Shown piece by piece: positions 1 to 64,000 of a stretch of 64,000 nucleotides of DNA (within the stretch, counting starts at the first letter, position 1; every line of letters begins with the position of its first letter). Position numbers and translations under genes: made by a program. Below the pieces are notes generated by a model. It had not been told where the DNA came from. It did no database searches and saw only the letters and a list, made by a program, of their open reading frames with translations. Location: positions 32,860,001 to 32,924,000 of the forward strand of contig OZ241828.1 in assembly GCA_965202585.1 (NCBI GenBank). Direction: 5' to 3'. The DNA comes from Thalia democratica. Taxonomy: Eukaryota.

Positions 1-339
1 TAAGTTAAAATTTAACGCTCAAGCAGTTGATTTGAAAACTTAGCATTTTGTTTCAACAATTATGCTCTTTAAAATTTCGATGTGTTCTGACCAGTATAAA
101 TAATTATCTATCATTACTCTAAAATACTTTATCATATTTACAACTGTTTTATCTATTTTGACTTCAAAACATATATTTTTTCATAACACTCTTGTAATTG
201 TTGAAATAGTTTAATTCTACTTTTATCTATTTGTTGAAACTGTTTAATAATATGTGAAAATATTAAACAATGTTCTTTAATTATTCTTAATTCTTAGTTA
301 TATTTAACTATTAGAACTTGAGTTATAGCGTAACCGAGC

Positions 340-453
340 GAATTTTCTTTAGCAGAGGACGGAATTTTTGTATTCACAAGTTTCAATATAAAACATAAAC
401 ATGCACTCGAGCCACCTTTTTACAAATATGGGCCACAGTTTGCCGAACCCTTG
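340..453 (-). mobile_element. Terminal fragment of hAT/Charlie-like MITE
   Basis: GGGCCACAGTTTGCCGAACCCTTG at 430-453 matches the right end of the intact element at 31774-32083 (GGGCTGCAGTTTGCCGACCCCTG). The partner end was not found and the left boundary is approximate. Confidence 0.5.
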
Positions 454-1789
454 TGTAGATCATTAAAAAAAACGTTATCTCAGTGTAGCAGAGACATTTC
501 TAGGCCTTTTAAAATAGAGAAGCACTATTTTATCTTCAGTTTAGAATGATTCTTCTTCTAACTATAAATAAAAGTTGTGTTTTAAATATATAAGCATCTA
601 CTCAACTATTAACATATATGTTAATCATAGTATTTAAATACATAATGTTAAACTATCAATGACGTTTTTTAGTCAAATATCTATAATTTTTTGGTCAATT
701 TCATAAATAGTTTCTCACTTGATAACCTTGTTAGTTTAAATAAATTGAAAAGCTGTTTAACTCATTTAATTTATCAAATGTTGTTATTATTTCATTATCT
801 AATAGCAAAAAATTAAAAAAAGACGAAATTTATTTAAAATATAAAAGAAAACGAGATAATTGAAGCTAAATGGCAATCTAAGAACATGTAGTAATGTTAC
901 TATATAGAGGTCGTCTTTGAATAGTTTTGTATAGTCTAAGGTATTTTTCAATGTAAAAGAATCAAAACTGAAAAAATAATAAAAACACACGTTATAAGTA
1001 TAACATGCTAAAAGATGTGCTTAAGTTAGCATGTATAACTTTAATAAATATGTAGTTAAAAGCAAAGTTGCCATATATATAGTTGTAAATAACGCATAAG
1101 TTAATGAAAGGTCTTCTTTACAAACAAAGTTTCAAAAGTTAAAAGTAGTTTATGACACAATGAAAAGAAAATAAAGCTTTTTATTATTAGCGCATATCAT
1201 AAAAACAAACCTTTTGTACGATAAAATAACATGTTTGCATTTTGTTTTTGCATTTGGTTTTTAAAGCATTTTTAAAACTCGTTTGTTTAACATTTATAAT
1301 TTTGGAAAGAAAGCACAAGCGAAACAAGTAAAAGTTTATGAATAAACAGCTTTTATGGTTGATAAACGACACTTTCTTTTTCTCTGTTTCGTTTGTTTTA
1401 TGGTTGCACAAACTCCAGGTAACCAGTCTAAACACGCCTCTGCAGTTAGGTACAGCTTATTGAAAACGAAGACAATAAAAATTTGTTAAATTAATAATTT
1501 CTCTAATTAAATGTTATTATATATTCTTTTTTTAAACGTTATTAAAGAAAACTTTTTTGATCGAAATATATGAGGTTATATGAAATTTTAAACGTAAAAG
1601 AATGGAACTTGACTGAAACTTAAAATAAATCTTTCTTCTAAACTTCACATGTACAAAAATAAAAGTATTAGAATTTATGCATAAAACTATTGTTCTGAAC
1701 TGACCGTATAACATATACAAAGGTTAATAACTATTTTATTTGAAATATTTATCAACTGGATTGAGTCGAATAAGAATTCATTCGAGTAA

Positions 1790-2165
1790 TAATTTACCTG
1801 GATAGGAATTGAACGTGAGGAAACTGATCGAGTTGGATTTGATTTTGGTGGGATTTGATCGGGTGGGATTTTATTCGGATGGAATTTTATTTTGGTGGGA
1901 ATTGATCGGGTGGAAATTGATCGGGTGGGAATTGATTCGGATGGGATTTGATCGGGTTGGAATTGATTCGGGTTGGAATTGATTCAGGTTGGATTTGATC
2001 GGGTCGTAATTGATTCGGGTGGGAAATGATCGGGTGGGATTTGATTCGGGTGGGAAATAATCCGGGTTGGAGTTGACCGGGTGGGAATTGATTTGGGTGG
2101 GATTTAATCGGGTTGAAATTGATTCGGGTGGGATTTGCTCCGGGTGGGAATTAAGCGGGTTGAAA
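1790..2165 (+). repeat. G-rich minisatellite, ~15-16 bp unit GGGTGGGA(A/T)TTGAT(T)C, >20 degenerate copies
   Basis: The tandem array is directly visible, e.g. 'gggtgggaattgatcgggtggaaattgatcgggtgggaattgattcgg'. Units are more degenerate toward the left end. Confidence 0.9.
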
Positions 2166-2410
2166 TCGTGTGTGTGAGAAATGTTAGTATACCATTACCC
2201 AAAGACTAAGAATTTTTGACTCATTAGATAATTATTAGTTTAACAATGTGTAAACATTTATGTAACATGTTATTTTATTGTAATTTATTATTTTATTTTT
2301 ATAATTTGTTATTTCAATTTTTAAATGTTTATGTATTGTTTTACTTAAATCCTTGTATACTTAGTTGTTTAACATCATGTTTTAGTTATTTTGCACAGAA
2401 TTTTGTTAAT

Positions 2411-2441
2411 AATGACTGATGAAAAGTCGAAACGTCGTCTG
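2411..2441 (+). ncRNA. Degenerate minimal hammerhead-ribozyme-like motif (PLE type)
   Basis: CTGATGA-aaagtc-GAAAC-GTC with palindromic ACGT, followed by AATAAA and directly upstream of a PLE coding remnant. Stems I and II pair poorly. Confidence 0.4.
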
Positions 2442-2489
2442 CGAATAAATTTTAAACTTACAAAGTGTTTCTTATAAAATTGGTATTTA

Positions 2490-2860
2490 AAAACTCCAGT
2501 ATCCCCTACTGTTTTTTGTACACAAATAAGAAAAATAAACCTAATAAGATATAAATGGCTCGTATGATTTGTTCCACTGAACTGCTTCATACTCAAACAG
2601 AAAAGATTTAAAAATTCTAATCGAAAATGGTCCAACAGAGCTGATTTAAGAGTCATAGAATCACACGATGACAACCGTAGGGAACCAAATTTGTTTGGAC
2701 CGGAGAAATTTACTGCAGTTAAACTAACATATATCAATAAATGTGAAAAGCATATAAAAAAACGAGATTAGCTAAAATCGTGCACATCGAAATTGATATA
2801 CCGCATGAATGAAACAAAAATGTATAATTATGTAACTAAATACCAAAAATTGTTACGTGC
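2490..2860 (+). mobile_element. Decayed Penelope-like element fragment (RT thumb/linker)
   Basis: Frameshifted translation from 2555: MARMICSTELLHTQTEKI*K/ILIENG-PTELI/RVIESHDDNRREPNLFGPEKFTAVKLTYINK. This matches the PLE 'RA..ICS....E...I..IL..NGYP' and 'GP.K......LPY' region from recalled family knowledge. Confidence 0.7.
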
Positions 2861-2929
2861 GAACTGCCGGTATTATGCTCCTTTTTGCGCTGTGCTCAAA
2901 ATGCGTACCTTGGTTGAAAGTATCAAAAC

Positions 2930-3180
2930 GCGGAAAGGTCGAAATTGTACGAGGGGACTAAATTGCATGAAGGGTCAATTTTGCACGATGATTTATTTAC
3001 ACGAAGACAATCTTGGGCGAAGTGTCAATTTTGCAGAAGTTACAATTTTCCTTTGAGACTAATTATTTCACGAGGTTAAATAAAAATAAAAACTATAAAA
3101 CTATAAAAAAATATTAAAAAACAAAAAAAGAAAGAAAGTTAGTGACCCGAGGTAAAGGAGTAATGGCCAAGGACAAGTAG
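2930..3180. mobile_element. Partial foldback/MITE with ~17-bp TIR modules (AAATTGCACGAAGA)
   Basis: The repeated module '(a/t)ttgca(c/t)ga' and internal 'gttagtgacccgaggtaaagg' correspond to the reverse complement of the copy at 54262-54778. Confidence 0.7.
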
Positions 3181-5575
3181 AAGTTATCTTTAGATGACTA
3201 ACAAGAATATAATTTCAAAGTATGAACATGATATAATTTAAACTTAAGGTTTAGCCCACAAATAAAGCAATATAAATAAAAGTACTCAAATATTCAGCTA
3301 GCTGTAGAATCGTTTTTCAAAGTTCATTTTTGACACTTTAAAAGATAATTATCCTAAACTAGTTTTTCAAGGCAAAAAATTGCTTTTTTGTGACGTTATT
3401 TTTGAAAAGAATACGTAAAAAATTTAAAAATTAAAAACTCAGTTGAAAAAATTAAGACCTTGGGAAAGACGCCAATACATTTTTGAAGATAACTTTTGTC
3501 TCTGTACTGGATGATTTTCCGAAACACAATTACATCGATTACTCGGCGAGTTCTACACAAATGCTTCATCGTTATAAAAAAAAAATTAACTGTCCTGGAT
3601 ATGAGTTAACTAAATCTTTGAATAAGTTTACAATATAGTTTTGAATGCATATAAGAAATTTTGACTAACAATAATAAATAAATCAGAAATTTTTATTTTA
3701 AGTAAAAGAGTGAAGAACTCTTAAAGTTTTAAAGTATGTATAACTAAATAAAGATTTATTTTACAACAATTGGATTGAAAAGTTTTTATTAAGAGTTTTT
3801 AAATATCATTAGACTATGACAAAAGTAATCACATTTTGTTTGCTGTCATTTTAAGCTAAAAAAAATCAAAAGTGAAACCTAAATATCATATAAGTACTTA
3901 CCATGAACTACAGAAAGCTATTTTATTATTAATACTAATATTGTTACATATTTGTCTTAACTAAATAAAAATATCTCAATTTACTGAAATGTAAAGATGT
4001 TATTTAAATGAAGATGATGTGCAAATTAACATTTTATTTACAACCAGGTTTCACTGACAAAAAAAGTTGCGACGTCTTAAGATAAATATAATAGTGAACT
4101 GCTTATAAAAAATAAAATAGTAAAAAGTTTTTCTTTCCATTTAATAAATTTAGCATTTTTTTTAGATAAGACTGTGTAAGTATTTGTAAGAAAAATAGCA
4201 TTTTGTAATTCATGTTTAGTGTTTATAGAACATTAAGCTTTCAGTTTTGACTTTTTGAGCTTTTATTGGCAACAAACAAAAAATGATTACTTTTATTATA
4301 GTTTAATGATATTTAGAATATTCTAATTAAAACAATTTAATCCAACTGTCATAAAATAAATTTATCTTATCGAACTGTGTATATATTTTAGAAGGTGCTT
4401 AAAAACAAAAATAAAATTACTAGTTTCTAAGTTTAAACAAAATTAATTCTAAATACCCTTTTTGAAGTAACCTCTCCGGCTCTTCTGTGAAATAATACCT
4501 AAAAAAATGAAAGAAATGTACTAAAAATTCTTTATCTAGTTTCATTTATTTAATAAAAGCGAACTATCGCATCCATTAAGTTAGTATCTGGCCAGATCTT
4601 AACCTAAAAAGGAATTTGATAGGAGGCCGGATATTGATCCGGATACTAGAACAAAGTATATCAATATTTATTGTTTAAAACATTATCATCGGTTAGGAAT
4701 GGAAAATGTAAAAATCTCAGTCAGATTCATACCTTTTCATAGTTATTTCGCTACAATGAGTACAATAAGTCTTGAATTGAACTTTCTGTGCAAAAAAAAT
4801 ATGTTTTTAGTTCTTTTATAACTGAGAGACTTCATTTCTTACAACTGTACTCAAATAAGTTTGTAAAGAAAAAATCTAATTGTTTTTATTGTGTCCAATT
4901 TAAATATTTTTGTTTATCTTTTTGGAAGACTAAATTATAAGACAACTAAAAATTTTTTATTTTGTATCCAGGGTTACCAAGCTCAAAGTTAAAACCAACT
5001 TGTAAAAAATATTGCTAGTAAATAACAAGAAACAAGTACTTGATATTTTATAAATATTTGCTTTTATTTTATATAACTTAAAACAGCTAAACTACATATC
5101 TTTTGTAATATAAATAGGCTCAAAAATCTTCATTTATATATAACATTTACATAAAATATTTCAAAAATGTTACTTAAACAGAATACTTCTGTAACATCAT
5201 CTAATGTGTACTTTATTATACAAATTTTTCAGTAATATATTTTTAATAATTATTAATGAAAATAAAAAGGAAAATGTTAATAGAAAACAATACATTTATA
5301 GAAAAAATCAAAAGTTAAAAATTCGTATAAAATATATTTTATAACTTTAATCTAAAACGTTTTATTTAAATACTAAAATAAATTTTCTGTAAAACCCTTG
5401 GTTGAAATATTCAGAATAAAATAAATTTTTAATTTGCATATAATAAGCTTTTGTTAGTCTTTAATTTTTACAACTTTCGTTCAAACATGTCTCAGCAGTT
5501 TAAAACAATGCTTAAGTTAGACATCCTATGAAGTATTTAAAACTTCAAAAAAAATATTTTTTTTAGTCGCACTAA

Positions 5576-7168
5576 CTAAAATTTAGGTGTTTTAACGCAG
5601 AAAAAGTCTCTAAGACTTTCAGTAACTTTACTTGTACAGTCTTGCCACAAATCTTCATTAACATCATAGCGATAAACGACTGTCGAGTCATTTTCAAAAC
5701 CATAAATATAATTTTCGACCTGTATGGCGCTTGTAAAATATACTTCATAAAGAAAACTATCCATGATTTTCGAACAAGGCATAAGGGCAAACCTTTTACT
5801 GGTGCTATCGTACACTTCACATGAGTGATCAATAACAAACAATTTACTTTTTACCGCAACTAAACTGTGAAACCTTCTACTTCTCACCATGCTGGGCATC
5901 TCAGACCAGTTGTTTGGTAGCACATCATACGATTCCACAGTGTCTAGTGAAACATCATTACCTATATCAATATCAAAAAGGTAAGTATAGGGATCTTCAT
6001 AATAATATCCCCCACACACTACAATGGTTTCTTCAAACACGGTGCACGCTGCTTTCACCCTTTCTGTAATCATTGAAGTGTCTATTGTCCATTGATAACT
6101 TTTCGTATCAAACCTTTTACAGGTGTTTGTTGAAACTTCACCTCGGTGTTTTTCACCTCCGAAAATGAAAACCTGATCCATAAAAGCACATGCGCAAAAG
6201 TCTTCAGTCGAATTTTCGATCATTTCAGATACTTCAGTCCAAGTGTTTGTGAATGGTGAATATTTGTCAACTGATGTTTTTAATATTAGGTTAAAATACT
6301 TGTTCGGCATACACTTATTTATACATTTTGATCTGTGGCAACTAAACACAAATATTTCTCCTTTCACATATACAGCATGAGAATAGAGACTTTCATTAAT
6401 CAATGACGGAAAAGCTTGCACTCTGTTCATGTCACACTCGTTTATCTGGGTTACATTTCTAACAGCTGCATTCGATTTCGTATTGAACCCTCCGCAAACG
6501 AGTATATTGAACTGATCTTGTGAACAATATCTGCTTGGTTGGTTCATATTCAGTTTACTATGGTCACAATTGTCTTTGTTATGTAGAAGCTGTTTTATTA
6601 CTGCAACGCATTCCACTGTTTCTAACAAACAAGATGGGTCATTCAAAAGGTATCTTAAAGTGTCTTTTGAAAGCAAGTTGAGGCGTGTTGTGAGTAAAAG
6701 ATCTTTTGAATATTGTCTGCGTTCTTCTATATCGTGTTCTATCCACTTTATAGCGAACTTATAAATTTCAAGTTCAGATGTTATAAAAAGTTCAGAACTT
6801 GAAAGTATTCTTTTTATATCAATAAAACTTATTTCTAAAAAACTTCTGTTTTCAACGAGCGCATTGAAACAACGTTCAATAAAATCATTTATCACTTTTT
6901 TAAGACTTGGTATTTGTAAAGTTTTAATCAGTTGAAAAATTGTCAGCGCGTTTAAAATATTTACTTTTTTTTCAATGATTATGCAAAGTAAATTCCTTAC
7001 ATTTTCGTCAAGAGTTCTTTTGCTTGATTTAATTATTGTAACTAGATCTTTATTTTCAAGCCTTCCATCTTTAAAAAATTTAGTGTTATTATGGATATAA
7101 GATAAGAGTTTTAATATTTTTTTTGATAAGTACTTTAAATAATTAGAGTCATGAACTTTAAAACTTTT
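5576..7168 (-). CDS. Kelch-like protein (degenerate BTB, BACK, six Kelch blades); main coding exon, upstream exon(s) needed
   Basis: ORF track gives 532 aa. BACK motif SSSELFITSELEIYKFAIKWIEHD...RLNLL. Blades NILVCGG, GEIFVF, DQVFIFGG, ETIVVCGG, SKLFVID, NYIYGF. The ORF start is TTG, and a TTGTTTTGCAG acceptor puts the exon start at 7168 in phase 0. Candidate first exon 7805-7794 (ATG CTC AGG GTG|GTAAGA). Confidence 0.9.
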   Translation of the reverse strand, partial: KSFKVHDSNYLKYLSKKILKLLSYIHNNTKFFKDGRLENKDLVTIIKSSKRTLDENVRNLLCIIIEKKVNILNALTIFQLIKTLQIPSLKKVINDFIERCFNALVENRSFLEISFIDIKRILSSSELFITSELEIYKFAIKWIEHDIEERRQYSKDLLLTTRLNLLSKDTLRYLLNDPSCLLETVECVAVIKQLLHNKDNCDHSKLNMNQPSRYCSQDQFNILVCGGFNTKSNAAVRNVTQINECDMNRVQAFPSLINESLYSHAVYVKGEIFVFSCHRSKCINKCMPNKYFNLILKTSVDKYSPFTNTWTEVSEMIENSTEDFCACAFMDQVFIFGGEKHRGEVSTNTCKRFDTKSYQWTIDTSMITERVKAACTVFEETIVVCGGYYYEDPYTYLFDIDIGNDVSLDTVESYDVLPNNWSEMPSMVRSRRFHSLVAVKSKLFVIDHSCEVYDSTSKRFALMPCSKIMDSFLYEVYFTSAIQVENYIYGFENDSTVVYRYDVNEDLWQDCTSKVTESLRDFFCVKTPKF

Positions 7169-9151
7169 CTGCAAAACAAGATATAATTTTTAATTTGAAA
7201 AGGAAAGTTGTTTTAAATAAAATTAATTATTTTTTAAAGCACTAACCAACTACAAATGATTAAAATAATTAGAAAAATTAAGTATATTCTAACAGTTTTT
7301 AATCAAAGCTTAAGTAGATAATTCAGCAAATAACTGGGACAAAATTTTATGTTAAAACGTTATTTTAACAATTTTATAAATTTTTTAGTAAACATAAATA
7401 ATAGTAACTTGTTAGTATTTGTTTTTTTTAATTGAAAAATGTCAAAATTAATGATACAAAAGCGAAGACAATAAACAATACAAGAAAACAACTAATTTTA
7501 TTTTTTTAACTGCATTTTTAGTAAGTTTAGCATATTGTTAGAAGTATTATAAGGTTTATTAGCAATCTTTAAAAAGAATACTTTATTACGTGTCAAATAA
7601 TTTATAAAACATTAGCTAGCTTATAGTAAAAAACAACTTCTGCACAATTCAATATATGTTTTGATTTGTGTCGCCTGTTCTTATTTTAGGTTATTTTGCT
7701 ATTTTTAGATTATGAACTGAGCTAAATCTTATCATTAAAATTAATATCCCAAAAATTAAAGAAAAATTCAAATATATAAGTAACCGATCTTACCACCCTG
7801 AGCATGTCTTAATACAATAATCTACAACAATTAAAGCAATTAAAAAATAAATAAAAATGTATCAGTTAAGGAAAATAATTTAACCGTCAATAAAAATACA
7901 GTTACCAATAAGCTCTCGAATCCGCCTATTACAAATATGATTAAGTTTACTAGAAAAACCTAGAAAAATAAAAACTATTTTTACAATTAGCCTTTTTACT
8001 TAAATATAGCCACTTAAATTGGCATAAAAACTTTAACTTTATTCGACAAATATTTAAAATATCTTATAGTTTCAAAGCAAATTTTACCAAACACAATAAC
8101 AAAAACTTAACAGTAAAAAATATTGTAACTCTAGATCGAAATAAATTTTTTTAAGACAATATTTACTTAGAATGCAGTCCGACTTACCGAGCTTTAATAA
8201 GATATATAATCTAAGATATTAATACGCGGTTTCACAGCTAATATAACAATTAAAAGTAGTTCAGTAATCATAAAGCAAGTTTTAACAATAAACTCTAAAG
8301 GATAAACTTTTAAATTACACATGTTAATTTATAACCGAAATAAAGACTATAATTAAAAATGGTAATACTATGCAAAACGTAAACAATACAAAAGTTATAT
8401 TAAAATATGTAATTAATGAAGCTTTGATCTTTCTAAGAACCTTGAAAAATTAGAAAGTAAAAAATTTAAATGACAATTTGTAATCAAAAGAACGGTAAAA
8501 AAAAGCAAAAAATTAGATATTGTCTATATTTAAACAGTTGCTATGTGGATTTGTTATTTTTTTTTATTTTTGGAATTTGAAAGTTTAGACAAGAATTTGC
8601 AACTTTTGTAATTTTCTTTAATTTAGTTTTTTTCAAAAGTGGTTTAAAAAAAAACCTTGGTATGCCTTTGTAATATCTAAACAAATAAAAGTTTAGTCTT
8701 TTTATTATAGCAAAAGTTGAGTATGTAAACCAGGGACGTAGCTTGGTAGGTTTTTGCAAATCTACAGAAACGTATACTCATGTGCGAAAAAAACTTGCTT
8801 TTATTTCAGCTTGAAAAGACTCTGCCGTTTAGCTTTTAGTATTCATTTATGTTTAATTATGCACTCCTGAGAAATAATTTACCATTTTTAGTGTCATAAA
8901 AAAACGAACGAATTAAATACATTCAAACTGTAACATTTAGGGCGTTAAAGCTTTATTTTGTCAAAAAGCTGCAATGCAAAATTGATTCTAAAGGAAGCTG
9001 TAGCTTTAAAGATTAAAGTCATGCAATTTTATGTTACAAAAATTTGCATAACTTGTTGTTACTATTGACTACGTTAAATGTTTGATTTTCAAAACAGTAT
9101 AAGTGTTTTTGAGTTAAATTGTGATTTTTTATACTTATTTTTAATGAAAGA

Positions 9152-10514
9152 TAGGACTTTTTAATTTTTATGGGTAGTTTAAAGTATTGGGTACTTGTAA
9201 TTTCCTCAACTTTGCATAAAAAATATTGCAATCTATTATTTTGATGATGTCATTAACTTTACTTTGGGTGGTTTTAGAGAATTAATTTTGTAAAAAAAAA
9301 ATTGCTCTCTAGGCCTATGATACATATTTGTTTATTTTTATAAATATAAGAATAATTATATCTGAAATAAAACAATACTAAACATTTAACTATGTTAACA
9401 AAATTAAGGATATATAATTTCTCACCTTGATATTTTTTTTCAAGTTACAATTTTAAATTCAACCACAAATTAAGCTATTGAATTTTTAAATTTTCATTTT
9501 ATAGATTATTGATGACTTTAAGTTATCATATTTTATCAAAATTTCAATATTTCACATGTAGAAGTAGTTTAAAAATTCAGATTTTTTGATGATGTTTTTT
9601 AAACACCAGATTTTTTCAAATTTTTTAATTTCAAAAATTCAAGGATTTTCCAGTTTTTGTTTAAACTTTCAAGTTCTTTGATTACAGGTGTTTTGGCAAC
9701 CGTGCTCAAATTTTAAGGAAAAATTCATTTCAATATTTTAAAAACAGTAAAAAAAGACAATTAAAACTTACTGTACTCTCCTATTTTAATGTTACATATA
9801 AAAAATTTGTTTTGGTATAAAAAATCTATATAAAGATATTTGTAGTTTAGATTAAATTTCATAAAATGACATCAACTTGTAATAAAAGTGATCTACACCC
9901 TTCCAGTACCCAAGGTTTCTCCTAATGTTTTTTTAAAACTTCTAAAAAATTTAATATATTTTTTAAATTCAAGTCTTATTTACTTTTCTAGACAAAATAA
10001 GTGATCAGAATTTCAAGTCATTCTAGGATTTTATATAACATTCCAAGATTCCCATAAACATTAAGGTTTGATGGCCACCCTGTTAACTTTATTTCAATCT
10101 ATAAAAAGGTAGCTTTTATTGAAGTACATAACTCATGTATAACTAATTCAAATTTTTTTGTGAATGAAATTCATCAACAAACAATAAAAAAAAAGTTTTA
10201 AAATCATTTTTTAATTTGTGTTTGAATTTAAAATTGTAACTTACACAAAAATATTTCTTTAATTTTGTTAACATAGGGAAATGTTTAGTATTATTCTAAT
10301 GTTTTATTTCTGATATTATTATTTTCATACTTTAAAAAATTAAAAAAGTGAATTCGTCATAGGCTTAGACAACAATTTAATTTTTTTACAAGTTTAAGCT
10401 TAAAAACTACCCAAAGTAAACTTAATGAAGTCATCAAAATATATGGTACTTGTTTTTGCAAGTTTGCTGCAATTGAAAGTACCCAATATTTAAAACTACC
10501 TATAAAAATTCCTA
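9152..10514. mobile_element. Nested foldback element with ~165-bp inverted arms
   Basis: 9152-9320 is the reverse complement of about 10345-10514 (e.g. 'tattgggtact', 'tttgatga', 'tttactttgggt', 'gcctatga'). Confidence 0.7.
9400..10082. mobile_element. Two degenerate CAGGGTTGCCA-type MITE remnants
   Basis: Right ends TGGCAACCGTG (ends 9704) and TGGCCACCCTG (ends 10082), with ttcca(g)-type subterminal repeats. Left ends are eroded. Confidence 0.5.
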
Positions 10515-12021
10515 CCGTTTAATGAATGTTTTCTTGGTTTAAACAAGTGGCAAGACATAAAGAGTCATAGGGGGTGTGGAGCAGATTAAATTGCCTTGTA
10601 TACAGTTATCACTCGTACCTCAACATTCAATTTTTAATGTATTAATATAACTGTATTTTTTCAGATTAAATTCAATAACATTAGAGGTAGTTTAAATTGC
10701 TATTTTGCTTGGACGTTATTACGAGTTATTTCAGATGTTTTAATTTTTGCAGATTCGTTATTTTTTTGAGCTAGCTACGTCCCTGGTGTAAATTTATGGT
10801 TAAAATGCAAGTTAGAATTTACATATGACAAACGTTTTATAAGTTTGATAATCGCCGTCTTCTTATTTTAAGGTCTTGCGAAACAAGTTTAATCATAAGA
10901 ACAACAAATGCTTAACCAATTTATAAAACTTGTTGTTTTTTATAATTCATCAGCAATAATTCTGAAGTATTATCTAAAACTTTATTGTTTTAAAGTTTTA
11001 ATATTTTATTAAAGTTAGTGTTGTATTCAATACGTTTATAAGTAATATGTCTACTAATTTTAAAAACTGAAGTTTATAAAACTGTCAACTTGCCTGAATT
11101 AAGAAATTGGATGGTATTATCTTCAAATTGCTTTGCAGAGTTTGCTTTACAAAACTTCAAAATTTTAAGTTTTTTAAGATTGGGATCATTTTGATCAACA
11201 TCTCTTAAAGTCATCTTGTGAAAGATTTTATTGATGTTTTGGTTTCCTTCTTTTGAGATTTCATTCATATCTTTATTCTATTTTAAGTTTGCTAAAAATG
11301 TATAAACAGTGACAGAAAACAAAAATATAAAAGAAGATTTTAGGAAAATACTTAAAAACAGAAGAATTAATAAGCAACAAAAAAAAGCTCATAAAAAAAC
11401 TTATAATTTTCAAGTAGAATACTTATAAAAGTTGCTATTTGACTTTATTTTATAGCATTTGTATTTATTTACTTGATACCTATCTTTTTGGCTACAAAAG
11501 AAAAACTGTTACTCTGCATGGACATTTTGTTTAGTCGTTCGGAAAACTCAATAATATTGAAATATTAAAAAAACCTTTTTTTAGGTTGTATAACACATTT
11601 CTATTTATACTATTGAAATATTTTACTAATTACACTTATTTAAACCTATTCATTAAAACTAAACTCATTTGTTTAAACAGAAAAATTTATTTACAATAAA
11701 ACAAGAAAACAAATTCTTTTTTTTTCACCTAGTGTTAATCTAAAACTTAGGATAAAGTATTAGGGTTAAAGAATTTAGAACTTCTTAAAACTATTACAAC
11801 TCAAAGTTTTTCATGTCTGACATATATATATATATAATTTTGAGTTTTTAAGTAATCACATATTTTTGCTATTCTACTAAAGGAAATTAGTATAATAAAC
11901 AGTTAAAACTAAATTTAATATATTTTAAATCAAAATACAATATTTATAAAAAACACAAAATTTTCTTTTACTAAGAAACGTTATATTAATAGCTAAAATA
12001 TTAGTTATATTTTAATCAGCC

Positions 12022-12269
12022 CAGAGTTGCCACACTTAAAGTTAAAGCTAATATTAATTACTAAAATCAAGCCTGAGATACATTAAGGTAGCCAGTGAAT
12101 ATGGTAAAAAATACTTAATCAAACTTAACAACTTTAAAACACCAACAAATTAACATATTAACTTGAAGAAAAATTAAAACATTTGAAGATCAAAAACTAC
12201 TATGACGTTTATAAAAGTAAGTATGATTTTAAGCCAAAATTATCAAAGTTCAGGTCTTTGACAACCCTG
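12022..12269. mobile_element. CAGGGTTGCCA-type MITE (degenerate)
   Basis: Ends CAGAGTTGCCAC and TGACAACCCTG. No clear TSD. Confidence 0.55.
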
Positions 12270-12377
12270 TAACTAAAATCTGATCTAGTAATAACAAATA
12301 AAGAGTTTATTTTAGATTTAGTTGCCATGGATCATCTAGTGCATTTAAAATATTGTTAATATCTTCAAAGTTTAGAT

Positions 12378-12804
12378 CAGGGTTGTCTAAAAACTTTATC
12401 AAATTTTCTCTAGATTTTCAAAATTTTTTCCAGGTTTTTAAAGTACACTTTTTTGAGTCTATTTTAAGTAAAAATCTTATTTTGAGATAATAAACTGAGT
12501 CAATTAGTATTAAAACATTGAAAAGATATTGTAATGCTATTTTAAATATTTGTTTTTAATAAAGTTTTTGTGATGATGACAAAAAGCTATTATATACATA
12601 AAAATTTTTTTGTATCAAATCAAAAATTTATTACTTGAAATGTTAAAACTATTAAAATTTTAGGCTTTTCATTGATTTTTAGACAAATTTTCAGACTTTT
12701 CAGGTTTTTTTTCGAAATTTCTGAAAATAAAGGTTTTTCCAGGTTTGTTTGCCTAAATTTTAAGTTCCAGGTTTTTAAGGCTCTCAGATTTTTTGGCAAG
12801 CCTG
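12378..12804 (-). mobile_element. MITE, inverted copy of the 61491-61922 family
   Basis: Ends CAGGGTTGTC / TGGCAAGCCTG with ccaggttttt subterminal repeats. Internal 'tgatgatgacaaaaa' is the reverse complement of 'tttttgtcatcatca' in the 61.7-kb copy. Flanks TTAGAT/TTAAAA match at 4/6. Confidence 0.75.
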
Positions 12805-14363
12805 TTAAAATTTTAAACATACATATCTTTCCATCTTTGTAAAGTATGCTTTTATGTAAATATATTTAACAGACTTAAAAGACTACGCTTAAAAAACTAG
12901 CTTATAGTATAAAAAAATTCAACTTCACAGCTTAATGTTTTTTGATAGTCAGTTTTCTAAATTTTCTTGACTTCTTGTAGATTTTTATAAGAAATTTTTT
13001 TTAAGTTTTAATTTGGAAATAAATTTAAGTTTAAAATCTGTTTGAAAAAGCAAAATAAATAACAATAATCTTTTTGTCTCTAATTAAAAAATACTTGAAC
13101 TTTATAACTGTAAAGTTTATTTACAAATAAAAATTGCATTAGAAATTAGGTGATATAAGCCTAAAAAGTCAGTTCAATACAACAGCAAAAACTAAATGTT
13201 TAAATTATTGTTTTCCTAGTAAAACCTGCATTCGGAAAATATTTTTTGTTTTGTTAAATAGATTTTTAGTAAATAATTTGAAAAAAAATAAGTTTTAATT
13301 AATCAATATTTTCTGTGTTTAGGAGCATACTTTAAGATACACAAATGAACATAAAACTGTCAACTAAAAAATACTTTGCTAAAGAAAGTTTTTTTTTAAT
13401 TAAATGTATATAGAATATTTAAATAAGGTTTTCTAATTCTAATTATTGCATAGACTTCACTATTTAATCTTAAAATGCTAGCTAAATAAAAAGTCTAAGT
13501 AACATCAAACTAGCTTAAGAGAAGTTTAATTTAAAAACAATAAAATATGGATAGATAAATTGTAAATCTTATACAAAAAATATCATACCTTAGGTTTTTA
13601 AATACCTCAGAATAGTTCTCCTGGATAAGTGTAATTCAGTCTCAACTTTTAAAAAACATTTTTAGTAGCCAAGTGGCAAAGATATTGTTGCTACCTAGTT
13701 TGAACTTATAACTAAAAGTACTTAAAAAACTCCTAAAAATTTGTGCTATAATACTAAAAAAAATAATAAGTTTGACTAAAATTTTTATATTATTTAAAAT
13801 GCATGTTTAATGCATTTCAAAATATTTAGTTTAAGTGAAGCGATATATATATTTAAAACAATGAATTTAAATAAACATAAGAATTTGTTTTTTTTTTAAT
13901 GAAAAACAACCCTAAAACTCTGTAGAGCTAACAATAGAAATCATTAATAGGAAAAAAAACTATATTTACTATGAAAAAGTTCAGTGCAACAAATTTTCAA
14001 ACTTTTCAAAAAAGACACTTTTCACTGTTCTTTTTTAAATAAAAACAATTATATTTTTTGAAGATCCCTCCCTTTGCTAGTAAGTGAAAAAACAGCTCTT
14101 AATACAGTCAATTCCATGTCTTATTTTAGTTTTAGTCAGTCAACCAAAGTTTTTATAGATAAACTATAAAAATATGAATTGAGTTAAAGTTCTTAAAGAT
14201 GGATATAGTTTGAAGAAATAAACAAGAAAAAATAAAGTTTCAAATATTTTAACTTAATTTTACAAGATAGTTTGTTTTCTTTACATCTTGTTGGTAATAA
14301 TAAAAACTGCTTTTTTTGAGATAAACAGCCACAATGTGTTGGAACTGACTATTTTATGAGATA

Positions 14364-15136
14364 CAGTAACCTCTCGGATCTTTACGCACTCGTGACGTTA
14401 CGCACTCTCGTTTAGTTACGCATTTCAGATTTCTATAAAATTCAGAAAATAAAAATTTTAATTTTTTTTTAATATTGCAAAAACTAGGTTTAATGTATAT
14501 TTTAAATTTAAAATATGTTTTTGAATGCTAACACACCTCTTTATATCTTTAGCCTTTGTAAATTTATGTTCCTTGACTAATTGATAAACATTTAGTTATA
14601 CCTCAGTATATCAGAAATTTTGTAAAGAATAAGAGATTAAATCAAAATTCTGAAATAAACATGACTGTTTTTAATAATGAAAGTATAATGAAATAATGAG
14701 AGTTTAAAACACAAAGAAATAATACAGCAGTCTTACATTACATATTAATAAACACTATTTTATAATTGTAAAGAAATGCTTGATTATAAATTTAATTTGC
14801 TAAATAGAATAGAATATAAATGTCACATATAAATAAAGATAATTTCTACTTATTAACAAAATAGTAAAATTCTTTCTACTCTTATTAATATTTTATAGAA
14901 ATTCAAATCCTTTTTTTTAATATATGTATAGTTTTACCTGTTGTTTTCATATTTATAAATAAAGTAAACAAATTGTTAAAAGTGGGAAAGTGCCCAGTCT
15001 GCTTTTAACTAGAAGCAATATTAAAAACAGCTATTTTAGTGAGTATATTTGGTACCTCTCGTTTCTTTACGATCTCTCATATCTTTACGCACTTTTTCTG
15101 TGGACACAATGTGCGTAAATAAGCGAGAGGTTACTG
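14364..15136. mobile_element. pogo/Tigger-like (Tc1/mariner superfamily) MITE
   Basis: TA|CAGTAACCTCTCG ... CGAGAGGTTACTG|TA with subterminal 'ttacgca' repeats. No ORF. Confidence 0.85.
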
Positions 15137-18100
15137 TATATTGATTTTTTCTATTGTGATCATTTCAGACTATTCCTCAACTTCGGTTTGAATTCAATAT
15201 TCATTATAAATTTAATACCAGGTCCAAAAATCTACTTATATAGTTTAGAAGGTCTATTATTTTATCTGAATAGCTTATGTTTGTTTCTAAAAAACGATTA
15301 TTAACGGTATTTTGCACAAAAAAAGCTCAAGAAAATTTTTAACCAACTTAATAATCTTCTTTAAACAAATATTCAAACAGTCGTTAAACAACTAAATAAA
15401 GAGGTTTGAAATTTATCGCTAATTTAAACATAAAACTAAAACTGTTCTAGAAATAAAAGTATATAGAAGAGTTAAAAAAAACGGAACGATAAATTTTTAA
15501 TTTATTTTATCTTTTAAAACAAATTAAAAGTTTAAAAATTATAACATGCATGGTTTTTATTAGAAATAATTTTATCTTTAAAGTTTACTACGTGTTGAAA
15601 TACAAAGTAAATTTGACCGCGATAAAGCTTTAGATATTGTTAAAAATTTCTAACATTTAAGCGATTTATATATATGACAAAAAACAGACTTAAGCTACAA
15701 ACAATATCATAAAAATGTTTTATTAGTCTTTTTGTAACGAACTATACTGTTTACCAGGAGCGTCACCTGGTGTGGAGCATCGGAACAGATGCTCTATCTA
15801 AAAAACTAAATAAAACTTATTATGGTAATACAAAACTGTTATTTACCTTTTATAAACGTTTTTACAAGCAATTTGTTGTAATTTTAAAGTTTTATTTTAC
15901 TTAGTTAGTTTTTAGAAGTATCAAATTAGAAGTTTTATTTTATTCCTGTATATTTTCCATAATCCTTAACAAAAATAACACGTGTCGCCACTGCTGAATA
16001 CATTCTAGCAAATGTTACTTGTAAGTCAATTGAAAAAAAATATACATATATTAAGAATTGTACAAAATTAAAGTTATAACTACATGAGTGAAGTTTAAGT
16101 TACGAGTATCAACGCATATATAAGCTTTTTTTTATTACTTTTACTATTTTTGTGTATAAAAAGAAAAACAATAATTTAGTAATCATTAGTAGTTTTTGTT
16201 TACTCATTTAACAAAACATTGAAAATTTAAAAACTCTATATTTTTTGTTTCAAACTTAAATTTTATATTATATTTTCAAAATATCAACTTAATTTCTTTT
16301 TTCTACGCTAATTTTTTAACTAATTAAAAATAAAAAAATCACTACTCATTCAATTTAACTAAATCAAACAAAGTATTTTAGTCAGCAGTTTTTATATTAT
16401 CTGTATTAAGTTTTCATACCTCAAAATAACTTCTTTTTTAAGTAGGCCTAATTTATTTAAATTTTGTTTTAAAGTTTATTAAAAAATTAAAGTATTTCAT
16501 TTACTAAGCATTTGTAAAAAAAAAATTGATTGTAAATAAACAATATAAAGTACTATGACTTAACACATTACTATCTATTCGAAATTATTTAGCACTAAAC
16601 TTACAGTTTCCTAAATTAGTAACTTAAAACTATCTGTAAAACTTTTTCAACAAACAAAAGCTTTGAATTTAAATTTACCGTGCACATGTTGAAAATATTT
16701 TAGCCCAATAAAATTGGAGCTTGTTAACTTCTATATTGAGAGTGCTTAAGTTTTAACTAAATTTTTTTTAATAGTATTGACAAACTGATAGTCGCATTTT
16801 TTTAAAATACAATTTAAATATACTAACGATAGTTATAATTTACTATAAAAATAACTAAAAAAAATTTATCAAACTTAATTGGGATTCAAATTCTTTTTTA
16901 AGACTTATTTAACACCAATATATCTAAAACATAACAAAATAAAATGCTTTCATTAGTTGAATATAAAGTTAAAAACCCTTTTACTACTTTTATAGTTTAG
17001 ATATTTTTTTTTGTTCTGAATTAGAATTAGTGTGATAAACTAAACATATTACTAACTTAAAAAACCATTGTTGTATCATGTATGTTAGTTAAGGGACACA
17101 TGAGTTTTGAAACTTACGAACTAAAAAAAGTTTTAAAAAGTACATACAAGATATTAAAGCTTTAGTTTGTAGAACTTATAACATTTTAAACATGTGTTGT
17201 TTTAAGCAAATATAACACTTTCAGACTATTTGTCTTCTTAGTACAGTAGAATAAACATAATGACAAAAAAATATCTATAACGTACTTTAACGGACATATA
17301 ATGAATTATCAAAAAATTCTAGTAATATTTAATATTTAGTTGTTAGTGACGCTGTAATTATACTTTTAAAATTTTTTCCAAGTAAAAAAATTAATCTAAT
17401 AAAAAACATAAGCAAATTTTTGCTAATATTTTAACCATTTATTGATAAACTTACGTAAAATTTTATACATAATATAAAATAATTATCGAGTAAACTTTTA
17501 AAATAGTTAAATACTACCCTGAACTTTTATAAACTATGTCTTCTCGAACTTAATAAGTTAAGCAAACTATTTAAAGTAAATTTTAGTTTGTTCTTGCAGT
17601 AGATATTATTCAAAATAAATTACTTATTCTTTTTCGAAGGTATAAAATATAATTTTAATTCTAAACTTAAAAAAAAAATACTTATTAATTTTAAATTATA
17701 CTTGCAGCTGAAAGGAAACTTTGTTTGTATAATAATTTTTTGCGCTAGAAAATAAAGTACAAAAACATGAGGTAATTTTTTTTAGAACTTTTCTTTATGT
17801 TTTTCAATTAAGTATTAGTTTCAAACTGAAATACAAAAATAAAACGTCGACTTAGAAATGTATGTTAGTATTAAACTGTAATAAAATTTTGTAATTACTC
17901 ATAATTTTTTTTTATGTTTCATCACCTTATAAAAGCAGATTAACGAGTTAGATTGCCTCATAAAATTAATTAAATCGCCTCATAAAAAATCACGATATTG
18001 AACTTAAATACTCATATAGCTTTTAGATATGAGTCAATTTAACATCTACCTAAATGATCTTTTTCCTATAGCTCATGGTTAGTTTTACATTAGTGCTCTC

Positions 18101-21100
18101 TAGTGCTAGTTAAAGGCTTTTACAAAAGAAAAGGCATATAAGCTTAAAAAATAGACAAAAGTTTATGTATATGAAAATAAACATTTTATAATAAAAAATT
18201 ATTGGCTTAATAATGATTATTACTTGTAAGTGTAAAAAAAATTGGTTTTCGAGATACAAACAAATAGAAAACAAATAAATTTTTGTATTTTACTTGTAAC
18301 TTATGTATTTTAACCATTTTAAAAGTGTTGTTTGTTATAGAAGTGACTGATTATAAATCATTATGGTTTTTGAGTGGACTAGAACCAAAAAAAAGTTGAT
18401 GGAAATAAAAAATTGTTTAAAAAAAGTCCGTTACCAAATAAAAAGTCTTTTATTCAACAAAATATTTAAAGAAAATAACGAACCTTATCTCCTGACTTTA
18501 TCGAAAAGTTCGCTTGTTTTTTTACTGATTTAATTTTTAAGCTAATGCAATACTTAAGTAAAGTGTTAAAACTGTTTTTGCTTGTTTTCAAAGTGTTAAG
18601 AGCAGTACAAAATTGCCTCATAATTAAAAATAAAAATATTTAATGCATTTGTATTGTTTACACTTTCAAGTTTCTTTAGATAGTATCTTAAGACTGGTTG
18701 TCTAATAAGTTGTAAAATCTGAAAGTTTATAATTAAAAAAAAGTAGTTTATTATGATAATAATGTTATTTGAAAAGTTAATGGTAGAAATTTTTAGCTTA
18801 CTGTTATATCGTTTTATAAACAATTTATCATAAACAAACGACAAGGTACTAAGATGCATTTTTTAAATTTTGTCAGCCAATGTGACAAAAAAAAAAGAAC
18901 TGTGACGTCATAAATAGTTAAAAAAGGTTGGTAGAACGTTAAAATTTTAGTTGCGAATAATTTGCTTTAAACAAGCGACAAATGAAAATTATTAAAGTTT
19001 AATTACTGAATAAATTTTGTGTGGTTAATATTTATTTCAAGCTTATTCAATAAATTAGTTCGTTTTTTATTTCAAACTTAAAATGTTCTTACTCAAAGCT
19101 AATGTCCAATTTAAGTATTGTTATTAATTTTTTTCTATCTTTTTTATATACCGAGTTTTGTATATTTTTTAAACTAGTCCAAAAAACTTTAACAAAAATG
19201 TTAAAGCATTTAATATTTTTTGTATCTTGTTTATGTTAAAAAATGTTTTTGTTTTTTAGTTTATTTTCGATAACATACTCTTTTATTAATGATTTTTTAA
19301 GTTTAAACTATAGACATAGTTAAATGCTTAATTAACAATTTCTATCCTTCTGTTAAATGTATAGTTTTTATAAAAGTCTTCTTTTTTGGTAAATGAAAAC
19401 TTAATCAAATTAATACATGTCTAATTATTTTGTTTAAACGCTTAATTTGTTCAAGTGATATACAGTTTTATTTTTCATAACCCATTAAACTTAGTAAAAT
19501 AAAAGCCCTAATGTTAAGGTATTAAAAAAGATTTTTTTCTTAGAATTTAAACTTTAAACAATCGGTTTTTCTTAAAAATATATATTACAAAATTGTACTT
19601 ATATTCAGTTTGTTCAATTCTAATCGTTTAAAGTTATTTAAGTAGTTTCCTAAATGGTTCAAAAACTTATGTATACGAAAAGAAAAAACTTAAAATATAA
19701 AGTTTTGTGTGTACCTTTGAAATTAAGTTTTTAAAGTTAAATTTGTTTTAATAACTTAACCATAATTGTTTAGAAGCTTTTTTTAAAACTTCTAAAGAAC
19801 TTTCAATTAACTGTTAATTATTGAAGGCTAATTTATATATAATCTTGTAGAAGTATATTTTTCTGGTATTTGATTGATACTAACAAGTTAAACCAAGCAA
19901 ATTGATTTTTCCTTAACGTTTATGCTTAAAAATATCAATTTATATATTAAATATTCATTAGTAAAGTTATATTCTTTAATTCTTTAAAATATTTTCCAGC
20001 TATAAGTTCTTCGTTTCATTTCTACGTTGTACTGCTTATAATTAAGTTTAATAAACTAAATAAAATAAATTTGTTTAAACAAAACATTGGTTACGTAAGT
20101 TTTAAACCCTAAAAACAAATTATACAAATCTTAAAACAAAATATTTAAATTTTCAACAAAATATACTGAAAATTAATGTTTAATAAATTTTTTTCTAAGT
20201 AAAAATAATAAATTCAAATTATAGCTTTACGCAACAAAGTTGCAATAAATCTTTATAATTTTTTTACAATTAATTTGAAGTTATTACTAGTTAATACGTT
20301 TTTCTAAATCTTATGTGGACTTACGTGACTTTAGTCGCAGTCATTTATGAATATTATAATTTTTTTCTTTTGGCTTTTCTTACCATCTTGTTTATAAAAA
20401 CTAGAAAATAGCTACAAAAAATTGATTTTAGAATCTCTCAGTAGTACTTGCTTATGCATACCTACAATAAGATAATCACGCTTAAGTAAACACAATGGAT
20501 AAAAAGGAGAGAATATTCTCATTTAAAAAGCATTTAAAGTAAAATTCAAAATTGTATCATTGCATTAAATAGTTACTTGATGTTATTATAATGTAAACAT
20601 TTAGACTCAATGGCTTATTTTTGACTTTGTTTTGCGTTTATAAAAAATATTTATAGCTAAGCTTATGTTGTATATTGTTAAGATATAAATAGAATATTTC
20701 TTTACCACTTGAGTTAAAGTAGCCTTTTTATGGTTAAAAATAAAATTTAATCACCTGAAGAGCGTTTGAGTTTCACTTCTGTAAACCTATTTTAAAATTT
20801 CAACACCATTAATCTTATTTAACGTTTAAACAAACGAATATTACGGTCATACTTCAAATTAATCTATATTTTAAAAAGTTTTAAAACAAAACTGATAAAA
20901 ATTTCATCTTTAATTTTTCTTTATTTTTCTTATTACGTTTGTATATCAATAAATTTCAAATAAGTTAATAAACTAGTATATAATAAATTTAATTAATTTA
21001 GCAACTTCATACTAAAATACTTTTTTTATTATACTTTTCGAACAAAGAAATTGCTTTGACATAAGTATATTGTTTATTGAACGATAAAAAAAAATCGATC

Positions 21101-22429
21101 AAAAAGTTTGGTCCAAAGACCTGGTGTACAAAGGAACCTTTTGGTTATCGAGTCGTATATCGAGCTTATAATCGAGTCGTATAGATGATGTATAAGCTTT
21201 CTATCGTTATTAATTTGAATATATATTAGTGTAAACTTTAACATTTATGTTCAAACTGTTAATGTTTATCAAAAATTTTTAATTGCTTAATGTAGTTAAA
21301 AGATCCTACAATTAACAAATAATTATTTATTAAATTTTGAAAAACTAAAAGAATAATTTGAAGTATCTTCATACTTTGAAATTATTTGAATATTTATGTT
21401 AAATATTTTTATGTACTAGCTAGATAAAAAATAAAGCATAAGTATTTTTTTCGACAAATAAAAAGTTTAGGCTACCTTAAAGTTTAGTTTAAAATTCATA
21501 ATTTAAGGCTTAAAAAATATTTTATCTAATAGCTTGTAAAGAACTTTTTAGGATAAAGTTAATTTTTTAACTTGATTCTAAATTACTAGGTTCCATCTAC
21601 AATACAATATGCATGTTAAGAAAACTAGAAATATTTTTTTGTTTTAAGGGTGGATTTTGTGTATAAAAAGTTTGAATACCAGCTTTAGAATTTAATAACG
21701 TTGTTTAGATTAAATGATCAATTTACTAATTGTATGAAATATTATTTAATAAAGATTAAGATGTTTTGCTTACCAATGAAAAACAAACTAAATACGTTTG
21801 TAAAAATTATCAATAAAATGTTTTTTCATTCTGTTGTTTACTACCTAAATAACAAGCAACTTTGTTCATTTTTAATAAAAGACTAAAAATTTTCTAAATT
21901 ATTTATTGAGATTAAAAAGAAAATAATTTTTAAATTTCCTTGTATTTAGAAACAGATATCATAAAAATAACATCATGGCCCAAAACAATTTTGATTTATA
22001 TAAATTTTTAAACAGAAAAATTTCTTCAACTTGTAACTAAATATTTTAGAGCGTTTTAAAATAAAAATTAACTTAAAGCAATTTTTAAAATGTAAATTTT
22101 AAAGAAGACAGTGAAAAAATTTATGAAAAGTTTTATTATTTTTATATTAGACTTGACATAAAAACTTTTCCTAGTATATATACGTCAAATTTTCACAAAC
22201 CTAAACACTTTACACAACCTTTTGTGTCTTATAAACATGCAGCATAAGATTTTAGTGAAAAAATTAATTAGATTTAAATTTAATTAGAAATATAAAGTTT
22301 TAACAAAAATATATGTTCGCCGCTGCTAAAGTATACATTGATTATTTTGTGTATTTTTTTTTGTGTGTACATTCAGAACTGTATAAGAACTGTGTACGTA
22401 TATGGCTTTATGTAGTTACTCGTCTATTA

Positions 22430-25400
22430 AGGTGTTGTCACTAAAAATTGTTTCAACAAAATGCCAAAGAAGAAGTAAAATCTACGGATGATCTGAAGAA
22501 ATGGAAAATGTAAGTTTAAGAATTGATATGCTTTGCGCAGTCTACTGTAGCCGCGTATAAAGATGAAATTAAAGGCCATACCAAAAAAATTGACGACCGT
22601 AAATAAAATTCCGAAGAACATGTCAAGTGTAAGAATTCAACCCTTTTTTGAAGGTCTTGCTCCAAAAATTTGTTAAAAAACCAAATATCTTCAAAAATAC
22701 TTGGAGCTCGATTTAAAGAACAAAAATCAGCAATCAGCTTAAACTGGACAAAGAACGCAGTTTTTTTTGAAAGCAACTAAAAATATCAACAAGATAAAGG
22801 TTGTTGGATAAAATTTGTCTAAACACAGCTTTTGGTTTAAAACATACTATAAAGTAGAAAGGTTAAATGTGGAGGCTAAAAGAAAAGTTGAGCGGTTTTT
22901 AAATAAGATAGATAAGAATAAAAGATATGAAAATCTTAATAAACTTAAAACTAGCATTAAGAATATTTTCATCTTCGGTATGAAATAACGAAGAGATGAC
23001 CAGTAGCAACAATCTCCTTTAATATAAAAGAAATTTTTACATCGAAATAATTAGATATCTAGATGAAAAACCAAAAACTAGCAGAAAAGGAAGCAACGAC
23101 TAAGACTCATAAAAAGAATATAATGTTCAAAACTTTAGTCTTTTTTCAACAAGTAGGCCTTTTTATATGGTGGCGTCGTTGGAAGGGGGTTAAAAAGGAG
23201 GCCGGGCAACGAGCAACACGTTACAGTGATTTTGAAAAGTACCAAGCTGGCAAAGGAAGTGGAAATGATGAGGTTAGCTAAAAAATAATGAAAGAAGTAA
23301 AATTTTCTAAATTTAAAATTTATTGATGAGACTAACTAAATAACTTCTACTATTACTCAAAAATTTTGTCTCAAAAAGCAAGACGAGACTTTAGAGATGG
23401 TACAAAGCAAGAACAAGACATTAAAAAATTAACAAACGCAATTTAAACAAAAAAAGAGATGACAATAAAGTTGAAATCAGCTTGAGTTTAGGTAAAAAAG
23501 ACTGGCTTTTTCAGTTGCACACTATGAAAAAAAAATAAGTGAAATGTTAGAGTTAAAAAATGTTTATATTTATGTATAAAGCATGCCAAAGAACTAAAGT
23601 TTACTACTGGATCAAAATGTGTTTTTTTTGAAGCAAGTATTGAAGATAACTGAAAGTCTTATCAAACTTCAGTTTCAGTATTTGATAAAATTCTATCAAA
23701 ACTTATAGAAAGAAGCAGGTGGATTAAATAAAGATAAAAGTAAGTTTAAAAGTCCGCCCTTTAAGAATAGAATACAAAGTTTTTCACTTTTTCAAGTTGA
23801 AAAAAAAATTAAAAGTCACCAAAATACAAGTCAGGTACTGATCTTACTGAAAAAAAGGAGAAAATCATCATAGTAGCTCTTTTTTATGGAGAGAGTATCA
23901 AGTTGTATACAATATATGTATACAATACAAGAAGTAGAAGTTCTTAAGTCTGAAAAATAGAGCTAAGCAATAACAATTTTTAAAGTGTTTTTATATTAAT
24001 TCAGTTATAAGTTTATAGAAGATACTTTTTTAACGTTTAAGTTTTTCTTGATTTTTTTTTTGTTAATCAATGTAACAAAATATACAGTAAAAAAGCTTTT
24101 AATTTTTTATGTATTATAAGCAATACTCTCACTTCTAAAGACATGTTGAAATAGATTCTGTGTTTTAGCTTTTTAAGATGAGTAAAAAGTTCTTAAAGCC
24201 ATTATTCATCTGTCGTTTCATATAAACTTTTTTTCTAAAAAAAAAAGAAAACGCAACAAATTCGCTTGAAAGTTTGAAATAAACACGATGTTTAAAAAAT
24301 ACTCACAAGTTAAGCTTTTCGATAGTTACGTCACTATGCCATTTGTAAAATTTTAAATGTAGTACAGATTTTCATAATAAATCTACTGTATGAAATCTAT
24401 TTTTTATCTTTACCTATTTTATATTATAAAGTCTTTTTAGATGAAGTCTTAAGTCACAACCTTTTGTAAGTCACGGGCCGCATTCTATAAAAAGAAGTCT
24501 TCAGCTTGAATTTAAAATAACGTTGTGTTCAATAACAAAACGCAACTTTAAAAACGAGTTTGTTAAAATGAGCAATAATACAGCACTATCAATTACTTAC
24601 TATAAAATTTAAAAAAATAATTATATAAAAATTTGAGACAACAATTCATTTTACAGTTTATTTTATTTTTTGTGAACTAAAAAATTTATAATCTACCCTT
24701 TCTAATAGTTCTTGTAGATAACTAAATAGATCAATTAAATAAAAAAATTAATTGAAGGTTCTTAATGCAAAAACTTCATTTTTGAAGTTTTTAAAACTCG
24801 TGTTTTAAGCTGAAGGCTACATAACGGGCTGCAGTTTGCCAACCCTTGTTTTAAGTGTTCAAAATTTTAAAACATGCAGCTGTTGCTGAAACTTTAAAGA
24901 GGAAAAACGAGTGTTATTTATTGGAATGTGGCCAAATGAAAGATGCCATGGGAAATCTTTAAAAGCAAGTATCTAATATTAACAAGGAGAAAAATAAATA
25001 TAAAAATCTAAGAACTTCGGTTGAAATTTTAAAAAGTAATTTAATTTAGAAGCAAATCCAGCAGAAATGTTTGAAAACATTAGAATCTGAAAATAATGGT
25101 TCAAAAAAGGTGGTTAAGAACAATGAAATTAAATAATCAGTTTTGCAAAACATTTTTTGTTTTTAAATGATCAAATGAAATAAAAATGCAATACAATCTA
25201 AACTTTGTAGTGAGTATAATAAAAAGGAACTTTGCAGGCTTGGCAGTCAATATAAACCTATGAGAAAATTACAAGATTGAATGCGGCCAGAATAAAAAGA
25301 TAATAGAAAATATTAAGCAACAAGTATCTGCTCTTAATAAGCTGCAAGAAGACTTTGATAAAAACTTGAACTTATAAGTAACGACTTTAAAAGTAATTTA

Positions 25401-26300
25401 ATGTTAAGAACGCTAACGATCTTACCATCAAACTAGAAAACAGTTAGCTGTTTGATATAAAAGAGAAGGGTACTCAGCAGGTGACGGAAACCGATTATTG
25501 AAAATTCTTATAATACCAAGTTTGCATCACTGTTAAGATAAACAGCATCTTTTTGTTTAACTTCAAAAGATTTAATCTAAAATAGTTATGCTTTATTTTC
25601 ACTACTACCGAATTAAAAAATAAGCAAAGTTTGCATCACTGTTAAGACAGTATTTTAATTCAAATGGGAATTGTTGTTTCTATACTCATAACACAGAGTT
25701 AACTCAAAAATTTTGAAAAATTGAAAGGCAAACACGTTAATAACAAAAAAAAATGAAAACAAAACTTGGTCTTTCCTTGCTGAACTTAAAACAAAAGTGC
25801 AAGAACTGCTGGCAGCAAATTTGGAAGAAGAACTTGCCAGCAGCTGAAGAAGCAGCTAAATGAGGTGTGAGGAGCTGCCCGCGATGAAGTTTAAATGACG
25901 TGAAATTTAAATGGCAGTGTTGAAGAAGGTGTTGAAAGATAACTAAATGCTGTTTTAAGAGCAAGAGAACCTGACAAAGGGAAAAATAAGAAATGAATAA
26001 ACTGTAGTCGGTCAACCAGCAGTTAAATGTAAGAAAATTAAATATAGTTTTGAAGGTAGTTGTTGTGCAAAACTCAAAAGTTTTTGGTAGAAACAAGTAT
26101 CTAGCTGAAACGAAAAAAGAAAAGAAACGTGTGCCGCAGTTGAACACTAGAAATTAAATAAGTTCAAAAACTGAAAGTTACAGATTAGACTAGCTGATAT
26201 CTACCAAAAGGTAAATTTTATAAGAAGATAACTAAAAACGACAGTTTAAATTAGTTTCTAAAGCAATTGAAAGTAAAATACCTGACAAACAAAGGAAAAA
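22430..26300 (+). pseudogene. Decayed coding-like sequence with coiled-coil composition (identity unknown)
   Basis: Plus-strand frames broken by stops and frameshifts read as E/K/L-rich peptides, e.g. QNAKEEVKSTDDLKK (~22460) and LAELKTKVQELLAANLEEELASS (~25780). No domain recognised. Confidence 0.35.
24450..24848. mobile_element. Degenerate hAT/Charlie MITE (paralogous copy at ~27810-28058)
   Basis: Right end GGGCTGCAGTTTGCCAACCCTTG. Eroded left end followed by the 'gggccgca' motif. Confidence 0.65.
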
Positions 26301-26397
26301 ACAAAAACTTTTTTTTTTTTGTAAGCTAACAAAAAGAAATTTGAAGTGTTAAACCGCAATTTTATTCTCAAGTTGTTTATTTTTAAGGATGCTGTAT

Positions 26398-26793
26398 ATG
26401 CATAAAATTGTTTTAACAGAAAGAAAACGCTGAAGAGAAAAACTAAAGTCGGCTTCAGCTACGGTGATTCGGCACATAATGAAAGAGTTGTGGATTGAAG
26501 GATACAGAAGCGTTGCTCCGATTTTACCATATCCTTCGGGTTTAAATAAAACCTCACCATATTATCCAGGTTCGAGTAAGACCTCACCTAATCTTCCAGA
26601 AGTGGAGAAGGCGCTCCAAGTGGAGAAGGCCGCCTAAATCCGGCTGCAAGAAGACCTCAAAAAGACGCAGCAAGACCTGTCTTGCTCCGATTCCACTCTG
26701 ACTGCTGCATTGGCCGACCTTGAGAAGATGGACCTTCATAGCTCCGTTAAAGTGTGCCAACTTGTTAACACACAGAAATATATGTTAGTTTGA
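26398..26793 (+). pseudogene. GC-richer single-frame remnant (~130 codons, two in-frame stops), ending in an orphan TIR
   Basis: MHKIVLTERKR*REKLKSASATVIRHIMKELWIEGYRSVAPILPYPSGLNKTSPYYPGSSKTSPNLPEVEKALQVEKAA*IRLQEDLKKTQQDLSCSDSTLTAALADLEKMDLHSSVKVCQLVNTQKYMLV*. No frameshift. Confidence 0.45.
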
Positions 26794-29250
26794 TAAAGAG
26801 AGATCAGTGTGAAACTTTGTAACTATGTATTACAGTGAACTTGCTTCGCTAGGATCTCCATGAGCTAACGATTAATTTTTATTACTTGAAAATAGTAAAA
26901 TTTTATGTTCGAAGAATGAAAAAGGTCTGAAGCTTGTTTCTGCATAAAACTGCTTATTTTAAAGTAAATAATAAACATATCCTAAGTTTTATCAAAGTTC
27001 AGTCTCAGTATTTGAAAACCTTCTGGTAAAAAATGTATAAAAAAGCAGGTGAAATGAATAAAGCTAAAACTTAATGTAAAAGTTAGCATTAACGAACAGA
27101 ATGAAAGGTTTCCCAGAGAAGATTAAAGAAGATAAACTTCACAGTTTCACCAAAGTACGCAACATGTATTGATCTTATTGACAGAAAATAAATAAAAATA
27201 CTATTGTAAATCTCTTTCCTGACTTGACTATCAAGTTTTATGCAATAAAAGTATATCAAGAATTAAAAGTTTCTATTTCTAAAAGTAGAACCAAGTATAA
27301 AAACTTTTTCAATCTGAATTTACTTTTATTTGTGAGAGTTTAACATTTAACGTTAAAAAAGATGCATTTGTACGTTTTAAGCATCACTTGGAGTTTTTAT
27401 AGTAGAGCAATGTTTGGACTTTCATAAGTAAATATACCGTTTAAGTACATTTAATTTTTATGCAAAATCAGAGGTAATTTTCCTTCTAAAAACATCTTGA
27501 TATAAATTCTATATTTTTGCTTTCTAGGATAAGTAAAAAGTTACAAAAGCCATTATCCGTTGGTCGTTTTGTACAAATGTAAATTTTTACAGAAATAGTA
27601 AAATAATGCAACAAGTTTGCATGCAAGTTTATGATAAACAAGTTGTTTAGAAAACTGAGTTACAAGTTAAGCTTTTCTATAGTTACGTCACTATCCTACT
27701 TGCAAAATTTTTAATGTAGTAAAAGATTTTAGAATAAATATACTGTATAATTTTTAAAACTTTCTTTTATCTTTATTATTTTTACGAAAAACTATTAAGA
27801 TTAATCTTTAAGTCAGCAGCATTTTGTATGTCAAGGGCAGCAAATAGAGGAAAACGCTTCCGCGGGCCTAAATATTAAAAAAACGTAGTGTTCAATAACA
27901 AAAATCAACTTTAGAAGGTAAGTTTGTTAAAATAAATAACAATAAACAACTAACAATCAATATTTATTAAACTATAAAGTTAATTTAAGTTTTTATGAAA
28001 AATCACAACATTTTTTGTTTAAGTTTAAAGATATATCACGGGTCGCAGTTTGCAAACTCCTATTTTAAGTGTTAGCAGTAACTAACTTTTTTCTAATTGT
28101 GTTTAATACTCTAATAAGTTGTTTAGAAGCAGTTTTGATATTTTCATAAAACTTTTTATCCAAATTTTACAAGTTGAAAGCTAGAAAAAAGTACAACAAG
28201 TTTACTTTGTAATAACAATTTTATACCTTTGTAAAATTATAAAACTTAATTAGTATAAAATAGATCGAACAGTTTATTTAGGTTTTAATCATACAACAAA
28301 AAATAACTTAAAAACAAGTTAACTTTTTTATAATACAGCATTTAAGTTTAATTATCTGTTGCACAGGATTTTATTTACAAGTAAGAATGGCTTAAACTGC
28401 TTTTAAGAACTTAAAATATTTGTAGATGTTCAAAACTATTTCTCTTCAGGTTATTACTGTTTTTAAAAGCTTTCGTTAGCTTTATTAAAATTCAAAATAG
28501 ATAGAAGAAAGTTTTCAAAACTGTATAGCAAATTTGCAAACATAATCTTATAACGACAATGCATTTCTAAAATATACATAATGACATTTCGCTAGCTCAT
28601 TTTCATATGGAAAAGTTAAAGCTTAGCAAAAATGTAACATATTTTACACATAAACAAATTAAACCTTTATTAAAATCAAAGTTATAAAGAGTAGTAGCAG
28701 AAACAAATAAAATTTGAGAAAGAAACTGCTAACTGGAAAGCAACCTATAGTAACCTGGGAAAATAAATAACTAGATTTAGCCTTCTTGCAAGACTATAAA
28801 AGATATTTAATGAGATTTATAAACTATTATAGAAAATGTTTCATTAACATAAATGACGTTAAAGCACTGTTGTAAGTGAATAAATTAATTTTTGTTTGGT
28901 CAAAACACATATTTGTCTTTAAACTTAACTCAAAATTATTTAAAAGATCTTTTAAACTAAATTGATAAATGAGTTTTTGAAATTTTCATGAAAACGCCTT
29001 AGAAATTACTAAAAAAACCTAGATTTAGCAAACTACCGGTACTAACTATAATGTGTGCTTAAATATACATAATGCTATTTAACTTGATATAAACAATACA
29101 GTTTTACCATTGTTTACTTATTTAAAAAAAAACTTTTTTTTAATGTTTTTATGTAACTACAATAATCAAATCTGTAAGCTGATTCGTAAATAAGTTATAT
29201 CATACAACTTTATATGTACTTTTTATATTTATTTTTATTTTATCATTTAA

Positions 29251-29959
29251 GGCCATAAGAGGAGGGGGGAGGTTAGCCATGCTTTTTACTAGTTGATGTT
29301 ATGTTATAGAGTTTTTCAAAGCTTCAAGTTACTTTATACAGTTTTAAAAGTTTTGAACTATTTTTTGAGATATGACAAGTCAGATTCAAACGGCATAATA
29401 AGTTACCTATGGCGATGGGAAACTATCTAAGCCAAAAAAGACTATCTTATATAAAATCTATCTGCTCCTACATTTTTTAAGCAATCTTCTTCAAACTTTT
29501 ACAGTCTGATCTTTATAATAACAAAAAAAAAAAAACAATGTTTCTGATTTTAAAAATTTAAAGTTAAAAAATTCTTTTTTTCGTTTTTTGTCATAAAATT
29601 ATGATTTTCTTAATTATTAAAATTCAGAAATTATATCATTCAATTTTTGAAGTTATTGAAAAGTACAGTCTTTTTTCATTATAATACAAGGAACACTTCC
29701 AGAAAATTTAAAGAAAGTTACTTCAAAATGAAGGAGAGATTGGTTATTAGTCATTTTAAAAATTTCCGGGCAAGTTGACTTTAAAAAATTTGCTGTTCAT
29801 ACATTTGTATGCAAAAATTTTTACAAAAAATAAAATATATCAAAACTTAAATCATATTTTTAAATTCTATAAAAACTGCCTTGTAGTTTGTAGTTAAAGC
29901 TTTCATATATAAGCCAAAGTTAACTTTTTAAAAAAGTGTTGGACCCCACCAATATGGCC
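29251..29959. mobile_element. Kolobok-like non-autonomous DNA transposon
   Basis: TTAA|GGCCATA ... TATGGCC|TTAA. A TTAA TSD with 5'-RR termini is the Kolobok signature. The TIR is short. Confidence 0.65.
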
Positions 29960-30743
29960 TTAACTTAGGGTTTCTAAAACTCATTTTCTTAATTTTCTCT
30001 TTTGCAAATACTTCACGTAAAGTACCCAACTTCCCTTTATTAGATCTCGCCTGTAGTATCAAGTTAATCAGCAATGTATTTTTATGCCTTCCACTATTAA
30101 TTGCCCACTTTATAAAAGTTTGGTTTATTTCACATCCTTTGGTTTAGATATTTAAAAGTAAACTAAAAATGATAAGTTAGAAAAATAACCAAAAATTAAA
30201 ATGTATGAATGTACTAAATTTTAAAATGGCCCCCTTTTGGTAGTTATTTTAGATATTGCCTCTTGAATTTCTAAATTCAAACAAAAAGCTATTCAATTAA
30301 AACTAAAAAGGCTGTTATCTCTATAAAAAAATCACTATTTCAAATCCTTAATTATATTCTTGTATGTTAGAAAAAGTTATAAAAGTGTAACAATATATAA
30401 ATAAAAATTTGTAGCAACTTGTAACGCTATACTATTTTTGATTAAGTTTAAAATAAAACAAATACTGCTGGAAAAATTTAGAATGGTAAATTTAAATTTT
30501 TAATAGAAAAAATAAACTTTTCATAACAATTAGTTGCTATTTATCACTAATTTTCTTTTTTGCTATATCTATTACTATTTAAAAATGCTTACTACTAATG
30601 ATTACTAAATATAATTTGTAATATTTAATTTTTTTTTGATCATTTTCATCAGTACTTGATGATCTTCTTTTAGCAGTAAAACATACTTAACTCAAACCTA
30701 CATGTGTTTTACTTAAAACAATGGCATGTTGTCAGTAAAGTTT

Positions 30744-30805
30744 TTAGCTTACTGAGGAGCATATGGGGTTTTATATTTCATACACGAAATGGTCGTCTAA
30801 ACTAA
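30744..30805 (+). ncRNA. Type I hammerhead ribozyme, copy 1
   Basis: Stem I TTAGCTTA / TAAACTAA (7/8). Core CTGAGGA (30752-58). Stem II G-CATATGGGG..TTTCATACA-C. GAAA (30786-89). Short stem III. GTC cleavage triplet (30795-97). Confidence 0.8.
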
Positions 30806-31525
30806 TGTTTTTATATAACTAAATAAATATTTAGCTGCAATTAATTTGTCGAGCATTAACGACCAGAAGTTTATATAAAATGTATCTTATATATTCCATG
30901 TATTCTTATGCCATTGTATCTTTGTTTAGCAAAGTTTGATTTATTTCAAGTCTAAAGCTAATAATTTAAAGGAATTTATTGTTTTTTTATGAACCATATG
31001 ATCTGTTATTTAATTAATAAAATAATTAATTTAATTTTCATAATAAATTATATACATATATAAAATAATTTGACTATTTAAATTTGATCACTTTTCACAG
31101 AGCCTACTCACTTGAAGGGCTTTTAAATAATTTTTAGGAAAACTCATTTTTATAAGACCATAAGATACGTTATATAATAACAAATAAATTGTCTAAATTT
31201 GTCTTACATTGTGCTTATTTTTTTGTTTTTATGAAACTATATTCTAGTTTGTATTTTGAAATCATATCTTAATAAAACACTTACTTTAAATATTAATATA
31301 TCTTTATATATATACAATAATTATATAAAATAATTTTTAGTATACTTATATTTTCACCTAGTACGGTTTAAAATGAATAACATTTGGCTGAAAAATGATA
31401 CAAAAGTTGTAAAAAAAAATTACTATATATAAATTGTCATATTATTAGACTTTTTAAAAGATTCTGGTCGATAGTGCTCGACAAGTTATAATGAAGCTAA
31501 ATATCTATTTGATTATATAAAAACA

Positions 31526-31589
31526 ACAAGTTTATACAACCATTTCGTATATGAGATGTATAACCTTATGTACTCAACAGTAAAGCTAA
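31526..31589 (-). ncRNA. Type I hammerhead ribozyme, copy 2 (core mutated)
   Basis: Minus strand reads ttagcttta-CTGTTGA-GTACATAAG..CTCATATAC-GAAAT-GGTT-GTA-taaac. The A6 to T change in the core is probably inactivating. Confidence 0.7.
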
Positions 31590-31773
31590 AATTAATTAAC
31601 CAAGTTTAAGAGAACTTTTGAATTTGAAAGTCTTCAATAAAGCTTTAATAAAAAAAAAATTGTAGAAAATTAGAACTGAAATTTTTTACAGATATTACGG
31701 CGCAGTAATAAAGAAGGCTTTTGTGCAGTAAGTTATGTTTTAAAATCATGCTGCTTTTGTTATTGGTTTAAGA

Positions 31774-32083
31774 CAGGGGTCGGCAGCCTTATGTAACTCG
31801 GGGGCCAATTTTTCTAGCAGCAAATTGCTCGCGGGCAGCACTATTTAGAAAAAAGCCTTTGAGGGCCGCAAGAATTTAAAAAAAAATCTAATAATCAGTA
31901 GAAAATTATTATTTAAGATCAAAAACATGACGAATTAAGCAATATTAATGCACTAATATGGAAAAACTGTTGAATTAACAGCCTAACAGTAAGTTTTTGT
32001 TACAAAATCTTAAAATTTTACTATTTTAAACATGTATACTTTTACTGAAAAGTATCTCGCGGGCTGCAGTTTGCCGACCCCTG
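31774..32083. mobile_element. hAT/Charlie-type MITE
   Basis: CAGGGGTCGGCA ... TGCCGACCCCTG with gggcc/gggc subterminal motifs. The 8-bp flanks GTTTAAGA / GTTCGAGA match at 6/8. Confidence 0.9.
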
Positions 32084-32239
32084 GTTCGAGAACTCGTGCA
32101 TTTTTACAGGTAATCCGTTTTTAAAATATTTTGAAAGTCTTGAAACAAATGGTTATTTAAAAAATATTTTATTTTACCTGCTCGAGTGCGTGTCTTAATT
32201 TTATAACTTTATTTTGATTTGAGTTTTATTAGGTTTAAT

Positions 32240-33300
32240 TTAGCTAAAAAAAGAATTTTTGGTGGTACATTTTGTCTTTCGGTTTTTTGTTAAGTGTTAT
32301 AGTTTTGTCTGATTTATCAATTTCGATTTTTTAAGTTACAAAGTTTGCAGCCGAATGTAGTATCAAATTTTAAATTTGTCTTGTTTATTATTTTATAAAT
32401 AAATTTATAGTATTTGTTGTTTTCTTTTTAAATCCCAATAATAGTTTGTCAGTTCTGTTCAATGTATTTTGTTAAAAATTTTGAATTAAGATTTGTGATT
32501 CTTAAATCTGAGTTTAAAACTTTTTCCTATAGAGCTAACGTACTGTTTGATGACTTCATTGGATAATACTTTGTAACAAATATGCCCTTTGTTAAAAAGT
32601 TGTAAATTAGTATTGGCTATTTTCGTTATGTGTTGGCGATTTTTTTTTTTGAACATAAGTATTGATGATGTTATCAGTTTTTGTACAAATTTTGTACATT
32701 TCTTATAAATGGTTCTCACATTGCTGTTAATAATTTAAGATAAAAGAGATTATCTATTTGTTACTCTGTAACAACTGTACTTATTTCTATAAAAGTTACT
32801 CTGCTCTTTATTTGAAAGTATTATTTTAAGACAGGCCAATGGGTTACAACCTTTGCTCTATAGACAATATCTAAAAATTAGACATTAGTTGTTCAAAGAG
32901 TAGAATTATTTGCAGCAATTGCAAGTTTCATCTTTTGTGTAATTTTTTTCGTTTTTATTGTCTTTGTTCAAATTTTTATTGTTGTGTGCTATTATTCTGT
33001 TTCTAAAATTTCTTGTACAACTGTATGATATTTTAATTGTGTCGTGATGGAATATTTTTAAATGAACGGTTTTCTTTGAAGTGTTTGCTAATTATGTTTA
33101 ATAAAAAAAAACGATTTTTAGAACTTATAGTTAAACTAAACGGTAGGTTGCAGATGATGTATCTGTTTTTCTTAAGTCTAACGTTTCTTTTTGATAGAAT
33201 GGTCTTGTCGAATTTTGATTTATCCATATAATTGGCTGAAAATAATGCTATATTCACTTTTAACATTGTTGAAACATTCTTCATTGTAAAAGAGTTTCAT
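32240..33300 (-). mobile_element. Decayed Penelope-like element 3' half (Neptune-like linker plus GIY-YIG endonuclease)
   Basis: Broken translation: YIICNLPFSL...FLLNIISKHF..., TIKISYSCTRN, TCNCCK, IVYRAKVV, SNEVIKQYVSSIGKSFKLRFKNHKS, TELTNYYWDLK, GCKLCNL. Confidence 0.85.
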
Positions 33301-33304
33301 TCAA

Positions 33305-33670
33305 TCACAATGCAATTAAAATATCAACAGTTGTAGAAATAATTTTATAAATAAAATGCAGCACACAAATATAAAATTTTAAACGAAATCAATATAAACG
33401 ATAAAAGTAAGACAATAAATTATGCAACTGCTGCAAAAAACCCTGTCCTTTAAAGCTTAAACAACCAATGCCTATTTTTTTAATTTTATCTGTAGAGAAA
33501 CAGAAACATTCAATAAAGGAACTAAGCGGTACGTAGGATCTACAAGAAATAGTTTTAAAGAAAGGCATAGGGATTCGGCTGCAGATTTTGTAACTTATAA
33601 AAAAGTTGTTAAGTAAGACAAAATTATAACAAAAAAACAAGAAAAGTAAAAAACAAAATATATGCATTCT
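33305..33670 (+). mobile_element. Inverted partial copy of the same PLE 3' region
   Basis: Homologous to the reverse complement of 32250-33050: 'aattaaaatatca', 'tgcaactgctgcaaa', KRYVGSTRNSFKER, 'attcggctgca..tttgtaactta'. It has an internal deletion and lacks the 280-bp insert. Confidence 0.8.
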
Positions 33671-34174
33671 TAATAGAATACTCGTTTGAAATTCTTTAGT
33701 AAATTATTAAGTTTAAACGTAATCATTTTTAATCAAAGTAAAATTAAGCTGAACACAAAAGCAGTTTAAAATAATGTTTTAACATAACCCTTTTCTTCAA
33801 CAATTTACAAAACTTTTAATACGAAATACTAAAACTGATTGAAAAACACAAATTCTTAAACCAGTAACAAAATCAGTGTATTTTAAACTTAACTTACTTC
33901 AAAAAATCTTCATTAATATTATGTCATAATATCTATAATGTTTTTTAAATTCCAAATTTTGCAAAACAGGTTGAACAAACTATAGCTTTTTTGAGGATTA
34001 TATTAAATAGAAATATCTCATATATAAAACAGCTGTATAAAATTGTTGTATTTGATATAATAGATATATATAATATTTATATTATAATATATAACTATTC
34101 GAAACATAAATTTAAGTGTTTGTTGTTTCAACAAGTGAAACAAGTTCACTTGAATTTAATAGAAATAAACTATA

Positions 34175-34373
34175 CAGTAATCTTTCTTTATTGTACTAAC
34201 ATATGTTTTTTGTTTCTTAGTGTTAACAGATTTACACACTTCAACTGGGTTTTGAATGGAAAGGATAACTCTTTCCATTCTTTCCGTTATTCTTTCAATT
34301 CCAAGCCCAGTTGAAGTGTGTAAATCCGTTAACACACAGAAACATATGTTGGTACAATAAAGGAAAATTACTG
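34175..34373. mobile_element. 199-bp Tc1/pogo-type palindromic MITE
   Basis: TA|CAGTAAT ... ATTACTG|TA with ~85-bp near-perfect inverted arms (e.g. GATTTACACACTTCAACTGGG / CCCAGTTGAAGTGTGTAAATC). Confidence 0.9.
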
Positions 34374-34422
34374 TATAATTTTATTATAATATATGTTAAT
34401 TTATATGATTATATAAAAAACA

Positions 34423-34484
34423 ATAGTTCATACGACCGTTTCGTGTATGAGATATATAACCTCATGTAGTCATCAGTAAGCCAA
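34423..34484 (-). ncRNA. Type I hammerhead ribozyme, copy 3
   Basis: Minus strand reads ttggctta-CTGATGA-CTACATGAG..CTCATACAC-GAAAC-GGTC-GTA-tgaact. The core is intact and stem II is partly mispaired. Confidence 0.75.
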
Positions 34485-34750
34485 AGTTTATTTACAATAT
34501 TAAACATAAAATTTAGAACTTGAAAATTTTATAACTTTTATGATGTAGTACTAATGTACAGTCAGTTGATTTTGAAAACATAAACTGATCTTGATAGTTT
34601 AAGAATTTATGCTAACATAACTTTGTTTTTAATTTATCTATTGTTTTAATAATTTTATTTTGTAATTTTTTAAATTTAACTTACTGTACATTATTTTTAG
34701 GTATATAAAAATTATAAATTCAAATTTCTGTTGAACAGTTTAAATAGATT

Positions 34751-34812
34751 TTAGCTTACTGATGACCATATGAGGTTATACATCTCACATGCGAAACCTT
34801 TATATAAACTAT
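34751..34812 (+). ncRNA. Type I hammerhead ribozyme, copy 4 (stem III damaged)
   Basis: ttagctta-CTGATGA-C-CATATGAG..CTCACATG-C-GAAAC-cttt-ATA-taaact. Confidence 0.7.
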
Positions 34813-37800
34813 GGTATTTATATAATCAAAAAAATGTTTAGCTCTATTTCAGTTTATCAATTACTATCGACCAGAACTTTTATAAAATCTTTTAACATAT
34901 ATTTTTTTGTTTTAAAATGATCGTTTTTTCTTCAGCTGGTTCAATATAAAAAAAAAGTTTTTGGTAAACAGAGATGCAAAGATTATCTAATTTATTTGTA
35001 AAACTTTTGCATCTCTGTTTACCAAAGTTTACTTCTCTGACAAAAAAAAAATTCTAGACTTAACTTTTGTATCCATCTTTCAAAAATGTGTGTTTTGAAT
35101 GAAATAAAAATCATTTTTTCAAAGTATGTGTATTTTCTTAATACTGTATTTTAATGGATGATTTTGTTATTTTTATACAAGTTATAAAATATTATAACAA
35201 AAATATTCATTGTAAAATAGTGTTATCGTGTAGATTAGTTTTATGATTTAAAATTCCTAGTTATTCAAAATTAAAATTATTATTAATAAAATAATTATGT
35301 ATGTTTAATTGAACCACTACTTTAAACAAAAACAAAGTTAATAAAATTTTAGTAGAGCCTTGTTTAAAAATTAAAAGAACAAGTTTTAAATGAAAATAGT
35401 TTAGTACACTATTGAAACTGTTTAATCACATAAAATGATCTGTAAAAGTTTTAAATTTTTTAACCAATATAATTTTGTAGTTAAAACAAAAACTAAATGG
35501 TCTTTTATTGGCTAAATCATACTTTTTTTTTATTATGTTAAATGAAATAAATTTTTTCAACATTAATAAATATCAATCTATAAAAAAAAGGTTATAAAAT
35601 TGTAACAGGATATCAAATTGCACTTGATAACTGTTTAAATTTTATGAAAAGTTTTAGGCTAAAATCAATGTTCATTCAAGCATTATTTAGAAAGCTCGCA
35701 AGGCAAGTGTTATACTGTTGCAAGTTTAGATAAGAATTGCAAGAAAACAAAGAGAATATATGAAATTTCTGATGTAATGTTGAATAAAGTTAAGAATATA
35801 GCTATATAAACCAGCCACAAAGAGTGGTTGGGGATTCTAGCCACAGCCTGCTGCAGTAAACATGTTACAAAAAAATGTTACTTTTCATATGAAATTTTGT
35901 TTTAATCTTAAGTAGTTGAATCTAAATTTGTTTAAACATTCTCAATGTATAATTACTTTTAGATTTAGTTTTTGTGTAAAAGTTTTGATCACATTTAATT
36001 TTTTTTTTCTAAATTTGATGTTCTTTATACAATGGCTAGTAGTTGCAATTGTTTTTTAATACAACATGTTCATTCAGAGTCATGCCGAGTTTAATAATGA
36101 GTAACCCTAAGTATTATTTAATATCAGAATTTAGTATAAATTAAATTTATTATTTAAGTTACCTACATCTATAGGTTATAATTGGCATCCTTGGTTAAAG
36201 AATAACCAGTCATTTAGGTAACAGTTAAACATTACCAAAAAATTTTTTTACCCACATAAGTTTTACTAGTATATTCATTTTTTTTTGAGGGAGTATTTAT
36301 AACAATTTTTTCTTACATACCTATATTTTTGTTATATTTGTTAAATAGAGCATTTTATTTAAAGTTATATTTAAAGAATTCCACAGAAAAAATGCATCTA
36401 ATTTTTAAAATCAATACTTACATTTACTATATGCCAATTTAAAAGCCTTTGAGTTTGTACCCATATCCAGAAAGGACAGGGAGTTAGGAAAACCAATAAG
36501 CAACAGTCTCCTATTGAACAAAGTATATAGAGAATAAGTATTGAGTAAGAAGGGTATCAATAGAGTTTAAGTTCTAATAAGTCACAATAAGTTGGTGACG
36601 ATGGTTATACTAAAGTATTCCAAAAAGAGTAATGGCATAAATTAAAGTTTAAGTCACAAAAATGGGTGATAATATATTAGTTTAAGCAAACCAAAAAAGT
36701 ACAAAGACACAAAGCAGAACTGACAAATTTTAAATTCAAAAAGTCAAAACTAAACTGACAATATCAAGTCCATAAAGTCAAAGTAAATCTAACAAACTTA
36801 GTTAAAAAAGTGAAAGTAGTATTAAAAAAAATTAATCAAAAAGTTAAAGTAAAAGTGACAAAGTATAAATATAAATAAGTAACAAAAAGTAGTTACAAAT
36901 TTTCAGTCAAAGTAAGTCTTATTAAATTAAAGCAAAGCTCTAAAATTTTAATAGTATGGTAGAATAGGACAATATTTATAATTAACCAAGACAACAGAGA
37001 CCATAACGTGGTAAAACTTTTTAGATTTTTATCAAAGGGGTTTGCATAGGCATGACAATTAAATGATATTTTTTTGTGTTTTTTAATTGCTGCAATCTAT
37101 ATATTGGGTTGTGGCACATGTTAATATTAATTTAGAAACTAAAACTAACTTTACAAGCTAGGTAAAAACTTTAATGTTATATTTAAATATTAAAAACAAC
37201 AACATTTTAGAACTAGAAGATCATTTATTAAAAATTGGTTTAGTTATTTTAGTAAACATTCTTTTTTTTTAAAGATTAATAGTAGTTTTGAGACTAATTT
37301 TAATTTTGATATGGTATTTTGTTTTTCGTGTTTTAGATTAAAGGGTAGTGTTATGTTTTAAGAAAAAGTCAGATGAGAAGTAGAGCGACAATTCTTTTTT
37401 AAAATATTTTTGAAATCTAAAAGATATCAGATTTGAGATCATAAAAAACTAAAACTATCCTAGGTTTTTTATTAAAAAAAAAAACTATCCTTAGTCAGCC
37501 TGAGTTTAAAAAAAGATTTATAATATCCTACAGTTATTTAAAGTATTTTAAGTCTAAATTACAAAAAAATATTTTTTTATTAAGCCAACACAAACACTTA
37601 AATAACTTAAAACTTCAATCACCCTTTTTTTTAACTTATTTAAAGTAAAAGCTTCAGATTCCAAATAGATTTATTTTGAATGCTTTGCTTTTGATATATG
37701 AAATCTGATATGACTCAGTTGTATACAATTAAAATGTTTTTAATTCTATGAAGCTTAAAAATGATATAAAGCAGTAATCTTTACGGTGAGCTTCTCTTCA

Positions 37801-38823
37801 CACTAGTGTACATATAAATTATTCTACTGTGCACAGAAAAAATTGAAAAATTAACAAAAACATTCAAAATGACGTTTGTTTTGTCTTTATTATAGAAAAA
37901 ATTTAAAATATAAGTTAGTTAGTTCCTATTACATATTTTGTATATTAAGAAACTCAAAACATGAATATATTAGAATTTTTTATAATGAGTTATATTTTTT
38001 TTATATTCTAGTGTGCACAGAATTAAGGTTTAAGTAGTTTGATGTACTCAGATTTTGATAAGGTTGAATACCACTGCTATAAAGTACCTGTATATCAAAA
38101 GTTTTTCTCAGGATTGCAAAACTGAGTATAAATGAAATTGGAAGATATGAAAACACGGTCTTTTAATGCTGAAGAATTGAAAAAAAAAAGTTATTTTTGC
38201 AAAAATGTAATGGTTATTGCATACATACGTATTTAATTCTAAGTACATAGCGATTTTTTGTTTAAGATGATATTTTTTTGTTATTAATACTACTTTGAAT
38301 TAATATTAAGCTTAAGATTAGGTTTATTATGCTCGGTAATCATTTGATTACTTTACATATGTATTTATTAGTTTTGTAACCTAAAGGTAGTTACATTGTT
38401 AATGTAGATATTTTGTGATATGACTCAAAGTCAGAAAAATAATAGAAATCTGTGGTTAACTATGATATTACTTTTTTTTCTCTGATATACCACTTTGCGA
38501 CCTCTTAATAACAACTTTATTTACATTTTAAAACTACAAATTAATAAATACAGTTTACATATTTAAAATCTGCTGTTAAACACAAGCAGTAAAATAACAT
38601 AAATAAGTTTCACATCAAGTCAAGTCATAGTTGTTTACAACAAAGATTTATTAGAATATCTTCTTGATGTCATTTTTAGTTTGAAGTATGTTAAAAGCAT
38701 ATTTTAAAACATAACATCATAAAAAATTTCCGTTTTAAATTTTAAACTGAACTCCTTTAATTTAAATAGAAAAACTTTAGAATTAAATAAAATTGAACAG
38801 AAGTATATTTAAAACATATAGAA

Positions 38824-41199
38824 ATGGGAAACACCAATTCAAAACTTACACCATATGTAGTTAATGAGAGTAGAGAACGAACACAAAGTTTTAAGCAAAT
38901 ACTGATAGAATACTTGAAAAATTTTCAAACTAAAAAGTCAGACAACAAAAATATTACTGCTGTGTTAAAAGCAGGTTGTGGACAGAACAGCTTTCATGTT
39001 TCTTTTGATTTTCTATTTGAAAATTTTGGATACTTTAAAAGAATAAAAACATTGAAGAACATCAGGAAGAGAACTTTTAACTTCACAAATGTATCTGAAT
39101 TAACATTGAAAAATATGTTAAGGTTTTTAACGACAGGTATTTTAAAACATTTATTTATTCTTTTTAAAACGCTAAAGCTCTGCTTTTAGCTGTTTTAAAA
39201 TCAAAAACAGTTGTCAATGAAAAAATGGTATAAAATATATAAATTTAATAATTACTATATGTTTGGCTTATATATATTCCTACTATATAAAATATATCAA
39301 GTTTTAAATATTTTTTTCATATAAGACAAACAAAATAACTACAACAGTAGCTAAATTTCTCGGAAGTAGGTTCTCATGAAGTTATTTGTTAGTAACAACA
39401 AAAAAAAAAAGATTTTCTAACTAAAGTAAAATAGTTTTTTATTTTGTTTAAAGTAGTTAAGATAAACAACAAAACTAAAATCAAATATAAAATTTTATTA
39501 ATAAAAAAAAAAACTTTTACCCCTTGTAAAAATGCATTGGTTTCTTATCTGGCAAGGTTTATCGTACTGTTATAAACACGCAAAATGATTAAAAAAAAAA
39601 TTTCCAATAAGAATTTAATGTGTAAAGTGATAATTATAGTGTAAAAGATGTAATTTAAAAAATTTAGGTAAATTAGATATGGTTGAAGAGAATATCATTG
39701 ATTTATTAAAGGCAGAAAGCTTGCTGGGGAGTATCAAAGTTCAAAAATATGTTTGCGAAGAAATGCTTACGTCGGAAAATTATCCTTTTTACTTTAAAAT
39801 TTCTAAGCTGCTACATCTCAGACACCTAAATGAATACTTTTATAACATCTTCTTGCAGCAGTACCTTTTAAAAACAGAAGAAAAAGTCTTTTATGAGCTG
39901 AGTTATAATGACATTGCAAATCTGGTTGCCTCATCCCAACTGAAAATAGATTCAGAAATTGAAGTCTTCAATGCAGTAATAGATTGGATAGAGTACAGAA
40001 AAGGTGAACGTGAACAATTTATTTATGATCTTTTGAAATTAGTTCGATTACCTTTGTTAACTAAAGAACTGCTAGTCGATGTTGTGCGGGCTCATCCTTT
40101 ATGCTTAAGATGTTTAAAATGCAAAAAAATAATTACAAAAGCTCTAAAAATAAAAGAAAACAGCTACATTTGCTCACCGAAAACATTGTTAGAAAATAGA
40201 CACTACAGCAACATATTGAATATCAAAAGAGTAATGTTAATCGGCGGCAAAGATAGAGCTTCCAAAAATGTTAGAAATTTTTCTTGTTTGTACGAGATAT
40301 ATGGTTCAAAAATGAAAAGATGTAAGATAACTAGTGAAATGAAAACGCAAAGGTCAAGATGCAAAGCTTTTGTTATAGGTACAAAAGTTTATTGTTTTTC
40401 AGGTGGCAGTGATTACACAGACGAATATCTTGACTTAGAATCTCTTGAAGTTTATTGTACAAAAAGTAATGTTTGGAAGTCATTAGCACCCCTTGATAGT
40501 GCAGGTTTTGTGCCAAATTTTGGTTACTTCTGTGGCTGCGCGTTTATGGGGAAAATATACATATTTCACAAACCTTGTTATTCACACAGGTATCTTAGCT
40601 GTTCGGTTTACGATCCTGGCAATGACCGGTGGAATAAGCGTGCAAACTTGAATGTAGCAAGATTAAATGCGTCTTGCACCGTGTTTGATGGCAAGTGTGT
40701 GGTGGTCGGCGGTAGAAAAAAAGGTTTTAATGAAGTTCTGAAATCCGTAGAAGTTTACGACCACCATCTCGACAAATGGTCGTATTTACCCGCTCAAATG
40801 CAAGTGAGTCGTTTGAAGTCGGGTGTGATTGCGAAAGGAAACAAGATGTTTGTAATTGGTGGGATTGATCGATACAGTTATTTGTTGGGCGACCAAATGA
40901 CTCATGAAGTATATGATTGCTCGACAAAGCAGTTTACTTTTATTGCAAATAATTATTTTACAAAACAATTTGCTTACACTACTGGTCAATATAACTCTGG
41001 TCGCCTTGATTGTTTGCACATCGTTGCTGACAAAATCTTTGTTTTCGATGACATTTTCCCTTCGGATAATGACGGCAATTTAAAGATTCCTACTTATGAC
41101 ATCACAAGAAATACGTGGTTTGAAACTTGCATAAAAACTACGGTCATTGAAAACATTGCTGAGTATTCATTTGTGGCCTTGCAAAAATATTTAATCTAA
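38824..41199 (+). CDS. BTB-BACK-Kelch (KLHL-like) protein, join(38824-39136,39668-41199), 614 aa
   Basis: Exon 1 ends ...FLTTG (G|GTATTT) and exon 2 starts after TTTAG|GT, giving the in-frame BTB junction FLTTGKLDMVEENIIDLLKA. BACK motif SSQLKIDSEIEVFNAVIDWIEY...VRLPLL. Blades VMLIGG, VYCFSGG, KIYIF, CVVVGG, MFVIGG, KIFVF. Confidence 0.9.
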
Positions 41200-44100
41200 G
41201 AAGTTAGCAATAAAATGATAAAGTTTTAACAAAAAAGATATTTTGCTTTTTTTTTTTTTAATTTAGTTATATTATAATAAATGTTTTAAATTTATTATTG
41301 CACCTTTTGTGTAATTTTTTATTAACTCTTAAGTAAAGTATTACATTTTATTATAACTGTGACAAATTTTTAAATATTATTACTTTTAAACTTTAGACTA
41401 TTTCTATAAGAATTTGAAAAACTTCTAAAAACTAGGCATAGTAATATTAAATTTGTTAAAAACTACAGGTTACCCAATAAGTTTTTTTCTAATGCCTAGG
41501 TCTTTTTTTTCGTTTAACAAAAAATACCTAAATTTTGAAATGTTTTTACTTAACTTAGTATCAGATTTTCAGATTATTTGGCAAACCTTTTCACAATACT
41601 ATGACACATACATAAGTTTGAATTTCAGCTAATAAAAACATTGATTGACATGCTTGAGTACTATAAAGTGATGTGCTCATTTTCAAACTTTGAATTATTC
41701 AGTTTCTATACTTTTATTAAAAAAAATCACGTTATTGTAAAAATAATACTTTATCGGCCAAAAAGAGCAGAAAACATCTAATTATTGTTTTTGTCGCAAA
41801 TCTATTTCACTCTAAATCTCTAAATCTACGAGATAAAGTTTACTAAAGTTATTTAACAATGTACATTAGTTTTTTCTATAAAATATATAAAATATACGAT
41901 TTTAACGACTTTATCAATAACTAATAAAAGTATTTTTAAAAATACTTTTAACTTTACTATAAGATCAAAAAATGATACAAATTGTGTAAAACTTAAAGTT
42001 TTTTTTTAGTATTTGCATACTTTTTTTTAACCTTTAAAATAACTTTTTATTAATAACACTAGGTAATAATATTCTTAAAAACTACAAAAACTACTTTTTA
42101 TGATATAAAAGTATTAAAAAATATTTATAATATAAAGTTATATGTGACTTGAGTTTGTTTTTAAACTTAGTTTTATTAAATTGTTAGTTTATCATTAACT
42201 TTTTTTTAGTGTTTGCCAACATAATTTCAATCTTCTGTTCATTTAACAAAGCAGTGTTCAAAAACATTCGAATCAATACAAAGATCTGTTATAACTTTTT
42301 ACACAGTTTTAAGAACGAATTTGATTTAATGCTATACTAAGTAATTTAAAGAAATTTATATATTCTTATGGATTTTATAGTATAAAAATTTAAAAACACC
42401 TTAAAGTTATTTTAGAGTTTATTAATGACTTAAAAACAATAAAAATGTTGTGATTTTTAAGTTATAAAACTTGTATCAAAAGTGTGAACAATTTGCGAAA
42501 CCAACAAGCATCTACTAATTATTAAAGTAATGGAGCGTAACTGCAAGTTTTGTAATTAAAAAATGAGATGTTAGTTGAAAACTTCACTGCAGTCTTTTGC
42601 TCTGCGGGTTTCAATTTATAAGTGTGCGGGTTTCATTTCAAACCGCAGAGTTTCAAAATTTTCCTTCTTAATAATTTTACATTACTAATTTAATTGTATT
42701 AATTTTAAGGTAAGTTATAATTCCACAACTTAAAGCTTAATTGAAAATGAGCATATATACATTAAGTAGACAATTTCAAATTGAGAGTTTTATTCAACAC
42801 GGTGTTTCATGCAAACGCAATGGTCATGATTTAAAAACTTATAAAATAAGACAGACTAAGCTATTTATACCACTATTAGATGCTACTAATCAACACTAAC
42901 CAAACACTTATTAATTTTTTAAGTAGTTTGTAATTCATTCAAGTAATTTATTTAGGTATTTTAATCTGAATAAACCCTATAAGTTTCACAGGTCTTAAGA
43001 AGAAAACTATTTGCTATGTATTATAATTTTCTACATACTAGTTTTAGCAAAAAAAAAATTTGTACTACTTTTAAATACCTTAGATTAAGTTTCTTCCTAG
43101 TTCATGCTCATTTAACTTTATTTTAAAACTAATGGCATCACAGTTACTGCATACCTAACTTTAAAACTTTATTAAGTTTTATTTTTTATAAAGCTAGTAG
43201 TCTCTATACTTAATTTTTTGTAAAACTGAGTTCATGAAAAAGTTTTATAAACATTAATGATATTTAGTAATTTTATTTGCGTTTTATTTAGTTTATTTAC
43301 ACACCATTTCACATTAATTTGGTTTAAAAATCACAAAAAATAATTAATCTTTATAGCTTTAAGTTAAAAAAATAAGGAATAATTTATTGTCCAAGACATT
43401 CTGCTTCAAGCAGCATTAGCTTTTATAACAATGCATTTGAGTGAGTTTTGTCTGAACTAGAATGACTTGTTAAATAAAGCCACCGTAAAACACTACTCAT
43501 TATTAATAAATGCGGATAAGCTTCCACGCGACTGCTCTCAAATATTTACCAATGGTCACTACAACCATTTCTATAAAAATTTTGTAATAGTTTTATGTGT
43601 TTTTTCTTTTATAAAACATTTAATTTAATAACTTCGCCAATTTCTTATTATCAAGAGTTAATTTCGACATAAAAAGATAATTTTATGACCTATATAACGC
43701 AAAATTTCAAATCTATGTACTTTAAAAAGTTTCAATTCGAATTTAAATTAACCCAATTAAATTTTGTTTTATATAATATTAGCTTTTTAGTTCAACGTTT
43801 CGTATGTATTTAACTAAAGTCCTACTTCAAATAGGATATCTTTATACAAGTTTTTTATATCCAAAATTTGAAATATCTAAATTATTCAATGCTTTCCATT
43901 TGTTAACAAAAGAAAAAAAAAAAGGTTATATACTAATGATAGTTTTTTTTTTCTGTAATAATTTTAAATTTCTTGTGCACTAAATAATCAGTAGTTTTTA
44001 TTTCTAAAATTAACATTTACTAATTTTCTTTAGCATTGAAAAATTAATTTTTATTTATTCAGATTAGTTTTTGTCTGAAACAAATTATTATCTCTTTTTA

Positions 44101-45903
44101 AAGATTTAAGTTTTTGAAAACAAAATTCATAGGTAAAAATTTATCACTTGTAAAATTTTGTTAAAAACAATTTTTATTTAATGTTCGTCTTTTATTACTC
44201 ATAATAGTTTTTTATCATTTAATAATTGTAACATTTAATTCTAGAGCTAATACAATGACACGTTTTATCATAAATAAATTTAAACTTCTGATTTTGGACT
44301 AAATCTTTTACAAATGTATAAAAAAAAGATTAGCTTGATTCTTAAGCTTTTAGTGGAAATAAGATTACTTATTGATAACTATATTTTATATTTTATTCTT
44401 ATTAAAGATTAATTAAAATTTTAAGAAATTGTTTAATACCTACAAAAGGTTTTGTATTTTAAACATATTTTTTGATTGATGTTTTCATTTTTAAAAGCAA
44501 AGTATAACCATTTATAAATATAAATAACCTAACATATTTTTTGTTATTCACAAATATAAACTTAATTCAGTTGTTTTTTACTAATTAATTCATAACAGTT
44601 AAAATACTATTATTAAAAGAAATTTTCATCCGTGTGATACAGATATAAGAAAATATAGAATTTTTTTTTAGAAAATAGCAGACTAATGTTTCAATCTAAC
44701 AATTTTTGAGCTTTTCGCTGATTTTAAATTACAACTAATGCGTATAAATAGGAACAAGCTGTATAATGCTTAATTATAACTGTAATGTACTAAAAATTAT
44801 AATTATAAAACAACTTCTTTCTGACAAAGTATATATGGTAATAGAAATCCTTTGAGGTAAATTACAAATTAATAGTATAAACATTATCATAGACTGTAAA
44901 ATTATTAAAGTTTTCAAATCTGAAACCTAGACTAACAATAAATTGCTAAGAAGTGTTTAAAAATAATATTACTTAAAACAATAGGTTATTCAATTTTATG
45001 TAATTTATTATAATTTAAAGATTTTCTTTTTGGTAAAGCGCTATTTTAAAAGGTTTGTTATTAAACTTTAGTTTTGATTTAAACTGTTTTTTGCTATCAC
45101 AGCTTGTCACCATACTATTTACAATAAAATAAATTTCTGATAAAAATGATTAAAAACTATAATAGAAACTTTAGATCTAAGTTTCTGCAACGTCTTTTTT
45201 GTATAATTTTGAATATAGTTTCGTATTTCAAATTTCATCACCCGCAACTAAAATCTAAGAATGACTAAAAACAAATAACTACTAAAAATAAACTTAAATA
45301 GTTTGTTTTAAGTCTTAGTTTATCAAGAGTCATATCGTTCTTTGGTAAAGATAGATATATTTAAGGGTGAAAAATGGTCCAAATCATTCTCAAGCTGAAC
45401 TTGTTATAAAAAGCACGCTTCAAAATATTTGTTATGTATTATTTCTAATGGTGATAACTTTATGGTCTTTTATATTTCCACTGGAAAAAGCTCAAATATA
45501 AGGTAGTATAGAAATATTAATATTAATGTAACAATTTCAAATTCAGAGTTTTTTTATTTAACACAGTGTTTAATGCATAATGCAATTACTACGAACTAAA
45601 AAACTCTATAAAGCAAGGCAGACAAGGCTAAATGTACTGTTATTAAGTGTTATTAGTAAGCGCTAATTATATTCTAATTATAACTGATCAAACAAAATAG
45701 GTCTTTTAATTGAACAAAAATTCAAAATTAATTGATTTACAATTAAAATATTTTTATAGAATTATCGTTTAAGTAATCATAACGGTTATATTATTTGATA
45801 CATTATATAATAAAAAAAAGATACAAAAACGACAATTATACATACACAAATACAACAAACTTATAAAAGAGTAAAAGTTGCAATTATAGACACGGTATTG
45901 TTA

Positions 45904-46540
45904 TTATTTTAAACAAAACTTAGCAAATTGTCTGCATTTACCGATTAGTTCAGTTCTGGAGTTGAGGGATGATTTTTTGTGAGCGAATTCTGTTTCAAAT
46001 TTCTCTTTATTGCACAGACTGCACACCCTACCCAGTTTACGTTGAATAATTTTATGTTTAATCTTCCATTTAACATTGTTTTTGATCATATGTTCGTTGA
46101 AGTTAGCGGTCTGAATAAATGAGCTTAATTTTGTGAACTCTTTCAGATGTTTATTTCTAAAACTATGCTTATGTTCATTGTAACTTGTTTTAAAGTTTCT
46201 TGGGGTGGATCCGTTATAATGCAGTTCTTATCATTATATGTGACAGTAGCTTTATATTTAACTTTTGGAAAGACATTTACCTTCCATTGGGCATGAGGTT
46301 TTCATTCTACAATTCATTTTTCTTCTTTTTATTTCTTTCATCTATGACTTTGAGATTTTAATTTGCGATTTCAGTCTCGATCTTAAGCATACATGAATAG
46401 CTTATTTTAAACATGTTTGAGTTCAGAATTTTATTGAAAGGTTTTTCTAGAAAATGTTTTTAAAGAAATTTTTGTCTACAAACTTAAAAAATTATTTACC
46501 TATGTTGGTGTTTAATGTTGAGCTAAAAGAATTTGAAACA
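45904..46540 (-). mobile_element. Decayed Penelope-like element 3' fragment (Neptune-like GIY-YIG)
   Basis: TNIGK.FL, FKISYSCM, CRMKTSCPMEGKCLSKS.IYKATVT, HYNGSTPRNFKTSYNEHKHSFRN, KWKIKHKI...CSLCNKEK...LNSRTELIGKCRQFAKF. Confidence 0.9.
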
Positions 46541-47279
46541 TCTCTATACATTTATTTCGCAAAAGTATTTAAAAGCTAATAAAACGCTGTCTAACCCGGC
46601 CTGCCGATCGTACACGGAGACAATTTATAATCAACTTATAATAAACACCAGGGCTGGATAAAATACTTGATAAATGTTTGTTTAAAATAATGTTTTCTTT
46701 GAGTTTTTAAAATTCAGTTTTGATGTCAGAATTAAATAAACATAAGACACTACTAATTCCTTCAATTTTTAAGAGATATTCTATTTAAGTTATCACAAAT
46801 AAATGTATTTTACAGCAAAATGTTGTTTCAGACTGCGATAAAAACTATACTTTATTTGAATGTAGCTTTTTTTATAGTTTAAAAAAAACAATTTATAAGT
46901 ACATTTTTAGATGTGTCTTGAGTACTAGTTATTTAACTTTTTGTTGTAATAGACAGATTATACAAAATAACTTAAGAATAGTGTTAAAAATAATTTACAC
47001 ACAGTCAAATCGTTATAACAAGTCGTTTTAATAAGCCAAATTATCCAAACCTCTTACTCTTTAAAAAATATTGTAAAAATTCATTAGTCTTAGGTGTAAA
47101 CATTTTATATTTGGGAGCTAAATTATTAATGAAGAAAAAAAGAACTAAAAATGCTTGTATTCAACTTATATTTTATTGTACAAGTCAGCAACAATAAAAA
47201 CAATTTTTAATCAGTTAAGAATCTTCACACATCATACATTTAAACTCTTTTGATGGCTAAATATTTAGTCCCACACATA

Positions 47280-48518
47280 TTAGGCGAAACCATCCTCTTC
47301 ATTTTGTAACCTCACACTGAATCTAAAATTATTTTAAGTTTAATTAGTGTAACAATTAGCTTACATATTTTTTTGATAAACTAACTCATGAAATACGTTT
47401 CTTTTTCGTAGTTCTTTTGTCTACTTCCCCACATGCAAAACAGTAATCCAAAGGTGGATCTAAGTTTCACATGCATTTAGTTATTATTTGATAACACTTA
47501 ACAAGATTAAAAAGGCTCTCTGATAATGAAACTGTATTTTAACCTCCTCACAAAAAAAAATCAATATGTGATTTTTTTTCATATTTAGTGCTTCTTCACT
47601 TGAAAATTACAGAATGGTCTCATCATTATCTAAATTTTCTACAAGCTTTTCTGCAAACTGAAATCAAAAATTGTAACTAAAATTTTTGTAATTTTAACAA
47701 ACATTTATGTACGAAACCACTTCTTTAATACATTACCAAATATTTATAGTTTTGTTGATTTTATTGCAAAAACTCGTGGTTAAATTTTTTGTATTGTAAA
47801 TTTACAGAAACTGTTAGTTCTTCAATTTTTTCCTTAAGGTCCCATTGAGCTTTTTTTTTAAACCAGCTCTAGTAGTATATGGCTTTTGATCTTATTTACA
47901 AAATAAAAAAGAAACTAAGTCGTATAATATCAATGCTACAAAAAATGTCAACTATCTAATAACTTCGGTAGCAGCGCCTGAACAAAATAGATACAAAATT
48001 TTCCTTCTAATAAGTTTTCTGCTGATTTTACATCTAAATTTAACAATGATGATCTAGAAATTATGTCAAAGTCATTAAACAGCAAACAATTTTCGCTATA
48101 AAAAATAGTACTTTTATAGAACTTAGATAAAAATAAAATTAAAATTCTCAACAATTAATAAACATTAAAAGTAAGATGATTTTGACAATATAAAGTTGCT
48201 ATGTTATATAAGTACACACGAACTTTTTTAAACATTGCAGTTTCTTTTTTTTGTACATAACTTTTCTACCTATAAACTTGTTTAATCTTTTTAGATGTTT
48301 CTCCACGATTTCTTGTAAATCTTTCTTAAAATTAAAAACTTGACATAATATTGAGAAGTTTATTCAAATCTTTAAAATAAGAAACAAATGAAATGATATT
48401 TTTTTGTTTTTGGCATATTTGCTTCTTGATTACTAAGAAGCTTGTGATAAGATATTTCAAAATGAGCGCGATTGACAAGAAAGTTGCAAAGCTAAACAAT
48501 CTATTATGGCGTATTAGA
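47280..48518 (-). CDS. Orphan multi-exon gene, 3' part (one predicted hydrophobic segment); 5' end not located
   Basis: Seven phase-compatible GT-AG exons: 48518-48434, 48324-48270, 47977-47964, 47868-47806, 47657-47611, 47459-47397, 47322-47280. They give LIRHNRLFSFATFLSIALILKYLITSFL/KDLQEIVEKHLKRLNKFI/GAATE/SWFKKKAQWDLKEKIEELTVS/FAEKLVENLDNDETIL/STFGLLFCMWGSRQKNYEKET/FSVRLQNEEDGFA*. The 14-nt exon is the weakest part. Confidence 0.55.
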
Positions 48519-48599
48519 CTGAAAATTTAAATATGAAATAATCGAAACTAACATATGTATATGCCAAGTATTAATCTTGACATAGTATAAGAGCTAGAA

Positions 48600-49130
48600 A
48601 AAGTAGGACTTTAAGATAGTAAAAAATATTATTTGTCGGCTTTTACTTTTAATACAACAAAAAGATCTGAAATTTACAAAGCACAAGAAATTGTTTAAGA
48701 TGTTTTTCGTTTAAATTAAAGAAGAATTGCAAAGGCAATTGATTTTACAAAAATCTTGTCCAATTTACAGGATGAGAAAACAGGTGAAAAATAGCTTGAA
48801 TTTTAGATGGAAACGAATATTATTTGTCGGCTTGTATTTTTGATAAAACTAAAAGATCTCTGTTTTACAAAGAACAAGGAAACGTTTAAGATGTTTTTTT
48901 GTTTAAATTGAATAAGAATTGCGAACGTGATTGATTTTATAATTAACGTGTACACTTAATCAAAGAAAAACAGGTTAAAAATAACTTAAATTCAGATGAA
49001 AAAAATATTTTTTATCGGCTTTTATTTTTGATAAAACTAAAAAATCTGAGTTTTAGAAAGCACGAGAAATCGTTTAAGATGTTTTTTGTTGAAATTGAAT
49101 GATAATTGCAAACGTGATTTATTTTTCAAA
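48600..49130. repeat. ~190-bp tandem repeat, ~2.7 diverged copies
   Basis: The TCGGCT anchor recurs at ~48636, ~48827 and ~49015 (spacing 191 and 188). 'gtttaagatgttttt' and 'aattgc' recur in each unit. Confidence 0.9.
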
Positions 49131-50619
49131 TTACTAGACTCAAAGTTTTAAAACCATGCTTTTTAGGGTATTTTTTATTTTTGAGGCTAAGATTTTTGAG
49201 GATTGAAAGACTGCAGTAAAGGGAAACCCTGTATGTAAGAATTAAAAAAATTAATTATTCTGTTTTTATTCTTTGCTTATTTTAATATGAAAATAAAAGT
49301 ATTAAACCTCCAACAGAATCTAACAAGATTTAGCCTATTTAAAAAGAGTAACTTTTTCAAAATCATTTGAGCTAAAATTTAGTTCTTTTAGTTGAAAGGA
49401 AGCCCTGCCTGAAACAGTTAAAAAGATGTTAGCTTTATTTTTGTTTAAATGACATTCAAGTTAAACTTCATTAAAGTCCAGTACAAATTTATAGAACAAA
49501 AATAAATATGTTTTTTTTTTATTAATTTTATGCAAAATCCTTTGTGTCAACTTCTAATTTTCAATTGATATCTTTTACTCAACTTACTATGTGGTTCTTA
49601 TTACAGCTATGACTAAATTAGTATATAATTTAGAACTAAGCCTCTGTGACTCAGACTACCTTTTTTTGGACTAACTATGGCTAATTTAGATTTTTCATTG
49701 TTTGAATAACTCATACTTGCTTAGTCTTTTTTGAGTACTTTTTTTAATTCAGATTTTTTTGTCATAAATCTTGATAAACAGTTTTAATTTTAATTCAGTT
49801 TTCATCTTAACTCAGGCTAGTTTTTGCCACTTAAGTGTTTTTTTTAAACAGTCACTACTGGCAACCCCATAATTTTAATGATGTTTTCCTCTTTGGTGCA
49901 ACAGCACAGTGGACACATATTAATACAAGTTTTAATAAAGAAAAATTTTTGGTTTCAATATTCTAATATTCTATAAGATATACATTTTTTTTTGTAAATG
50001 TATTTAATCATGGAATATGGTTAATCTGTTTAAATTTTTTTATTATAAGCTAACAAGAATGGTAGATAAAAATTAAAAAAAAATCAGTAATTATTCAATA
50101 CTTTAAAATTTTTTGAGTTGAATGTGATTCAAAAATTGTATTTTCAGCTTTGCCATAAAAGTTAAAGACCTGGATTTTGATGAGCTAAGTAAAAGAAAAC
50201 CTTGAGTTTTATACAAGAGTCATGAATTTTTTTTTATCCATGTTTTTATCATTTAAGTTTTTATTTGATAAATATTAGTCTGTAGTATTTCGAGACTCAA
50301 AAATACTTTTCTAAAAATGTTTATTATAGTTTTGGCACCATGAATTAAATGTTAATTTTGTGTGTGAGTAAAACGGTACTGGAGATAGTTATTTAACTAC
50401 ATATTTTTATTTTATTTCTCAATTCTAGTGCTTTTTCTAGTATTATATAAACTTTTTAAGTTATACAATAATTCTAAAATTTTCTCAAGTATGTAAAGCT
50501 AACTGTATGAATTGATCTTTCTACTTTGTTTAAGCTTATTTATTAGTAAAATGTTATTAAGAATTTTTTATCTTTTAGTAATTATTCTGCTCCCTAAGTT
50601 TAAATCTTATTAGCAAAAT

Positions 50620-51504
50620 TAGGGGTAGAGAGTACAGTACATTTTTTGGTAATATCTTAATATTCATTGATGTCCACATGATTTGGATGTGTTTTTGCTT
50701 CATTAAAAAGAATCTGAAGAAAATAATTAAAAAAATAAAAAGGTTTGCTGCCAAAAAAACTAATTTCACCCCCAAAATCTCATACTTTTCGATTTTTGAC
50801 TTAAATAGTAACAAAATCACTTATACATGTCCTAGACTTATAATTTATCACTTAAATACAAGCTTATATTTTTGACATTTATTTAAAGACATATTAACTG
50901 CTTTTGTTGTATTATGACATCATTGTTACACTAAATACGCAATTTTTTTCTGTAAAATTGTACTACTTTTTTTCTGATATAAAATAAATTTTTTTTTGCT
51001 GTTTTACTTTTGTTTTTTTGATTTAGAATATAAAATGTGTCTAGTTAGTTAGGCAGAAAAATATTACTGATGTAATGTCATTTCAATTGCATCTTGATAC
51101 ATTTCAAATCATATTCCTTACTAGAACTTATGATTATTTGGAGCACCTGTCTAAGAGTAAAAGATCTAGACTCAAATATCATAGAAAGTACATGTAAATT
51201 TATTTTTTAAATTCAAGAATTTTTATTTAATTAAACACTTAATTATTATCTGAAAATATTTTATTTAGCTTAAAGTATGTTATTGATTTCAAGTTACTAT
51301 CAGTAAAAGTTTATAAAGTATTGTACATATAACTAAATTAAAAATTAATTTCTCAGTTTGTTTATATGTATTAATACTCTAATTTAAAAGCTTTTTATCA
51401 AATCTTTACAATTTTAAACTTATAGCAGCTAGTTATTATTGTAACATTTATATAAAATGCTCTCAACAATCATAACTTCTAATAACAGAAAGTGATCTAA
51501 AATG

Positions 51505-51536
<32 letters not shown>

Positions 51537-52354
51537 CAACATGCATTTGAAATGACATTACATTAGAAATATTTTTTTTGCCTAGCTGACTTGACACATT
51601 TTATATTCTAAATCAAAAATAAAAGTAGAACAGCAGAAGAATTTGCTTTTTTTATTATAAAAAAAGTAGTGCAATTTTAAAAACAAAATTTGCATATTAG
51701 TGTAACAATGATGTCATAATACAACAAAAGCAGTTGAAATGACTTACTTTTTGCCTACAAATATAAGCTTTCATTTAAGATATAAATTATAAGTCTAGGT
51801 CTAAAACATGAATAAGTAATTTTATTACTGTTTAAGTCAAAAATCAAAAAATATGTGATTTTTGGGGTTTAAATCCGTTTTTTGGGCTGCAACTTTTTTT
51901 TTCAAAATTATAATTTTTTCTTTGATTCCATTATCTAATCAAAAACACATCCGAATCATATGTACTTATTTAATTTTACAACATGACTGAAAAAATTTCT
52001 GTACTCCCTGCCCCTATATTTTACAGACAAATTTTGCACATTTAGGGTGATTTTGACATCATAATACATCAAATGCAGTTATGAATGTCTAAATATGTAT
52101 TTAAATATATGTCAAAACGTATAAGCTTTCATTTAAGACATAAATTATAAGTCTAGGACATGTATAAATGATTTTGTTATGTTTAAGTCAAAAATCAAAG
52201 TATGTGGTTTTAGGGGGTGAAATTAGTTTTTTGGGCAGTTAACATTATTTCTTTTAATATGTTTTTTTCATATTCTTATAATTAAGCAAAAGCACATCGA
52301 AATCAAAAAGACTCATTAGTCTCTCAAACACCACCCACGTACTACCTACCCTTA
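50620..52354. mobile_element. Large foldback element with three arms
   Basis: Arm 50620-51095 is inverted relative to 51536-52016 (TA|GGGGTAGAGAGTACAG vs CTGTACTCCCTGCCCC|TA). A third partial arm at ~52055-52354 repeats the right arm directly. Confidence 0.85.
51510..51536. repeat. (TA)n microsatellite
   Basis: About 13 TA units inside the foldback spacer. Confidence 0.95.
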
Positions 52355-53244
52355 TCAAAACACTTGGAATTGGATTATAGTTTTATATTTTTATTCTTAA
52401 ATTAAAACAAAATGTACAAAGCATATTAATAGTTTTGTAGTTTGTTTAAAGGAAAGTCTCTATCTTAGTTTTGAAACTATATGTTTTTACAAGCTCACTG
52501 AAAACACTGTATATAAAGATGCAAAAAAAAAATTTTATGAAATATAACAGTTGTATTTTTTCAAACTGCATCTAACTTTGATAAATTTAAGCAAGGAAGT
52601 TTTATTTCACTTCTTCATATGCTAAAGTACAATTCAAGTGTGAAACTGTATATATATATAAATATACATGTATATACATATACATGCACTACTGGTTTTA
52701 AAGTTAATGTTTACAGTCAATAACTTTCATAATGGGTCACTGATAAAAAGTCGTTACAGATAGTTATCATTGCAACTCTTAAATAATACTTTTCTTAAAA
52801 ATTAAGTTATCTTTAAAGCTTAATCACATGTTAAAATTTATGATTATGAATAGTAATTTCAAAAAATAGAAAAGCATTGATTTATTTGGATTTATATTAT
52901 ATCAAAAAGATTTTTTTGTGCACAATAAACATATTGAATGCACATAAAGCACACAACAGACACTATTTAAAAAATATTATAAAAGAAAATTGTCAAGTTA
53001 TATTCAAGGAGTTGTTAAAAAATGAATTCATTCTTGCTTTTTGCCTGAAAGTGATCTTCTTATGTGTCATTATGACTATAAAATATGTTTTGTTTTGTTA
53101 CTTAAATGCTAAAAGTTTATTTATAAATTTTTACTGTTTTTAAAGTTCTTATACTAGTATTTTTACTAATAAAACTATAAAATAGTTGTTAGTTTTAAAT
53201 TCATTAAAGATATAAAATTCACAGAAATCTAAAGTAATATAGAT

Positions 53245-56200
53245 ATGTCCACTGAGAAGGAAAAAACGAACACTGTTAGTTTTATCATATTTTATTATTT
53301 ACATTTATTTTCTATATTTTCTTCTTGTTTACAATTTAATGTTGCTTTTTTGTACAAACATATTATTTTTATTACAGGGAACTTTTAATATTTTATAATA
53401 ATAAGAAAGAAAATTATGCAATTTACAGGGTTGCCAAACATTAAAGCTAACTCAGAACAGTTAAAATACTTGAAAATGTTATGTTGACTTTAGATAACTC
53501 ATACCATTTTTTTTACTCAGGATGACTCAGGCCACTGTTTTAAACAACCTTTTAAAAGTTTGAAAAATTTTAATTCAATTTTTAATCTAGATCAGGGTTT
53601 CTGAAAATGAACCAAATGACCACTTGCGGATTACATTGAGCAAATGGCCACAGGGGGTCATAATTTAAAAATTACATTATATATTATGGAGTTAATTTCG
53701 AAGAGGAAAAACGTCTTACTTGTTTTTAATGAAAACTTTTTAAGAAACCTTGTGGTCTGGGGCCATAGCTTTATTCAATTATTTATAGAGGACCTTATGA
53801 TAAAAAAAATGTTTTGAAAACTATGCTCTTGATCTTGAACTAGATTCACTTGTTTAAGTTGTAATTTATTTATACTTTGTATCAAGTGTTTTTTTAAACT
53901 TGATTTTTATTACTAATGTTTATAATTTATTATTTATAATAAATTATTGTTTAAACTTTCTATACATTAATTATTATAAAAAATTAATGATGATTCCGTT
54001 AAGATTTTTACCTGAAACTTAAAAAGGTTGCAAAAAACCTGGCTTTTGACAATTTAGATGAAAAAAAAACTGATTTTTTTTTACTCTACTTTTTTTATCA
54101 CTAAAATAAACATTTAAGGAAGTTTACCTGGATAAAAATTTGAAAACCTGGAAAAAAATTTAAAGAAACAAGTGGCAACCCTGTTACATGTTAAGTAGGA
54201 AAGTTTTGATTTGAAATAAAAATTTATCATAAAGGTAATTATTTTTGACATCATCAAAATAGGTAAGTGTCAAATTTATACGAGCAGACAAAATTGCATG
54301 AAGACATTTTGCACGAGGGTACATTTTTGCACGAGTGAAAAAAAATGCATCAGTTGAATTTTTTATTAGATAATTTTTTAATTAATTTTTTTTTATAATA
54401 TATTTTTTTTTAATTTTATAAACATTTATTTTATTTTTACTATCACTGTTACCTCTAATCTTTACCTACGATTGGTAACTTATTTTATATTAGTTATTTT
54501 TTTTCTTTACTGTCACTGTTACCCGTAATCGATACCCTCAAAGGGTAGCTTTTTTATAATAAAATTTGTTGCTTTTTTTTTATTTTAATATTACTGTTAC
54601 CCCTAACCCTCTATCAATAGCATTATTTTTGTTGATTTACCTTTTAGTTTTTTCAATGTTTTTTTGCTCTTGTGCACAACTGATCCTCTGTGCAAAACAA
54701 CCACTTATTTTAAATTTGTGTCATGCAAAGTTGACTCTTCGTGCAAATTTGTCTTCGTGCAATTTAGATTCTTTCGCCATCAAGATGTTATTAAAGAATA
54801 CATTTTAAGTACTTTTACAGTAACTTTGCAATGATATTAACTTCTTAACTATAAACTTAACATGAAATAAAAAAAGACCCAAAATGTGTACTTTTAAAAA
54901 CCTGAAAATAATTCGAAAAACCTGTGAAAAACTTTTAAAAAACTAGTGGCTACCCAGAATTTTAAACAGTCTTTTTACTTAAAGCTTTATTTTATACTAA
55001 ATATGGACCAAAAAACTTTTTATTTTAAGACCTGAAAGAAATGTAAAATAAATTAACAAAAAAACCTTTAGCAACCCTGAAATTAGAACTACAACCTCAA
55101 GTTTATTGTCTTTTAACAAATATTCATAATGCACATAAATATGAAATACAGCAGTAGGTTTAAGCTAAACATCAAATTATTAAGAATTAAATATGGTTAA
55201 GTAAAATTATGTGTAATTTTTTACTTTTATAAGCAAAAAAATTTCAGTTTTATGACTAATTAAACTTGTAAGTCATAACAAAACCAAAGCTATAAAACTT
55301 CTTAGTAAACTCGAACTTTGAAGTATAGATTTTATTTGCATTTACATAATTTCTAAAATAGGTCCAAGTATGCACAAAGGGTCATATTTTCAAAAAGGCC
55401 TTTTTGCACGAACAGTCATTTTTGTAAAAAGTTAATTTTTTTATAAAATTTTTCATTAAATCTTTTTACTATCACTGTGACCTCTCACCCTTGGTTAGTG
55501 GTTATTTTTTCTTATTATTATTTTTAATTTTTTGTTTAAAGTTAATTTTCTGTCATGGAAATTTAACCAACGGTGCAATAATGTCATTGTGCATATTGAC
55601 GTATCCCCTATTTTCACACCCAACAAACAATTAAAAAAAATGTTTTTACTATTGAGTTACTACTAGTACATATTTTTTTTTTCTAGAAAAAAAAAAACTT
55701 TAACTTTAGAAAAAGAACTAACTTTTAAAATCTTGTTGAAATAATGTTAATTACAAGAAAGGAACTACATAATTGTAAAACTAATACAATTTATTGTTTA
55801 CTAATTAAATCGGAGTTATATATTCACAATATTATTCTGCACTAAACGAACATTTACTACACAGTGGACTGTTTATAAGAAATGACTGTTTTAATGTCTA
55901 GCAGGTGTAGCAAAGTATTAAAATAATTGATAAAACTTATTTATTATTTACAATATAAAAAAATTGAAGTCAGTTATGTAGAAGAATAGTTATTTGTTTA
56001 AATGAAATATTTTCTTAAACTATTGGTTAAATTCAAGACAAAATTAATACTTTAAAAATCTAATCAAAAACAGCTACACAAAAATAGCCATTTTTCCTTC
56101 TTGATCTGTTATATATACATTTTATTAAAAAACACATCAAAAGTAGCCTTTAAATTTTGTTATACTTAATACAGTTAATCATAGGGTTGCCACTCGGTCA

Positions 56201-59200
56201 GGAAATCAGGAAAAATTTTTAAAAATGACAAAAGTCAAGAAAAGTCAGGAAAAAATGGGGGGTTTTGAAAAAAAGTCAGGAAAAGTCAGGAAATTTGATA
56301 AAATTAAAAAAAAGCGAGTTTAAATTTACAAAATTCCTTGTTTTCCAAAGCCTTCAAATGGTAAAAATTAATAAAAAGTCCTTTAAAGTCAGAAAAAAAT
56401 TACAAAATTTTCCTAGAAATTTACAAAAATATTTATTTTTATTTCCAATGCCTTCACCTGGTATAATCTAGTAAAATATCCTTTATAAATCTGCAAAAAT
56501 TTTCTATTAACTTATTGAACAAGTACCCTACTTGAACAAGCAGATTTTTTAAGCTTTTTAGTATTGATGATCTGTAGCAAGGACATTTCCATAGTGAAAC
56601 AGTGATATATACACAAAAGTTTATCAAGCATAATTTTAGAATCAAAGTGTTTTTTGTTTAAATAATTGAGTTCTTTATAACTAAGCAGTTAGTTTAGTAT
56701 TTTATGTAACAAGTTAATATGTATACTTTACCTCTTTATAATTATTTCAAAGTTATTTAAATTTATAAATTAAGTTATAAGAGAGGTATACGCCAAGATT
56801 AAATTTACTTATTATGTGTATTTTTTGTAGAGTAACTTAAGTTTTTAAAGTAAATAAGATTATACTTATTTGTTACAAATTTTATACTAAATGATAAGAG
56901 GAAATATTTTATACAACAGATATATAGTTTATAGCGAAAGATGTTTACATGATTTTATCTGCGAATTAATTGCTAATAACAATTTTTTTTTTGATTTAAA
57001 CGGTTTATTGAGCAATGCTTTTAAAATTTAACTAATTTCCTTGTCAAAATAAATACTCACAAAAATTAATTAATCAAACAAAATACGAGTAAACTAAAGA
57101 AGCAATCAATATAAAACTAATCAGACTAATCATAAAAACTAAAATAGATAATTAGAACATAAATTGACTATTTAAAAATGTTAAGTGTAATTCTAGATCC
57201 TTTATCAGGACCTAGTTGGTGGTTAAGTTTAGGTTTAATTTTTTTATCATAATAGCCTTTACTGCAAGTAAAACATTTCTATTTTTACAAAATTTAATTA
57301 CCTCAAAACAATTAAAAATATCATTATGATTCTGACAGATTCTACATTGTTCTATATGTGAAAAAACTGCACTATTTGTAGGTGTTGTATGTTCTTTAAT
57401 TCTGACGAACAGTTGTCGCTCCGTTTTTCCAATATATTGTGTATCCAGGTCACCTGGACATTGAAACTTATAAACGATGCAATTTCTGTAGAGTTTGTTG
57501 ATCCTTTCTTCAATGAAAAATAGTTTCCAACTTTAGATGTTCTGAAAGCTACTTTGATATTAAATCCAATTGTTTCCAAATTTTTTGTTATATTTCTGCT
57601 CAATTTTTCTGAAACCTTTTTTATATAAGGAACTGTTAAATACTGTTGTTTAGGAATTTGTGGCTTATCTTCTAATTTTTGAAGTTTTTCTATTTCATTG
57701 TTTATGAAATTAATCGGATAACCGTTTCTCAAAAGAAGATTCTTTATTCAATTTGTTTCTAGGTTCTGTAGTTCTGCTGACACTAATCTTTTGTTTCTGA
57801 TGAACAATTGTCTAATCAAGTTTTTCTTCCATGATTGCGGGTACAAAGGCGAACATTAAATAGAACATCTGTGTTTGATAGTTTCTTGTAAATTGAGGTA
57901 GTAAATCTGTTCTCTTCCAGCTTAACACTTATGTCAAAAAAAGTAACTTTATTTGATATACATGTTTCCATTGTGAAAACAAGATCTTGATGTAGAGTAC
58001 TTAATTTTTGATTAAATTTATTTGCTATTTCTTCATTTGAGAAGATAGTAAAAATGTCGTCCACATATCTCGTGTACATTTTAGGTTGCATTTCATTTAG
58101 AAGACCTGTTTCTAATTTGCTAACGAATCAATTGGCCAAAAGGGGGGCCAATGGCGATCCTATAGATAGTCCATCTATTTGTTTGAATACTTGATTATTA
58201 AAACAGAAGATGCTCTGTGAGCAAGTTTTCAGTATTTTCTTGAATACCTTTTTTCTTATTTTTTGTTTTGTGAATACTGAAACATTTTCTTTTTAGTATT
58301 CATCGTTTGCTACCATGTTTATCGTTTCCTCTAATGGATCACATGTGTATGTCTAAGTAAAATCAACTTTTCTAAATCAGTAAATTCTAAATCAGTATTT
58401 TCTAAATCAGTTTTCTAAATCAGTTTTACTTATATAAATTGTTCACTTAGTTTAATAAAATACTAATAATATTAAATAGTTTGGGTAGTATTTTATTAAA
58501 ATAAGTGAACACTTATATAAGTAAAACTGATTTAGAAAAGTCAGGAAAAATTTGGTAAAAAGTCAGGAAAAGTCAAGAAATTTTTCTCAGCTTGATGAGT
58601 GGCAACCATGTAATCACCATTAACTTAACTTAACACTAAAAATATATCACATTTATTCTTTTAAAAACATTAAAGTATTTAAGAAAACCTGGAAAAAAAT
58701 CTCAAAAAACAGTAGCATACCTGTAAATATTGACTTAAAACTTTATTTTAAATTTTTTTAATTACTTTTGAAATTTGCAGAGTTAAAGTTTAATTACCGA
58801 ATATACTATTTATTTTGTAAATTAAGCATCATGATAGCAATTATTACTTTACATATTCTGAGACTTAATTAGTATCTGAAATTTTATATAAGCAATTGTT
58901 TTCAAACAAAAAATATTTGTTTTTAATTGGTTTTAACTTGTTTATAAAGAGTTTCTTTTATTTATCTATATGAATTTAATAAAAAAATTCAAGTTATGAT
59001 CCTATGATCCCTTTGGATGAATTTTTAAGTTCAGTTAAAATAAATTTTGTACGTTTATTTTCTTAAAACGTATTATGTTGAGAACTGTAAATATTTAGTT
59101 TAAAACTAGAATTTTAAAAATATCATTAGGAAGAAAATGAAGGAAAATCTGAATATCACATATTGACTGTCCGTTTAATTGACTTTTTTGTAAGTTTGTT

Positions 59201-62200
59201 TTTTATTTTGTTACTTAAACTTTTGTAGATGGTCTACTAAGTTAAGTCTTTTATTTGGTCTAAATGTTTATTTAAATTTAATAACGTAAAAAATATTTGA
59301 CTTAACCAACACCTTTTTATTTTAACAAATATAATGTTTGAAGTATGTTGTATTTGTGACTAGCAAGTAGTTACGTTTTACTGTTTTTTTAGCCTAGTTT
59401 GAGCATTAAGCTTTTGTTTTAATAACTATTTACGTTTCTTAAAAAGTGCCGCTTATAGTGTAATTTTAATGTTTTACGAGCAATAACAAGTAAAAAATTT
59501 AAATTTTAATTAGGACTTTAGGGTGCTTATAAATGCAGCAACTTTTGAGTTTTCAGCTGGAAAAGTTTTAACATTTTAAAAATATCACAATAACACAATG
59601 TGCAAAATTTTAGTTGATTTGTATGAATTTTCACATTGGTGTATTTCGATTTATTTTTAAAACTACCCCCATGCAAACTGTATAGGATCAATAAAACTTT
59701 TGAACTTTTAGCTAAGATTTGTTTACATATGGCAGTTCATCACATAAACATATTTTGCATAATTTAAGACCACTTAAAAAATGTTTTATGATGGTAGTTC
59801 TTGACTTTTTGAAGAAAAACTTAAAAATTAAGAAAACTTGCACAGAAATAATAATAACTAAAGCAATTATTATATCAACTAATCTTTATTTAAGTTGTTA
59901 AAATTGTGCATACTATTTCAAGTTCTTTAGAATGTATTGAAAAAATAAATTGCCACAATTAAAAACAACCTAGCTAAAAACTCTAAGGTTGAACTTTTTT
60001 GGTTGCATACAGTTTCCAGTAAATAAAATTTTGCTAAGGTAAAAAAAATCTTTAAATCATTTAAAAGTTTACACAAGGTGTTTTTGTAAAATTTCTAAAC
60101 ATTATTTTTCCAGCCGGAAACTTCAAAAGTTACTATATTTAAAAGCAACCTATCGGGCAGTCATATAATTTTTACTTTTAAGCTTGCTATTTAAAAAAAA
60201 TCTTTCTTTTAATACTTGATCCCGATGTATAATGTAATCTAGGTTTGCTCAAAAAAGACCACAAACTGAATTTTTTATCAAAACATTGTAGTAGTACTAA
60301 ATAGAATATGAGAAATATTTAATAATAAGAGGAAATTTGTTCTTAATTTCTGTTAAGAAAGAGGTTATTAATAAAGTTTTAGAAAACTTATGTTAAATAC
60401 ATAAAAAATAGTATTAGAACTAAATTAAATTAACACTTTGATTTTTATAATCATGTTTAGAACATTATTTTCTTATGTGTGCAAATATATTTAATCAAGT
60501 TTACCAGTGTAAAACAGTAAATTATATTGTATATTAATAAAATAAATAATTATTTTGTCATATTGTTCTTTATTATGTTAATAACAGGATTGCTAAAAAT
60601 AAAAAATCCTGGAAAGCCTTGAATTTGAAAATTTTTGCGAAATAGCCTTGAATTTAAAAAGTTGATTTTTTTTTTTTTTAATTTTTAATTTTCAAAAAAA
60701 GACTAAAAAGCCTAAATTTAAAAAAAAAAATTAACAAAATTTCGCTTAGATTAAAAAATCTATCAAATAAAGTTTTTTTGTATAGTTTTTTAATCAAAAA
60801 ACACGTTTAAAGCAATTTTACAACATCATTTCAATCTTGTAATGCTAAAACCTTAAAACCTTAAAAAATAATAATATCTTCAGGGGTTGCCACACATTCA
60901 GGGATGTCAGGAAATTTTCAAATTATAGAAAACCAGACAATTTTGACTCTTTTTTTTAAACTCAGGGAAACTCAAGGCAGTTTTAATTATTTCTTAAAAT
61001 TCATGGGAAGTTTAAAGATTTTTAATCTAGAATGAAATTTAATTAATCTAGCTTCACTATTTTAGGTAAAAATGTTAATTTTTTTTTCAAGTGCGTATTT
61101 AAAATTTTTAGCCTTGCGGCTAGTTTTTCAATATAATTAGATTAACATTGTAATTTTTTTTTTAATTTGAAATTTTTAAGGACTTAAAATAAACTCAGGG
61201 AAATTTAAAGATACTCAGGGAAGTTTCTGGTCACTTAGGGAAGAATTTTAGACTTAAATAGTGGAAACCCTGTATCTTTCCGCAACCATGTTGTTAAAAA
61301 TGATGACTGATTAACATAAAACATTGCTTTGAATATTTTTCTAGGACGAATCTTACTTGAAGTTTAAAGTGAAACCACATCAACGTCTTGCTAAAGTGAT
61401 GCAAAAGTATTTTGAATTAAAGGTGATATTTTAGTTTAATATACTATTTAAGTAAAAATATCAAAGAGAGCATGAAGAATATAAATTAATCAGGGCTGCC
61501 ACTTTACCTGGAAACCTGGAAAAATCTTGAAAAACCTGGAATTCAACAATTTAGGCAAAAATAACCTGGGAAAACCTGGAATTTGAGAAATTTTGAAAAA
61601 AAACCTGGAAAAACCTGGAATTTTAGTCAAAAAACCTGGAATTTTTAATAATTTTAACATTTTCAGTACTAAAATCCCTATTTTACACAAAAAATCTATC
61701 ATATAAATAAGATTTTTTTGTCATCATCAAAAATTTTTTATAACGAAGAATATTTAAAGTTACTTAACAGCATCTTTTAAATGTTTTTGTACTATTTAAC
61801 ACAGTTTCTTTTATAGAAATTAACTTTAAACTTAAAATAGACCCAAAAATGTTTACTTTTAAAAACCTGGAAGAAATTTGGAAAACCTGCAAACATTTTT
61901 GAAAAAACGAGTGGCAACCTTGATTAATCTTTTTATGTATTTTTTATTTAATTATTTATTATCAAAACTGTTTTTTAAAATAAAAGGTCGGCTTTTATTC
62001 TGCGTTATCAGAAAATAATCAGACAGCTAAAAATGTTTAAAGATTACATAAAAAAGTTGTCTCATTTCTATAAAAAATACTCTGAGAAACCGATCATTTG
62101 TTTAATAAACCAATTTAAATTCTGACTAAAAATAAATACTTAAAGAAAAAAACATTGTTAGTTTATTTATGTTAAAAAAGTATTTTTATTTCAGGATCTA

Positions 62201-63695
62201 CAAATTATACAAAGACATATGTGTTTCATGTATGATGGACAACGTATTTATGATGATAGTACTCCAACAAAGGTAAAATTTATTTATATATTAATTACTT
62301 TTATGCAAAAAAAGGAGTTGGGAGTAAAACTCATTTACTAGTAATCTTGTAAAATTCTCAAAATGGTATAATTTGAATGTTTTTGGCTTATTCATGCTGA
62401 TTAAAAAGTGTCTTAAACACTAAAATTTTTCATAAACAAAATCGACTTTAAAAAATGTTTTTTTTTAATTTAAATAAAAAAAAGTCACTTAGGCATGTCT
62501 CAAACATAAAATTTACACAATAGATAAAATATTGTGCGTCAAGGCATACATTTAAAGACTTTTAAACGGCTTTGATATATTATGACGTCATAATAACGTA
62601 AAATTTTGCAAGTTTTGTCTTTAAAGTTTTTCTTTTTGGTAAAAAGCTTAGTTGGTTGTTAAATCTAAATTTTTATCGCTATTGCGAAATAAAACTGTTT
62701 AGTTATATTTACTTACTTTTGGGAATTAAGTGATGTGGTATGTATATTAATGAGATATTTGATATAATAATTCATTTAGATATGTATAAAAATATGGAAT
62801 ATTTATTCAACCTACAACATAACGAAATAAGGAAATTTAAAAACTCATAACTTTTATCCATAAGATTAAACTGTATCTATGGTTTCTACACGATGAGAAA
62901 TTAGAATAGTTTGAAATTATTGAACTTACGGTAGTTTAAATAATTCATAAAAAAACGTTAGCTAGTTTAATGATCTCTAAAAAACTTATGCTGTTTCTTT
63001 TTCTAGGTTATCAACGAGACTTAGTTGATTAAGTTTCAATTGTTGTTTAAGAACTTAGATTTTATTATTATTTTTTGTTTTTTTTGAGAATTAAAAAAAT
63101 TATTGATGACTAGGATAAGTTAAATTCACTCAGCACGGCTTTTATCTCTCATGATAGTTTTTTTTTGACTCTAATCATAGCAGTCTTTTGTATAGTAATA
63201 AGCATTAAGTTTATGATTCCAAAATAAAAACTAGATTACAGAAATAAAAACATTGCAAAATAAAAACGCATAATATTGTTAAGTATTAACTGTATTGCGA
63301 AATGACTAATAATTTGTTTAAAAATCTCTTTAAAAATACTTAGACTTGATAAAATCTAACGTTATATAAATTTCAAATAATAAAATAAAAACGGCAACCA
63401 TAATGGTATAATGGAAAATTTAAAGTATTCATATTTAAGAAACGTGTTATGTAAAACAATTTTTTTAAGTTTGAAATATCTTGAAAAAATTACGTAAAAT
63501 GTTATAAAAGTGAAGTTTAAAAATTTAATTTAACACTTGATACAGCTCAAAATGGAAAAAGAAGCAGACATTGATGCGTACTTTCATCAGCCTTTGCCTC
63601 ACATAATGACTGAGAATGATTATAGATACTATTGCAATAGATTCGGGTTAGATCCCGCTACAGGAAGAAAATTCGTAACTTATTTTGAAATGTAA
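53245..63695 (+). CDS. Divergent SUMO-like protein lacking the C-terminal di-glycine, join(53245-53274,59130-59189,61345-61422,62195-62272,63546-63695), 131 aa
   Basis: All introns are GT-AG and phase 0. Protein: MSTEKEKTNT/EENEGKSEYHILTVRLIDFF/DESYLKFKVKPHQRLAKVMQKYFELK/DLQIIQRHMCFMYDGQRIYDDSTPTK/LKMEKEADIDAYFHQPLPHIMTENDYRYYCNRFGLDPATGRKFVTYFEM*. It has the SUMO motifs FKVK, F.YDGQRI...TP..L.ME...ID, and exon junctions coincide with those recalled for human SUMO1. Exons 2-5 are strong; exon 1 is less certain. Confidence 0.85.
53426..55080. mobile_element. Cluster of CAGGGTT(G/T)CC-type MITE remnants
   Basis: Left ends at 53426 (CAGGGTTGCCA) and 53593 (CAGGGTTTCT, paired with AGAAACCTTG ending 53752). 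Right ends at 54183 (GTGGCAACCCTG), ~54957 and ~55079. Confidence 0.65.
54262..54778. mobile_element. Foldback/MITE with modular TIRs (AAATTGCACGA units)
   Basis: Left 'ttttgcacgag' repeats and right 'tcgtgcaa(a)ttt' repeats, with internal 'ctgttacc(c/t)ctaa' repeats. Confidence 0.8.
55361..55608. mobile_element. Short copy of the same modular-TIR MITE family
   Basis: TA|GGTCCAAGTATGCACAA ... TTGTGCATATTGACGTATCCCC|TA. Confidence 0.7.
56983..58355 (-). mobile_element. 5'-truncated Penelope-like retroelement (RT C-terminal half plus GIY-YIG)
   Basis: YT..PLEETI, KQIDGLSIGSPLAPLLAN, RYVDDIF, RNGYP, YLTVPYI, then after a frameshift CIVYKFQCPGDLDTQYIGKTERQLFVRIKEH. Coding ends at ~57168, with a few stops and frameshifts. 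Confidence 0.95.
58366..58540. repeat. Hairpin (55-bp arms, 20-nt spacer) preceded by four tandem TTCTAAATCAG units
   Basis: 58411-58465 is the near-perfect reverse complement of 58486-58539. Confidence 0.9.
60881..61272. mobile_element. hAT-like MITE with 6-bp TSD
   Basis: TATCTT|CAGGGGTTGCCAC ... GTGGAAACCCTG|TATCTT, with TCAGGGAA subterminal repeats. Confidence 0.9.
61491..61922. mobile_element. hAT-like MITE with 6-bp TSD
   Basis: ATTAAT|CAGGGCTGCCAC ... GTGGCAACCTTG|ATTAAT, with AAACCTGG subterminal repeats. Confidence 0.9.
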
Positions 63696-64000
63696 AATGA
63701 CTTAAACTAATTTGAAATTTTAAAAAGTTTAACAACTCAAACTGTCTCAGATTTTTTTCTTTTTTTGGATGTTTTTAGTAATTAAATACTTTAGTTGAAC
63801 TAGTTTGAATAATTTTTGTTTTTTCATTTGTATTTTGATTGATTTCGATTTGTTTCAATGTTTTACAAATTTTCATTTAAAACTCATTTGAAACCGCTGA
63901 TACTTTTAAAGGTTAAAAATGTTTAAGTAGTAATAAATTTTAAGATAATAAAAACAATATATCTTAGTTTTGTCTATCGACTAAAACAGTTTACTTTAAA

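Follow-up and report, generated by a model that had tools for sequence, protein, structure and literature searches.

The C-terminal di-glycine of SUMO is required for SENP processing and for activation by the SUMO E1 enzyme, and in human SUMO4 a proline near the C-terminus blocks maturation. SUMO paralogues that act without conjugation, such as SUMO4, plant SUMO-v and the domains of Rad60, Esc2 and NIP45, are few and poorly understood. Human SUMO4 works without being conjugated and requires its SIM-binding patch to do so (bioRxiv 10.1101/2022.03.23.485504). The plant proteins SUMO-v and DSUL are SUMO-derived, lack a typical GG tail and are conserved within their lineages, DSUL being made of two tandem beta-grasp units (PMC11371177). 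RENi proteins (Rad60, Esc2, NIP45/NFATC2IP) carry GG-less SUMO-like domains that bind partners such as UBC9 non-covalently (PMC2946365, PMC7849368, PMC11065178). Human SUMO alpha splice isoforms have been reported to be non-conjugatable and to be localised differently (PMC9911741).

Analysis of a 64,000-nucleotide stretch of Thalia democratica DNA (the window) identified a five-exon gene whose joined exons encode 131 codons followed by TAA. We consider it probable (about 0.6) that this gene is real, contains introns and derives from SUMO, and that its product joins a SUMO fold without GG to a tail characteristic of its family and acts non-covalently. The protein resembles canonical SUMO (SUMO1, SUMO2/3, Smt3) in fold (rmsd about 1 A), in Pfam family, in core identity of about 30-45% and in keeping the nearly invariant residues. 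It differs in having no di-glycine or SENP site, in a 36-residue structured tail, and in insertions of three residues in the beta1-beta2 loop and two residues after alpha1.

SUMO4 is an intron-less SUMO2-like copy in which GG is still present and no tail has been added. SUMO-v and DSUL arose independently in plant lineages and are unrelated in sequence to the tail found here; SUMO-v has a long N-terminal extension instead of a C-terminal module, while the tandem units of DSUL recall those of a relative of the window protein, P0001. RENi members are large proteins with N-terminal SIMs and two C-terminal SUMO-like domains far more diverged from SUMO, whereas the window protein is a single domain close to SUMO within 131 residues, and its tail is not common to RENi. 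In AlphaFold DB an NFATC2IP-like match appeared only at rank 26, with 20% identity, and the nearest sequences were SUMO2/3, not RENi. Exon skipping in the SUMO alpha isoforms damages the fold; the window gene is separate, with the fold intact and the C-terminus replaced.

Gene model and exon layout

The original prediction of five exons of 30, 60, 78, 78 and 150 nt was upheld at every position. All junctions were in phase 0, and the internal borders were intact, with AG before and GT after each exon (Table 1). An open frame of 131 codons would arise by chance with P ~5e-6 at the local base composition, and, in this very AT-rich genome, exon GC content was 33% vs 24.5% for the region. Exon 2 was colinear with the beginning of unit 1 in P0001. 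It contains no in-frame ATG, so that an upstream start exon is needed; the 10 codons assigned to exon 1 are supported only by their ATG, by the GT donor and by an N-terminal composition resembling that of SUMO. The window ends 305 nt 3' of the stop codon.

Table 1. Coordinates of gene features within the window
Feature	Position	Strand	Description
Exon 1	53245..53274	+	ATG and 9 codons (MSTEKEKTNT), donor GTTAGT; least certain exon
Intron 1	53275..59129	+	5855 nt; minus-strand reverse-transcriptase-like ORF fragments at 57352-58091
Exon 2	59130..59189	+	60 nt; flexible N-terminal arm and strand beta1, residues 11-30; AG before, GTAAGT after
Exon 3	61345..61422	+	78 nt; strand beta2 and helix alpha1, residues 31-56
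Exon 4	62195..62272	+	78 nt; residues 57-82; SUMO-typical F.YDGQRI...TP motif
Exon 5, whole	63546-63695	+	150 nt including stop
Exon 5, first part	63546..63584	+	Final strand of the SUMO-like fold, residues 83-95, LKMEKEADIDAYF
HQPLP	63585..63599	+	Residues 96-100, aligned with SUMO QQTGG
Tail helix	63612..63644	+	Residues 105-115; from conservation and predicted structure
DPATGRK turn and YFEM end	63651..63692	+	Residues 118-131; conserved; YFEM end predicted disordered
Stop codon TAA	63693..63695	+	Position same as in relatives
Candidate polyadenylation signal	63781..63786	+	85 nt past the stop; pattern match alone, in AT-rich DNA

The coding exons of human SUMO1 measure 12, 75, 78, 72 and 69 nt. 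Three internal junctions of the window gene sit at the alignment columns named for junctions in the human gene (Q|DSSE, Q|GVP, E|LGM), and the extra 6 nt of exon 4 align as a two-residue insertion relative to SUMO. On this comparison, the layout would resemble the ancestral SUMO exon structure. Two invertebrate-type SUMO matches were found, both on transcript contigs without introns. The presence of introns in a SUMO-derived gene means that it is no retrocopy, in agreement with the proposed duplication at the DNA level.

The frame was also said to remain intact across introns filled with transposons. It was intact, although the transposon content was borne out only in part. Reverse-transcriptase-like ORF pieces occur in intron 1, where the ORF at 57816-58091(-) carries a YVDD motif; a Pfam search of these pieces gave no match. 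A few short dispersed repeats were present at the locus, and 3.4% of it recurred elsewhere within the window.

Family membership and selection

An exhaustive HMMER search of 1.84 billion proteins returned one related cluster. The alignment with P0001 (E 1.4e-37) covered residues 29-131 of the window protein and ran to the C-terminus of P0001; P0004 was 87% identical over the tail. The cluster has two tandem SUMO-like units, the tail motif follows each unit of P0001, P0151 and P0152, and the protein ends in DP.TGRK...YFEM. These relatives occur on intron-less 1-kb contigs of one JGI sample, taken here to be transcripts. L002 and L003 diverge precisely at the column of the exon 4/5 junction. In L001, a second genomic copy, the frame is open as well, and none of the six residue changes touches a family-invariant position.

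The window gene is part of a small, lineage-restricted SUMO-derived family that comprises the window gene, P0004 and P0001/P0151/P0152. The reading of the gene as a lone paralogue was thus abandoned, the only other known member having two tandem units. Orthology to an already described SUMO-like-domain protein, which the original prediction had set against itself, was not found. Word-index homologue searches with the window protein, P0001 and P0004 returned only the queries themselves, and a protein-atlas feature search gave generic ubiquitin-like clusters only. Two scans of metagenome contigs, with a three-row alignment and with a single protein, found no relative in a collection evidently without the JGI sample that holds P0001.

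Comparison with the P0001 units gave dN of 0.48-0.51 and saturated dS of 1.3-1.7, an omega of about 0.3, which indicates long-term constraint across a deep split at the level of the coding sequence. Between the window and L001, 9 of 150 nt differed in the last exon and 13 of 403 in the intron and 3' flank; dN/dS was 0.76, indistinguishable from neutral on nine substitutions only. Variants of the relative gave omega of 0.5-0.85. The original prediction had set a dN/dS near 1 against itself, and the answer was divided: the deep omega speaks for constraint, while the near-identical copies, at 0.5-0.85, cannot be distinguished from neutral. The shallow omega values and the more-changed last exon count against the reading preferred here.

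These values bear on the possibility that the gene is a duplicate that has fallen silent or is decaying, its frame open through recent descent and without present expression or constraint. The shallow dN/dS would fit, as would the comparison of the window with L001, in which the exon shows no more conservation than the intron, and no RNA-derived protein was found: none of the protein collections searched held a transcript or predicted protein of the window gene. Against this, 131 of 131 codons are open and every splice border is intact, the family-invariant and SUMO-invariant residues are all kept, and L001 is open as well, with changes at variable positions only, in a sample of nine substitutions. 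We regard a silent duplicate as unlikely; on the preferred reading the window copy would be expressed.

SUMO fold and absence of the di-glycine

The protein is SUMO-like well beyond chance. Profile and structure agreed with the proposed SUMO assignment: Pfam Rad60-SLD scored 36.3 bits vs a cut-off of 23.8, and the AlphaFold model of the 131-aa protein (mean pLDDT 77.8) placed a SUMO fold at residues 22-95. In a Foldseek comparison, the model superposed on SUMO1/2 with an rmsd of 1.0-1.3 A over 77-78 residues and a target-normalised TM of about 0.9. A PDB search matched SUMO2/3 chains (E about 4e-9). Across 47 SUMO-type sequences ten columns are nearly invariant, and the window protein retains every one of them.

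Exon 3 includes FKVKPHQRLAKVM, the counterpart of the SIM-binding groove of SUMO. By alignment, positions F37, K38, V39, K40, L45, K47 and Y52 correspond to SUMO1 F36, K37, V38, K39, L44, K46 and Y51, whose roles in the groove we take to be those seen in established SUMO-SIM structures.

GG was absent throughout all 131 residues. Alignments agreed with the earlier claim that HQPLP stands in place of the SUMO GG end, and 31 residues follow it. Since the di-glycine is missing, no SENP maturation, activation by the SAE1/UBA2 E1, transfer to UBC9 or attachment to substrates would be expected, and the protein is, as judged from its sequence, non-conjugatable and not a covalent modifier. As a non-conjugatable SUMO-like protein it is marked by the fold, by the lack of GG and by a deep omega of about 0.3 (shallow omega 0.5-0.85).

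An uncleavable mimic might serve as a decoy or regulator of SUMO proteases or SUMO-targeted ligases, for instance in a conflict with transposon-borne Ulp1-type proteases. The scissile GG is indeed absent, close variants evolve fairly fast (omega 0.5-0.85), and SUMO4 potentiates SENP1 without conjugation (bioRxiv 10.1101/2022.03.23.485504). SENP recognition, however, leans heavily on the GG tail that is absent here, and the omega values are not >1. Such a decoy is quite unlikely.

The C-terminal tail and proposed mode of action

Counting HQPLP, the tail comprises 36 residues. Its motif, M..(D/E)(W/Y)..(Y/H)C.RFG followed by DP.TGRK...YFEM at the C-terminus, is present in the window gene. C112, R114 and F115 in the tail helix are family-invariant, the aromatic at 108 is conserved, and an invariant M103 lies just before the helix; D118, P119, T121-K124 and Y128-M131 are invariant among three sequences. 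No family was matched when the tail alone was searched against Pfam, and no PDB or AlphaFold DB entry spanned it. A resemblance of the DP.TGRK...YF end to half a WW domain, or to a PDZ or LIR-type motif, was set aside, having no profile support.

AlphaFold gave an equal helix-plus-turn in the tails of the window protein and P0001, with helix pLDDT of about 77 and about 89, respectively. The model of P0001 unit 2 with its tail (mean pLDDT 88) had a like helix, turn and disordered end. The tail is thus modelled as a short linker, an amphipathic helix with a Met/aromatic/Cys/Arg/Phe stripe, the DP.TGRK turn and a flexible YFEM. The suggestion that the tail is a module of its own gained from its conservation in a 44%-identical relative, from the common YFEM terminus and from the like predicted shape.

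The same models would suit a tail that packs against the SUMO-like domain of its own chain and obstructs the SIM groove or the face of the beta-sheet. The domain would in that case be a structural scaffold and YFEM, as a short C-terminal docking motif, the only working element. Two independent models give the helix fairly high confidence, about 77 in one and about 89 in the other, as expected of a helix packed on the domain, and YFEM combines invariance with predicted disorder, as linear motifs typically do. The conserved groove residues, set against this, are compatible with either use or self-binding, and we think the fold-back arrangement improbable. An ordinary conjugatable SUMO made as the main product from an alternative last exon is very improbable: the window does stop 305 nt past the stop codon, but tblastn, queried with canonical SUMOs and with members of the family, turned up no GG-ending SUMO-like exon anywhere in it, the relative's contigs run the SUMO-like domain directly into the matching tail, and divergence of the fold residues has left about 30-35% identity with SUMO. 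The same tblastn search found neither an extra SUMO-like exon nor a second unit in the window.

For the preferred reading, a SUMO-descended protein acting through binding, the mode of action would most likely be non-covalent, as with human SUMO4 and the Rad60/Esc2/NIP45 SUMO-like domains. Most of the beta2/alpha1 groove, the binding site for SUMO-interacting motifs, is retained in the SUMO-like domain, and a second binding surface would come from the tail. As a free mimic of SUMO, the protein could then bridge SIM-containing partners or enzymes of the SUMO pathway, or compete for them. Groove function, a partner for the tail and any SUMO-pathway role are what we infer for it.

A bolder proposal, possible though doubtful, is that a lineage of pelagic tunicates has made SUMO into a signalling protein that stays free, can be neither cleaved nor conjugated, and bears a new C-terminal domain of helix, turn and YFEM docking motif ('SUMO in trans'). 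It might recruit a dedicated partner to SIM proteins, or obstruct SUMO proteases and SUMO-targeted ligases in a genetic conflict with Ulp1-carrying transposons, with the tandem relative mimicking a poly-SUMO chain that no protease dismantles. Hub1/UBL5, which has a non-covalent mode among ubiquitin-like proteins, offers a likeness to this proposal.

The family makes a clean natural case: the SUMO fold persists together with most of the SIM groove, GG is gone, and a conserved, apparently structured tail without known relatives has been added; the tandem relative resembles an uncleavable di-SUMO. If the gene is expressed, it would provide a testable handle on free SUMO-like domains and perhaps a small binding module of a new kind. 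Should it be silent in Thalia democratica, there would be a lineage-specific gene family only, with no assigned role.

One surface was seen to vary within the family. Where canonical SUMO presents an acidic patch, MEDED, to the back of UBC9, the relative has basic MKMRD or MKRRD, which counts against the reading preferred here. Given that the patch is basic in the relative, the surface facing the back of UBC9 is no conserved family feature.

A five-exon SUMO-like gene and its surroundings

Five coding pieces were found on the plus strand of the SUMO-like locus, where G+C content is 24.5% in the surrounding DNA and 33% in the exons. Every internal border has AG before the exon and GT after it, and all junctions are phase 0, bearing out the exon sizes of the original prediction (30/60/78/78/150 nt). 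Introns 1-4 measure 5855, 2155, 772 and 1273 nt. When the exons were joined, an open frame of 131 codons plus TAA was obtained, which at local composition would be open by chance with P ~5e-6. The weak point of the gene model is exon 1, of only ten codons; the grounds for choosing it are the lack of an in-frame ATG in exon 2 and the resemblance of its own peptide to a SUMO N-terminus. Two weak signals in this AT-rich DNA lie nearby: TATAAAA, ~65 nt upstream, and an acceptor-like ...aatatag two bases 5′ of the ATG, which in tunicates could be a spliced-leader trans-splice site.

Features located in the window
Feature	Position	Strand	Description
SUMO-like gene	53245-63695	+	
Exon 1	53245-53274	+	30 nt; residues 1-10
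Exon 2	59130-59189	+	60 nt; residues 11-30
Exon 3	61345-61422	+	78 nt; residues 31-56
Exon 4	62195-62272	+	78 nt; residues 57-82
Exon 5	63546-63695	+	150 nt including TAA; residues 83-131
Acceptor-like signal	53232-53247		...aatatag
ORF fragments	57352-58091	-	intron 1; reverse-transcriptase-like
Dispersed repeat	56263-56303		
Dispersed repeat	58550-58590		
Dispersed repeat	61520-61640		
Recurring stretch	61530-61888		one further copy in window
ORF	5576-7174	-	532 aa, uninterrupted; BACK + Kelch repeats
ORF	39679-41199	+	506 aa, uninterrupted; BACK + Kelch repeats

The introns had been described as transposon-filled, which is backed only in part: the ORF fragments of intron 1 carry YVDD, a motif typical of reverse transcriptases, but only 3.4% of the locus has a further copy at another place in the window. 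No Pfam family was matched by these fragments. Short repeats in which AAAACCTGGAA-type units abound are also dispersed through the introns. No other SUMO-like exon was found within the window, and no BTB domain was detected inside the two Kelch-repeat ORFs.

SUMO core and a conserved tail

The Pfam Rad60-SLD family matched residues 33-94 (36.3 bits, cut-off 23.8), as did the Pfam ubiquitin family. When compared with every chain sequence in the PDB, the protein matched SUMO2/3 (E ~4e-9) and SUMO1 (~1e-8) best among single-domain chains. An AlphaFold model built from a 47-row alignment (mean pLDDT 77.8) placed a beta-grasp at residues 22-95, and Foldseek superposed it on the SUMO1 and SUMO2 crystal structures with an rmsd of 1.0-1.3 Å over 77-78 residues. 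All ten nearly invariant columns of the alignment are kept. Exon 4 exceeds its 72-nt human SUMO1 counterpart by 6 nt, seen as a two-residue insertion. As predicted, GG occurs nowhere in the protein; HQPLP aligns with QQTGG and is followed by 31 further residues. These results confirm the original observation, and the window gene is real, intact and SUMO-derived.

A word-index search with the window protein returned no relatives; HMMER, run exhaustively against 1.84 billion cluster representatives, gave 181 matches, nearly all of them ordinary SUMOs or repeats of SUMO in tandem. Two stood apart. P0004 (47 residues, 87% identical) comes from a 553-nt ENA metagenome contig, L001, that bears a near-identical genomic copy; it represents the last exon of that copy. 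P0001 (254 residues, E 1.4e-37) matches residues 29-131 of the window protein up to its own C-terminus. It and its variants P0151 and P0152 contain two tandem SUMO-like units, each followed by M..(D/E)(W/Y)..(Y/H)C.RFG, and end, like the window gene, in DP.TGRK...YFEM and a stop. The window gene belongs to a small family, not described before, whose new tail is conserved.

Contigs of the P0001 type are intron-less, ~1 kb long and from one JGI sample, and are read as transcripts. Two of them, L002 and L003, run in parallel as far as ...ARM, after which L003 continues into LQMDE... (a duplicated last exon) and L002 into GT-initiated non-coding sequence; the point of parting is an exon border, and it shares its alignment column with intron 4 of the window gene. 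Within L002:760-900 and L003:760-1029, the A-run just before the YFEM stop shows a one-base difference, AGGAAG versus AGGAAAG. In L003 the change shifts the frame past the stop and, after splicing of ...ARM to LQMDE, into the duplicated last exon, again ending in YFEM; in L002 and a third contig, L004, the stop is preserved and the GT-initiated intron is still present. The difference may reflect true allelic or isoform variation, or may come from misassembly. Five further proteins in public collections (P0002, P0003, P0005, P0006, P0010) have SUMO units repeated 3-7 times in tandem, mostly with GG at the end of the protein, and resemble precursors of poly-SUMO comparable to polyubiquitin.

In the AlphaFold model of the window protein and in a second one, of P0001 unit 2 plus tail (mean pLDDT 88), the tail is predicted to form a helix over the invariant stripe and a DP.TGRK turn with two bridge residues around it, while the YFEM end is disordered. 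The tail alone matched no Pfam family, no AlphaFold DB cluster aligned past the SUMO core, and neither did any PDB chain save unrelated fusion constructs.

Selection and expression

Comparison of the window gene with both P0001 units gave dN 0.48-0.51, saturated dS of 1.3-1.7 and omega (dN/dS) ~0.3; across so deep a split, this indicates that the family is under long-term constraint. At short range the signal was weak. Omega among variants of the P0001-type relative was 0.5-0.85, not significantly below 1. In the last exon, 9 of 150 positions differ between the window and L001, seven of them non-synonymously (dN 0.06, dS 0.08, omega 0.76, from a tiny sample), and 13 of 403 differ in the intron and 3′ flank. 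All six residue changes are conservative, none at family-invariant positions (P ~0.08). We read the gene as fast-evolving yet maintained, and less probably as a recently relaxed copy. RNA-type evidence for the family comes only from the intron-less P0001-type contigs; no transcript-derived protein of the window gene appeared in the protein collections searched, nor any match in two metagenome-contig scans.

Proposed mode of action

In the established SUMO pathway, GG is required for processing, activation and conjugation, so the window protein, having none, should undergo none of these. Residues F37, K38, V39, K40, L45, K47 and Y52 align with SUMO1 F36, K37, V38, K39, L44, K46 and Y51, suggesting that the beta2/alpha1 groove, the docking site for SUMO-interacting motifs (SIMs), is largely kept. 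The back-side acidic patch for UBC9 is not conserved within the family and is basic in the P0001-type relative. Because GG is absent, the groove apparently kept and the patch not conserved, we favour a free SUMO mimic that would bind SIM-bearing partners. The tail may add a second interaction surface, with YFEM as a putative terminal docking motif.

The window protein falls into a known kind, the non-conjugatable SUMO-like protein. SUMO4, which acts without being conjugated, depends on its SIM patch and potentiates SENP1 (bioRxiv 10.1101/2022.03.23.485504), the SUMO-like domains of Rad60, Esc2 and NIP45 bind UBC9 non-covalently (PMC2946365, PMC7849368, PMC11065178), and plant SUMO-v and DSUL are without a typical GG (PMC11371177). 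Human SUMO alpha isoforms are also non-conjugatable, though for a different reason from the window protein, namely a damaged fold (PMC9911741).
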